This document shows, one piece after another, positions 1-64,000 of a stretch of 64,000 nt of DNA; positions within the stretch are counted from its first letter, which is position 1; each line of letters begins with the position of its first letter. Source of the stretch: Octopus sinensis (Eukaryota); assembly GCF_006345805.1 (NCBI RefSeq), contig NC_042997.1, positions 147,684,001 to 147,748,000 of the forward strand, given 5' to 3'. The notes under the pieces were generated by a model. That model saw nothing but the letters and a program-made list of their open reading frames with translations, was not told the DNA's origin and searched no databases. The translations under genes were made by a program, and so were the position numbers.

Positions 1-116
1 GGATGAAAGGCAAAGCCGATCTTAGCGGAATTGGAACTCAGAACCTAAAAAACCGGGAAGACATGCCGCTAAGCATTTTGTCTAGAGTGCTGACAACTTT
101 ACCAGTTCACCGCCTT
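1..116 (-). mobile_element. SINE-B 5' part (tRNA-derived SINE), cut by the window edge
   Basis: Reverse complement reads aaggcggtgaactggtaaag...gttctgagttccaattccgctaagatcggctttgcctttcatcc, a diverged version of the SINE-B head at 53158. Confidence 0.8.
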
Positions 117-195
117 AAAATAATAATGATAATAATAATGATGATGATGATAATAATGATAATAATAATAATAGTGATGATAATAATGATAAATA
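117..195. repeat. Imperfect (ATA/ATG)n trinucleotide tract
   Basis: Direct reading; explains the poly-I/M stretch of ORF 3..221. Confidence 0.95.
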
Positions 196-482
196 GAAAT
201 AACAAAAGATCACGCTTATAAAATATAAAGCAAAACAGAAAAATTGAAGAATGAAAAGAAAATATAAAAGAACTTCAACAACAAAGGAAACAGAAACAAA
301 CTGGTTGATCAGAATAGCTGACCAAAAAGATTGACAACAATAGACAACGAATCAATATAGTTCATAATAATGTTTCTTCGTAGAAATTGGCAAAAAGAAG
401 CGATTGGTTAATAAGAGGCAATATCTAGTTTAAAATGCGATGCAAAGAGAATAGGAATTCAATTGGGTTAGAATGGCAGGAG

Positions 483-483
<1 letters not shown>

Positions 484-557
<74 letters not shown>

Positions 558-1111
558 CATATATATGTATGCATGTATTATGTGCATATATGTATTGTGT
601 GTGTGTGTGCTATCTAAAGTTTCTTTGTCCTTCTACACTATACTTCTCTCTATATTTTGTCTTTTTCACTTTTCCGCCATTTTTTAGTCGTACCTTTTCG
701 ATACTTTCTACACTCTCACTATCTTTATCTAGTTTTTCTTCTATTTTACAAACACACACACATACACACACATACACACACACACTACACCCATATACAC
801 ACAAGCACAAACACTCACGGACAGGGACAGGCACACGCACAAGACACACGTACACACACATAGACACAAAATGGCAGCACACACGTGCCGAAGTTACAGG
901 AGTTGTCTTTATATTCAACATCTATTCCCTCTGTTTTTCGCTTTCTCTTTCCTTCTCCTTAAGCCCTCCCTCTGTTCTTTCTTTATTTGCTGTCTAATTT
1001 CCTATACAGTGTTAACAGCCTATCAAATCGTTTCAATCTTTCTTCCTTTTCCAACAGATTCACGCAGACAGACTGAAACATATTTACATACAAGAGACAC
1101 ACACACTGGCA

Positions 1112-1171
<60 letters not shown>

Positions 1172-1325
1172 TATATACATATGTATATATGCATCATTGT
1201 ACATATACGTATGCACCTCTGTGTGCATGTGTCCATCTATCTATCAATTTGCTCATATACATGCATGCGTATACTCACACACACATTATACATGATATGC
1301 ATATATATGTATATATGAATGTATG

Positions 1326-1385
<60 letters not shown>

Positions 1386-1711
1386 GAGTGTGTGTATATG
1401 TGTGTCTGCACGCGTGTGTTATATAAATATGTATACATACGTTCATATATATATATATATATATGCACATATGTACTTATGTATATGTCTGTGGGTATTT
1501 GGGTACTTCAACCATTACATGTTCTATCGTAGGCAAAACGATGTGGTATATACGCATATATGTATGTACATATGTATATGTGAGTGTGCGCGCGCGGGCG
1601 TATGCATGTATGTGTGTGTGTGGCTATACATGTATTGCATACATGTACATCCAAATACAGAGAGACTTAGAAATAAGGGGAGAGTTGGAGGAAGAAAGAG
1701 GGAAAGGGACC

Positions 1712-1750
<39 letters not shown>

Positions 1751-1760
1751 AAGAAAAAGT
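484..1760. repeat. Cluster of (TA)n, (CA)n, (TG)n and (GA)n microsatellites
   Basis: (TA)n at about 484-557, 1114-1172, 1328-1385; (GA)n at about 1713-1750; source of the YI/TH/RE ORFs. Confidence 0.95.
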
Positions 1761-2862
1761 GAAAGACTAAGGCAAGGAAGACAGAAACGTATTGATATGT
1801 ATGTAGATTGATAGCTATAAATACATACCATCGTTTATATTGTTTCCTAACCATTGTCTCGATTTAGAGCAGAAAATGAGGAATAAAAATAAATAAATAA
1901 ATAAATAAAAGGAAAACAATGCAATAAATAAAAAAAACTTACAACAAAGGATTCCAGTAAAGTAAAAAACAAACAAACAAAAAAGAATTCTAAGCACTTG
2001 AATAATCGAAGTGTTGATTTAATACCAAACTTTTCTTAGTTTCGCCTACAGCTTTCTGGGCTTTCTGCTTTAAGAATTCATCTATTTCCTTCATTATTAC
2101 AACTGTTATTATTGTTAATGCTCGTTTTCTTTCTTTTCCTCATTCCTTCTCCTTCACCTCTTCATTTTATATTATTATATTCATCACCATTATCATTATC
2201 ATCATTATTTGTTGCTGTTGGTATTATTGTTGTTCTTGCTGTTAGTGTTAGTGTTCCGGCATTTGTTCATGTTGCCTTTGTTTTGTTGTCAGATCAAAGA
2301 AGTCGTTATTCATTTAGATGTAAAGCTTTCAATGGACTTTGCTTATATCATCACTGGTAATCTTCAGTGAAAACCGGATACAAATGCTTAAGTGTTTCAC
2401 TGTCAGCTCGTTCTAAATGTACATACTTCTTTTCATATTTTCTGACCGAGTATCTATCAGTCTCTATGTTATTGCTGTTGTTTTTATTTTTATCGTTGTC
2501 CTTCTTTTTGCTATGGTTTACGCTCATTTCGCCCTTATTCGTTTAGATCTATCATAAAAGGTATTCCAGGCATAATGATTCGGAGTTTTATAAGATATAG
2601 TATACCTATGGAAATAACTTCATTATGTCCTTTGAAAAATTAGACGTGCGATTCGAAAGACGTTTGGCTACTACATCTAGCACGTATAATGACAATAGAG
2701 AAGTTCCCTTTTCAGCTTTCTTGTCCTCTCATATCTGTGGCTGATGTTGTTACACATAAATTCATCTCACAATAGAAATATAAACATCAGGTTTATATCT
2801 CGATATGTACAAATCTTGAATTGGAGAAACAATATAAGAGGAAACGAATAGTAAACATGTTT

Positions 2863-3129
2863 GGTGCTACAGTATGGCCGCAGTCAAATGACTGAAACAA
2901 GTAAAAGAGTAAAAGAGTGGGGTGTACAAAAATCTAAAAGCGTGACTGCGTGTCTAAGAAGCTTGCTTCCCAACCACATGGTTTCAGGCTCAGTCCCACT
3001 GCGTGGTACCTTGGGCAAGTGTCTTCTACTTTCACCTCAGGCTGGTCAAAGCTTTATGTGTGGATTTGGTGAACGGAAATTAAAAGAAACCCGTCGTGTA
3101 TACATACATACATACATACATATATTGAT

Positions 3130-3227
<98 letters not shown>

Positions 3228-3268
3228 TGTGTTTGTGGGGGCGTTTTTTGTGTCTATGCTTGTCCCTC
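2863..3268 (+). mobile_element. SINE-A 3' tail fragment followed by a diverged, 3'-truncated SINE-A
   Basis: 2863-2917 is the tail ggtgctacagtatggccgcagtcaaatgactgaaacaagtaaaagag; 2938-3268 is the head with cttgcttcccaaccacatggtttcaggctcagtcccactgcgtgg and an internal microsatellite. Confidence 0.85.
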
Positions 3269-3365
3269 ACTACTAGTCGACACATTGTAGTCCCGTGTGT
3301 AGAATACAAAATCGCAAAAATTTTCAGAAATTCAAAAGAATGAACAAATTATAACAAATTATATA

Positions 3366-3746
3366 GGCGCAGGAGTGGCTGTGTGGTAAGTAGCTTGTCT
3401 ACCAACCACATGGTTCCGGGTTCAGTCCCACTGCGTGGCACCTTGGGCAAGTGTTTTCTACTAAAGCCTTGTGAGTGGATTTGGTAGACGGAAACTGAAA
3501 GAAGCCTGTCGTATATATGTATATATATATAAATATGCGTGTGTGTGTTTGTGTGTCTGTTTGTCCCCTAGCATTGCTTGACAACCGATGCTGGTGTGTT
3601 TATGTCCCCGTTACTTAGCGGTTCGGCAAAAGAGACCGATAGAATAAGTACTGGGCTTACAAAAGAATAAGTCCCGGGGTCGAGTTGCTCGATTAAAGGC
3701 GGTGCTCCAGCATGGCCGCAGTCAAATGACTGAAACAAGTAACAGA
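3366..3746 (+). mobile_element. SINE-A, near full length (tRNA-like head, internal (TA)/(TG) microsatellite, aaaaga-type tail)
   Basis: A-box-like tggctgtgtgg, B-box-like ggttcagtccc, CORE-like ccttgggcaagt; more than 10 homologous copies in the window; lacks the tagcctcgggccgacc segment. Confidence 0.92.
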
Positions 3747-4716
3747 GGGTAATATGGGGTGCTTCAAGCAGAATCACGCCCTTATTAAAACAATCACAAC
3801 AAGGAATTCCACCCGCAATCTACGTGCCACTCGAAGAGAGTGGTAACAGCTCTAGCTAGGTCATTCATGGCATTAGACTTACGTTCTAAACGTGTAGTTG
3901 TTTCAAAATAACACAATACTCCGCAGTTTATATTGTTCTTGTATGCCCAGGTTAAGATAGATGTTTCATTAAATTTTTGTTCTCGTGTGAAAAAGCGTAA
4001 AAGAAAATTTGAAATGGAAACAATTTTAATGCAGAATTTTTAGAGAACCTTTATAATGCATGATTTCTAAAATAGGAAGATATGCTTAATCTATTTTTGC
4101 ATTTATATTTCAAGTATTTACATTCATATTTTAATTTTAAAAGGAAAGAAAGCAGAAACGATTGAAATACTCTTCGCGTTTAAAATGCATCCACCAACGG
4201 AATGAAATTAGTGACGTCGACTGGTCTTTGAAATTGAGTTCTCTCCTTTAAAGTACCGTAGTATGGGAATGTGGAATGCGTGTGTGTGTGTGTGTGTGTG
4301 TGGGTGTGTGTGTGTCTGTGTGTGTGATGAAAGCTCTGAAGCTGCCATGATTACTTTTAAAAGATAAGTAAGGGATTGTAGACAGTCTTTTTATCATAGG
4401 CTTTATGAAGAATGAAAAAGAGTGTACGTCTTCGTTCGAGATGAGCTATTTCAAGATTTAGAATATTTCGAATTTGAAAACTATTTCAACTTCGCTGTTT
4501 TCATGTACATGAATCTCTCTCTCATCCTTCTGAAGATTTCTTTCTTTTTCTTCTTTTTACTTAAAAGATTAATGTAAAACAGATTAGATATGTGCACCAT
4601 CTTTAAAGTGTTGGTAACAACTTCCTAACGCGTAATATGTATGTATAATCTATGTATCGATTGATGTGCGTATGTAGGCATTTTATATATATATATATAT
4701 ATAATATATATATATA

Positions 4717-4756
<40 letters not shown>

Positions 4757-4764
4757 TATACACG

Positions 4765-4806
<42 letters not shown>

Positions 4807-5360
4807 AAGTATATATATATATATATTTATAAGTATATATATATATTTGGCTGTATATAGTCAGAAAAGAACAGCCTGCTCAGTGTTAAATAGATATATG
4901 CGTATGTACAGTGCAAACGTTGTCAGAAATAGACATTTCTGCTTCTATTACATATACTGACATTCAATTAAACACAAATCACACGCATATCGGAACAATT
5001 ATTACACTAATACAGATACATACATGCATAAATATATGTACGTACATATGTATGTATGTATGCGTGTATATATGTATAGCGCTATGTTCAATCCAACCAA
5101 GAATATTTAAAGATACACGTGTTCTTTTTTTCTATTTGTGAGCTTGCGAACAGCTAGATTATTTAAAATTACACAGAAAAACCTAATACACATGAATACA
5201 AACAAAAATAAATGATACTGCAAATAGCAAAACCTTCGAGGGATATTGTGATTTCACTTGAGCGTGGAGTTTAAAACCGATACAGCTAATTCAATAGCTA
5301 GTTCCCGTGGGATGTATTAGTCATGAAGATTATAACAAACCATACAAGAAGAGGCATTCC

Positions 5361-5440
<80 letters not shown>

Positions 5441-5442
5441 TA

Positions 5443-5491
<49 letters not shown>

Positions 5492-5514
5492 GTATGTATA
5501 TATGAGTATGTATA

Positions 5515-5563
<49 letters not shown>

Positions 5564-5876
5564 CATACATATACATTGTATAATTATATATATCTATATG
5601 AATGTGTGTGTGTATATATAAATTGATATGCCTATATGTTGTTTTATGTATGTATGCACAGATACATACATATCATATAGTAACATGAGAGGTTTCATTG
5701 CTTTTTTTTTACCCCTCTCTCACACGCACGTGGATGCATGCACACGCATTCATTTATAAAACGTACATACATATATACGTACACGTACATACAGATAGAG
5801 AGACACACACATACAGATTCATATTTGTATATGAATATATCTCTATATCATGTTTACATAAACATACCAACACACA

Positions 5877-5922
<46 letters not shown>

Positions 5923-5984
5923 ATATATAACTGTTATAACAGCAACAATTATATTAAGGACAGCAGCTGGGAATGACAGCAAGC

Positions 5985-6262
5985 GTATCAATATCTGAAT
6001 GTCGAACATATTCATGGCTATACACCCAAACCTTTGAAATAGTTTTGTATTCACGGGATAATGTTTTGACGTGAAACAAGTCCTGATATTATTTCATTGA
6101 AGATTTTCACCCTTCTAAAACATAAAAATGTATATAAGAAAATAAAATGACCAAACGGATGCGTGGAAGCTAAGGAAGTATATGGCAGCAAGTTACAAAT
6201 TGTATGCTGAAGAGGAAAGGGAATAAAGTAAGCTGTCGAAACAGCTCGTCAATAAAACATGT
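5985..6262 (+). mobile_element. Decayed Penelope-like element 3' end (GIY-YIG C-terminus plus terminal-repeat remnant)
   Basis: Frame with stops reads FEIVLYSRDNVLT*NKS*YYFIEDFHPSKT*, resembling the PLE endonuclease C-terminal E-x-YFI-xx-F-x-P-x-LN pattern; followed by CTGAAGA...GAAAC...GTC and AATAAA. Confidence 0.45.
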
Positions 6263-6265
6263 TTT

Positions 6266-7065
6266 GGTGATGATGATGATGATGATGAGGATGATGAGGA
6301 TGATGGTTATGACGGTTTCACGGTGAGGGAGATGGTGAATATGAGAACAATGTGACCGATGATGATAATGATAATGACGACGATGATGGTGTTGATGATG
6401 ATGGAAAACATGATGATGATGATGATGATGATGACACTGGTGTTTATGATGGCGATGGTGATTATGATGATGATTATGACAGTGAAGAGATAGCAAAGAT
6501 GAGGACAAAGATGATGATAATGATGATGAGGATGATGATGGTGATGGATTTGCGTCTGTTACTGATTGTGGTAATAATTTTGGTGATGATGATGACAATG
6601 ATGATGGCGTTCATGTTGGTTAAGACGATTGGAACGATGATATAAATGATGATGATGTACAAGAGTAGAAAGAAGGAGAGGGCGAAAGAAGAATGGAAGA
6701 ATGGCGATTGAAACTATGGTGACGATTATATTACTGGTGGTGGTGATGACGATCATAATGATGATGGTGGTGGTGGGAATGATGAGGGTAACGATCATGG
6801 TGATGATGTGGGAGAGGAGGAGAAAGAGGTTTGGAAAGATGATTATGACGATTAGGATTATGGTAATGTTGTTGTTGATGATGATAATGATGATGATGGT
6901 AGTGGTGATGGTGTTGTTGGTGGTTTGGAGGCTAGCATAATGGTCATGTTGATTTTGAAGGTTATGATGATGATGATGATGATGACGGTGATGGTGGTGA
7001 TGGTTAGAGAAGCGATGTTAATGTTGATGATGATGATGTTAATGTTGATGATAATTACATCGGTG
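6266..7065. repeat. Long degenerate (GAT/GGT)n cryptic repeat
   Basis: Direct reading; gives poly-D, poly-M and poly-H ORFs in different frames. Confidence 0.92.
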
Positions 7066-7154
7066 GTTAGTTTTGATAAAGATATGGGACCCTAAAAAAA
7101 TAGTAGATAAGAAAATCCCAAACAAAATAACGAGGATTAAAAATATATAAATAG

Positions 7155-7310
7155 AGGCGCAGGCGTGGCTGTGTAGTAAGTAGCTTGCTTACCAACCACA
7201 TGGCTCCGGGTTCAGTCGCACTGCGTGACACCTTGGGCTTCCGCTATAGCCTCGGGCCGACTAAACCCTTGTGAGTGGATTTGGTAGACGGAAACTGAAA
7301 GAAGCTCGTC

Positions 7311-7346
<36 letters not shown>

Positions 7347-7554
7347 GTGTGTGTGCGTTTGTGTGTCTGTGTTTGTACTCCCAACGTCATTGGCAACTGA
7401 TGTTGGTACGTTTACGGCCTCGTAACTTAGCGGCTCGGCAAAACAGACTGATAGAAAAATACTGGGTTTACAAAGAATAAGTCACGGGGTCGATTTGTTC
7501 AACTAAAAGGCGGTGCTGCGGCATGGCCACAGTCAAATAAAAGAATAAAAGAAT
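7155..7554 (+). mobile_element. SINE-A, full length
   Basis: Head, internal (TA)n(TG)n, right half and aaaagaataaaaga tail all present. Confidence 0.92.
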
Positions 7555-7846
7555 ACAACCCATTAATAATAAACACCAACACCAACAGCAAAAACAAAAA
7601 ATGTAATATATTATGAGAATTTATTTTTGTTTCAGCTGTTTTTCAATATTTAAATATAATTAAGTGCACTGTATTAAAGAAACTTAAGATCTAGTTAACT
7701 TGGAGGTGGGAAAATAAATTATATAAATAAAGAGTCCCATCTGGATTTCAAAGGGAGATTATATGCAATTTTGCACCTCATTCCTCCCCGCCATCTAAAA
7801 AAAAAATAAAATACTGCACTCAATTTTAATAACATAAACACACGTA

Positions 7847-7881
<35 letters not shown>

Positions 7882-7974
7882 ACACAAACACACACACAAA
7901 CAAACAAACGCACACAAACACACGCACATACACACATACATATACATGCATATATACAGACATAGATGTGTGTA

Positions 7975-8274
7975 GCGCAGGCATAGCCTTGTGATAAGAA
8001 GTTTGCTTCCCAACCACATGATTTCGGGTTCAGTCTCACCGCGTTGCAACTTGGGAAACTCTCTTCAAATATAGTCTCGGGCCCACGAAGGCCTTGTAAG
8101 TAGATTTGTTTTACGGAAATATATATATATATATATAGACGCAGGAGTGGCTCTGTGGAAAGTAGCTTGCTTAGTAACTACATGGTTCCGGATTCGGTCC
8201 CACTGCTTAGCACCTTGGGCAAGTGACCAAAGCCTTGTGAGTGGATTTGATAGAAAGAAACTGAAAGAATCCCG

Positions 8275-8331
<57 letters not shown>

Positions 8332-8371
8332 TGTCAAGCGATGGTGGGGTTTCAAAGACAGATACACAAAC

Positions 8372-8433
<62 letters not shown>

Positions 8434-8640
8434 GTTTGTGTATCTGTCTTTGAACACCCACCATCGCTTGACAATCGATATTGATGCGTTTACGTCCCCG
8501 TAACTTAGCGGTTCCGCGTAAGATACCGATAGAATAAGTACTAGGCTTAGAAAGAATAAGTCATGGGGTTGATTTTCTCGACTAAAGGCGGTGCACCAGC
8601 ATGGCCGCAGTCTGATGGGTGAAACCAATAAGAGATAAAA
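7975..8640 (+). mobile_element. Diverged SINE-A head (7975-8118) followed by a full SINE-A (8138-8640) with an internal inverted duplication
   Basis: Homology to other SINE-A copies; palindrome 8328-8477 within the second copy. Confidence 0.88.
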
Positions 8641-8827
8641 TACACACTTATATACACACTGCTTTAAAAGAACCTCACATCTATTATGAATTATTTGCCA
8701 TTGCTGAACACTACACCAGAGTGACATTTAGACTTAAATAGTCCAAATTAGAAGCGGTAAACTAATAGGCTATTATTCCTCAAGCCAGCGTTGTTTCATC
8801 GAGTAAGATGGTCTTAAAAATATTGTT

Positions 8828-9156
8828 ATAAAGGGTAAAGGACTTCTTCGGTAACGAAGGGCCATGAGTTTGCATCTAGATATTTCAGCTCCGATGCTCA
8901 AGTCCGGACAAGATTGTTTGTGGAAGACCAGCAGTCTCTCCTCTCCACGCCACTGATGTTATCCATGCGAAAGGCAAAGGCCGATACAGCTTGGCAACAT
9001 TGACGACGCAACTTATTTCTACAGCTGAGTGAACTGGAGCAACGTGAAATAAAGCGTCTTGCTCAAGTACACAACTGACAACCCGGTCCGGGAATCGAAT
9101 GTACAACCAAAGGATTGTAAACCCGATCCTCTAACCACTGAGCCATGCCGCTTCAC
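8828..9156 (-). mobile_element. SINE-D (tRNA-derived, with cttgagcaagacgctttatttcacgttgctccagttcactcagctgtagaaat central domain)
   Basis: Reverse complement has A box tggctcagtgg and B box ttcgattccc; homologous copy at 41225-41520. Confidence 0.85.
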
Positions 9157-9161
9157 AGTAT

Positions 9162-9647
9162 TATTTTTTTCCACTCTCGGCACAAGGCCCGAAATTTGGG
9201 GGGAGGGAGCCAGTCGATTAGACTGAATCGAGTACGAAACTGGTACTTCATTAATCGACCCCGAAAAGGCAAAGTCGACCGCGGCAGAATTTGAACTTAT
9301 AACGTAAAGACAGACGAAATACCTATTTCTTTACTACCCACAAGGGGCTACACATAGAGGGGACAAACAAGGAGAGATAAACGGATTAAGTCGGTTACAT
9401 CGACTCCAGTTCGCAACTGGTACTTAATTTATCGATTTCCGATGGATGAAAGGCAAAGTCGACCTCGGCGGAATTTGCGCTCAGAACGTAACGGCAGACG
9501 AAATACCACTAAGCATTTCGGCCGGCGTGCTAACGTTTCTTATTTCTTTATTGCCCACAGGGGGCTAAACATAGAGGGGACAAACAAGGACAGACAAAGG
9601 GTTGAGTCGATTACATTGTGCTAACGTTTCTGCCAGCTCGCCGCCTT
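9162..9647 (-). mobile_element. SINE-B carrying two nested B' insertions
   Basis: Head ggcggcgagctggcagaaacg; direct repeats 9527-9540/9618-9631 and 9311-9323/9495-9507 flank segments ending in the B' tail. Confidence 0.9.
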
Positions 9648-10726
9648 CCCTTCACGGTATTATTATGGCAAAAATATATATTCAATAAATTTAGATTATA
9701 AATAATCAATGAAAACAGGAATATAATGTTTTATTTCCTTTGTATTGTTTAAATATATAAATGGATTGAGTACTGTTTTATTTGTTTTCAGTTTCCGGAA
9801 CTTGAATAAGTAATACTTTTGATATATTTGTAGTTGTTGTGGTTGCTTTTATTCTTTAACCCAGATAGACCATTTTGTTTTATTTTCAAAAACAAAATAT
9901 CCGGGATTATATTAATCAATTATTCCATAAACTGGAACGGGTAACTTACATAGATTCGTATTTCAGGTTTTCGGGATCAAGGCCCTAAGTTTATGGGTTC
10001 GATTCATGGACCGGGCAGCGAATTGAATGAACTATTGAACATGGCAGTTCAATTTATGCTCCTTCAGTCTGTATAGCTGTAATTAATATCAAAGTGCTGG
10101 TGCCCTCATCTCTCCATCATGCGGTCATATTCTTTATATTCAGGTCAATGAATAATGGTTGGATAAAGAAATAAGCGGCTCTGGGTCTGTTGTCGATTAT
10201 AGTCTCTTAAAACAATTACCAAAAACACTGTAAATGTTAACAAGTGATACTTGCTTGTGAATGACGGCCGCGATGATATTTTTACAGTGGTACGTGAATA
10301 CATATTTAGCTACTATTTCTAGCAATTCCAAAATACACTTGCAAACTTCATTGTTGATATATTTTTGCCTCCTTAATTTGATTCTTTCGGTGTTATTTTT
10401 GTTTGCTTTTCCTTTTCCGTTTGGTATTTTTACAACATATTTTTCTATTCTGGTTGTTACTGTTGTGTTGTTGACTGTGGCTTAAATATAGAGCGCGTTA
10501 CATGGAGGTCACGCGCTTGCAGTGATGGGGTTGTTGATGACTCGTTGCTCAAGGAAGCAAGTAATTGGATAGTCTTCAGGATATCCTAACGTAGGAAGAA
10601 CAACTGACGGTAGTAGTGGACGAGTAGTATTGACATCTGTCTAGAACACTTTCTGTTATATTATCTAGTAAACACACACACACACAGAAACATAAATATA
10701 CACACACCACACGCAAATATATCTAT

Positions 10727-10760
<34 letters not shown>

Positions 10761-10934
10761 GATATGTATTCACACTCACATGTATACATACACATGCACA
10801 CACATGTATATATGTATATATGCATACATGGGGAGAGAGAGGAGAGAAAAATTTCACAGAAACGGATATATAGATACAAATACGTGAATATGTATATGTA
10901 GATGCATTTATACAGATATTCATATATACACATA

Positions 10935-10973
<39 letters not shown>

Positions 10974-11024
10974 TTCTATTTATATATGTGTGTGTATATG
11001 TATATACATACATATATGTATATA

Positions 11025-11120
<96 letters not shown>

Positions 11121-12302
11121 CATATATATATATATGTAGTAAAGATATATTTGTATATATACACAAACTACATATATATGTGTGTGTGTGTGTGCATATA
11201 TCTATATCTGTGTCCATATTTATACAAACTTGTACACACACACATGCATTTTCTTTCGGTATGCTATCACACATACATACATGCGTGCTTGCAGTTAGAT
11301 TGAATGACAAACGGAGTGTTGTATGCCTGTTCGAGCGCCATTGTATGTTTATCAGAATGTCCATCTGTTTGTATGTATTTATGTCTCTGCCTAAATACCA
11401 AAAGAAATTTTTTCCTGTAGATTTTCAGCGCAAACTACATATAACAGCTGTCAATTCTTTTTTGCCCACGGGTATTTATTGTTGAAGAATTACTAATATC
11501 TGAACAAGCATTTTTAAAACATTCTTTAGCAATCCTCTACATTTAAGTTACATGTATGCCCTATCTCCAAAAGAAAACATACGTCGTAAATAGATTAAAA
11601 TATCCAATGCTATGGGTAATCTGAATGTAATATGTATTTAAATGAAATCTCCATGTAATTCATCACTCAAAGAAGGTATTAGCTGATATATTAATACATC
11701 TTATCAGGGATGGTTTCTTATCCGGTGTGTTTTGAGTACGGCTAGGAGTCCAGTATCGCATTAATAAAATAGCGACTATAAAAATATTTTTCTTTTATGA
11801 AAAAACACGTTTTTCATATCTTGAATGAAATAACTTTTTTTTTTCTTTTAGCTACAATCACAAACTTCGACAATATTGCGTTAGAAAATTGTAGAGTTTC
11901 ACATATACACACTTATAGTGCCGCCCGTATATGATACAACAGGGTGAATACTTATATCCGCGGGCATGACTGGGTGGTTAGGAAGCTCATTTAGCAACTA
12001 TATGTCTCCGGGTTCGATCTTTTTACGTGGTACTTCGGTAAAAAGCTTTCGACTAAAGCTATGTGAAATTTAGTAGACGGGAGGATAATTTCCGTTCTTG
12101 GATGGTGGGTAGAATTAATTCGCCATCCAGTTTAAAATCACTAATCGTCGGTGTCCTTTGGAGGATTAATTCTGTTGCACGCATTCATGCGCGGTATCTG
12201 CTCTAATTTAATTTCGTTTCTTCCTCTCTCCTGTGCCTGAGATCATAGAATAAAGTATACATTCTTTCTTATAAAACATGTATACAACGTTTCACGGTAA
12301 AT

Positions 12303-13303
<1,001 letters not shown>

Positions 13304-13304
13304 A

Positions 13305-13305
<1 letters not shown>

Positions 13306-13338
<33 letters not shown>

Positions 13339-13782
13339 GTTATTATTAGTATTGTTGTTGTTGTTATTGATTGAGAGAGAAGCGCATGCCATCAAAGTGA
13401 CACTAGGGTACAAAAGTACGAAGCCAAATATACCCATCATGAATACCCGGCTGATAAGGGTATACGAGGAACATGCATCACAACCATATGCGCACGACGT
13501 GGTGATCTCATATCAAGATAAACAGCACATGACTTTGCAAGTGGGACCCAGTTAGAATTTTCTTCAGGTTGAGTAGCCCATACCGCTTAAAAAGTCTCTG
13601 GAGAAGGTTTGTTTAAGGATGGTGAACGAAACACCTATGTTTCCAGAGGTGAATTAATCAAACCACAAAGAATTTCTCCCAACACATGGCTATGATGCTG
13701 CCTCACTGCTCCTGCTCATGATCAAAGATGCACATATCGTCAGCCACCAAAGGTTATACTCAACTTGTTATGGTAAAACAAC
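13306..13782 (-). mobile_element. 3' portion of an (AAT)n-tailed interspersed retroelement (probably a LINE 3'UTR or SINE; family not assigned)
   Basis: Reverse complement matches 32510-32985 and 31985-32330 (gatatgagatcacc...catatggttgtgatgc...ctcaataataat). Confidence 0.8.
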
Positions 13783-14554
13783 TTCCAGAAATCCCTTGCT
13801 TTGCAGAGCTACCGGCGGGCACTGCCGGTTCGAGATAAACTCTACAGACACGGAAGTGCTGTCAGTCGCACTTGCCCGAAATGCGCGCAGAGCGACGAAA
13901 CCGTTCTGTACGCATTCGTCCAGTGTCCTTGCATTACTGACTTGTGGAGTTATGTTGAACAGCTGTTATCGCGTGTAGGATGGATCCGGCTATCGGCCGA
14001 GTCCAAAGTGAAGATCGATCCGCCGCTTTCCAATGGTCCGGAAGGGCAGGCAATTTTCCTCTGTCTGATAGCAGTAACGAAAGAGGTTGTATGGCGACTC
14101 AGGTTGAAAGGACTGAAGACAGACAGTTTTCTCTTCGGACAATCACTCATCGACTTTTTCAAATTTCATTTGGAAAGGAAGATGAGGGTGGAGAGAGAAA
14201 TGCTGCCTCCCAGTATATTTGCTAAGAAAAAAGGTGAGTGAATGTAGCGAAAATGACACGGGTGAGTGGACCTACTCTAATAATGCGCCTGTGGGCTAGT
14301 TAATTTGAGAGGGAGAAGGGTGCTCTTCCCAGATTCTCTCAAAGTGTCGAGTCGTTCAGGATTGGTGGGGTACCTGAGCCAACTCCAGGTGGTTACCTCC
14401 CCGCATTTAGGGAACTTTTATTGTTATATTCTCTTGCTGGATAACATTGTTATTCCTTTAATTGTGTACTCGTTGTTTCTGTGTAAACACCTCAAATTCC
14501 ATGTCTACTCTATCGTCCCCTATATGTCGGCCCTAGTGGCTAATAAATGAAATA
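13780..14554 (+). mobile_element. 5'-truncated L1/Tx1-clade LINE: ORF2 C-terminus (zf-RVT-type zinc motif) plus 3'UTR
   Basis: NFQKSLALQSYRRALPVRDKL...CPKCAQSDETVLYAFVQCPCITDLW matches the LPxxxxL...CxxC...ETxxHxxxxC...W pattern (H changed to Y); 3'UTR ends in stem-loop, AATAAA and GAAATA. Confidence 0.88.
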
Positions 14555-15916
14555 ATGGTAATAATAATAATAATTATTATTATTGTTATTATTATTATTA
14601 GTTAGCTTTTATATCAAATCGTACTATTTTTCTTACGTACTTGACACCTATTCTGTTATTGCAGAAATATTCCACAACAAGAGCAATCCAATAATGGGCA
14701 AACCAGCAGGTATCTCATCGTTTGAACTTTTCCACGAATATTCATACACACAAAGTAATTATATACGATCCAAAATGTAACTCAAGCATACACATTGTTA
14801 TACATACACATACAACATTCATGCAGACACACTCGGAACACTTTGAGACATGTTCACATACGCAAGAAAAATACACACACAAAATTACAAATAAAATAGC
14901 ATGCACATACGTACACACATAATCCACTCACATACGCATTCATATTTTGCATGCAAAAACATCGCACACACAAGCTAATACACGGATAAACACGCAAACA
15001 TTCCCAAAATAACGCACACATAGACAAGCACACACACTGTTTGGTCTTTCAGCAATATGCTATTTTGCGAACATATTAAGATCTCCTAGTGCGAAATCGA
15101 TTATATACGAAAATTATAACCTAATGCATTTAATTTACCTGACCTTATTATGCATATGTGTACAAAACATTTTAACCAGTGCCAGAAACAGTTAGAGATA
15201 TTTTTTTTTTCTGCAACGCATAAAATATATACCCGTATTTTGCATTATTTGTATTAAATTATACCGACGCAAACCATCGCTAGTTTCCATGGATTCCACT
15301 GTTTTGCTATATTGTATGCATTTATTTTGTTTTATTGAACGTACACTGTTAGTATCAATTTTACTTGTGTCCAATATTTCCATTCATAGTACGGCTCGAT
15401 CACATTTAGTGTTGGCCAAACATTCATCATCTCTCTGGCGTTAGTTTTCATTCTCATTTATATCCTAGAGATACATACGAATACCTCTAGGCGGTCTTAG
15501 CGTGTTGGCTTTGGTCTAAACAATAACTACAACTACAAAGAGTTAAATACTTTAATGTGTTTTGGCAAGGATTCGAGACGAAGGAAATTCGTCTACGATT
15601 TCTGGCTTGTTTAAAGACCGAGTATTCCATTGGTCTTTGTAAATGGAAGTTTATTTGTTTGTTTGTTTGTTTGCTTGTTACTCTTTCGATGCTTTAATAC
15701 GAAATGTTCGCGATAGTAACGATAAAACTTGTTTTTATATAGTTATTGATACTGTATTCTACGATTCTGAGTGCTAAATGCCGCTGGATATATATTCATT
15801 CAAATTCACCATCAAGTCAAAGATGTGTGGTTAAGAATCTCTCTTTTGTAACCTCGTGGTTTCGGATTCAGCCCCGCTGCGCAACACCTCCTGACTGAAC
15901 TTGGTGTACAGAAACT

Positions 15917-15939
15917 GTATGTATGTATGTATGTATGGT

Positions 15940-15973
<34 letters not shown>

Positions 15974-16028
15974 TGTATGTATGTATGTGTGTATGTGTGT
16001 ATGTATGTATGTATGTATGTATGCATGT
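15917..16028. repeat. (TATG)n tract inside a decayed SINE-A (about 15820-16230)
   Basis: Direct reading; flanked by degenerate SINE-A head and right half. Confidence 0.85.
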
Positions 16029-16292
16029 ATAACTTTGTGTGTGTGTCCTTGTTTCTGTATTTGGTTCTCTACCCCGTTCCATATCTTCCGATGGTTTGTT
16101 TACGTCTCTGTAACTAGCAGTTCGACAAAACCGATTGATAGAATAAGTACCAAACTTAAGTAATTAGTACAAGGTGCATCTCAGCGTCGCCGCACGCCAG
16201 TAACTAGAACAAATAAAAGTTAAATAATAATTATCTGGGAATTATAAAGGTATGCCATTTTGCTAAGAGAATTCAATGAACCAGAAAATTTT

Positions 16293-16855
16293 AATGGTTT
16301 CAAATTTGGATACAAGGTCAACATTTTTAGGGGAGAGAATACGTCGATCTCAGCGTTCCCCTGATAGTTATTTTGTCGATTTCGATGGGATGAATGGCAA
16401 AGTCAACCTCGGTGGAACTGGAACGCAAAGCCAGAATAAATGTCGCTAAGTGGGCGGGTAAATTCTTTGCTATTCTAGGCATAAGGCCCGAAATTTTGAG
16501 GGAGGAGGCCAGTCGATTAGATCGACTCCAGTACGCAACTGGTACTTAATTTATCGACCCCCAAAAGGCAAAGTCGACCTCGGCGGAATTTGAACTCAGA
16601 ACGTAAAGACAGACGAAATGTCTATTTCTTTACTACCCACAAGGGGCTAAACACAGAGGGGACAAACAGGGACAGACAAACGGATTAAGTCGATCATATC
16701 GACCCTAGTGCGTAATTGGTACTTATTTAATCGAGCCCGAAAGGATGAAAGGCAATGTCGATCTCGGTGGAATTTGAACTCAGAACGTAATGGCAGACAA
16801 AATACTGCTAAGCATTTCGGCCGGCGTGCTAACGTGTCTGCCAGCTCGCCGCCTT
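16293..16855 (-). mobile_element. Diverged SINE-B (16293-16455) plus a SINE-B/B' dimer (16463-16855)
   Basis: Same architecture as 9162-9520; 171-bp B' segment at 16623-16793. Confidence 0.9.
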
Positions 16856-17623
16856 AGTGAACGAGTAAATTAATAAAATGAATATTGCATTGTTTCATAC
16901 TTTTGCGAGACTTTGTAAAGGAGATGAATGAGTACTGTATTATAAAATATATTGCTTGCATAACTTATTCATTTCTGTCAGAGATTTAAATGCAAATGAT
17001 ATTAACTAAATTGAGTGAAAAAACACAACAGCTTGACTGAAAGAATTCTTATAATTTTAGAACCGTAGCAGGGCCGAACGCATTACCACTAACAGAGTGC
17101 CTATAGACCTCTACTATTGGTGTACAGGGATAACATCAGATTTGTATTATAATTGTAGCTGTTAATTTATAAATTGTTACGGCGTTAATTTAATCTGCTA
17201 ACGTTGACGAAGTGTGATACCTCGCTATGCTGGGCATTAATGGAAACAACTTCACTGCTCGTGCTCTGTAGCTCATGAATTATCTATGAAGTGAGATATG
17301 TGTGAGCATAACAAACTATAGTTATATATCTGTTATATAAACACTGGTATTGCCTAATTTACATAACAAGTTACCATACTTTGTCTTTAAAAGGTTTACG
17401 CCTTTAAATAATTGAATATGATGAATAAGATTAATATTTTCTCGAAGGAAATTATTAATATAAAGTGACTTCGCACCATTCCCAACGAAAGGTGAAAATA
17501 AATCATAAACATCGCTCGGTTATTAATACAAATCTACTAAAATATTTTTCATGCTCCTATTGTGAAATCCATAGTCATATTTCCCAACTGCCTCTCTATC
17601 TGTCTCTCGCTCTCACTCGCTTT

Positions 17624-17626
<3 letters not shown>

Positions 17627-17698
<72 letters not shown>
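17627..17698. repeat. (TATC)n / (GATA)n tetranucleotide
   Basis: Direct reading. Confidence 0.97.
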
Positions 17699-18326
17699 GC
17701 TGTATGTCTGTCTGTCTGTATTTCTGTCTGTCTGTCTTTTTCTTTATCTATATATATTTATGTACATACGTGTTTGTATGCATGTGCGTGCGTGCATTTG
17801 AGTGTGTGTGTATGTGTATGTGTGTTGCTTGTGTGTGGGTATTTTATTGCACTTTAGAATAAGGTACTTTCTTGGGATCAAACTTTAATGTTATTAATCT
17901 ACCTCTATTTTGTCTGTGCAGTATCTCATTCAGGCAAAACATAGGTGAATGAATTCTGTATGTTGCAACGGTTCCTTCATATCATCGAACGACTACTCTG
18001 AAGAAATCAACCATTTCTCATTGCTGAAATAAATTCATTTGTGTGTTGAAGCAATTCTGCATTTCTGAGTCTGCGTATTTTAGGATGACCTTCACTCTAT
18101 CTGACAGAATTTCAATGAAATACACAGTTCACGGACGACGTCAAATGTTCTACTCAGTATATGAACTCTATCAGACACAAGGAGAGGACAAACATTGTCG
18201 TTCTCTCTCCCCAAACGTGTCATCCACTCATTCAGCAGCTACTAAAATATCATGTAATCATCTGGCAATGTTCCAAATACGGTCTCTATCTACCTGTCTG
18301 CCTGTCGGTCTGTCTGTTTGACTGTT

Positions 18327-18750
18327 TATCTTTCTTTTATTCTTTTATCTGTTTCAGCCATTTGACTGCGGCCATGCTGGGGCACCGCCTTTAGTCGAGC
18401 AAGTCGACCCCAGGACTTATTCTTTGTAAGCCTAGTACTTATTCTATCAGTCTCTCTTGCCGAATCGCTAAGTGACAGGGACGTAAACACACCACCATCG
18501 GATGTCAAGCGATGTTGGGGGGGACAAACACAGACACACAAACATATACATATATATAATATATATATATATATATATACGACGGGCTTCTTTCAGTTTC
18601 CGTCTACTAAATCCACTCACAAGTCTTCTACTATAGCCTCGGCTCGAGGCTATAGTTGAAGAGACTTGCCCAAGGTGCCACGCAGTGGGACTGAACCCGG
18701 AACCATGTGATTGGCAAGCAAGCTACTTACCACACAGCCACTCCTGCGCC
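18327..18750 (-). mobile_element. SINE-A, full length
   Basis: Reverse complement begins ggcgcaggagtggctgtgtggtaagtagcttgcttgcc; local palindromic replacement at 18620-18668. Confidence 0.93.
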
Positions 18751-19294
18751 TATATCTATCTATATCTATCTATATATAAGGTACCATGCGTGTGTGTATT
18801 TGTGTGTGTTTGTGTGTGTAAGCGCGTGTGTTTGTGTGTATGCCTGTGTGTGTGTGTGTGTGTGCATCTGTGTTTGTCTGTGTATGCATCTGTTTGCCGA
18901 CATGCTCTATCGAGTGGTCTTCTGTATACTGTACATGAATTCCCAGACACACACACACACAAACACATACATGTACACAAACGCATGGTATATATTTATA
19001 TCTAAATTCATCCTGAGAATTCTTTCAATAAACAGGGATTTTAGTTCTTACAAAAATCAGGTTCTTTGCTGGTATTTGCAAAACAAATGCGGTAAAATAT
19101 TTTACAATTTAAAGTTTAGGAAAAAAAACTTAGAAAATTTGCCACTGTGCTTAGAAAACTATCATATATGCTTAAATGCGAGACTGAACACATAACCACA
19201 GGGTTCGGAAGCGAACTTCTTACCACACAATAATGCCAGCAACCCCCTCAACACACACATGCAAACAAACTCTCGCACATATACACACATATCT

Positions 19295-19525
19295 TTTATC
19301 TTTTATCTTTTGAATCAGTCATTACACTGCGACCATATTAGGGCACCGCTTTGAAGACTTTCTAGTCGAATCTATCAATACCAAAGCTTACATTTTATGA
19401 GACAGGTACTTATTCCATCTTTCTATTTCTTTCGAACCGCTGTCTTACGGGAACATAAACACACTAGCGCTAGTTGTCAAACGGTGGTGGGGGGCCAAAC
19501 TCAGACACAAAGACACATAAAAATA
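19295..19525 (-). mobile_element. Diverged SINE-A right half
   Basis: ttttatcttt...cagtcattacactgcgaccatattagggcaccgc...ttcgaaccgctgtcttacgggaacataaac. Confidence 0.75.
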
Positions 19526-19534
19526 AACATGAAC

Positions 19535-19623
<89 letters not shown>

Positions 19624-20526
19624 AGAAGCACAGAAATCAATTATAGCTCTAAACTGATGTGGATCGGAACGATTTTAGTTGAAAATATTAAGATATATTT
19701 ACAGGTACCAGTTTACATACAGTAGACTGCTGGAGAAAGTTCTATCATATATATATATTTGTATGTTTGTATGTGTTTTTAACACACACACACACACACA
19801 CACATCCTAACATGCACATATATACATATATAGGTATGTACACATACACACACATACACATATATATATGTATATATATATATATATATATACATATATA
19901 TTAACCATATATATATATATATATTTACATATATATTTCTACCATATATATATATATACATATACATTTATATATGTCAATATACATATATATATATAAG
20001 TGTGTGTGCACACACATACACTCATATGTATATGCATATATGTGACATATACACACACGCATTTATAGATATATGTTGGTGTAGAATTTCGAGTGTATAC
20101 ATGTATGTATTTATTTATTGTCTGGTATTTATAGGTTTATGTATTCATATGTTATACTATATTTTTGAATTAGAGAGTGCAGAGTTATCCTCATATGATA
20201 AAAACCATGTCTCATCTGAATAAAGTTATAATGTGATATAAAACAAATATAATTACTTTAGCCTAGAGCATTTAAAAATCACACGGGTTTGATTTGTCTG
20301 ATGAGTGGAATATATAAAACCTATTATCTAGCCATTCACGTTAAGTGAAAAGGTGACAAAATGATGAGATTGTTGACTCGAGAGAGAACCTATATTTTTT
20401 TATAGCAGCTGTCACTATGATGACAGCCCATTCATAATAATCTTCAATATAAAGCAAAAGCAACAAAAAAATATCACCACCACCACCACCAATTATTATT
20501 ATTATTACAATGATGATGATGATGAC

Positions 20527-21333
20527 TTCAATTCTTGGCACAAGGCCAACAAGTTCGGGTTAAAGGGCAAGTCGATTACATCTACCTCAGTGAGTAACTG
20601 GTACTTACTTTATCGACCCTAAAATAATGAAAGGTAAAGTCGACCTCGGCGGATATTGAACTCAAAACGTAAAGACGGATGAAACGCCGCTATGCATTTT
20701 GTCCGGCATGCCAACTATTCTGTCAGCTCGCCGCCTTAATATTAATAATAATAATAATCCTTTCTACTAAAGTCACAAATCCTGTCATTTGGGAGGATGG
20801 GTCTAATCGATATATCGACCCCAGTGTTCCACTGGTATTTAATCTATTCACTCCGAAATGATGAAAGGCAAAGCGGACCTCGGCGGCATTTGAACTCAGA
20901 ACGTAGCAACTGGCGAAATATGGCTAAGCATTCCGTCCAGCGTGCTAACGATTTTGCCAGCTCGTTTACTTGTTTCAGTCATTAGACTGCGGCCATGCTG
21001 GAGCACTGCCTTTGAGAATTTTTAGTTGAATGAATCAGACACCAGTACTTTTATTTTCTTTTAAGCCTGGTACTTATTCTATCAGATTCTTTTACCGAAA
21101 TGTTAAGCTACAGAGACGTAAACACATCAACGGCAGTTGTAAAATGCTTTTGTAACACACACACGCGCACACAAACACACACATATACGATGGGCGTCTT
21201 TAAGTTTCCGTTTGCCAAGGTTTTGTCGGCCCAAGGCTATAGTAGAGGACACTTAGTCAAGGTGACATGCAGTAGAACTGAACCTGGAACTATGTGGTTG
21301 GGAAGCAAGCTTCTTACCACACGGCCACACCTG
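20527..21333 (-). mobile_element. Two head-to-tail SINE-B copies (20527-20737, 20741-20964) abutting a SINE-A (20965-21333)
   Basis: Shared gtcgacctcggcgg...gaactcagaacgta...gccagctcg motifs; (AAT)n tail joins the copies. Confidence 0.88.
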
Positions 21334-21464
21334 TATTTTCGCAAATTCTCTTCTAATTTATGAATACTTTATGCAGAAGCCATTTTTTGACCAGCAGTGA
21401 TCGTTGTTATTAGATTATTTCTCAAGATGGCGAAAATCACGAAAAGAACGATGACAGTCGTATT

Positions 21465-21680
21465 GGTTTCAAATTTTGGAACAATACCAGCAATTTCTGG
21501 TGAATGGGACAGTCGATTACATCGACCTCAGTGTTCAACTGGTACTTATTTTATCGTCCCCGAAGAGAAAAAAAAAAAGAAAGTCAACCGCGGTGGAAAT
21601 TGAACTTAGTTCGTAAAGACGGACGTAACACTGCCGAACATTTTAGCAGGTGTTCTAACAGTTCAGCCAACTTGCAGACT
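21465..21680 (-). mobile_element. Diverged SINE-B
   Basis: ggtttcaaattttgg...agtcgattacatcgacctcagtgttcaactggtacttattttatcg... Confidence 0.82.
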
Positions 21681-22184
21681 TCCCCGGTGACTTATATTAA
21701 TAATAATCATTATAAGTAATAATAGTTGTAATGGTGGAGAGAGTAGTTATGGTGGTGATGATTGTTATAATTCAAACAGTGGTGATGGTAGTACTTGCAG
21801 AGATGATGAATTTCACTACTGCCCTACTAGGTACTGATAATAATGATAATGAAAGGAGAAGGAAGAGCAGGAGGAATGCAGATATCTCAACGTTGTGTTG
21901 CTGTTATTAGCGCTTCTGTTTTTGAATGTTGATGATAGTAATAACAAAAAAAAAAAAAATAGCTAATACATAATGCATACACACACGCACACATGTATAT
22001 ATACACATATATACATACATATACATTCCTGAAAGTTTCATCCGAATTCAGCGGTTCTTGAGAAATCTTGTCCACAGACAAACAGACAAACACAACTGAA
22101 AAACAATACCTCCGCCTTCGCTAAGGCAGAGATGATGATGATAATAATAATAATAATAATAACAACAACAACAAAAACAACAAC

Positions 22185-22240
<56 letters not shown>

Positions 22241-22265
22241 TAATAATGATAATAATAATAATAAT

Positions 22266-23056
22266 AATTTCAATTTCTGGCGCAAGGCCAACAAGTCCTG
22301 GGTAGATGGCAAGTCAATAACATCTACCCCAGTGTTCAATTGGTACTTATTTTATCGACCCTGAAATTACGAAAGGCAAACTCGAACGTAGAAACGCCGC
22401 TAAGCATTCTGCCCGGTGTACCAACTGTTCTGCCAGCTCGCCGACTTATTAGTAATAATAGTTAATTCTACTGTAGGCAGAAGGCCTGAAATTTTGTGGG
22501 AGGGAAGTCGATTATATCGACCCCAGTACTCAGCTTGTATTTAATTTGTTATTGTTGTTGTTGTTTCTTCCTTCTCGATCTACGCCTGGCTCATAGGGCC
22601 AGTTTCTCGGTTTCCTTGGTGTATAGGTTCCCCACCTGGACGGGACGCCGGTCCGTCGCAGGTGAGCTGAAAGATGCAGGAGGGAAGGGTGAGGCAAAGT
22701 TGTGGCGAAAGAGTCAGCAGAAGTTCGGCATTACCTTCTGCCGGAGCGACGTGGAGCTTAGGTGTCTCGCTCACAAACACACACATCACCCGGTCTGAGA
22801 TTCGAACCTGCGATCCCTCGACTACGTGTCCGCTGCTCTAACCATGTGCCTCCACGCTCGTCGCTTTAATAATAATCTTTTCTACTATAAATACAAGGTC
22901 TGAAATTTGGGGGAGTGGACTTGTCAATAACATCGACCTCAGTGTTTCGTTAGTACTTCATTTATCGACCCCGAAAAGGAGCCCTTTTGGCGGAAGGGAT
23001 TAGTCGATTACACCGACCCCAGTGTTCAATTGGTACTTGTTTTATCGACCCCGACA
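22266..23056 (-). mobile_element. Chain of SINE-B copies and fragments (22266-22446, 22450-22540, 22856-22977, 22985-23056) after a long (AAT)n tract (22140-22266)
   Basis: Repeated gtcgattatatcgaccccagt / actggtacttattttatcgacccc blocks. Confidence 0.85.
22546..22855 (-). mobile_element. SINE-C (tRNA-derived) with tail type 1 ending (AAC)n, nested in a SINE-B head
   Basis: Reverse complement gtggaggcacatggttagagcagcggac...ggttcgaatctcagaccggg...; first about 190 bp homologous to 49723-49905; SINE-B head stub aaagcgacgagc directly 5' of it. Confidence 0.88.
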
Positions 23057-23059
23057 TTG

Positions 23060-23470
23060 ACTACATCATCTCTGACAACCCGGTCTTTGCCAACACTTCA
23101 TACATTGAAAACATTAGACAGACTTGATGCATTATCTGGCAGAAAACCATGTAGCATACATCGATCAAGATGAAACAAACAGAACAGATGTTATTATCAA
23201 GAACTGGAAAAGAAATTAATGTACTTCCATTTGGATTTCTTCTGAACAAAACATTGCGCGGAAGTGAAATGGAGAAACAGTTAAAGTAAAAGAATTTTGA
23301 CATTTAAATAAGCACGGTGTAGGGCATGAAAGTTAAAACTGGAGACATGGGTATGATAAAAATTGGGAGGAAAGCTATAAAAACTATACCAGGCTACACA
23401 ATGATGCACACGATACAAATATTTAGAAAGCACCATCAATCCAATAGAACGACTCAAGTAATACATCCTA
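23060..23470 (+). pseudogene. Probable decayed non-LTR reverse transcriptase fragment
   Basis: YKYLESTIN at about 23414-23440 resembles the RT YKYLGSxI motif, with weak GMK-V and P-x-F-N-x-YIE-like motifs upstream; many stops. Confidence 0.35.
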
Positions 23471-23958
23471 TGCTCACAGCACACACCTTGTATAATAAAA
23501 ACCCATTAAAATAACACCATTCGAACAACAAATACTTTACTGAATCACGACTTAATAAATTCACTCATATTTTTATATAATCGATATCGGGCTCTATAGC
23601 ACCAACAAGCCGCTCAACTCACATTAGATAAAGTCACCGTTTATTAATATGAAACAACCCACGCAGCATATAAACTGCATAATCAGTATCAACAATAAAA
23701 CACAACTTCACCAATCAGAAAGCACATATGAAACACAAAAAGCACCTAGAAGTTGATACAGCACATATTGCACATTCTCTGAATTGCAAATAAGACATTA
23801 AAATATCTGTAGAAACAAAATATGATTCATAACAAAAGCAAAACAAGAGCAGACAAAGAGAGCTCTACATACCCCAATAAGAGAATGCTGCATTCACCTC
23901 AGTAACAAGCGTCTTAATTTGCTGGTGCTCTAGTAATTCGCATAAAACATTTGCATAA

Positions 23959-24002
<44 letters not shown>

Positions 24003-25469
24003 ACAACAACAACAACAACAACAATAATAAACAAGATGATACGGCTCAGTTTTATTCTAATTCTAACAATACAGGCTATCTTCAAATATGCAACCGCGTC
24101 TTAAGAACGGGTTTACAGAACATGTGTAGGTGTCGTCACACTGTTATATAAGAACGAGAGATGAGGAATATGTTGTTTAATGTATTAGGACATCACAAAT
24201 TGGTAAATAAGCGCAAATAAATTAGACCAAGTTTTTATATGTGTGTATGTGTGCGCGCGCGCGTGTGTGTGTACATATATGTGCAGGACTAAAATAAACG
24301 AATATGGGTAATTTGCACGTTTGAGAAATCAAGATTTTGTGTTGCCTATTATACTAGAATGCGTTCCACTACCACATTAATTGAATAGTTATCCTCGAGG
24401 TTGTACAACATATTGAACAGGTCAGGACTCTCCTTTCGAACCACTATGACAGTTGTAAGATTGTGGAAGTTTGTGTCTCTTCTTGCAATTTAAATGCTTT
24501 CCAGTTACTCTGAATACATTTGTCCCATTGTTATCAGCAGCGTGATACTCACATCTACCCTGCATATCTTCTTTGTCGTCTCGAGACTATAGGAAGGTCT
24601 TCTTAGGAAGGTGTACCCATTCTTTTGGCTGACGGCTCCTAAGACTTAAGAGGTAATGATTTCTGTCGTCATCTTAAGCACTACAACAGATAATGCCAGT
24701 AGACATACTCTAGAAACAACAGCTTCTTGTCAGTGTTGTAAATATCGCTGAATCTTCTATTCTTTTTTAACGTTTCTCAATTTCTCATATATACGAAATC
24801 CTCCGATTTCTGTTGCTGACACATGTGTTACAGCTAGACCTTTTTTCGTGGACTACAAGTCTCATATCCTTTACCTTCATACTCCAGACATGGCAAGTTT
24901 TGAAATAATGTTAAGGTCTTCGTGGGCAATTTAAAAATTTGATATGAATTAATACTCCACATAAAACTTTGTTTTATTTTTTCCTTGATGTCTCTTCCAT
25001 TACTGTCATTGCTGTTCCACAAAGCTTGACAACAAACCAAGGGTCTGCTTTATTATTTCCAACCTTTTGCGTAACTCTCATTTTGTATCGAACCATATAT
25101 TGAGAAACTAGAATTTGAGTGAGTAGGTGTTTGATGCACCCGATTAGATTCCTTTTTCAGTTCACCCATAATCTAAAGAATTGGATATATTATTTCTTAG
25201 GCTTTATCTTGTCTGACAGAGAAAATTATCACCCCACACATCGTCAGGGTTACTTCAAGCATAGGAAAACCTTGTCTATTCTGCGTAATTTTTCTCCTCT
25301 ACGATCCTTAATCGAAGAGATATACAAAAATATGCCCTACAAAGGGACATAAGTCTCCCAAACAAGTATATTCTCACCAAGATTTGAACTCATTTGTTCT
25401 ACTCTATATATCCTCTAAACTTAATAGAAAACAACAGGAGCAGCAACAACAACAACAGTAACACAAATA

Positions 25470-25795
25470 TTCTTTTCTACTCTAGGCACAAAGCCCGCAA
25501 TTTTGGGGGAGGGGGCAGTCGATTAGATCAACCTCAGTACGCAACTAGTACTAAATTTATCGACCCCGGCGGAAATAGTAACACAAATATTGATAGCGAT
25601 TATGTTTAAGATAGCGAGCTGGTAGAATCGCTTGTATGTCGGGGGAAAAGTTTAGTTTAATTTCCGTCGAGGCCGACTTTGTCTTTCATCCTTTCGGAGT
25701 TGGTAAAATAAGTACCACTTGAGTACTGGGGATCGATGTTATCGACTTAACCTTCTCCCCAAAATTGCTGGCCTTGTACCAAAATGCTAAAGCTA
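25470..25795. mobile_element. Two SINE-B pieces in opposite orientation (25470-25572 minus, 25610-25795 plus)
   Basis: Tail and central-domain motifs on both strands. Confidence 0.8.
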
Positions 25796-27407
25796 ATAAT
25801 AATCATACTTTATTATATCGACCTTATAAGGATAGCCAAAATGAATCTCGACAAGAAATGAAGTCGTGTCTATGTCAACGAATATGCTAATACGAGAGAA
25901 ATCAAATGATGTGAGAAAAGTCATTTATATCAACCTCATTTCTTGACTGGTACAAAGTGTGTTGACCATAGACTTCGGTGGTTTTACTTTCCTTCTAATT
26001 AACTGTACCTGCACGGTATACGCAGCTGTGATTTGAAAAGTTAACATAATACCAAACAAGATGCTGCACCGACCAATAACAAAACGCATCGCTACTTCAC
26101 TGATCTGCAAATATCCATTAACATGATGAAATAACGACGCAGAAAAAATGCTTAAATACTATACAAATAATGAGCACAAATTCGATAATGAAAATAAAAC
26201 CATTAAGGATGTAATCATTGCGACAGTAAATAACCAAGAGAAACCAAACACATGCAGAATGAAAAACATTAACTAAACGTAAAAATCCAGACGTCAGCAT
26301 ATGTTAGGTTTTTGTCTAACAATAAATAGATAAATGAATGAATGAATGAATGAATAAATAAATAAACGAATAAATAAAGATGGAAATTTATCAAAAAATA
26401 CAGGAACATACATGAATCTCCGAGAGTATTAACGACGTACATCTCTAAACTAACTTTTTAATGTGACAATTATTTAACAGCAGGAATACTTAAAGATTTG
26501 AAATTGATAGATGTTCCTGGAAACCAACAATGTTCACGCAAAGATAAAATTCAAGGATGAAATTTCAACAATAAAATATACATGTCAATTTTAGATTTAT
26601 TTGAAACAGAGACCCATACGCCGATATTTCTAGGATAAAGGAAATCATCTATGCAGAAACCACGGAGGAACTGCATGTAATTCAAACGTTTCTTGTTAGA
26701 GATTCTAAATTTAAACAAACGATCTCATATAGAAAATAGTAGAAAAGATTGCTATTCCATAGAAAAAAGCAATAACAAAAAATATGGAAATAAAAAATAA
26801 AGGAAATATATAACACAAAAGTAAAACGTACAAAATGTATGTAAAACACTAAAAAAGTGTCTAAAATAAGAGTTCCTTCCTAAATTATAAGAAAAATCCG
26901 CCGCTATAAAAATCAGAAACAAATCTTTGAACAAACTGAACATTTCGTCTACAAAATGAATTATCTTTTTAGGAAGCAAATAAAATGAAAACCAGAGACT
27001 AATGCAACACTAGCAACAACAGAACTATAATATTTCTAGACGGGCAGTTAAGAGACCGACTTGTGATAAAATATTCAAATCAAGTACGACACATAACGGG
27101 AGACTTACAAAGATGGGAGAAAGTAATACGAAAAAGTAGATAAAAACACGCAAAACCTGAATTTCTAAAGTATCGAAAATGACGAAATTATAAAATGTTG
27201 ACTAGAATATCCCATATTTACGCACAAAGTGCTTGGGAAATGCTTCATGAATTTAAAACGTCAGAGCCATTACCTGAATGAGAATTCAATGGAAACTCCT
27301 TTGAACATTCCAAAACTAATTAAGCAACAAATCCTTAGAACGACAGATTCATGAAAAGCTAGTCTACATTATAGAATGCTTTAACATTGATATCATTGCT
27401 TACCAAT

Positions 27408-28530
27408 AGGGTGGCGAAATGACAGAGTCCTTACTACGCCTTGCAAAACGATTTAGCGGCATTTTGTCCGTTTTTACGTTCTGAGTTCAAATTCTGCCTT
27501 TCTTTCCTTTCGGGGCGTTAAAATAAGTACCAGTCGAACACTGGAGTCGATGCAGTCGACTTACCTCTTCTTGGAAATCGGTGGCCAAAATTTGAGACCG
27601 ATATAATTCTTTATCAGTAAAAATAATGCGTTTCCGGAAGAACAGAAATGATATCATTATTGCCCAGATGCGTGCAAACATCACTACTACACAAGAAGGC
27701 TATATCCAACAACTGAATTAATTATCAAAACTTGACCTGAATTAATTATCAAAAAAAAATATTTCACAATATCCCTAACTCGAGGACTCTGGAAATATTA
27801 GCCATGGATACGGCAGTTCCAATGACAAAGTGGTATATGAAATATTAAATTAAAACATTTTTACAGATTTAAGTGAATACCGAAACTCCAAAAACGAAAG
27901 CTATTTGTATTAGAAAATCAATGTTCCAATGAAACAGATAATATTAGTTTCAAATTTTGGCACAAGGCCAGCAGTTTTGGGGAGAGGGCTAGTCGATCAC
28001 ATAGACCTCAGTGTTCGACTAGTATTTATTTTATCGACCCCGAAGGGATGAAAGGCAAAGTCAACCTCGGCGGAATTTGAACTCACAGCGTAAAGACGGA
28101 CAAAATGCTGGTACAAATTTTGCAAGGCGTGCTATCGATTCTGCCAGATCAACGTCTTGCAACAGAAAATGGCCACCTCTTAGTAATAGTGGCTTTAATA
28201 AAGTATGATTAAGCATATTAGATACCGATATAAATGGCTTGGAATTGCAATCAACCATCTCATGTCTATAGATGAAAAAAAAGAACACTGAAGATTTATA
28301 TACCATATTTAGGATATTGATTTCTAAGTTAGGTACAAGACCAGAAATTTCGAGGGAAGGGGCTAGTCGATTACATCGACCCCAGTGCACAACTGGTACT
28401 TATTTAAAACACACAAAGGATCAAAGGTAATGTCGATCTCAACAGAATTTGAACTCAGAACACAAAGACAGACGAAATGCCGCTAAACATTTTGCCCAGA
28501 ATGCTACCGATTCTGCCAGCTCACTGCCTT
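27408..28530. mobile_element. Three SINE-B copies: 27408-27602 (+), 27943-28146 (-), 28315-28530 (-)
   Basis: Head, ctggagtcgatgcagtcgac-type hairpin motif and ccaaaatttga tail recognisable in each. Confidence 0.87.
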
Positions 28531-29315
28531 ACTAGAGTTATAAGATTGTAAACAGGAAACTGAATGAATAGACGAAACTAGGAAAAAACAATGTCTTTAT
28601 TGAGACTGTATCTTATAAGAGCCGGCATGGGAAGATTATCTTTTTGAAAACTAAGCGCAGGAAGGTTAACTATTTATATAAATAATCTAGTAAAGCATAG
28701 AACGTATATAAACAAATATGTCCTGACATGAACAAAACAAAACATTTCCTATTTTAAAGGAAACGAGGGAATATAATACTGTATCTGAGGTAGGATGGAG
28801 CAACAACATAAATATTGAACAGCTGTGTGGCTAAATTGAAGAGAGACTTATAAAATGTCATACTCAAAATATACAGGAAAAAGAGTAAAACGGAAGTAGT
28901 AATAAAAAGACAACGAAACTGCAAGTTGAGAAATAAGGGAATCCAAGCTGAAATATCTACTGTATTAGCGCTTATTTGTTTGCGCTGACGGGATTTGTGC
29001 GACTTTCAGTAAGACACTCTCGACACATTCCCATCTCTGCACGACTCGCTTATTTTGCATTTTATTACCAGGTTCTGAACTAAATAGTGTGACAGTTCTT
29101 CGTTCCAACAATGTCAGTTCTCCAGAGTTCCCTCGCTCGCTGGTCACGTCCTTCTTGCAGCTGTAATTGTGCAAGATCATAAGCGTAAATCCCACTCGGT
29201 CTTATGAGAGGGAGGTCTGTGCAGGTCCTGAACCCGCCCCATCCTCTAGCTCAAACAATAAAAATTCTGTGAATGATTACTGTTTTACCATGCATTCCAG
29301 CAGGGTTGAATGCCT

Positions 29316-29361
<46 letters not shown>

Positions 29362-29399
29362 CGTGGGGGGGGGGGGGTAGAACAGATATATATACTCTT

Positions 29400-29975
<576 letters not shown>

Positions 29976-29980
29976 TACAT

Positions 29981-30012
<32 letters not shown>

Positions 30013-30013
30013 G

Positions 30014-30056
<43 letters not shown>

Positions 30057-30094
30057 ATATGAATACCCGTTTCTTTTTCACATGCTAAAGTCGA

Positions 30095-30450
30095 TAATTC
30101 GAACTGAAACAATAGAACTGATAATATAATTAACTGCTAGATTGAAAGTTTTCGCAGTATACTAGTTAATGAATATTTTTGATCTTGCATGTTTTGACAA
30201 GTCGGAGATTTTCTAAAAATTGAATATTTTTGCGTAAACCTGTTGTATATTATAATTTAGTTTCAGATTCAAGGCGTCGTAAAATGGTTTGTCATTAAAT
30301 TCAATTTTAATAATAAGGTTTCCTTCATCTGTCAAGATTTTTTTAATGAAACTTGCCATATCGGTATTTTTCCTCTTAATAGACATGCATAATGTCAAAA
30401 TATAATGAATACGTTTGATTGTAAATTTAATCACGTGGACTCATTCTTTT
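30095..30450 (-). pseudogene. Possible decayed Penelope-like RT C-terminal fragment
   Basis: IKFT-x-K...(F)LDIM...SKHARSK...FNLAVNYIISSIVS loosely echoes PLE IKFTME...FLDI...HPKHTK..IPFNLARRI..IVS; requires frameshifts. Confidence 0.3.
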
Positions 30451-30684
30451 TGTGATTATATAGGATTTTTCATTCTAATGTTTCTGGGATGTCATTTTTT
30501 CTTTAAATAATTCATTACAATACTTAAATAGTTTTGTTACTTCACTTATGGTGCTTCAGTATTGACTATTTACAAAGTATGATATAGAAGGAAAATATAT
30601 TTCATACAGTCCAAATTTAGATTAAGAGATTAGTCAGAATAATGTTTGAATTTTGTTTTTGTATATAACACTCAATAGCTAATA

Positions 30685-30734
<50 letters not shown>

Positions 30735-31119
30735 CTTCCAGCTATTGCCCTTTTCTCCAGAGATATAAAAAAGTTAAATATAAAAAGTTATATATAAAAT
30801 AGATAAATGGCTTAATATTTAACTGTATCACTATAAATCAACGATTAACGATAGTCAACAGGTGTATTTTTCATGATGTGTACACAATATCACACTGAAT
30901 TCGAAACAGGATCTGATAATTCTAAAACGATGAAAATAATACCGTTGTTTTTGTTGCCGCTGATCTTGTAATTTCCCTCCTGGTCCGGACTGCGCATGTA
31001 GACCTATATGGGAAGAAAATCCACTGATGACTTTATCTACAATCTAGATATATTTTCAACAATATTACAATGTTCTAACACCTCCTCCACCTCCGCATCA
31101 TCATCATCATTATCATCAT

Positions 31120-31170
<51 letters not shown>

Positions 31171-31209
31171 TTTCTCGTTCTCACGCTCTTATCTTGAGAA
31201 TTACCATCG

Positions 31210-31270
<61 letters not shown>

Positions 31271-31749
31271 TAATAATAATAATAATATGAATATTATATT
31301 CAAAGAGACTACGATAAAGTGATGACATTTTGCCAACATAATGTGGCAATCCCAGGATGGGATAAATGTTATTGTTATTTAGCCCTCTTTGAGAGATTTA
31401 GAAATGTAGTATTTATAATTTTGTCGATCAGTGACTGTTTGTAACTTTGAATTCTATATGTTTTCACAGCAGATTAGCAGCGACATCTAGCAAGCCAAGC
31501 TACTCCACGCTGATAAAGAGCAATAACTTTGAAACTACTCCGGGGACTAGGTTGTGCTAGGGCGGAGGTGCTGATCTCTCCTGTTTGAAAACATTAAGTC
31601 ACAGAGATTTGTGTAGCAGAGCCAGCTAGAAATGATGTTTCTTCGGGCTAAATAACAGTAGCATTTATCCTATACTGAGACCGCCACATGTTGGCAAAGT
31701 GCCCCAGCATGGCCACACCTCGTGAGCTGAAACTAGAATCAATCAATCA

Positions 31750-31955
31750 ATAATAATCCTTTCTGCTAAAGTCCCAAAACCTGAAATTTGGGGGGCGGGG
31801 ACTAGTCGATTACATAGACCTAGTGTTTCATTGGTATGAATTTATCGACCCCGAAAGGTTGAAAGGCAAAGTGGACCTCAGCGGAAATTGAACTCAGAGC
31901 GTAAGGACGAAGGAAATACGCTTAAAAATTTTGCCCGGCGGTACTAACTCACCAC
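31750..31955 (-). mobile_element. SINE-B
   Basis: aataatcctttctgct...ctagtcgattacatagacc...gaaaggcaaagtggacctcagcgg. Confidence 0.82.
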
Positions 31956-31974
31956 TTTAATAATAATGATGATG

Positions 31975-32249
31975 ATAGTACTGTTTAGTTCATCATCCTT
32001 AAACAGACCTTATTCAGGCACCTTTTGAGTAGGATGGGCTACTCAACATGAAGAAAATTCTAACAGGGCTCCACCTGCAAGGCCAATCACTGTTTATCTT
32101 GATATGAGATCACCATGCCGCGCACATATGGTTGTGATGCACGTGTCTAGTATACGCTTATCAGTCGGGTAATCATGATGGGTATATTTAGCTTCTTATA
32201 CTTTACCTCATTGTCACTTTGTTGACATGCACTGCTCTTTCACTCAATA

Positions 32250-32317
<68 letters not shown>

Positions 32318-32927
32318 CAATAATAATAAAGTACCAAATGCCTTGATGCAGTAGCAAATGCCTTGATGCAGTAGCAAATACCCTGATGCAGTACAAGGCA
32401 TGGCTTCTGGTCTTAACTGACTGGAAGTGTTATCATGTACGTTGTTTTGTCTTGGTATAAAAATGGGCTACATCAAATATTCTGCTCAATACCACAGATT
32501 TGCTTCTCATTTGTTTGACCTTAACCAGTCGAGCTTGTCCCGTTGTGGCTGATGATATGTGCATCTCTGATCACAAGCAGAAGTAGTGGGGGAGCATCAT
32601 AGCCATTTGTTGAGAGGGATTCTTTGGGATTTGAATAATTCACCTCTGGATACATGGGTATTTTGTTCAACATCCTTAAACAATTCTTATTCAGGGACCT
32701 TTTGAGTGGGATGGGTTACTCAACCAATAGAAAATTCTAACTGGGCCCCACCTGGAAGGTCATGTGCTGTTTATCTTGATATGAGATCACCATGTCGCGC
32801 ACATATGGTTGTGATGTATGTGCCTAGTGTACTCTTATCAGATGGGTAGTCATGATGGGTTATACTGGGCTTCGTATATTTTACCCCAGTGTCCCTTTGA
32901 TGGCATACCCTGCTCCCTCACTCACTC

Positions 32928-32983
<56 letters not shown>

Positions 32984-32985
32984 TG
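31975..32985 (+). mobile_element. Two tandem 3' fragments of the (AAT)n-tailed retroelement (31975-32330, 32335-32985)
   Basis: Both end ctcactcaataataat(n); homologous to each other and to the minus-strand copy at 13306-13782. Confidence 0.85.
32335..32394. repeat. 20-bp tandem repeat x3 (caaatgccttgatgcagtag)
   Basis: Two identical units and one with 3 substitutions. Confidence 0.95.
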
Positions 32986-33259
32986 ATGATGATGACATGC
33001 AGCAACAGTAGCAGCAGCTTCATCGTCATCCTCACGTCTTCCGTGATATTGGACACTTATGAGCAAAAATTCTCCAGCTGTGACCATCTTCGTCGTCCTT
33101 ATTTTTCAGAGCCAGCGTACATATATTACTTTATCTTCTACTATGTGTTTGAGATTTAAAGGAAATATAGTTGCTATCATTAGAACCTTGAAAGAGAACG
33201 TGGAGCAAGCTTTGTTTTGTCATTGTGCGTGTATCAGTTATTCTTCGATTAAAGAAATC

Positions 33260-33700
33260 AATGGAGATGGTGTGTTGATGTTGAAACTCATACTAATGAT
33301 AAGTGACAATAATGAATACAATTAGTATGAAGACGATAATGATGAAGATGATGCTGATGATGATGAGGAGCACGATGATGCTAGTATTGTGATAATTTTG
33401 ATGAAAAAATGAGACGAGGAGAAAGAGAAATAGGATGTTCGTAATGACGATGAAGACGACGACTATGACCACTACCACCACCATCACCCCCACCACTAAC
33501 ACCACTACCACGATAAAGGCTTGGACAATGATGACGACGTGATGATGATAGAAACGATGATTTTGAGGAAGACAAAGATGAAGATGAAGATGATAATGAT
33601 GATGACGAGCAGGATGATGATGATGATGTGGAGCATGAGGACGGTGATGACGATGCCGACACCGAAATCAACGATGGAGATTCTGATAGTGAGAACGATG
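33260..33700. repeat. Degenerate (GAT)n cryptic repeat with a (CAC)n island
   Basis: Direct reading. Confidence 0.85.
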
Positions 33701-34926
33701 AATTGTTACAGCAGATTGAGAAAGGAAGAGAATCATCTCTACTGAAACTTTACTCTGGAATACTATATAGGGCAGCTTATTCACTTCGGAAAATAGAAAG
33801 AGAAAGAGAGAAAAAAAGAAGAAAAAAAAAACGGCAAGTCTTTAACGGAGGATAATTGTGCAATGAAAAATTAATGTAGAGAAGGAATTAGAAAAAAACT
33901 AAAAAAACAACATATACATATATGTATGTATGTTTGAGTGTATATACATATACATTTACATATATTTACACATTCACACATATGCGTACTCACACATATA
34001 TACACGAACAAACACACGACACACACATATACACTGAAAAAAAATAAAGTAATTGTATTTTTTAATCGTTTAGTTAGATTCGATATCTTTAATTGATGAC
34101 CAAATACATTACATAAATAATCACGCGCGCAAAAGGGCTAAACTCTCATAGCTTATTAATTATTCTTTTTTTAATTAGCATTTCTTTTTTACGTTATTTT
34201 AAGTAATTTTATAGATTAGCGTTGCGACAATTTTACTATTGTACTTTTCTTTCTTAACAAAAAAAAAAAAAAACCCAAAAAACCCCAACCAAACAAATCA
34301 ACAAAAGACGAAGGTAGCGTTTTATTTTTCTAATTTATAACGATTTATAAAATCTAATCAAAGTGCAATTAATCTATTCAATGGTTAATTTTTTATACTG
34401 TAAACAAAATCTAAGAAACTATGATAGTTAAAAGAAATTATTATATGGATATAAAGCACACCTTATCTTAGATAGTCACATTGAGCCGAAGTGTTTTGCA
34501 AAAGATATAGTTTTCTACTCCTAAAGTGCACAAATAACTTTGTGTGCTTGTCTGTGTGTGTGTATATTCGTGTGTGTGTTTAGAATATCTTTGTGTGCAT
34601 TTGTGTGTATTTGTAATATCTTTGTGTGCATGTATTTGTATGTGTTTGTATGTGTGTGTATGTGTGTGAGTGTGTGTGTGTTTACAATATATTATATATT
34701 GTTTATTATTTTGGTATTTTAATTCATTTAAACTGTTGAACCGCGACCATACTGGTGCACCTCATTTAATGGTATTAGTTGATTATAAAATAGTATAAAA
34801 ATCAACAATGCATACGTAGGAACACATTCAAATATGAATTAAAAGCAGTGCGAGTGTTATAAACATTATGAAGTACACATACACAATGTATGTGCTTTGC
34901 TTGTTCTCTAGTCAGCTGCGAAGTCA

Positions 34927-35460
34927 CGCGGTGGAGATGACTCTCTAAAAGCGTTGGTTGTTAAAACGCTTTGAGGCACTTGATGTTGATAAGACACAGA
35001 AATGGCCCGTCGTTCCCCACTGTGACTTTGGCTGAGTTGTCTCTCTTGTTTAGGACTATAACTTTCAGGTGTTTTAACACCCGGCACTTTGAGAGAGTTA
35101 TTTCCACCGCGTCAAATCACAGCCGACCGGCGAAAACACAAAGCCGATGCAAGTGCATGTGTGTTCGATAACTCTTACAACGTTCGCGCTGCTTCTAATT
35201 CATATTTGAATATATTATTTATTTCTGCATGTGCATCTTTCGGGTGTACTAGCAGATGGATTTTACACAATTTTACATATAGTCATGGAAAGGCTATTTA
35301 ATTTGCCTCCGGTTTGGTACATGTGCGTGATACTGATACACCACACAATTGACCCATCACTCCTGAATGGGACTTGGGACGAGTTGCCTCGACTGATTAC
35401 GACTATAACTTTCGCGGGTTTTAACACTCGGCGCTTTGAGAGAGTCATCTTCACCGCGTC
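34927..35460. repeat. Unclassified repeat: about 41-bp motif once inverted (34927-34967) and twice direct (35071-35111, 35418-35458)
   Basis: cgcggtggagatgactctctaaaagcgttggttgttaaaac vs reverse complements cgcggtggaaataactctctcaaagtgccgggtgttaaaac and cgcggtgaagatgactctctcaaagcgccgagtgttaaaac. Confidence 0.75.
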
Positions 35461-35619
35461 GATTAGCAGCTTATTGATGGGCATGGAGGGCTCAACAGCT
35501 TTCCATTCATTTTCCGTCTACCGAATTCACTCAAGAGACAATGGTACACCCAGTGTTATTGTTGACGACACTCGCCCAAGGCGGTGCGCTGTACAGTAAA
35601 ACTAATACCGAAAGCACAT

Positions 35620-37700
35620 AGTCGCAAAGCTAGGTTGTCCATCATACAACCATGTCTCTGCTGATATTCACCAAAAAAGTGGCAAACATTTATCAATGAA
35701 ACTTAAATAATTGCGAAAACATCTGAAATCGACACCGAGGGCTCAGACAATTAAGTGGATATCGTAAATATGGTAATTGTAGAAGTACAATATATCTGGT
35801 TTCTATTTAGAGCTAGCGATGTAGCCGTTAGAAGTGTTTTAGCCACTTCCAAAGAACACGGCTGATTGTGAGATCTGAGATAATGACATAATGGAAACAA
35901 AGGCTCATGTAAATCTGTTATTACTGTGTGTCATCTTCAAGAATATCATACCTCACACTGCAATACATCAATAATATCTTTGCCAAATATGAGCCGGTTG
36001 TTATATATTTAAACTAAAAATTGTATTTGCCGAACAAAAAAAAAAATCATCATTCTTAATTATTCCACTACTTTCGTCACTGGATCTAAATGAGATCACG
36101 TGATGATCAGAGTGTGATGTGATATAGTCTCGAAATAAATAGCTTACCTTTTTCTTTACATTTTCTCTGATTGTCGCATTTCTTTTTGAATTTATGATAA
36201 ATTTTTTTCAGTGTAAGAAAGATGTCAGAGGAAAAAGCTGATAGGTTTATTACATAGGGAAGGGACACCATGGCTGTAGTTTAGGAAGTAGCACTTCCAA
36301 GATGAAATAAACTGCAGGTAAGATAGATAACAGAATCTAGGTGTCATTTTTCGAAAGAAAAAAAAACTGTTAGGCTTTGAATTAGTTCCGAGAAAAAAGG
36401 ATACCCATTTAAATTATCAATATAGCAAGTAGCAGTTGTAGTTGTCTTGCAATTTTAGGCGTTGAGAAATCAAAGAAAGATTGCATGCTTTCCAGGTTAG
36501 GTTGCAGATAATTGTTTTCGATTTTGTATCCTAGGTAACCAATGCATATTTGGCGTAGAAAGCAATTGCCATTGTTCATTGTAGAGCTGGGATTCATTGT
36601 AACTGAAATTAATTGAACCACGTTCCCATCATGCTTTTCTACATTTTTGCCAATGGAAATAACATCGTCAAGGTTGGCGTAATGTCCTTTCATATCTTTA
36701 TCAATAATTATACCATCGATCACTCATTGAAAGGCACTTATGGCATTAGATACACAGAGTGTAACCTTGTAAACTGAAATAAACATCTATCAGCTAGAAA
36801 TCCTGTGTTTCTATAGAGTATCATCACTTTGGTGTGGGTTCTGATGCTTTCAGATCCCGTTGGTTATAGAATTTATCGTATAAAATAAAACGCATGAGGG
36901 CTTCAATATTAGAAAGAGAAGAGATATGTTGAATGTAGTAGAGTTTGTGAATAACTGAGAAAAAAAAAGCGTTATTTTTCACTGTTTCATACTACTACCA
37001 CATTTCTCACATGGAGAGCCTGCAAGCTCAAGAATGCTATCACCAATAATCCGTTTACTTTGTTACTAAAGATTGCAGCAGGTGGGAAAAAATTAGAGAT
37101 TTTGATGCATCAAATCATTGTATAGGTGGGAAAAGTATGAAACTGGTTTACTGATTATAGGGACTAGACAAGAAACAATAATATTTTCGAATGGTGCTCC
37201 ATGTTTAAGATCGTCAGTTCCCAGAATTACAGAGATACGCAAGTTAACCAAAAACATTAAGCAGTTAAAAAAACCTTTTCACCAAAAGTATTAATTCAGA
37301 TACCTAATTTCTCTGGATATCATCATTAATGAAACTAGCGGTACTATCAAATATGTAAGAATGATTAACCATATATATACGCTTATAGTAGCTCATGTAT
37401 GTGAGCTTATAGTAGTTTTGAAGTCTATTTCCCTGATTTTCCCTTATTATAGCGAATATTGTGGATATTTATTGGCCAATATGCTCCTGAAATACGTTCA
37501 AACTTTTTGCAACTGGGTAAAAAGAGGCAGGTCAAGATATAACATTTTCGTCTATATGTTCAACTTAGAAGTACTATGCTCATTACTCAAGAAGCTGGGT
37601 TCTACATCATTGCGAGACAAAATGGTAAAATTCAATACTTCTCTATGACGACCTCAGAGAAACTTATTCAGTGATAGCTTGATTCAAAAAATAATTAACG
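35620..37700 (-). mobile_element. Decayed Ty3/Gypsy LTR-retrotransposon pol (protease-RT-RNase H-start of integrase)
   Basis: In Gypsy order on the minus strand: ILGTDDL (37207-37227, protease), SP-W-R-x-VVVV, DLKA, SAFQ*VIDGII...YANLDDV (36661-36681)...YLGY (RT), KPISFF..LSYTEKN..IQKE (about 36231-36248, RNase H), LGVDFR (35722-35739, integrase first Asp); many stops and frameshifts. Confidence 0.85.
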
Positions 37701-38384
37701 ACGAACAGTAACATAATACCTTAGGTCTTTAACAAGTTGTTGATTTTGTCCCTGTAACTGAAATCCTGCAGTGCTATATTCTGCATTGTGGGGATCTGAA
37801 CGTGGGTGACTTTTACACTGAAGTAGTCAATGTCGTCTGCCATACAGCAAACATTTGAAAAATACAATTCGTAAATAAGTTGAGTCTTTATCGCTCAGTT
37901 GAGTTTCAAAATCCAGCAAGAATATTTATATATATAGTTTTACTAGTGTATCTATGTTATTGTAACCGAATACATTGTATGAATATTGTACCAAACAGTA
38001 GCTCAAATTTAATTAGTTTGATTCGTTAAAAACAATTCAACTCCACTATTCGAAACACAACCATAAATTGGAGATATTTTTCTTATTGCAGATGCCGGGT
38101 ATCAAATTATATCACAGTGTACGTGGACAAGAAGAAATGAAACAAAGTTTTCAGTGAAGTGTTCATCAAATCGATTCCGAGCATAACGATGTTCTAATTT
38201 CAGATGTAGGCCTATACAAGTTTGGCAGCTTGTACTCAATAGGCCCTCAGATGATTACCCAGCTCGGAATTTGTTTTAAATTTTTTGCGACAAATGTAGC
38301 ATAAAATATTCTAAGAAACACTGATAAATACTATGCTCAGTGGATTCGTCTATAAAGGATTTTGAAAATTAGAATATAGTAATA

Positions 38385-39075
38385 TGGTGCCGAGCAAAGC
38401 ATTGTAAGTGAATTTGGTAGACAAAAACAGAATTTGGTTGACAAAGTAGACAAAAACAACTTGCTTACCAGCCACATGGTTCCGGGTTCACTCCCACTGC
38501 GTGGCACCTTGGGCAAGTGTCTTCTACTATAGCCTCGGGTCGACCAAAGCCTTGTGAGTGGATTTGGTAGACAGAAACTGAAAGAAGCCCGTCGTATATA
38601 TGTATGTATATATATGTATGTGTGTGTATGTGTGTGTACGTGTGTGTGTCTGTGTTTGTAACCCCAACATCGCTTGACAACCGATGCTGGTGTGTTTACA
38701 TCCCCGTAACTTAGCGGTTCGGCAAAAGAAACCGATAGAATAAGTACTAGGCTTACAAAGAATAAGTCCTGCGGTCGATTTGCTCGACTAAAGGTGGTAC
38801 TCCAGCATGGCCACAGTCACATGACTGAAACAAGTAAAAGAATAAAAGAAAAAGAAAGAATTATGTGTATGTTTCTTTGTGTTTGTCCTCCACTATCACT
38901 TGACAACCGGTGTTGCTTTGTTTACGTCCCATAATTTAACGGTCTGGCATAAGTGAGCAAAGGATTAGTACTAGGTTAGAAAAAGAAGTAACGGGTCCCA
39001 TTTGTTCGACTCAAACCTTGCAAAGTAATGCTCACGCATGGTCGCAGTCCATTGACTGTAACAAGTTAAAGATAT
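38385..39075 (+). mobile_element. SINE-A lacking its first about 25 nt (38458-38860), preceded by scrambled head pieces, followed by a diverged right half (38865-39075)
   Basis: Near-consensus body; local duplications of tttggtagacaaaaaca at 38415-38455. Confidence 0.9.
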
Positions 39076-39754
39076 ACCGATATAGATACATACGCATACA
39101 TATGTACTTACATATAATGCTTTAACATGTTCTAATGTATCATCACATACATGAGTTATTATTCTCTAGATTTTCCAGATTTCGACTTGCGATAAAAAAA
39201 AAGAAACATATTTTACAGCTGTTAAGTATTTAGAATTGTATTAAGTATTTAGAACTGGAAGGACTTATACATACATACATACACACACACACATCTGTGT
39301 GTGTATACCTATATATATGTGTATGTGTGTGCGTAGAGACTCCGCTATGTATGTGTGTGCGTGTGTCTGTGTGTGTGGTTTCATTTCTGAATATTTAACA
39401 CAACAACTCTGCAACGAAATACATATGTAACATGCTAAAATCTTGCAATATATTTATCTGAAATGGGAAACCAGAAGTCAACACAATAGTAATCCATGTA
39501 TGACATGAAAATTAATAACATTTTTCAGATTGTGGTAATATGACTTCTACGTATCAGATGGCCAACAAGCCAGATGGCTTCCCGGCTTTCTAATACCTAG
39601 AAGTTATATTACCACAATCTAAAATTATCTTTAAACATAAATTAATGACAATGTGTTTCTACTTATACTTGAGTCTACTCTGTGAATTGGTCATGAAAAA
39701 TTTGTGTACAACTTTAAAATTACGCACACACATAACCCAACATACACACATACA

Positions 39755-39935
39755 TACATACATGTGTGCGTACATACACGACGAACTTTTTCTAGTTTTT
39801 GTCTGTCATATCCACTTACAAGGCTTTGACCAGCTGGGGCTATAGTAGGAGGCACCTGCCCACGGTGGCACGCAGTGGGACCGTACCCGGAACCATGTGG
39901 TTGCGAAGCAAGCTTCTTGCCGGACGGCTACGAAT
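39755..39935 (-). mobile_element. SINE-A head, diverged
   Basis: ggctatagtaggaggcacctgcccacggtggcacgcagtgggaccgtacccggaaccatgtggttgcgaagcaagcttctt. Confidence 0.85.
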
Positions 39936-40564
39936 GTTAATAGAAGATGGATTTTCTCAACTCCTCAAGTAACTTACAATTAGCGACGTTATCCTGATGT
40001 AGGATTATATTTAATATTATTTAATATGATCTGTGTAAAAACCTTATATTGTGCTTTCCAAGGCTTTTCTTAGAGTATCGGCTACCCAATGCTATCATGC
40101 AGTGGTACTTCTTCGGATAACCTGATATACATGTAGAAATCCGGAAAAAGTTACTTATCTCCACATATATACACCAGTAACAGTCGTATTGTATACTAGC
40201 CTTTGGCAGCCAATAACGAGGGGGATCTTTGAAAAGCACATTATAAGGTTTTTAACCAGATCACATAGACAAACGCGCACACACATACACACCCGCATGT
40301 GTGTGTGTGTAAAATAAAAGCAAAATTCAGTTGAATTAGGCACTTAAGTTCAGACACCTCGTTAGGTCGGAATAATATACACACACAACAATTTTATTTA
40401 AATATCAACTTTGGAACAGAAGTCCCGGCAGAATTTCATCCCTGTTGTGCATGCAGACAATTTGACCCAGCTGAGTATATAATCCGATCTTGAACAGTAC
40501 AGACATGTACATTTTATTAAATACTTCAGAATTAGCGAAGAGCATGTTCCGACATAGGTGAATA

Positions 40565-40935
40565 AAAGCAGGAGTGTTTCAGTGGTAATAAGCTTGCTTC
40601 CCAACCACATGGTTCCGGGTTCATTCCCACTGCCTGGCATCTTCGGCCAGTGTTTCATTTTTTACTATAGCCTCGAGCCGACCATTGAGTGCATTTGGTT
40701 GACGGAAACTGAAAGAAGCCCGTCGTATTTATATATGTATATATATATTTATGTGTGTGTGTCTCTGTGTCTGTCCCCCGCATCACCGCTTGAAAACCGG
40801 TGTTGGTGCGTTTACGTCCCCGTAAACTAGCGGTTCGGCAAATGTGACCGACAGATAAATACTAGGTTTAAAATATAAGTACTGGGGTCGATTCATTCTT
40901 CTAAAACCTCAAGGCTGAAACAAGTCAAAGATAAA
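40565..40935 (+). mobile_element. SINE-A, followed by (TATC)n at 40943-41009
   Basis: Head, short internal microsatellite and right half present. Confidence 0.9.
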
Positions 40936-40943
40936 ACATGAGA

Positions 40944-41010
<67 letters not shown>

Positions 41011-41224
41011 ATTCATTTGAATTTTGCCACAAGGCCAGAATTTTGAGAGGAGGTGGAAAGCCGATCATGTCCACTCCAGTGCTCGGATGATACTTTATTT
41101 CATCGGCCATGAAACGATTAATTGCAATGCAGATCTCGTCGGTATTTTAATTGAAGATGTAATGAGAGAGAAGAAATACAGCTAAGTAGTTTCTCCGACG
41201 CTCTAAAGTTTCTCTGAGCCCGCC

Positions 41225-41515
41225 TTATATACCGTATAGAGCGTCGGGATCACAAACATGAGGTAGTGAATTCAATTCCCGGAGAGGGCTGTGCGTTGCG
41301 CTCATGGGCAAGACGCTGTATTTCACGTTGCTCCAGTTCACTCAGCTGTAGAAACGAGTTGCGATGTCACTGCTGCCAAGCTGTATCAGCCTTTACCTTC
41401 CCTTGGATAACATCGGTGGTCTTCCATAATAAAACTTGCCCGGGTTTTGCCTAAGAGGGTAACTTTCTATGTGCAATCTCATATTCATCCATGATCGAAG
41501 GAGGTCTTTACTCGT

Positions 41516-41520
<5 letters not shown>
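41225..41520 (+). mobile_element. SINE-D with (AAT)n tail (41520-41583)
   Basis: gggcaagacgctgtatttcacgttgctccagttcactcagctgtagaaac matches the minus copy at 8828-9156. Confidence 0.82.
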
Positions 41521-41583
<63 letters not shown>

Positions 41584-41640
41584 GGGAGTATAACTCCAAG
41601 CTTACAGGGAAAAATTCAATTTAGTATTAAATCAAGTTTT

Positions 41641-41675
<35 letters not shown>

Positions 41676-42637
41676 TTGAGAAAAACCACTATCATTATTT
41701 GAATTACATAATAGTGGTATATATAGTGTGTGTGTGTGTGTTTGTGTGTTGTGTGTGTGTGTGTTTGTGTGTGAGAGTTAAGGGGTGTTGATGTAGGTAC
41801 GAGTGCATCTTTAAGATCGTTCTAGTCATACAAACACACACACGCACATATCTCTGTGTGTATGTTTGTGTGTATGTGAATATGTGAAATTTTACTTCAC
41901 GCATTTATTGTCTGCTTGCATAAATGGAGAGCAACATATATAGCGGAACTTGTGGATTTTACATAAGATTGTTAACGATTTGACCGACGGAGAAAATTTA
42001 TTAGAGTATTTAATATTATCATTCTCCCTTCTGAGTTCTAATCCATCTGAAGTCCGATTTTCTATCTTATATAAAAAAAAAAAATACTACAGGATAAGAT
42101 ATCTATATTCCTTGGAAATTTGTAATGGCCTGCGTTGCCAATAAATAAAGCAATACATAATGGAAGAAAGAACGAAAGAATTAAAGCAAGAAAGAAAGAA
42201 AATAAGGAAGAAATAGGGGGAATATAAGAAAAGAAGCGTATAAAAAAGTCACTAAGATCCTGTGCCATTGGGCTAGAGGATTTTTTGATATTACTGACGT
42301 TTGATGTGAAGTCAATAGATATATCTGATATTTCTTTTGAATCTGTGAATAAGAGCGCCATAGCACGCAAACCTATCTCACATTACAAAATTCATTTACT
42401 TTTTTTTATGCCCAAAGGTGCTCCTTTTCTTCTTTTTTACTGACTTCAGTAATTGGACAACTGCCATGCTACTCCTTCAAAGATTTTTTTAGTCAATTAT
42501 ATCGACCCCAGAACTTATCTCAATCTCGTACTCACTGTTTCGAAATTTAGTTAGATAATAACTACTACATAAATTTACAAGGGGCCGTTAAAGAGACCTA
42601 ACTCGACATATTACTTTTCCTTGTCATGCCATATATA

Positions 42638-42709
<72 letters not shown>

Positions 42710-43805
42710 TTATACACTTTCATATATATCACACTGTTGGATTGAACCTGAAACTGCATACGTGGTTGTGAAACGAATTTCTTTTTGCGCAGAGGCACGT
42801 GTGCCCCTATTAAGAATCTCATTTTCACTTTAACATTCTCATTAATGTTGTTTAATTTGATTTCAAATTTACATATTTTTTCTGTCACGTATTTAATATA
42901 TATATTTTCCTTTTTTTTTCTACCGCTGATATAATTCGTACATTTTCAACATTTTCTACTAGTGTTGTAATTTTCATATTTTCTCTTTTCCACGAGCTAT
43001 GTAATTTATAAATGTTGAATTATTGACATGTAATAAACGCGTTACTTTTAAATTCATTTTTCAATATTTTTGCAAAAGCAATTAGTAAGCAACATAAATA
43101 TCACAACTCACTTTAAGCCCTGTATTGCAGCAATTTATATTAAAGTGCTCTGCTAGTGCCCTTTGGAAAGTCAGAAACAAAAGAATATCTTTTGTAATAT
43201 AAAATTTTAAAATGTTCGTGAATATCATTAAATCCTTTTTTTGCGAAAACTTTGCTGAAATGTAAATTAATCTTTAACTGAAACCTGATGTATTTAGATT
43301 ATAGAGATTTTAGTTTTATATTAGAATCGCATCTTATCATTTTACACCTGTAAAATAATCACTAAGAATATTAGTAGCAGTTAAATGAAATCTAAGTTAT
43401 ACATACTCTAATCTTATTTTTGCGTAAAAATGGGCCAAACATTGAAATCTCTATAATTCTCGGATTGGGAAAGATTGTTGAAACACAAGATCACTATCAT
43501 TATTGTCTAAGTTTCAGGCTGCCGATGTAAAAAACTAAATCAGGCACGAAAAGATTAATTTAAATGTAAAAGAGAAAAGAGCTACACCAAGAATTAGGTT
43601 TTCAGGTAACAGATAATATAAAATCATGGAGGAATTATAAAGTAATCTTATTTTCATGAAAAGTAGAATGAGATTTAAATAAACATGAAGCTAAAACAAA
43701 ACTAAATAGGTCTGAAATTAACACTAAAAACAGCCTAGTCTCAACAGTGTGTTGGTTAAACCGATTAAAATAGACAAAGAAATAACAGGACTTGGGATTA
43801 AAATG

Positions 43806-43867
<62 letters not shown>

Positions 43868-44271
43868 TAATAATAATAATAAGGATAGGATAGCAACGTA
43901 CATTTCTGGGCTTTAGACAATTGTGCTTGGTTAAGAATTGAGATACAAGAATATTCTTAGATTCTAGAGATTAATTTTATTCAAAAGTTGAATTCTCTGT
44001 TGTATCGTTACAAATGTGTATCTTTATAACGAAGCGGGAAGATATTAGAAACGTCGAATTGCAGTCAGTCAAAGAAAATCTATGATCAGAAAATACATTT
44101 TTTATATATTTGTGGTGAAGGGAAATATGTCATATACTCATAAGCAAGTATATATATTTATATACCTGTGTATGTATGTGTGTGAGAGAGAGCGTCTATG
44201 TATATCTATATGCTTATATATAATAATATAGAAAATAAAATATAATAATATAATAATAAAATATTATGTTT

Positions 44272-44680
44272 AGGTACAGGTATGGCTGTATGGTAAGAAG
44301 TTTGCTTCCCAACCACATGGTTCCGGGTTCAGTCCCACTGCGTGGCACCTTGGGCAAGTGTCTTCTACTATAGCCTCGGACCGACCTAAGCCTTGTGAGT
44401 GAATTTGGTAGACGGAACCTGAAAGAAGCGTATGTATATATACGTGTATGTGTCGGTGTTTCTCCCCCTAGCATCACTTGACAACACATGTTGGTGTCTT
44501 TACGTCACTGTAACTTAGCGGTTGGGCAAAAGAAACCGATAGAATAAGTACTAAGCTTACAAAGAATAAGTCCTGGAGTCGATTTGTCCGACTAAAGGCG
44601 GTATTCCACCATCGCTGCAGTTAAATGACTGGTACAACTCAAAGAATGAAAGAAGAAAAGAATAAAAGAATAAAAGAATA
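44272..44680 (+). mobile_element. SINE-A, full length
   Basis: Head through aaaagaataaaagaataaaaga tail. Confidence 0.92.
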
Positions 44681-45335
44681 TATATATATAAATTTTTTAA
44701 ATCAGAATATGAAGAAAACTTTAGATCAACAAACAGACAAATTGGCCCAAAGCATGACGACATTTCAGTGACATAACACTTCTTACGGCCATTTCCGCTT
44801 CCAATGTCTGTCGGTGCCTACAAAAGAATTAAGAAAATAATATTCGACATCTCATAGGATATTCGAACTAGTAGATGATGTCTTATCAGAGTGCATATAA
44901 AAGCGTCAAATAAAATGAAGGGAAGCGGGAATAGGAAATAACATGACCTCGAGAAGAAGCCAGGAGGCTCAATATATTAAAATCATACCATCTTCCAGTG
45001 TAGGACTTCGAAATCGATAGGCAAAAGAGTGATCAAGCAGTGGTCTAGGGAAATATTTACGGTTATTTCTATATAAAGCGGGGAACCAGGATGTTTGAAT
45101 AGTTGTGGAATGAAGTTGGCACTAAGACTCAGAAACTAGTCTCTGGATGCAGGCTTAGCTGGGTGGAGATGCTTATCTACCCCTTGTAAACCTAAAGACA
45201 CAGGAAATGTGTCAAGGGGAAGCGTTGCTGCTTCCTAGGGCTAAATAGCAGAGGTGTGATTCCCTTCATGAGACTGTCAAATTAAGTTGACAGTATACGA
45301 CTACCTCCTCTCTCTCTCTCTTTCTCTCTCTCTCT

Positions 45336-45395
<60 letters not shown>

Positions 45396-46399
45396 TACAT
45401 ACATATATATGTATACATACACATATATATGCATATACATACATATATACATACATACACACACATATATATATAATGTGTGTTCGTGTGTGTGAATGTC
45501 TGTGCCTGCCTGGGTATCCATGTATATGTTTGTTGCTTGTGTCTGATATTTGTAAGAGCTATAGTTATCTATGTTATACCAACGGAAAGCTACCTTGCAA
45601 AATGTCTATCGTGTAATTCGTGAATGCCGTGTGCTTATCACACCTAAATGCACTGCACATACTACTGTAGTGTTAATTCTTTACTGCTGGTATACAGTTG
45701 AGATTTCATTTACTAAAAATTAGAATTAACTGATTTAGAAACTGCGTAAGCATTAAAACAACCCATACAGAACTGACTATCAACCAGAAAGATATGCATA
45801 GCAGTTTTATACACTTAGCATTAAATTTTTACTTCTATATCTTTTTCTGCTTATCTATTATAGCTGTTATTTCCTCTACTAAATTCAAACTTTGAGCTTT
45901 ATCATTTGCCTAGCAAGAATCATATGTAATAGAATGTATCATAGCTGATAATGAAGGGATTGTATTAGAGTATAGAAAAACCATCGACAATTATAGACGG
46001 GAGTAGGGTTGTGTAGTTACAAGTTTTGTTTAGTAACGCTGTTTCTACGTGTTCAGCTTCATTACGCGGTATCTTGGATAAGTGGCTTCTGTTTTGTGAG
46101 CGAAATTAGTTGAGGGAAACTCGGTGTTAACACATCGTATACATGCTTAGTACACTTACCCCCACGAACACACACACACACACATACACATACACGCACA
46201 CACACATACACATACACACACACACACATATGAGCAAGTGCTTTGGCTAAATGCGATCAATAATATTCATTTCAAGATTGCAGAATTCTTAGGCTATTTC
46301 GGCTAAACTAAAAATTTCACTTACATATTTAGGTAGGCAAGTGTTAAAATTTGTCGAGAGAAAAATTTAAATTCTCTCGACTAGTGCAAAAACGATACA

Positions 46400-46990
46400 A
46401 AGTTTCTTTGTATGTCAGTAACTAATTTTACATTTTCCTCATTTTATATTCTACCCCCGAAAATATATCCACTAACACTTCTTATACACCAAAACAACCA
46501 AAATCCACAAATGAATGCATTTAATTACTTTTACTGCGTCTAAAATACATCTACATTTGAAATGTTACACGCCATCCGCATACCAGGATATAACTAGTAT
46601 TTCTAACAAATTGAATTAGCGTTCAGGAGCGGAGGAAACCAACGAAACTTTTAAGCAATATTTAAACAACGTTATCGTAAAAAATATACTTTATACTCTG
46701 CATATAGGTATCGACTGATTTCTCTGTTTCGGTTTGTAATGCACATTTTGGTTGTAATTAAATAGATTTATATATAACGTGGAGTAGATGAAATTAAGGC
46801 GACTGAAGAAGGGTAATTTTCCTTGTTTTGTATGTCCTGTACTCTATTTTTTCGTTGTTTTAAAAAAAATGTCCATTTCCTTGGTTTTGTGTTTATGTTT
46901 TCGTTTCTCATTGTGTTCGACGTTTTTTTTTTCTTTGTGTCCTGTACCCATATATGCATGTATATATACATGTAGAGGTAGGTACGTACA
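46400..46990 (+). mobile_element. Possible Penelope-like 3' remnant and terminal repeat
   Basis: FYIF...ENIST...NPQMN-like peptide remnants and a ctgaagaagggtaattttcc motif; weak. Confidence 0.25.
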
Positions 46991-47037
46991 TATATGTATG
47001 TATATATGCATATGTTTTATTTATTTATTAATTTATG

Positions 47038-47070
<33 letters not shown>

Positions 47071-47139
47071 ATGTATATATATATATATATATATATATAC
47101 ATACATACATACATACATACATACATACATACATACATA

Positions 47140-47353
47140 GAGGGTGTCCACAAAAAAAGCCCCGAGCTGCGTTGCAGTGCGGTGGCAGCCATCTTGCATT
47201 TCCATGCGTTCATGGCAAAGATGGTAAGTCACTTTAAAAGAAAAGAAAATACTATTGTTTGTGAATCTGTCGACACAATATTAATTAAGATATTGGAATA
47301 ACTTTAAAAAAAATCATAGCATCTTGAAATCAGGGAATGTTTTTGTGGGCACC

Positions 47354-47356
<3 letters not shown>
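47140..47356. mobile_element. 217-bp Tc1/mariner-type MITE
   Basis: TA|gagggtgtccacaaaaa ... tttttgtgggcaccctg|TA: 17-bp TIRs with 2 mismatches, CAGGGTG-type end, TA flanks inside microsatellite. Confidence 0.85.
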
Positions 47357-47426
<70 letters not shown>

Positions 47427-47457
47427 TGTGTGTGTGTATGTGTGTGTGTACGCATAC

Positions 47458-47546
<89 letters not shown>

Positions 47547-47609
47547 CAGTAAAGTTTATTTGCCAATGTCAAGCGGCAGTCCTAATTAGGATGAATGTTA
47601 CTGCTATTT

Positions 47610-47732
47610 AGTCAGGTCTCAGCTTGATCCATGTACCAATGTCAATGATCTGAGGACGTCGAGGAAACATGCTTGCTTCCATTTCGCGCTCAGACCACGC
47701 ACATTCAAACAGCCACGGTTAAGTGCAGCCAT
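47610..47732 (-). pseudogene. ORF2 N-terminus (APE endonuclease start), truncated
   Basis: MAALNRGCLNVRGLSAKWKQACFLDVLRS contains the L-N-V-R-G-L motif at the start of L1/Tx1 APE domains. Confidence 0.85.
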
Positions 47733-47760
47733 TAAATACAATGGGAAAAAAGCAAGGGTT

Positions 47761-49042
47761 CTACTTACCCTTAACTGTTGATGTTGGGGTTGACCTCAAC
47801 ACACGTGAGGCAGCCTCTTCCTTCTCTTCCTTCTTCAAGTACCAGGGCAGCGCTATAATCTTCCTCGTGTTCTTCGGATGCCTCTCCTTCAGCTGTCTAT
47901 ATAGGGATTCCCCAATCCAGTCACACCTCTCGTCCATACCCCCATGTTGTGGGTATATTTTAGTCATATGATGGTTTTTGATTACTTCATTCATGTAAAT
48001 GTCTTTAGTATTGTATTCTACCAAAATTTTATCGTCTTTTCCTTTTCCTGGGACGATGGGTTGGGGTCTTTTTTCGTTATTTGTGGTGAAATGCTGCTTT
48101 TTCTTGTGCGGGATGTGGGTGGGAAAGGTGCATATGTTCGTTTCCGAACTGACGTGAACTCCCCCTCAGCCACCTCCATGGTGTTTTCTGGGGGAGTTTT
48201 GTTTTTTCTACAACAGGTGCCTCAGATTTTAGGGGTGGGTGGGTAATTTTTTTTGTAGGGACTTGTGTGTGCAGCGGTTGGGTCTTTTCGTTGTTTTGTT
48301 TGAGGGTCGGCACCGCAGTGGAGGGGGTCGGAGTCTTTGTGGGGGCTGGTGTTTGTGTGGGGGCATGGGGCTATTTTTCCTCTCTCTCTCACTTTTCTTT
48401 CCTTCGCAGTCAAACCGAATGTGGCCCTTCTTTCGGCACTCATATGAGGTGGGGTTTTTTCCTTCCACCTGAATTCAGAGGACCACATTCTCACCCACGA
48501 GTAATCTATCTGGAAGCATTCTGTATCCTCCGGTGCCGCCTGAATTATGGCTGAAATGCTTTATCCCAGCCAGTTCTGGGGAGCAGAGCATGTTATCTGC
48601 AAAAATTAAGTTTTGTCCTGTTAAACAAGGGCGGGGGTCCATCACTCTACGTTGGTCGATATCTGGTGGCACTTCTGTCACCTTTACACGGGAAGTGCGC
48701 CTCCTCATGTAGTTTGGAAGAAGCACCATCGCCTTTGTTTTCAGGGGGATCACAGAGTGCCTCTTCGGTTGCGAACCTGATTTCAATTGTCGCATATGCC
48801 TTTCCCCTCACGATGTATGCAATGTCCTTCCACATAGGGGCCAAGCATTTCTCTATTTTGTCTTTTTCAAAATGTTTAAAGCCTTTCTTCTATGGACAGT
48901 GATATTTAAATATTAATGTTTTCTTTTTTGTCCCTGTGGCGTTGGAGGTGGGTGGTATCATAATATCACTGTTCTCCTCCTTCATTCTTCCGAAATATTC
49001 TTCCAGTTTTTCAACTGGAATTTCTATGGTTTCAGTTGCCAC
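47761..49042 (-). pseudogene. Tx1-type ORF1 (gag-like nucleic-acid-binding protein), frameshifted
   Basis: ...LLPNYMRRRTSRVKVTEVPPDID... then VEGKNPTSYECRKKGHIRFDC, a CxxCxxxGHxxxxC knuckle with the first C lost, followed by a P/K/T-rich low-complexity tail. Confidence 0.82.
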
Positions 49043-49515
49043 TCAGCAACAGGCAAAAAAGTTTTTGCAGTGCTGGCACCACCGCCAACATGGACACCAC
49101 TCTCTTCGAGAGCGCATTTTTCTTTAACAATTTCGACTTTAATAATTTTCGACTGACACACTTGGTCGAAATTAATTCAATAAAGACAAATATATCGCTG
49201 CCACTTAAAGGAGTAAGCCTATAATAAATGTTCCTGTAATAGAAGATAATAGTTTCAATCCTACCCTCGCAAGGAGTGGGGTAGAAAAACTAAGTCTAAA
49301 ACGACTTAAAACAGTTCACATTTTTACACAAAATTCAAAATCCAATGCCACAATGGCTGCAGAAATATGTTAAACAGTTCCTATTTCCCGGTATACCGGG
49401 GAATAGTAAAAACAAATACGGCTCAACAAATACAACGCTAATAATCCCCCAAAATATTAATCCAACAATAGCAAAACGCTTACCAGCACAAATAACACAA
49501 CCACGTCGTATGACC

Positions 49516-49552
49516 GGAAGCAAGCTTCTTACCACACAGCCACGCCTGCATC
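49516..49552 (-). mobile_element. 37-nt SINE-A head stub fused to the LINE 5' end
   Basis: Reverse complement gatgcaggcgtggctgtgtggtaagaagcttgcttcc, then LINE 5'UTR. Confidence 0.85.
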
Positions 49553-49722
49553 TATGCCACACAACCACGCAGTGTATTTGCGTGTATGTCTATTATACAT
49601 ATGTGTGTGTATGTGTATTAATGTGTGCATGCATGTCTGTGTATGAAATTTACTTCAAGCGCTGCGCACCTGCGTTCACGTATTTACGTAGCCATCATGC
49701 ATGTATATATATATATATATAT

Positions 49723-50028
49723 GGAGGCGCAATAGCCCAGTGGTTAGGGCAGCGGACTCGCGGTCGTAGGATCGCAGTTTCGATTCCTAGATCGGGCGTT
49801 GTGAGTGTTTATTGAGCGAAAACACCTAAAGCTCCACGATGCTCCGGCAGGGGATGGTGGCGAATTCTGCTGTACTCTTTCGCCACAACTTTCTCTCACT
49901 CTTTCCTCTGTTGGCCTGCTCGCTTAGCCAGCGGGGTGGCGTCATTTAAAGGCTAAAACAATGCGAAGCGCATTGTGACCAACGATGTGTATTAACATCT
50001 GATAGCCTGGTCGGTCACGGTGATCACG

Positions 50029-50032
<4 letters not shown>
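49723..50032 (+). mobile_element. SINE-C with tail type 2, flanked by (TA)n on both sides
   Basis: A box tagcccagtggtt and B box gtttcgattcc; from memory resembles the tRNA-Arg-related Octopus OR-type SINEs (unverified). Confidence 0.9.
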
Positions 50033-50071
<39 letters not shown>

Positions 50072-51126
50072 TGCTATTAAGTTAGACATGGCCTGGACCA
50101 ATCTCTGGTCGAAACATATCTAAGTTTTATCTAAGTTTTATATATATATATATATATATGTATATACATCACACCAAAAGTAAACTGCCTGAACGCATGC
50201 ACACACACACACACACACACATGCATACATACGCGCGCGCATTTATAACTGTTTATCCTTGGTATGTATTTAAAAAAAAAATAACAAGGGGTAAGAAAAT
50301 TAAAATACGTTCTGTATCTTCAAAGCGTTTAAATAATTGTACTGTTTAAATTATTAATTCTAATTAGCGTCACCGGACTTTTCTTGTTTTTTTCCTTGAT
50401 GAAAATTGCTACTTTTTTTGGTACCGCTGCTGTACCAGTAGCTTAAGATTTTTTGTTTTTTATTTGTTTTAAATTTTGTTTATGTATTTTGCTGTTTATC
50501 ACTTTGCCGAGAGTGCTTTGTTATCACGTTGGTTGCTATCCTTATGTCCTATATCATGGATATTATTAAAATTGAATACCTTCTCTCAGTATAGTTTTTG
50601 CTATATTCTTGTAAACATTCGTGCGGCTTTTTGATTTTGCTTTTCGAGTTACTTTATTAAATTTCGAGAGTATATTATTTTTATTATTTTTTTACCTCCC
50701 GATTGCGGAAAGTCCTGATTGAGAAAATCCGTTGATTTATAGCATGCAAGCAATAGACTGTCAAATGTCTTCCCTAATCAGTTTGCATAGTATTATGCAA
50801 TAATTACTTCTTTTGAAATATGGAGGCTATGGAGTAGATAACATTTGGAGGCTAGGCTTTCTACGAGGCTTAAGTTACCTGCTCCTGAGAATGTTGTGTT
50901 TCTTTACCGTCAAGTCAAACCTGAGAGAGCAGACGTCACATTAGATTTATTGCAGTTGTGACCATACCATCTTCTGTTTCTGCCACAATATAAACCACAT
51001 AACACTTTTAATATATCCTAGTATTTGCTTTACAGACGGGTTTCTACACGGCTAGCCAACCTGTCATTTGGAGCAAAACAGTTCACCCTGTAGAAACAGT
51101 ATTGTTAGCTTGAGGCTTTAGAAACC

Positions 51127-51215
<89 letters not shown>

Positions 51216-53063
51216 TATATGTATATATATATACATATGTGTGTATGTATTTATAGTGATATACGTATTCATATACTATACACACTATGCCCTGAATTTG
51301 GAATATATAGTACTGAAATGTTGGGTTTATTCTATTCATCAATAAAACATTGAACGGCAAATGTAGAAGGAACGGAAATCCATTTGAAGGCACCTGTAGT
51401 CTAGTTTGAGGGAACGAAATTACCTTAAAAACATTAACCGGACCCGAATGCTTGCATCAGAGTGCACACAAGACCCAAGAAATGGATTGGTACAATGTTT
51501 CGAATGGGATTTCACACTAACTTTGTTTACAAAATTTAATTCATAAGGCATTGCTCATGAAACTTTCGTTGGGTGCAGCGCAATGAAATCAGACTAGAAA
51601 CCACCCAATCCTGAAACGAAATTCTCAAACAACCTAGCCATCTCTTCATCCTATGCATTTCTCTCTTTATGCACCATATCTACACACATTAGCAATCCTG
51701 AACATCCTTAGCAAAATCAGAAGATTCAAGCTTTTCTAGAGAAAGATATAACAATAGTTTGGTGCCTCATTGTTTCATTATGGCATGTTTATTGTGCTAG
51801 ACTCATGTTCTCGTGAGCTTACCCTTGTGACACTGGATCTATGTAACCTTTTGGCTGGGTATGTCTACTCATCGGTGGGTCTGTTTGACATATTCTAGAG
51901 GCGAGCTTCTTTCTATTCCCCTATGCCTTGGTCATCAAATCTTCAACTAATTGAGCCCATATTGGGGTCCTTGAAAAGTGCTACTTCTCGTGCCCAGAAC
52001 AGGCCTAGAAGTTGTGAGGACGGAGGAGTAACTATTACTTTCACAAACGCTTAACCTATCTAACTCAAGCCTCAGCAACGGATGCAGATTAATGTTTTGT
52101 AAGAACAAATGCGTTAATTTGTCGAATTTCGAAAAAATAGCACACAATATCTGTGTTAAGACACCTTTAAACAATTATCCTCTATTAACAACGGCCTGTC
52201 TGGATGGATTACTTTGCCATAACCTTGGGCAAATTAGAGGACTACTATGGACGACTAAATACTAAGAATTTCCCCTCCCCCACCTTATAGTCATCATCAT
52301 TACCATCATCATCATCGTCGTCGTCGTCGTCGTCGATCATCGTCGTTTTTGTCGTAGCCGTCGTTGTTGTCGTCGTCTTCATCGCCGTCACTATCATCAT
52401 TACCAACATTGATATACATACCTGAACCAAGTTTAGTGAGCATATTTTGCGTATATCATAGGCACAGCTCTGTTATATTTCTGTTTGAATAGAAGTAAAA
52501 AACATTCATTTAGAATAGATAATAAATATTAATCCTTTAAATTTACTCAGAGGTTTGTTTTGCTCTGTGGTATATTCTGTTGCGATCACATCCCTCTGTG
52601 TATCTGCAGCACTTCAAAAGTAGCTTCTTCTCATTCGCTTCTCTTTTCCTTCATATACCTTCTCTCCGTATGTCATTAAGAATTAATATATTCCTATTTC
52701 TGTATTTTTGTTTTTACTTGGAATTCAATGTTTTGTAGATTAAAATAAATATGTTTTCCTTTCGAAAATTTAATGTTACATTTTATTGATATTCAGTTGA
52801 TTTTTCACATTGAATTTATCTGACAAATATTTATATTCTTTGCTTTTAGATTGTTATAGCTAAATTTATATTTATATTGTGGCAGACATTACTGATGTAT
52901 TTCAGCTATAGCTGTTATTACGTTCAATACACATTATTATTATAATTTTTTTTTTAAAGATGTTATATTTTCCCTGTCTTTGAAATGACTTTCTACTGCT
53001 TCACGAGAAGATCCTTCCTGAATGTCGATTCTTTCCCTTATATAATTTGCTGCAGTTAATCTC

Positions 53064-53121
53064 CATGTCATTTCTGGTAAGCATGTCATTTCTGGTTAGC
53101 ATGTCATTTCTGGTAAACATG
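53064..53121. repeat. 18-bp tandem repeat x3.2 (catgtcatttctggtaag)
   Basis: Direct reading. Confidence 0.95.
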
Positions 53122-53156
53122 GTATCATACTGAATTTAATATTTTGAACGTAATTA

Positions 53157-53925
53157 ATGGCGGCGAGCTGACAGAAGCGTTGCTTGCCGGGCAAAATGTT
53201 TAACGGCATTCTGTTCGTCTGTGCGTACTGAGATGAAATTCCGCCGAGGTCGACTTTGCCTTCATCCTTTCAGGGTCGATAATTCAAGTACCAGTTACGC
53301 ACTGGAGTCGATATACTCGACGTAATCCGTTTGTCTGTCCTTGTTTGTCCACTCTATGTTTAGCCCCTTGTGGGTAGTAAAGAAATAGGTATTTCGTCTG
53401 CCGCTACGTTCTGAGTTCAAATTCCGCCGAGGTCAACTTTGCCTTTTATCCGTTCGAGGTCGATTAAATAAGTACCAGTTAGGCACTGGGGTCGATATAA
53501 TCGACTTAATCCGTTTGTCTGTCCTTGTTTGTCCTCTCTGTTTAGCCCCTTGTGGGGAGTAAAGAAATAAGCCTTTTTTCCGTCTGCGCATTCTGAGATG
53601 AAATTCCGCCGAGGCCCGCTTTAACTTTCATCCTTTTGAAGTCTATTTAATCGACTTAGCCACTTCCCACTAAATGCTAGCCTTGTGCAAAAAAAAATGA
53701 AAACAATAAGGTGATGAGCTCGCAGAACCTTTAGCACGCCGGGCAATTTGCTTAGCGGCATTTCATCCGTCAGTACTTTCTGAGTTGAAATTCCGCCGGG
53801 ATCGACTTTACCTTTCACCTTTTCGGCATCGACAGAATAATACCATTTGAGCACTAGAGTCGATGTAATCGACTTGTCCCCACCTCCGAAATTGTTGGCC
53901 TTGTATCAAAATCTGAAACCAATGT
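53157..53925 (+). mobile_element. SINE-B/B'/B trimer (53157-53708) followed by another SINE-B (53709-53925)
   Basis: Two B' tails end at 53387 and 53569; third unit ends in the short tail. Confidence 0.9.
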
Positions 53926-54408
53926 TTTAATCATGATTCGTTTATTAAAACTAACTGTACATAAGTTTGGCGTGTTTATTCTATATCCCTGTACAGTTTC
54001 TGTGTTTTATTGTTTTTAATGCAAATGGAAATAGATCTTTCTCACGTTAGAAGGGGTCACTCCGTTTGCTCGATTAACTGAACTATTAACTGAATGACCG
54101 AGGCTAATTATTCCGTAGACATATAAACTCTAAAGGGAATTCTCAAGAAAAATCAGCAAGGGAGTTTGTATGACATACCGTGACACAACTGATGATGGTA
54201 ATTACGGGTACAATCCATCCGACCAGCTTCTGCAGTCTCTGTCTACCCAATTTTTGTCGTTAAGCTTGGGTCATTCCTAAATGCTTGTAAAGATACATTC
54301 CGAAAATTTTACAGTGAAATTGAACCCAAAAGTCCGTGTTAGCGATTTTTAAACATATATATTTTATTAATAATTTGCCATTTTTGTCCTTAATACTCGA
54401 TATTCATA

Positions 54409-54965
54409 AGGCAGCTAAGGCTGCAAGGTGGCTGAATCGTTAGCACTCCGGGCAAAATGCTTCGCAGCATTTCGTCCGTCTTTACGTTCTGAGTTCAAAT
54501 TCCACAAGTGTCGAATTTGCCTTCCATCTTTTCGAGGTCGATAAAATAACTGCTAGTCAAGTACTGGGATTGATGTAATCAACATAGCCCCTCCCTTGGA
54601 AATGCTGGCCTTGTGCCAGAATTTGAAATCAATATTCATAAGACGGTGATCTGGCAGAATCGTTTGCAGGCTGGGCAAAAGGCTTAGTGGCATTTTGTCC
54701 GTCTTTACATTCTGAGCTCAAATTTTATCGCTCCAGTATCGATAAAATAAGTATCAACTAATTACTAGGTTCGATGTAGTGGACTAGCCGCTTTCCCCGA
54801 AACTACTAGCCTTGTATCACAAATAGAAACAAATATTCACTAGGGTGGCTACCTAGCAGAATCGTTACAACACACAGGAAAAATGATTAGCGGCATTCCG
54901 TGAATCTTTAAGTTGTGAGTTCCAATTTCCCTTGAGGTCGACTCAGCCTTGTACCAAAATTTGTG
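54409..54965 (+). mobile_element. Three head-to-tail SINE-B copies
   Basis: Units start after atattca at 54400, 54632 and 54833. Confidence 0.87.
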
Positions 54966-55510
54966 AAAAAACATGACAGACCCAATTACTAGGGGCTTAA
55001 ATATTAGACTTTGTATCTTTGACCTTTTATATTGCCAGAACAAAATGATTAAATATAATAATAAATAATAAATATAATAATACTACAAGCAAAAGAAATA
55101 AAAATACTGTAACGTCTTTTTGCCTACCTAACAGATGAGAAACAACCTGCATCGTCAGTCACAATTAGTGACAATTGAATTCTTCCTTTTTGACTTTATA
55201 TTGCGTATAGCCGCCTTTGTTATTTTACAATTTTCACATTACCATTTTGCTGTATCAGCCACTGCTTCATATGATAAATATTATATGCTGACAGTTTGGA
55301 TTTAGCCAAGCCACCCAACGATAATAGGCTTTAATTCTAAGCGAATCTAAACTAGTATGGTGATCTCGCCTGCTGTGGGGCGGTTATTTCCTCTGTCAGT
55401 GCATAGACATGTGCTTCTTGCGGCTCTAAGGGCTTTAGCTGTTATTTCTAGGAATGCAGGTGCTACTCTGCACCGACAGGTTCTTTAGATTTTATATTGC
55501 GTATAAACGA

Positions 55511-55596
55511 CGTGATTTCTGGTACTTGACCGAGGAAAGGGGGCTACGAATGACCCGTCCTTAATATATATATATATATATAGAGAGAGATAGATG

Positions 55597-55648
<52 letters not shown>

Positions 55649-55716
55649 TATTGCCCGAAACTGTCGTGATTTCTGGTACTTAGCTGAGGAAAGGAGGCTA
55701 CGAAGGACCTGTCCTT
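55511..55716. repeat. 52-bp imperfect direct repeats (55511-55562, 55665-55716) bracketing (TA)n(GA)n(GATA)n
   Basis: 46/52 identical by eye. Confidence 0.9.
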
Positions 55717-55807
55717 TTTTTTTTGCTTGTCCGTCTAATTCTTGTTTCTCTTGTCCGCTTTTGTATCGTCTATCTGTCCGAATGTCTTATTGTCCTCTAT
55801 TTTTTTT

Positions 55808-55872
<65 letters not shown>

Positions 55873-56530
55873 TTATACATTCGAAAAACCTGTCCAAGGT
55901 GCTACCTGGACAGCTCGAAAGCAAAGTCACTTACGAAGTGAACATCTTAACTGCACACCCATGACATGCATAATCGGTAGAGTACTTCTCCCCATCCCCC
56001 AAAAGACTCCCCCCCCAAACAACAAAAAACAGTGCAACATCAAGTCAGGTCATAACACACGAAATCACGCAGTTGGCTACTTAAACAATTCTCTTCTATC
56101 ATTCCAGGGTAAATAAAATGAAGTAACAGCAATATACTGGGTTTTATCCAACGACCTTATACTAGCAGTGATGTAACGTTTATTGCACTTAGAAATCACT
56201 AAAAGCTGTTTTGGAGATAATAAAGGACAGAACCTTCCTGTGTTTATTTGATATTAGGATGAAATGTAAATCAGAATCTCTTGCGAAAACTGATTCAGAA
56301 TGCAAAGAAATACAGAACAGAAATAAATAAATAAATGAAGATTGAAAGAAAGAAAGAAAACCCCGTTTACAGCGAAAATAGTTATGTGACACATTGTTGT
56401 TGTGCTTCTTTCATCGTTACATGTTTTTTATTTATATAAGAGTATTTAAAAAAAAAAAATAAACCACCAAATTTGATGACGTTCGGACATGCAACATCCA
56501 TTTTATTTGTTAGCGGATGTTTTAATGTTC

Positions 56531-56920
56531 TTTCTTCTTCTTCTTCTTCTTCTTCTTCTTCTTCTTCTTCTTCTTCTTCTTCTTCTTCTTCTTCTTCTTC
56601 TTCTTCTTCTCGTTCTTCTTCTTCTTCTTCATCTCCTCCTCCTCCTCCTCCTCCTCCTCCTCCTTCTTCTTTTTTTCTTCTTCTTCTTCTTCTTCTTCCT
56701 CCTCCTCCTCCTCCCCTCGCCCCACCATTCTCCCCCCTCATCTATCATCTCCTTAGCCTTCTTCACCTACTCCTTCACCTTCTTCGTGTCATCCTACAGC
56801 TCTACGTCGTCGTCGTCGTCGTCCTCCTGTTTCTTCTTTCCCTTCTTCTTCCTTTCTTCCCCATTTTCTCCCTCTCCCTCTCCCTCTCACCCCCCTCTCT
56901 TTCTCTCTCTTTTTGCCCAC
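56531..56920. repeat. (CTT)n/(CCT)n polypyrimidine tract
   Basis: Direct reading; about 78 bp of pure CTT repeat at 56531-56608. Confidence 0.95.
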
Positions 56921-57319
56921 TTTAAATACTGCCTTTTATTAGTAAGAAATTACTCAAGAAATTCAATAAAACTGTACAACAATCAGCAAATGTAATTGGT
57001 TCACAAAACTACACACACACACCAACACTCACACACACACACACAACACACACACACAAACATATAGCATAAAACTTATATATATGTGATTGCATGTATC
57101 AAAGCATACACACGGTCTCACATTATTTACATATAACGTATTGCGTATGCGTGTACGTATGTATAAACAGCATTAACAATAAGAAAAAAATCAGCAATTT
57201 ACAGAAAGAACGGAAAGCTATAACAAGAAAAAAAAACAAAAACAAAACACACATAACGCAGAGCAACAAGAAAGAAACAAATGTAATGGAAAGTGAAAAC
57301 AAAATCCAACATACACATA

Positions 57320-60040
<2,721 letters not shown>

Positions 60041-60359
60041 ACAAATATACATATACACTTGTTTTATTGTTCGATATATAGACTTTATTTTGTGTGTTGC
60101 CTCATATATTGCCGTAAAGATAAAGGAACATGTTAGATAAGGAAAATTGAAAAGTAAAACTAAATATATAAACATTGATAGAAACAAAAACACAAGAACA
60201 CGCACGCAAGATAAAGAGTTTCACAGTGATATTTATTTTAATGTGGATTTCCAATGGAGACAATGAGTTTGTGCTGCGCTGATAAATATGAGGTGTTGCG
60301 TATTCGTTTTTGTTGTTGGTGATGTTTGTAGTGTTATTTCATAGAAAATAAGACGAGAG

Positions 60360-60465
60360 CGGTGGTGGTCGTTGTTGTTGTTGCGGTGGTGGTGGTGGTG
60401 GTGGTGGTGATGGTTGCACTGATGATTAAGTCGATGATGATGATGATAATGATGATGATGATGAC

Positions 60466-60496
<31 letters not shown>

Positions 60497-60583
60497 ATGA
60501 TGATGATGACGATGATGATGACGATGATGATTATTATGATGATGATGATGATGATCTTGATGATAATGATGATGATGATGATA

Positions 60584-60653
<70 letters not shown>

Positions 60654-61506
60654 CGATCGTGATGATGATGATGATTTTCTCTATGTTGGCCATAATCATG
60701 ATGTTGCAGATAATTATGATGACAAAGATTACGACGACCGCGTGGCAGATGATAGGAAATGAGGATGATAATGAACCCGTGATGACGATGACGATTATGA
60801 TGTTGCTGTTGATGATGATAATGATGATGATGATGATATGATGCTGTTGTTGCTGCTGATGATGATTATGATGAGGATGGTGTTGAATACGATAGGGATA
60901 ATGACGAAGGCGATGGTGGTAATGATAATGCTGTTGGTGACGCTGATGATGACGACGACGACGTTTATGATGATGATGTTGATGATGATGATGATGTCGA
61001 CGGCAAAGACAAAGATGACGACGACGACGATGACCATGGTGATGATGTTGATGATGATGTCGACAGCGAAGACATCCATGACATCATCATTATCCCCTCC
61101 TCCTCCTCCTCATCATCATCATCATCAAAATCATCATCATCATCATCATCACTATCTTCGTCGTGACGATGACGATGACAAAAATGATGACGAAAATGAT
61201 AACGATGATGATGAGAAGGAAGCTGAAGATGCTAACTATTATGATCATTATTATTTTCTGGAAGTTGAAAATATTAAAGTTAAAGGTAATGAAATTGATA
61301 ATGTTCATGATGACGATGACGATATTAATTTACTTTTATTACTGGTGATGACGGCGATGACGTTGTTCTTGCTGTCGCTGAAGACAATGAAAAAGATAAT
61401 GACAATGATAGTGTAAATAATAATGATGATGATGGTGATGATGTTGGTGATGCTTTTAGCAATGCTTATGATAATGTTGATGATAATGATGATGATAGTG
61501 ATGATG

Positions 61507-61559
<53 letters not shown>

Positions 61560-62080
61560 GATGTTAGAGAATACAATGATGCCTCTGCTGTCGTTGATTA
61601 CGGTCATGGTGGCGATGGTGCTGTTCTTGTTGTTGTTGTTGCTGTTGAGGGGAAAATCATGTTGTTGCTGATTAATGTGGTAACGAAGCTGCTGCAGCAG
61701 ATAATGCTGTTTCTGGTGGTGACGAAGCTGAAGATTGCCATGGTGGCGGTGGTGGTGGTGGTGGTGCTGGTATAGTGGTTGTGTTGCCGTTGCTGATCCT
61801 GTCAGATATTTTTTCTCATGACGCTGATGATGATGATGATGATAATGATATTTGTAATAACGATAACGATGATGATGATGATGATGATGATGGTCGGGAT
61901 GATAATAACGGTGATGATAATATATTGATGTAGTTGCAGTGATGACGAAGGGTTGATAATGATGATGATGGTGGTGGTGGTGGCGGCAGTGGTATCAGTG
62001 GGGATGATAACGATGATGATGATAATGATATACTTGCAACGATGATGAAAATGATGATGATGATGATGATGATGATGATT
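60360..62080. repeat. About 1.7-kb degenerate (GAT)n/(GGT)n cryptic repeat with a (CAT/CCT)n island at about 61080-61160
   Basis: Direct reading; produces poly-M, poly-I and poly-D ORFs. Confidence 0.93.
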
Positions 62081-62198
62081 AAAGGGATAATGATATCTAA
62101 GAAGTTATTGATGCTGACATGTTTGTTTTTCTACGATGTTTGTTAATAACAAAAGAAATCGAAAATGGAAAGGAAAGAACAAGAGAAAAGCAATAAAA

Positions 62199-62287
<89 letters not shown>

Positions 62288-62523
62288 CAACTGTCAAAGA
62301 GGTAAATGTGGAAATTGTGAGCGTAGAGAAACTAGCGAGAATGAGCTTACTGGTGATACGAATCAACATGCGCAAAAAATAACTGAATAAATAGATAAAA
62401 ATAATAGGAACAAAAAAAATCAACGGTAAAAAAGTCTAGCGTTGTAATTAAGAAATAGATTTTTCTAAAATGAACATCTATGCAGAATTCAATTAAGTAA
62501 AAACGTACAAGCAAGAAATCTCT

Positions 62524-62572
<49 letters not shown>

Positions 62573-63135
62573 CTTGTAGAACACAGTCAGTAGATTTAAT
62601 CACCGATACGATCATAAATACATTGTAACGCATGTATACACAGACATACGGGGACGTTCTACAGTGATGTGCAAATATAGACAAAATAATACATATAAAC
62701 ACACAGATCAACACGCAGTCATTAACGAAGACTAATATATCTGTTGGATGGTAAAATGGTGTGACACGTTTGATGGAGAATATAAAACGAGGGAAGTAAT
62801 TGCTCGCGTTTGATTCTGATTTGCATGCATCATTTATGCTCTCATTAATACCTAGTTCTTGGTTTCAGTGTGCTTACGTGTTTGAGCATATATATATATA
62901 TATATATATATCAGGAGCAAAATTACTGGAGATTCAGTATACACCACGTGGCAAAATTATGAGTTGAAAATATGTGGACAACATATATAAAAAGGGCAAA
63001 AATGCATTCGTTTCACATGGTTTATCTTTTTACAAAGAAGCAGAACAGAAAAGAAAGACAAGCATACTGAATGGCGGTGCTCCATCATGGCCTCAGCTTC
63101 TGGCTAAAACCATTATCATCGTTATCCGGTGGTGG

Positions 63136-63216
63136 TTATTGCACGGATCAATAGCGAAGCAGATAGACTGAAGAGAACGCTCTTCAGTCTGTCTGTTTCG
63201 CCATTGCAAGTGATAG
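63136..63216 (+). other. Strong RNA hairpin (22-bp stem with 2 G.U pairs, 4-nt loop, extendable lower stem); function unknown
   Basis: 63154-63175 gcgaagcagatagactgaagag pairs with 63180-63201 ctcttcagtctgtctgtttcgc around the loop aacg. Confidence 0.6.
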
Positions 63217-63410
63217 GTTTTCTCGTGCACACAGTTGCTTTAGGTGTGGTCTGCCAACATTTGCGTCCCCAGACTTCGGTTCCTATAGAAGAACATCGCT
63301 AGTGATCTCATCCTTTAATCTTCAGCCGTATTCAGCAACTCTGGTGGGGCCAAAACCAACTCAGAGGCATCAACACATACATAGACAATCTTCTTTACAC
63401 ACACACAAAT

Positions 63411-63444
<34 letters not shown>

Positions 63445-64000
63445 ACATACACGCATTTCTAAGTTGTGTAATAAAATTTGTGAAACGCACTTCTTGAACA
63501 AATATACGTATATACATGCATAAAAATCCTCCGCTTATATAGGACTAAACCCTCCGCTTGTATGAGCCTAAATGAAATCAAAAGAACACATATATCACTC
63601 TTCATATCAAATTAATTAAACATATTCTTATAGAACCCACGAGCCGTTTCTTGTCTTGTTTAACAGAAGATACTTGAAGTTCTAAATAACGCGCACCATT
63701 AATATTGTTAGATATCATCTTCTCTAAATATAATTATTTCCTCGCTCAAATATGTCTTTTAGGCTTTCTATTTACTGCAGTGATTACATTGCGATATCAT
63801 GAAAAATATCATGCAACACTTGTATTGTCAAAAACCTTTATCAATTGAAATTCATGACGTGCTTGCATGGGAAAATGTATTTTCATTTTCTAGAATTACC
63901 GATGCTTAGGTTAAAAAAAAGTAAAACTCTATCGTTTTCGTGCTAAAAACGTCAAGTTAAGTGGCATTTATGAAAATGTTTTGTTTCATAACAATGGTTT

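What the first reader, a model, noticed from the sequence alone, without database searches (positions are those of the whole stretch)
14502..14554. SINE-B' tail resembles the 3' end of the Tx1-type LINE in this window, with a covarying stem-loop
Seen: the LINE ends tgtctactctatcgtcccctatatgtc-GGCC-ctagt-GGCT-aataaatgaaata. Five SINE-B' tails (3' ends at 9324, 9541, 16623 on minus; 53387, 53569 on plus) end tgtctgtccttgtttgtcccctctatgttta-GCCC-c(c/t)tgt-GGG(C/T)-a(a/g)taaagaaata. They share TGTCT, GTCCCCT, TATGT, a 4-bp stem/5-nt loop directly before A(A/G)TAAA, and the terminal GAAATA. The second stem pair is G-C in the LINE and C-G in the SINE (a compensatory change); the outer pair alternates G-C/G.U (G-G in one copy). 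Established: stringent LINEs such as eel UnaL2 recognise a 3' stem-loop shared with partner SINEs. Inference: B' is mobilised by an L1/Tx1-clade RT in stringent mode, unlike mammalian L1, which uses the poly(A) tail. Whether this pair is already described I cannot check.
Basis: partly seen in the sequence, partly recalled or inferred. Interest (0 to 1): 0.8.

Follow-up and report, generated by a model that had tools for sequence, protein, structure and literature searches.

The report
Octopus SINE module copied from LINE tail
A roughly 70-base piece found five times inside short octopus-type repeats (SINEs) is a genuine copy of the 3' end of an L1-like jumping gene (LINE) in the same window, an ordinary kind of SINE-LINE partnership whose proposed stem-loop signal is unproven and which in four of the five copies is an internal linker, not a tail.

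Summary
The similarity is well beyond chance: 49/64 identical, z=9.3, 0 of 1000 shuffles. A model built only from the five B' modules finds the LINE terminus as its best non-self hit (E about 5e-4). Three independent LINE copies from other samples carry the same 3' end, and B' is as close to them as they are to each other (72-79%).

- **LINE clade.** The window holds a 0.8-kb 5'-truncated remnant. Its near-full relative has APE+RT+zf-RVT and matches human L1 ORF2p (E=1e-50). It is therefore L1-superclade; "Tx1" was not tested.
- **Stem.** It is 4 bp with one compensatory pair. It is not significant (47/500 shuffles) and not thermodynamically distinctive. The loop differs among LINE copies.
- **Position of B'.** Four of five "tails" are internal, always joined to SINE position 52 within dimers or trimers that appear to have moved as units using another tail.
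- **One true tail.** A 77-nt, 5'-truncated retrocopy with a perfect 14-bp target-site duplication ends exactly at GAAATA.

L1-clade tail-sharing SINE/LINE pairs are already known in plants and algae, so this is a new member of a known kind.

The parts
13777..14554 (+). 5'-truncated remnant of an L1-superclade LINE, comprising the C-terminal end of ORF2 and the 3'UTR
   Evidence: tblastn of P0156 residues 942-1092 to 13777-14229 gives 75% identity, E=7e-66. The 3'UTR 14230-14560 aligns along its whole length to L007.
13801..14241 (+). Open remnant of the ORF2 C-terminus with the CCHC zinc-binding motif (His changed to Tyr in this copy); the stop codon lies at 14239-14241
   Evidence: ORF list. 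Pfam zf-RVT PF13966 at E=1.3e-6, 29.4 bits against a 27.5-bit cut-off.
14488..14554 (+). LINE 3'-terminal segment homologous to the SINE B' module
   Evidence: Hit of the B'-only covariance model R2: 25.1 bits, E about 5e-4, model positions 1-70. 49/64 identity to the B' consensus, z=9.3.
14529..14541 (+). Putative 4-bp hairpin GGCC-ctagt-GGCT
   Evidence: Read directly from the sequence. It appears in the centroid fold at -4.2 kcal/mol, but the fold is no better than shuffles.
14542..14554 (+). AATAAA followed by TGAAATA, the terminal motif shared with B' (A(A/G)TAAAGAAATA)
14555..14612 (+). (TAA)n/(TTA)n run after the LINE end. Other LINE copies end in (ATT)n or (TTA)n.
9541..9617 (-). 77-nt 5'-truncated B' retrocopy ending exactly at GAAATA, inserted into the head of a resident SINE. 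This is the most LINE-like copy (G-C outer pair, AATAAA).
   Evidence: It is flanked by a perfect 14-bp TSD, and the empty site restores an intact SINE head.
9618..9631 (-). Left target-site duplication AGAAACGTTAGCAC of the 77-nt retrocopy
9527..9540 (-). Right target-site duplication AGAAACGTTAGCAC of the 77-nt retrocopy
9324..9393 (-). B' module acting as an internal linker, followed directly by a SINE unit that starts at position 52
16623..16692 (-). B' module acting as an internal linker, followed by a SINE unit that starts at about position 52-54
53318..53387 (+). B' module acting as an internal linker, followed by a B'-type unit that starts at position 52
53502..53569 (+). B' module acting as an internal linker (G-G outer pair), followed by a degenerate SINE unit
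9166..9649 (-). Composite SINE array A1: a head carrying the 77-nt insertion, a B' unit, and a right monomer with the ordinary tail. It is bounded by the TSD AATAATAC(C/T)GTGAAG at 9650-9664 and 9151-9165.
   Evidence: 15-nt TSD, 1 mismatch; unit structure
16465..16856 (-). Composite SINE dimer A2: a full B' unit plus a right monomer from position 52 with the ordinary tail. A weak TSD AATTTAC(T/C)CG flanks it.
   Evidence: The right monomer is 89% identical to that of A1 and shares a 7-nt deletion with it.
53159..53700 (+). Composite SINE trimer A3: U1 is chimeric, U2 is a B' unit from position 52, and U3 is degenerate with the ordinary tail

Best explanation
The last 65-70 nt of the B' units are a captured copy of the 3' end of an L1-superclade LINE family (APE endonuclease, RT, CCHC zinc knuckle).

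That LINE family keeps a recognisable terminal block. It consists of a T/C-rich stretch (TGTC..GTCC), a short G+C hairpin-capable segment, AATAAA and then (A/T)GAAAT, followed by (ATT)n or (TAA)n repeats.

Shown here:
- The homology is real and ends on the same terminal bases in SINE and LINE.
- The block is an integral, ancestral part of the LINE 3'UTR, because it is present in diverged copies from other samples.
- At least one RNA ending in this block was reverse-transcribed and integrated by target-primed reverse transcription. The evidence is a 77-nt 5'-truncated copy with a 14-bp TSD, an end exactly at GAAATA and no repeat tail.

Inferred:
- The block was joined to a tRNA/CORE-type SINE body by template switching. 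A possible switch point is the shared ATGTAA-C microhomology at the body/tail border.
- The LINE protein recognises the block, or part of it, and starts cDNA synthesis at its end. That would make this a 'stringent'-style partnership.
- Most B' modules seen here are no longer tails. An early B' unit became fused head-to-tail to a 5'-truncated ordinary SINE at position 52. One plausible route is an RT jump from the ordinary SINE RNA to the 3' end of a B' RNA.
- The resulting dimer then spread as a unit through the ordinary tail of its right monomer, and trimers arose by unequal exchange.

The 4-bp hairpin is compatible with being part of the signal, but its role is not demonstrated.
For: - **Homology.** Identity is 49/64 (z=9.3, 0/1000 shuffles) to the window LINE and 48/61 (z=5.6) to L012. 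LINE copies are 72-74% identical among themselves, so B' falls inside the family range. The LINE end is the best non-B' hit in the window.
- **Non-circular test.** The B'-only model finds 14488-14554 (E about 5e-4), then the L012 tail, with the L005/6 tails among the weak hits.
- **The block belongs to the LINE.** ORF, 3'UTR and tail are contiguous in L007 and L012.
- **LINE class.** zf-RVT is present. P0156 matches L1 ORF2p at E=1e-50 over APE+RT. Relatives carry PF03372+PF00078+PF13966.
- **Terminal use.** The 77-nt copy has a perfect 14-bp TSD and a restored empty site.
- **Dimers moving as units.** The right monomers of A1 and A2 are the most similar pair in the matrix (0.89) and share a 7-nt deletion. 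A 15-nt TSD bounds the whole A1 array.
- **Stem.** 91.7% of cells pair, against 19-53% when the 3' partner columns are slid by one to three positions. The changes seen are one G-C to C-G swap and three wobble-compatible single changes.
Against: - **Small sample.** There are only six instances in the window and three usable LINE tails from elsewhere. B' copies from other loci could not be fetched (searches returned 0 hits).
- **No shared repeat tail.** B' modules lack the (ATT)n/(TAA)n run that follows the LINE end.
- **Mostly internal.** Four of five modules are internal, so their spread does not need the module.
- **Weak stem evidence.** Covariation is not significant (47/500 shuffles) and predicted folding is no better than shuffled sequence. 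The loop sequence is not conserved among LINE copies. L011 breaks the stem and L005/6 lack its 5' arm.
- **No closer LINE found.** No LINE copy is clearly closer to B' than the window copy: 27-28 of 34 for both over the last 35 nt.
- **Competing partial match.** The 5' half of the module (tgtctgtccttgtttgtcccc) also resembles a TG-rich segment of another abundant SINE (scores 27-34 against 36 for the LINE).
- **Other clades untested.** RTE, CR1 and Dong-R4 LINEs of the same genome could not be checked as better donors.
Confidence: 0.6

Rival explanations
1. The module is only a fossil linker. B' never functioned as a LINE-dependent tail in the copies seen. The dimeric SINE (left unit + linker + right unit) is the mobile element and is mobilised solely through the ordinary tail of its right monomer, by whatever LINE recognises that tail.
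For: Four of five modules sit at the same junction. The right monomers of A1 and A2 are each other's closest relatives at 0.89 and share a deletion. TSDs bound whole arrays.
Against: The 77-nt copy with its own 14-bp TSD ends exactly at the module's last base and differs in sequence from its neighbour. It is therefore an independent retrotransposition of an RNA ending in this module. The fossil-linker view also does not explain why the linker is a LINE 3' end.
Confidence: 0.25
2. The arrays come from Tx1-style site-specific insertion. B' RNAs are inserted by a sequence-specific endonuclease at position 51/52 of resident SINEs, and the 5' junction is resolved by homology. This would produce apparent dimers independently at each locus.
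For: Many Tx1-clade LINEs and the SINEs they mobilise target other transposons or microsatellites (PMC4494074). In array A3 the left unit's 5' part and the right unit share private variants (gagatgaaattcc). In A1 positions 52-64 are identical in the left and right units.
Against: The right monomers at two loci are specifically related rather than random old copies. The one clear independent insertion is at a different site, position 18-31. The LINE copies themselves are followed by (ATT)n or (TAA)n, not by SINE position 52.
Confidence: 0.12
3. The capture ran the other way, or the similarity is a chance product of composition. Either the LINE picked up a SINE-derived 3' end, or the match is a coincidence between T/C-rich and A-rich tails.
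For: The sequences are low in complexity: T/C-rich, then A-rich. CCTTGTG is four-fold over-represented in the window for unrelated reasons, because it occurs in another SINE's core.
Against: Dinucleotide shuffles never reach the observed score, and the independent model hit ends on the exact terminus. The block is present in LINE copies only about 70% identical in coding sequence and from different samples, whereas B' is a minor subfamily of a SINE whose common form has another tail.
Confidence: 0.03

Closest known systems
SINE/LINE pairs with a common 3' tail (Ohshima and Okada; for example eel UnaSINE1/UnaL2 and tortoise Pol III SINE/CR1)
   Same: A 65-70-nt SINE 3' region is homologous to the extreme 3' end of a LINE 3'UTR in the same genome and ends on the same bases. 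A short hairpin-capable segment lies just upstream of the terminus.
   Different: The UnaL2 signal is a longer, experimentally required stem-loop followed by a shared repeat (TGTAA)n. Here the stem is only 4 bp and unproven. The SINE copies lack the LINE's (ATT)n run, and in most copies the module is internal to SINE dimers.
Stringent-type L1-clade pairs: maize/sorghum ZmSINE2/3 with LINE1-1_ZM and Chlamydomonas SINEX-3_CR with L1-1_CR (PMC3472496, PMC3747384)
   Same: An L1-superclade LINE shares about 50-80 nt of its 3' end with a SINE, and a hairpin with compensatory changes is proposed. This shows that not all L1-type LINEs are 'relaxed'.
   Different: Those pairs are in plants and algae and end in poly(A). 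Their hairpins are described as solid structures of about -12 to -18 kcal/mol. This one is in an animal (octopus-like sequence), ends in GAAATA plus or minus (ATT)n, and the hairpin alone is about -4 kcal/mol.
Tx1-Mar LINEs and SINEU in crocodilians (PMC4494074)
   Same: It is an animal Tx1-clade LINE inferred to mobilise SINEs, with copies nested in and next to each other and in other repeats.
   Different: That link rests on shared target preference and shared 5' heads, not on a shared 3' tail. Here the link is a shared 3' end, and Tx1 membership of the LINE was not tested.
Dimeric and composite SINEs (Alu; MD-SINEs of bivalves)
   Same: Head-to-tail fusion of two SINE-derived units that then amplifies as one element.
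   Different: Here the linker between the units is a LINE 3' end and the right unit is 5'-truncated at a fixed position (52).

Membership tests
SINE/LINE common-tail partnership | The SINE 3' region is homologous to the extreme 3' end of the LINE 3'UTR | tested here: met
   49/64 identity, z=9.3. The B'-only model hits 14488-14554 at E about 5e-4.
SINE/LINE common-tail partnership | The homologous block lies at the true 3' end of SINE insertions, which are flanked by TSDs | tested here: inconclusive
   This holds for one of five: the 77-nt copy with a 14-bp TSD. The other four are internal at the position-52 junction.
SINE/LINE common-tail partnership | SINE and LINE share the same terminal repeat | tested here: not met
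   LINE copies are followed by (TAA)n, (TTA)n or (ATT)n. B' modules end at GAAATA with no repeat.
SINE/LINE common-tail partnership | The tail is required for mobilisation by the LINE protein | not testable with these tools
   This needs a retrotransposition assay.
L1 superclade LINE | ORF2 has an APE endonuclease, an RT and a C-terminal CCHC (zf-RVT), and is closest to L1 ORF2p | tested here: met
   The window remnant has zf-RVT. Relative P0156 (75% identical) matches human L1 ORF2p at E=1e-50 across APE+RT, against 4e-22 for R2 over the RT only. Relatives carry PF03372+PF00078+PF13966. The PDB holds no CR1, RTE or Jockey ORF2, so exclusion of those clades rests on zf-RVT and the APE match.
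Tx1 clade | RT phylogeny groups the element with Tx1, Keno, Kibi and Koshi | not tested
   No named Tx1 reference sequences were obtainable. The literature annotates coleoid L1-like LINEs as L1-Tx1 (PMC13282606, PMC8967140).
Tx1 clade | Target-sequence preference | tested here: inconclusive
   Four LINE copies are followed by (ATT)n-type repeats, and the window copy lies between (ATT)n runs. This could be the LINE's own tail rather than a target.
UnaL2-type 3' stem-loop recognition element | A conserved stem supported by covariation | tested here: inconclusive
   The stem has 4 pairs, 91.7% of cells pair, and 1 pair shows a double change. 47/500 shuffles are as good.
UnaL2-type 3' stem-loop recognition element | A conserved loop sequence and a stable fold | tested here: not met
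   The loop is CTAGT, ATAAT or CTTGT in LINE copies. Folding z-scores range from -0.9 to +1.0. There is no Rfam match.
tRNA-derived CORE-SINE (octopus OR-type / tRNA-Core) | A tRNA-like head with A and B boxes plus the CORE domain | not tested
   ARAGORN and Rfam report no tRNA. Box-like motifs and CORE-like sequence were judged by eye and from memory only. The literature says octopus SINEs are mainly tRNA-Core and tRNA-Deu (PMC8967140).

The most novel reading that the evidence does not exclude
An animal L1/Tx1-superclade LINE uses stringent, sequence-specific 3'-end recognition. The signal would be a minimal one: a 4-bp hairpin, then AAUAAA, then GAAAU. The LINE would start cDNA synthesis exactly at the last base without needing a repeat tail. 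Its RT would jump from an ordinary SINE RNA onto the 3' end of a B' RNA, creating the dimeric SINEs that then spread in octopus genomes. This would extend Ohshima's 'ancestral stringent L1' idea from plants to animals and tie part of the octopus SINE expansion to an L1-type LINE.
Probability: 0.25. Interest if true: 0.6.

Novelty: new member of a known kind. Interest (0 to 1): 0.4.

Why it matters
SINEs make up more than a tenth of octopus genomes. They are largely 'unclassified' in current annotations, and I found no LINE partner named for them in the papers I could search. A shared 3' end gives a concrete candidate partner for at least one subfamily. It would also add an animal example to the few L1-clade LINEs thought to recognise a specific 3' sequence rather than poly(A). 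The composite arrays show how a LINE tail can become an internal linker, which matters for anyone classifying SINE 'tails' automatically.

Tried and rejected
- **More B' copies.** Exact-pattern scans of metagenome, prokaryote-genome and viral contig collections gave 0 hits.
- **More LINE loci.** Protein-guided scans of the metagenome and genome collections found none. One look-up had no record. L010 and L013 contigs stop before the tail. The L002, L003 and L011 tails are divergent or interrupted.
- **The ordinary SINE tail as a second LINE-derived tail.** Its tail is ...ctGGCcttgtGCCaaaatttgaaaccaata(att)n. It has the same CTTGT loop with a different stem, but semi-global alignment is not significant (z <= 2.2). 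The local score is inflated by the shared (ATT)n. CCTTGTG is also common in an unrelated SINE core. I kept this only as a lead.
- **Rfam.** Only sub-threshold microsatellite artefacts appeared, with no UnaL2-like element or tRNA match.
- **Extra copies in the window.** The joint model found none. The 18.9-bit hit at 56887-56952 is CT-rich low complexity.
- **Tx1 versus L1 placement.** I abandoned this for lack of named reference proteins.

Full report
**What is at the coordinates**

The quoted string occupies 14502-14554 (+) and is followed by (TAA)n/(TTA)n. It is the end of a short LINE remnant. An ORF remnant runs from 13801 to 14241 and carries a CCHC zinc-binding motif (Pfam zf-RVT, E=1.3e-6, just above the curated cut-off). 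A 313-nt 3'UTR follows. LINE homology starts at 13777, so the copy is 5'-truncated to about 0.8 kb and the window contains no RT.

Their stem and loop letters are as described.

**Is the resemblance more than chance?**

Yes, on three tests.
- Over the last 70 nt the B' consensus and the LINE share 49/64 aligned bases (z=9.3). None of 1000 dinucleotide-preserving shuffles reached that score. Per-copy local scores give z=6.5-8.5 for four copies and 3.4 for the most decayed one.
- When the B' module is scanned against every 100-nt window on both strands, the LINE end is the best match outside B' itself.
- The non-circular test uses a covariance model built from the five B' modules alone. It finds 14488-14554 as its best non-self hit in the window plus 13 fetched loci. 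The score is 25.1 bits (E about 5e-4, rough calibration). The match is aligned end to end and stops on the LINE's last base. The next hit is the 3' end of an independent LINE copy, L012.

**What the LINE is**

A profile search with the C-terminal fragment led to P0156, a 1111-aa near-complete ORF2 that is 75% identical to the window remnant. P0156 matches human LINE-1 ORF2p at E=1e-50 across the endonuclease and RT. By comparison, R2 proteins match at E=4e-22 and only over the RT. Relatives carry Exo_endo_phos, RVT_1 and zf-RVT.

This places the element in the L1 superclade. Whether it is 'Tx1-type' could not be tested, because no named Tx1 references were obtainable. The literature annotates the L1-like LINEs of octopus and other coleoids as L1-Tx1 (PMC13282606, PMC8967140). 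One related fragment (L008) comes from an octopus metatranscriptome, SRR3401912 (PMC11662614).

**The tail is an ancestral part of the LINE**

Contigs encoding related C-termini gave three further 3' ends.
- L007 ends ...cgtcGGTCataatGGCCaataaattaaatt followed by attatt....
- L012 ends ...atgtttccgGGCCcttgtGGCCaataaaagaaatc followed by (att)n.
- L005/L006 end ...ctctatcgttcccccggtggaaaataag followed by (tta)n, with the 5' arm deleted.

The whole 3'UTR of the window copy aligns with L007. LINE tails are 72-74% identical to each other, and B' is 77-79% identical to two of them. B' therefore sits inside the LINE family's own diversity. No LINE copy is clearly closer to B' than the window copy: both give 27-28 of 34 over the last 35 nt.

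**The stem-loop**

All intact LINE tails and B' copies can form a 4-bp stem at the same place, directly before A(A/G)TAAA. Across nine sequences 91.7% of cells pair, against 19-53% when the 3' partner columns are slid. One pair shows a double change (G-C in LINEs, C-G in B'). The single changes are wobble-compatible, with two exceptions (L011 and the 53569 copy).

However, 47 of 500 column shuffles do as well. Predicted folding energies of the 70-nt tails are no better than shuffled sequence (z from -0.9 to +1.0). The loop differs among LINE copies. The double change is also a single event at the origin of B'. The hairpin is compatible with a signal but is not evidence for one.

**B' is mostly not a tail**

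The SINE body (positions 1-170) is shared with a much commoner subfamily, with at least 15 copies in the window. That subfamily's tail is ...ctGGCcttgtGCCaaaatttgaaaccaata(att)n.

Every B' module is followed at once by another SINE piece.
- Four times the junction is the same, GAAATA|GGTATTTCG, at SINE position 52. This gives dimers (16856-16465) and trimers (9649-9166; 53159-53700), each ending in a unit with the ordinary tail.
- The right-hand monomers at 9322 and 16619 are the most similar pair among all units (0.89). They share a 7-nt deletion and other diagnostic bases.
- A 15-nt TSD, AATAATAC(C/T)GTGAAG, bounds the whole 9649-9166 array.

This favours a dimeric element that moved as a unit through its right-hand tail, with B' as its internal linker.

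The third locus is older and messier. Its left unit is chimeric and shares private variants with its right unit. That leaves room for an insertion-into-SINE model.

**One module is a true 3' end**

The copy at 9541-9617 (-) is a 77-nt fragment corresponding to SINE positions of about 158-234. It sits between perfect 14-bp direct repeats, AGAAACGTTAGCAC. Removing it and one repeat restores an intact SINE head. It differs in sequence from the adjacent B' unit, so it is not a local duplication.

A 5'-truncated insert with a TSD is the signature of target-primed reverse transcription. An RNA ending in this block was therefore mobilised, with cDNA synthesis starting at or next to the final A of GAAATA and without an (ATT)n tail. 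This copy is also the most LINE-like, with a G-C outer pair and AATAAA.

**Most likely mechanism**

- Shown: homology, the shared terminus, the ancestral position of the block in the LINE 3'UTR, and one TPRT event using the block as a 3' end.
- Inferred: the block was joined to the SINE body by template switching. The LINE protein recognises it in a stringent-style partnership. An RT jump, or an insertion, fused a B' unit to a truncated ordinary SINE, and the dimer then amplified.

**Comparison with what is known**

Shared-tail SINE/LINE pairs are a textbook phenomenon. L1-clade examples with a hairpin and compensatory changes are published for maize and sorghum (ZmSINE2/3 with LINE1-1_ZM) and for Chlamydomonas (PMC3472496, PMC3747384). 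Tx1-clade LINEs are inferred to mobilise SINEU in crocodilians, from shared targets rather than shared tails (PMC4494074).

I found no described octopus SINE/LINE pair in the searchable papers. Recent octopus annotations leave most SINE families unclassified (PMC13282606). Repbase and Dfam could not be checked.

**Verdict**

This is a real and modestly interesting SINE-LINE tail relationship, and a new member of a known kind. The stem-loop and 'stringent' claims remain hypotheses, and the word 'tail' fits only one of the five copies.

Noticed in passing
window 9324/9323, 16623/16622, 53387/53388, 53569/53570: The recurrent junction reads GAAATA-GG-TATTTC. The last six bases of the B' module are therefore the reverse complement of SINE positions 54-59 just across the junction, forming a 6-nt inverted repeat. 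It could be chance, inherited from one founding event, or a clue to how the fusion arose.
   Followed up: partly
window 13366-13781 (+); 32330-32924 (-); 31982-32248 (-): An unclassified repeat of about 600 bp ('Rep-X') has copies that begin and end in (ATT)n. At 13781 a 3'-truncated copy abuts the 5'-truncated LINE remnant, and the pair lies between (ATT)n runs. This looks like a chimeric retrocopy made by template switching, or an insertion into an (ATT)n tract.
   Followed up: partly
window about 3380-3800, 7180-7600, 8150-8500, 12330-12500, 13082-13300, 29700-29906 (-), 38460-38900, 44300-44500: A second abundant composite SINE is present. It has a tRNA-like head (ggcgcaggagtggctgtgtggtaag...ggttcagtccc) and a Deu-like core containing CCTTGTGAGTGG. 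An internal (TA)n(TG)n microsatellite follows, then a second half starting tgtctgtgtttgtccccc and ending ...gtaaaagaataaaagaa(att)n. Its TG-rich segment resembles the 5' half of the B' module, and its end resembles the LINE's AATAAAAGAAAT.
   Followed up: partly
ordinary SINE tails, e.g. window 27940-27990 (-), 53880-53930 (+), 54590-54640 (+): The common SINE tail has the same CTTGT loop as B' and L012 but a different 4-bp stem (TGGC/GCCA). It is followed by an A-rich stretch, GAAAC and then (ATT)n. If it is homologous to the LINE tail, three of the four stem pairs would show double changes across the three lineages. Homology is not statistically supported.
   Followed up: partly
protein P0211: A 466-aa protein labelled in NCBI as 'MAG: zinc-binding domain-containing protein [Herbaspirillum sp.]' is 69% identical to this LINE's ORF2 C-terminus. 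It is probably host (cephalopod) DNA binned into a bacterial metagenome-assembled genome.
   Followed up: no
window about 9080-9150 (-): Directly after the TSD of array A1 lies a different tRNA-like element (gcggcatggctcagtggttagaggatcgggtttacaatcc...ttcgattcccggaccggg). ARAGORN does not call it a tRNA.
   Followed up: no
window 56470-57000 and 60360-61420: These are long low-complexity tracts, (TCC/TCT)n-like and (ATG/ATT)n-like, that create spurious ORFs of 150-190 aa. One of them gave the only marginal extra hit of the tail model.
   Followed up: yes
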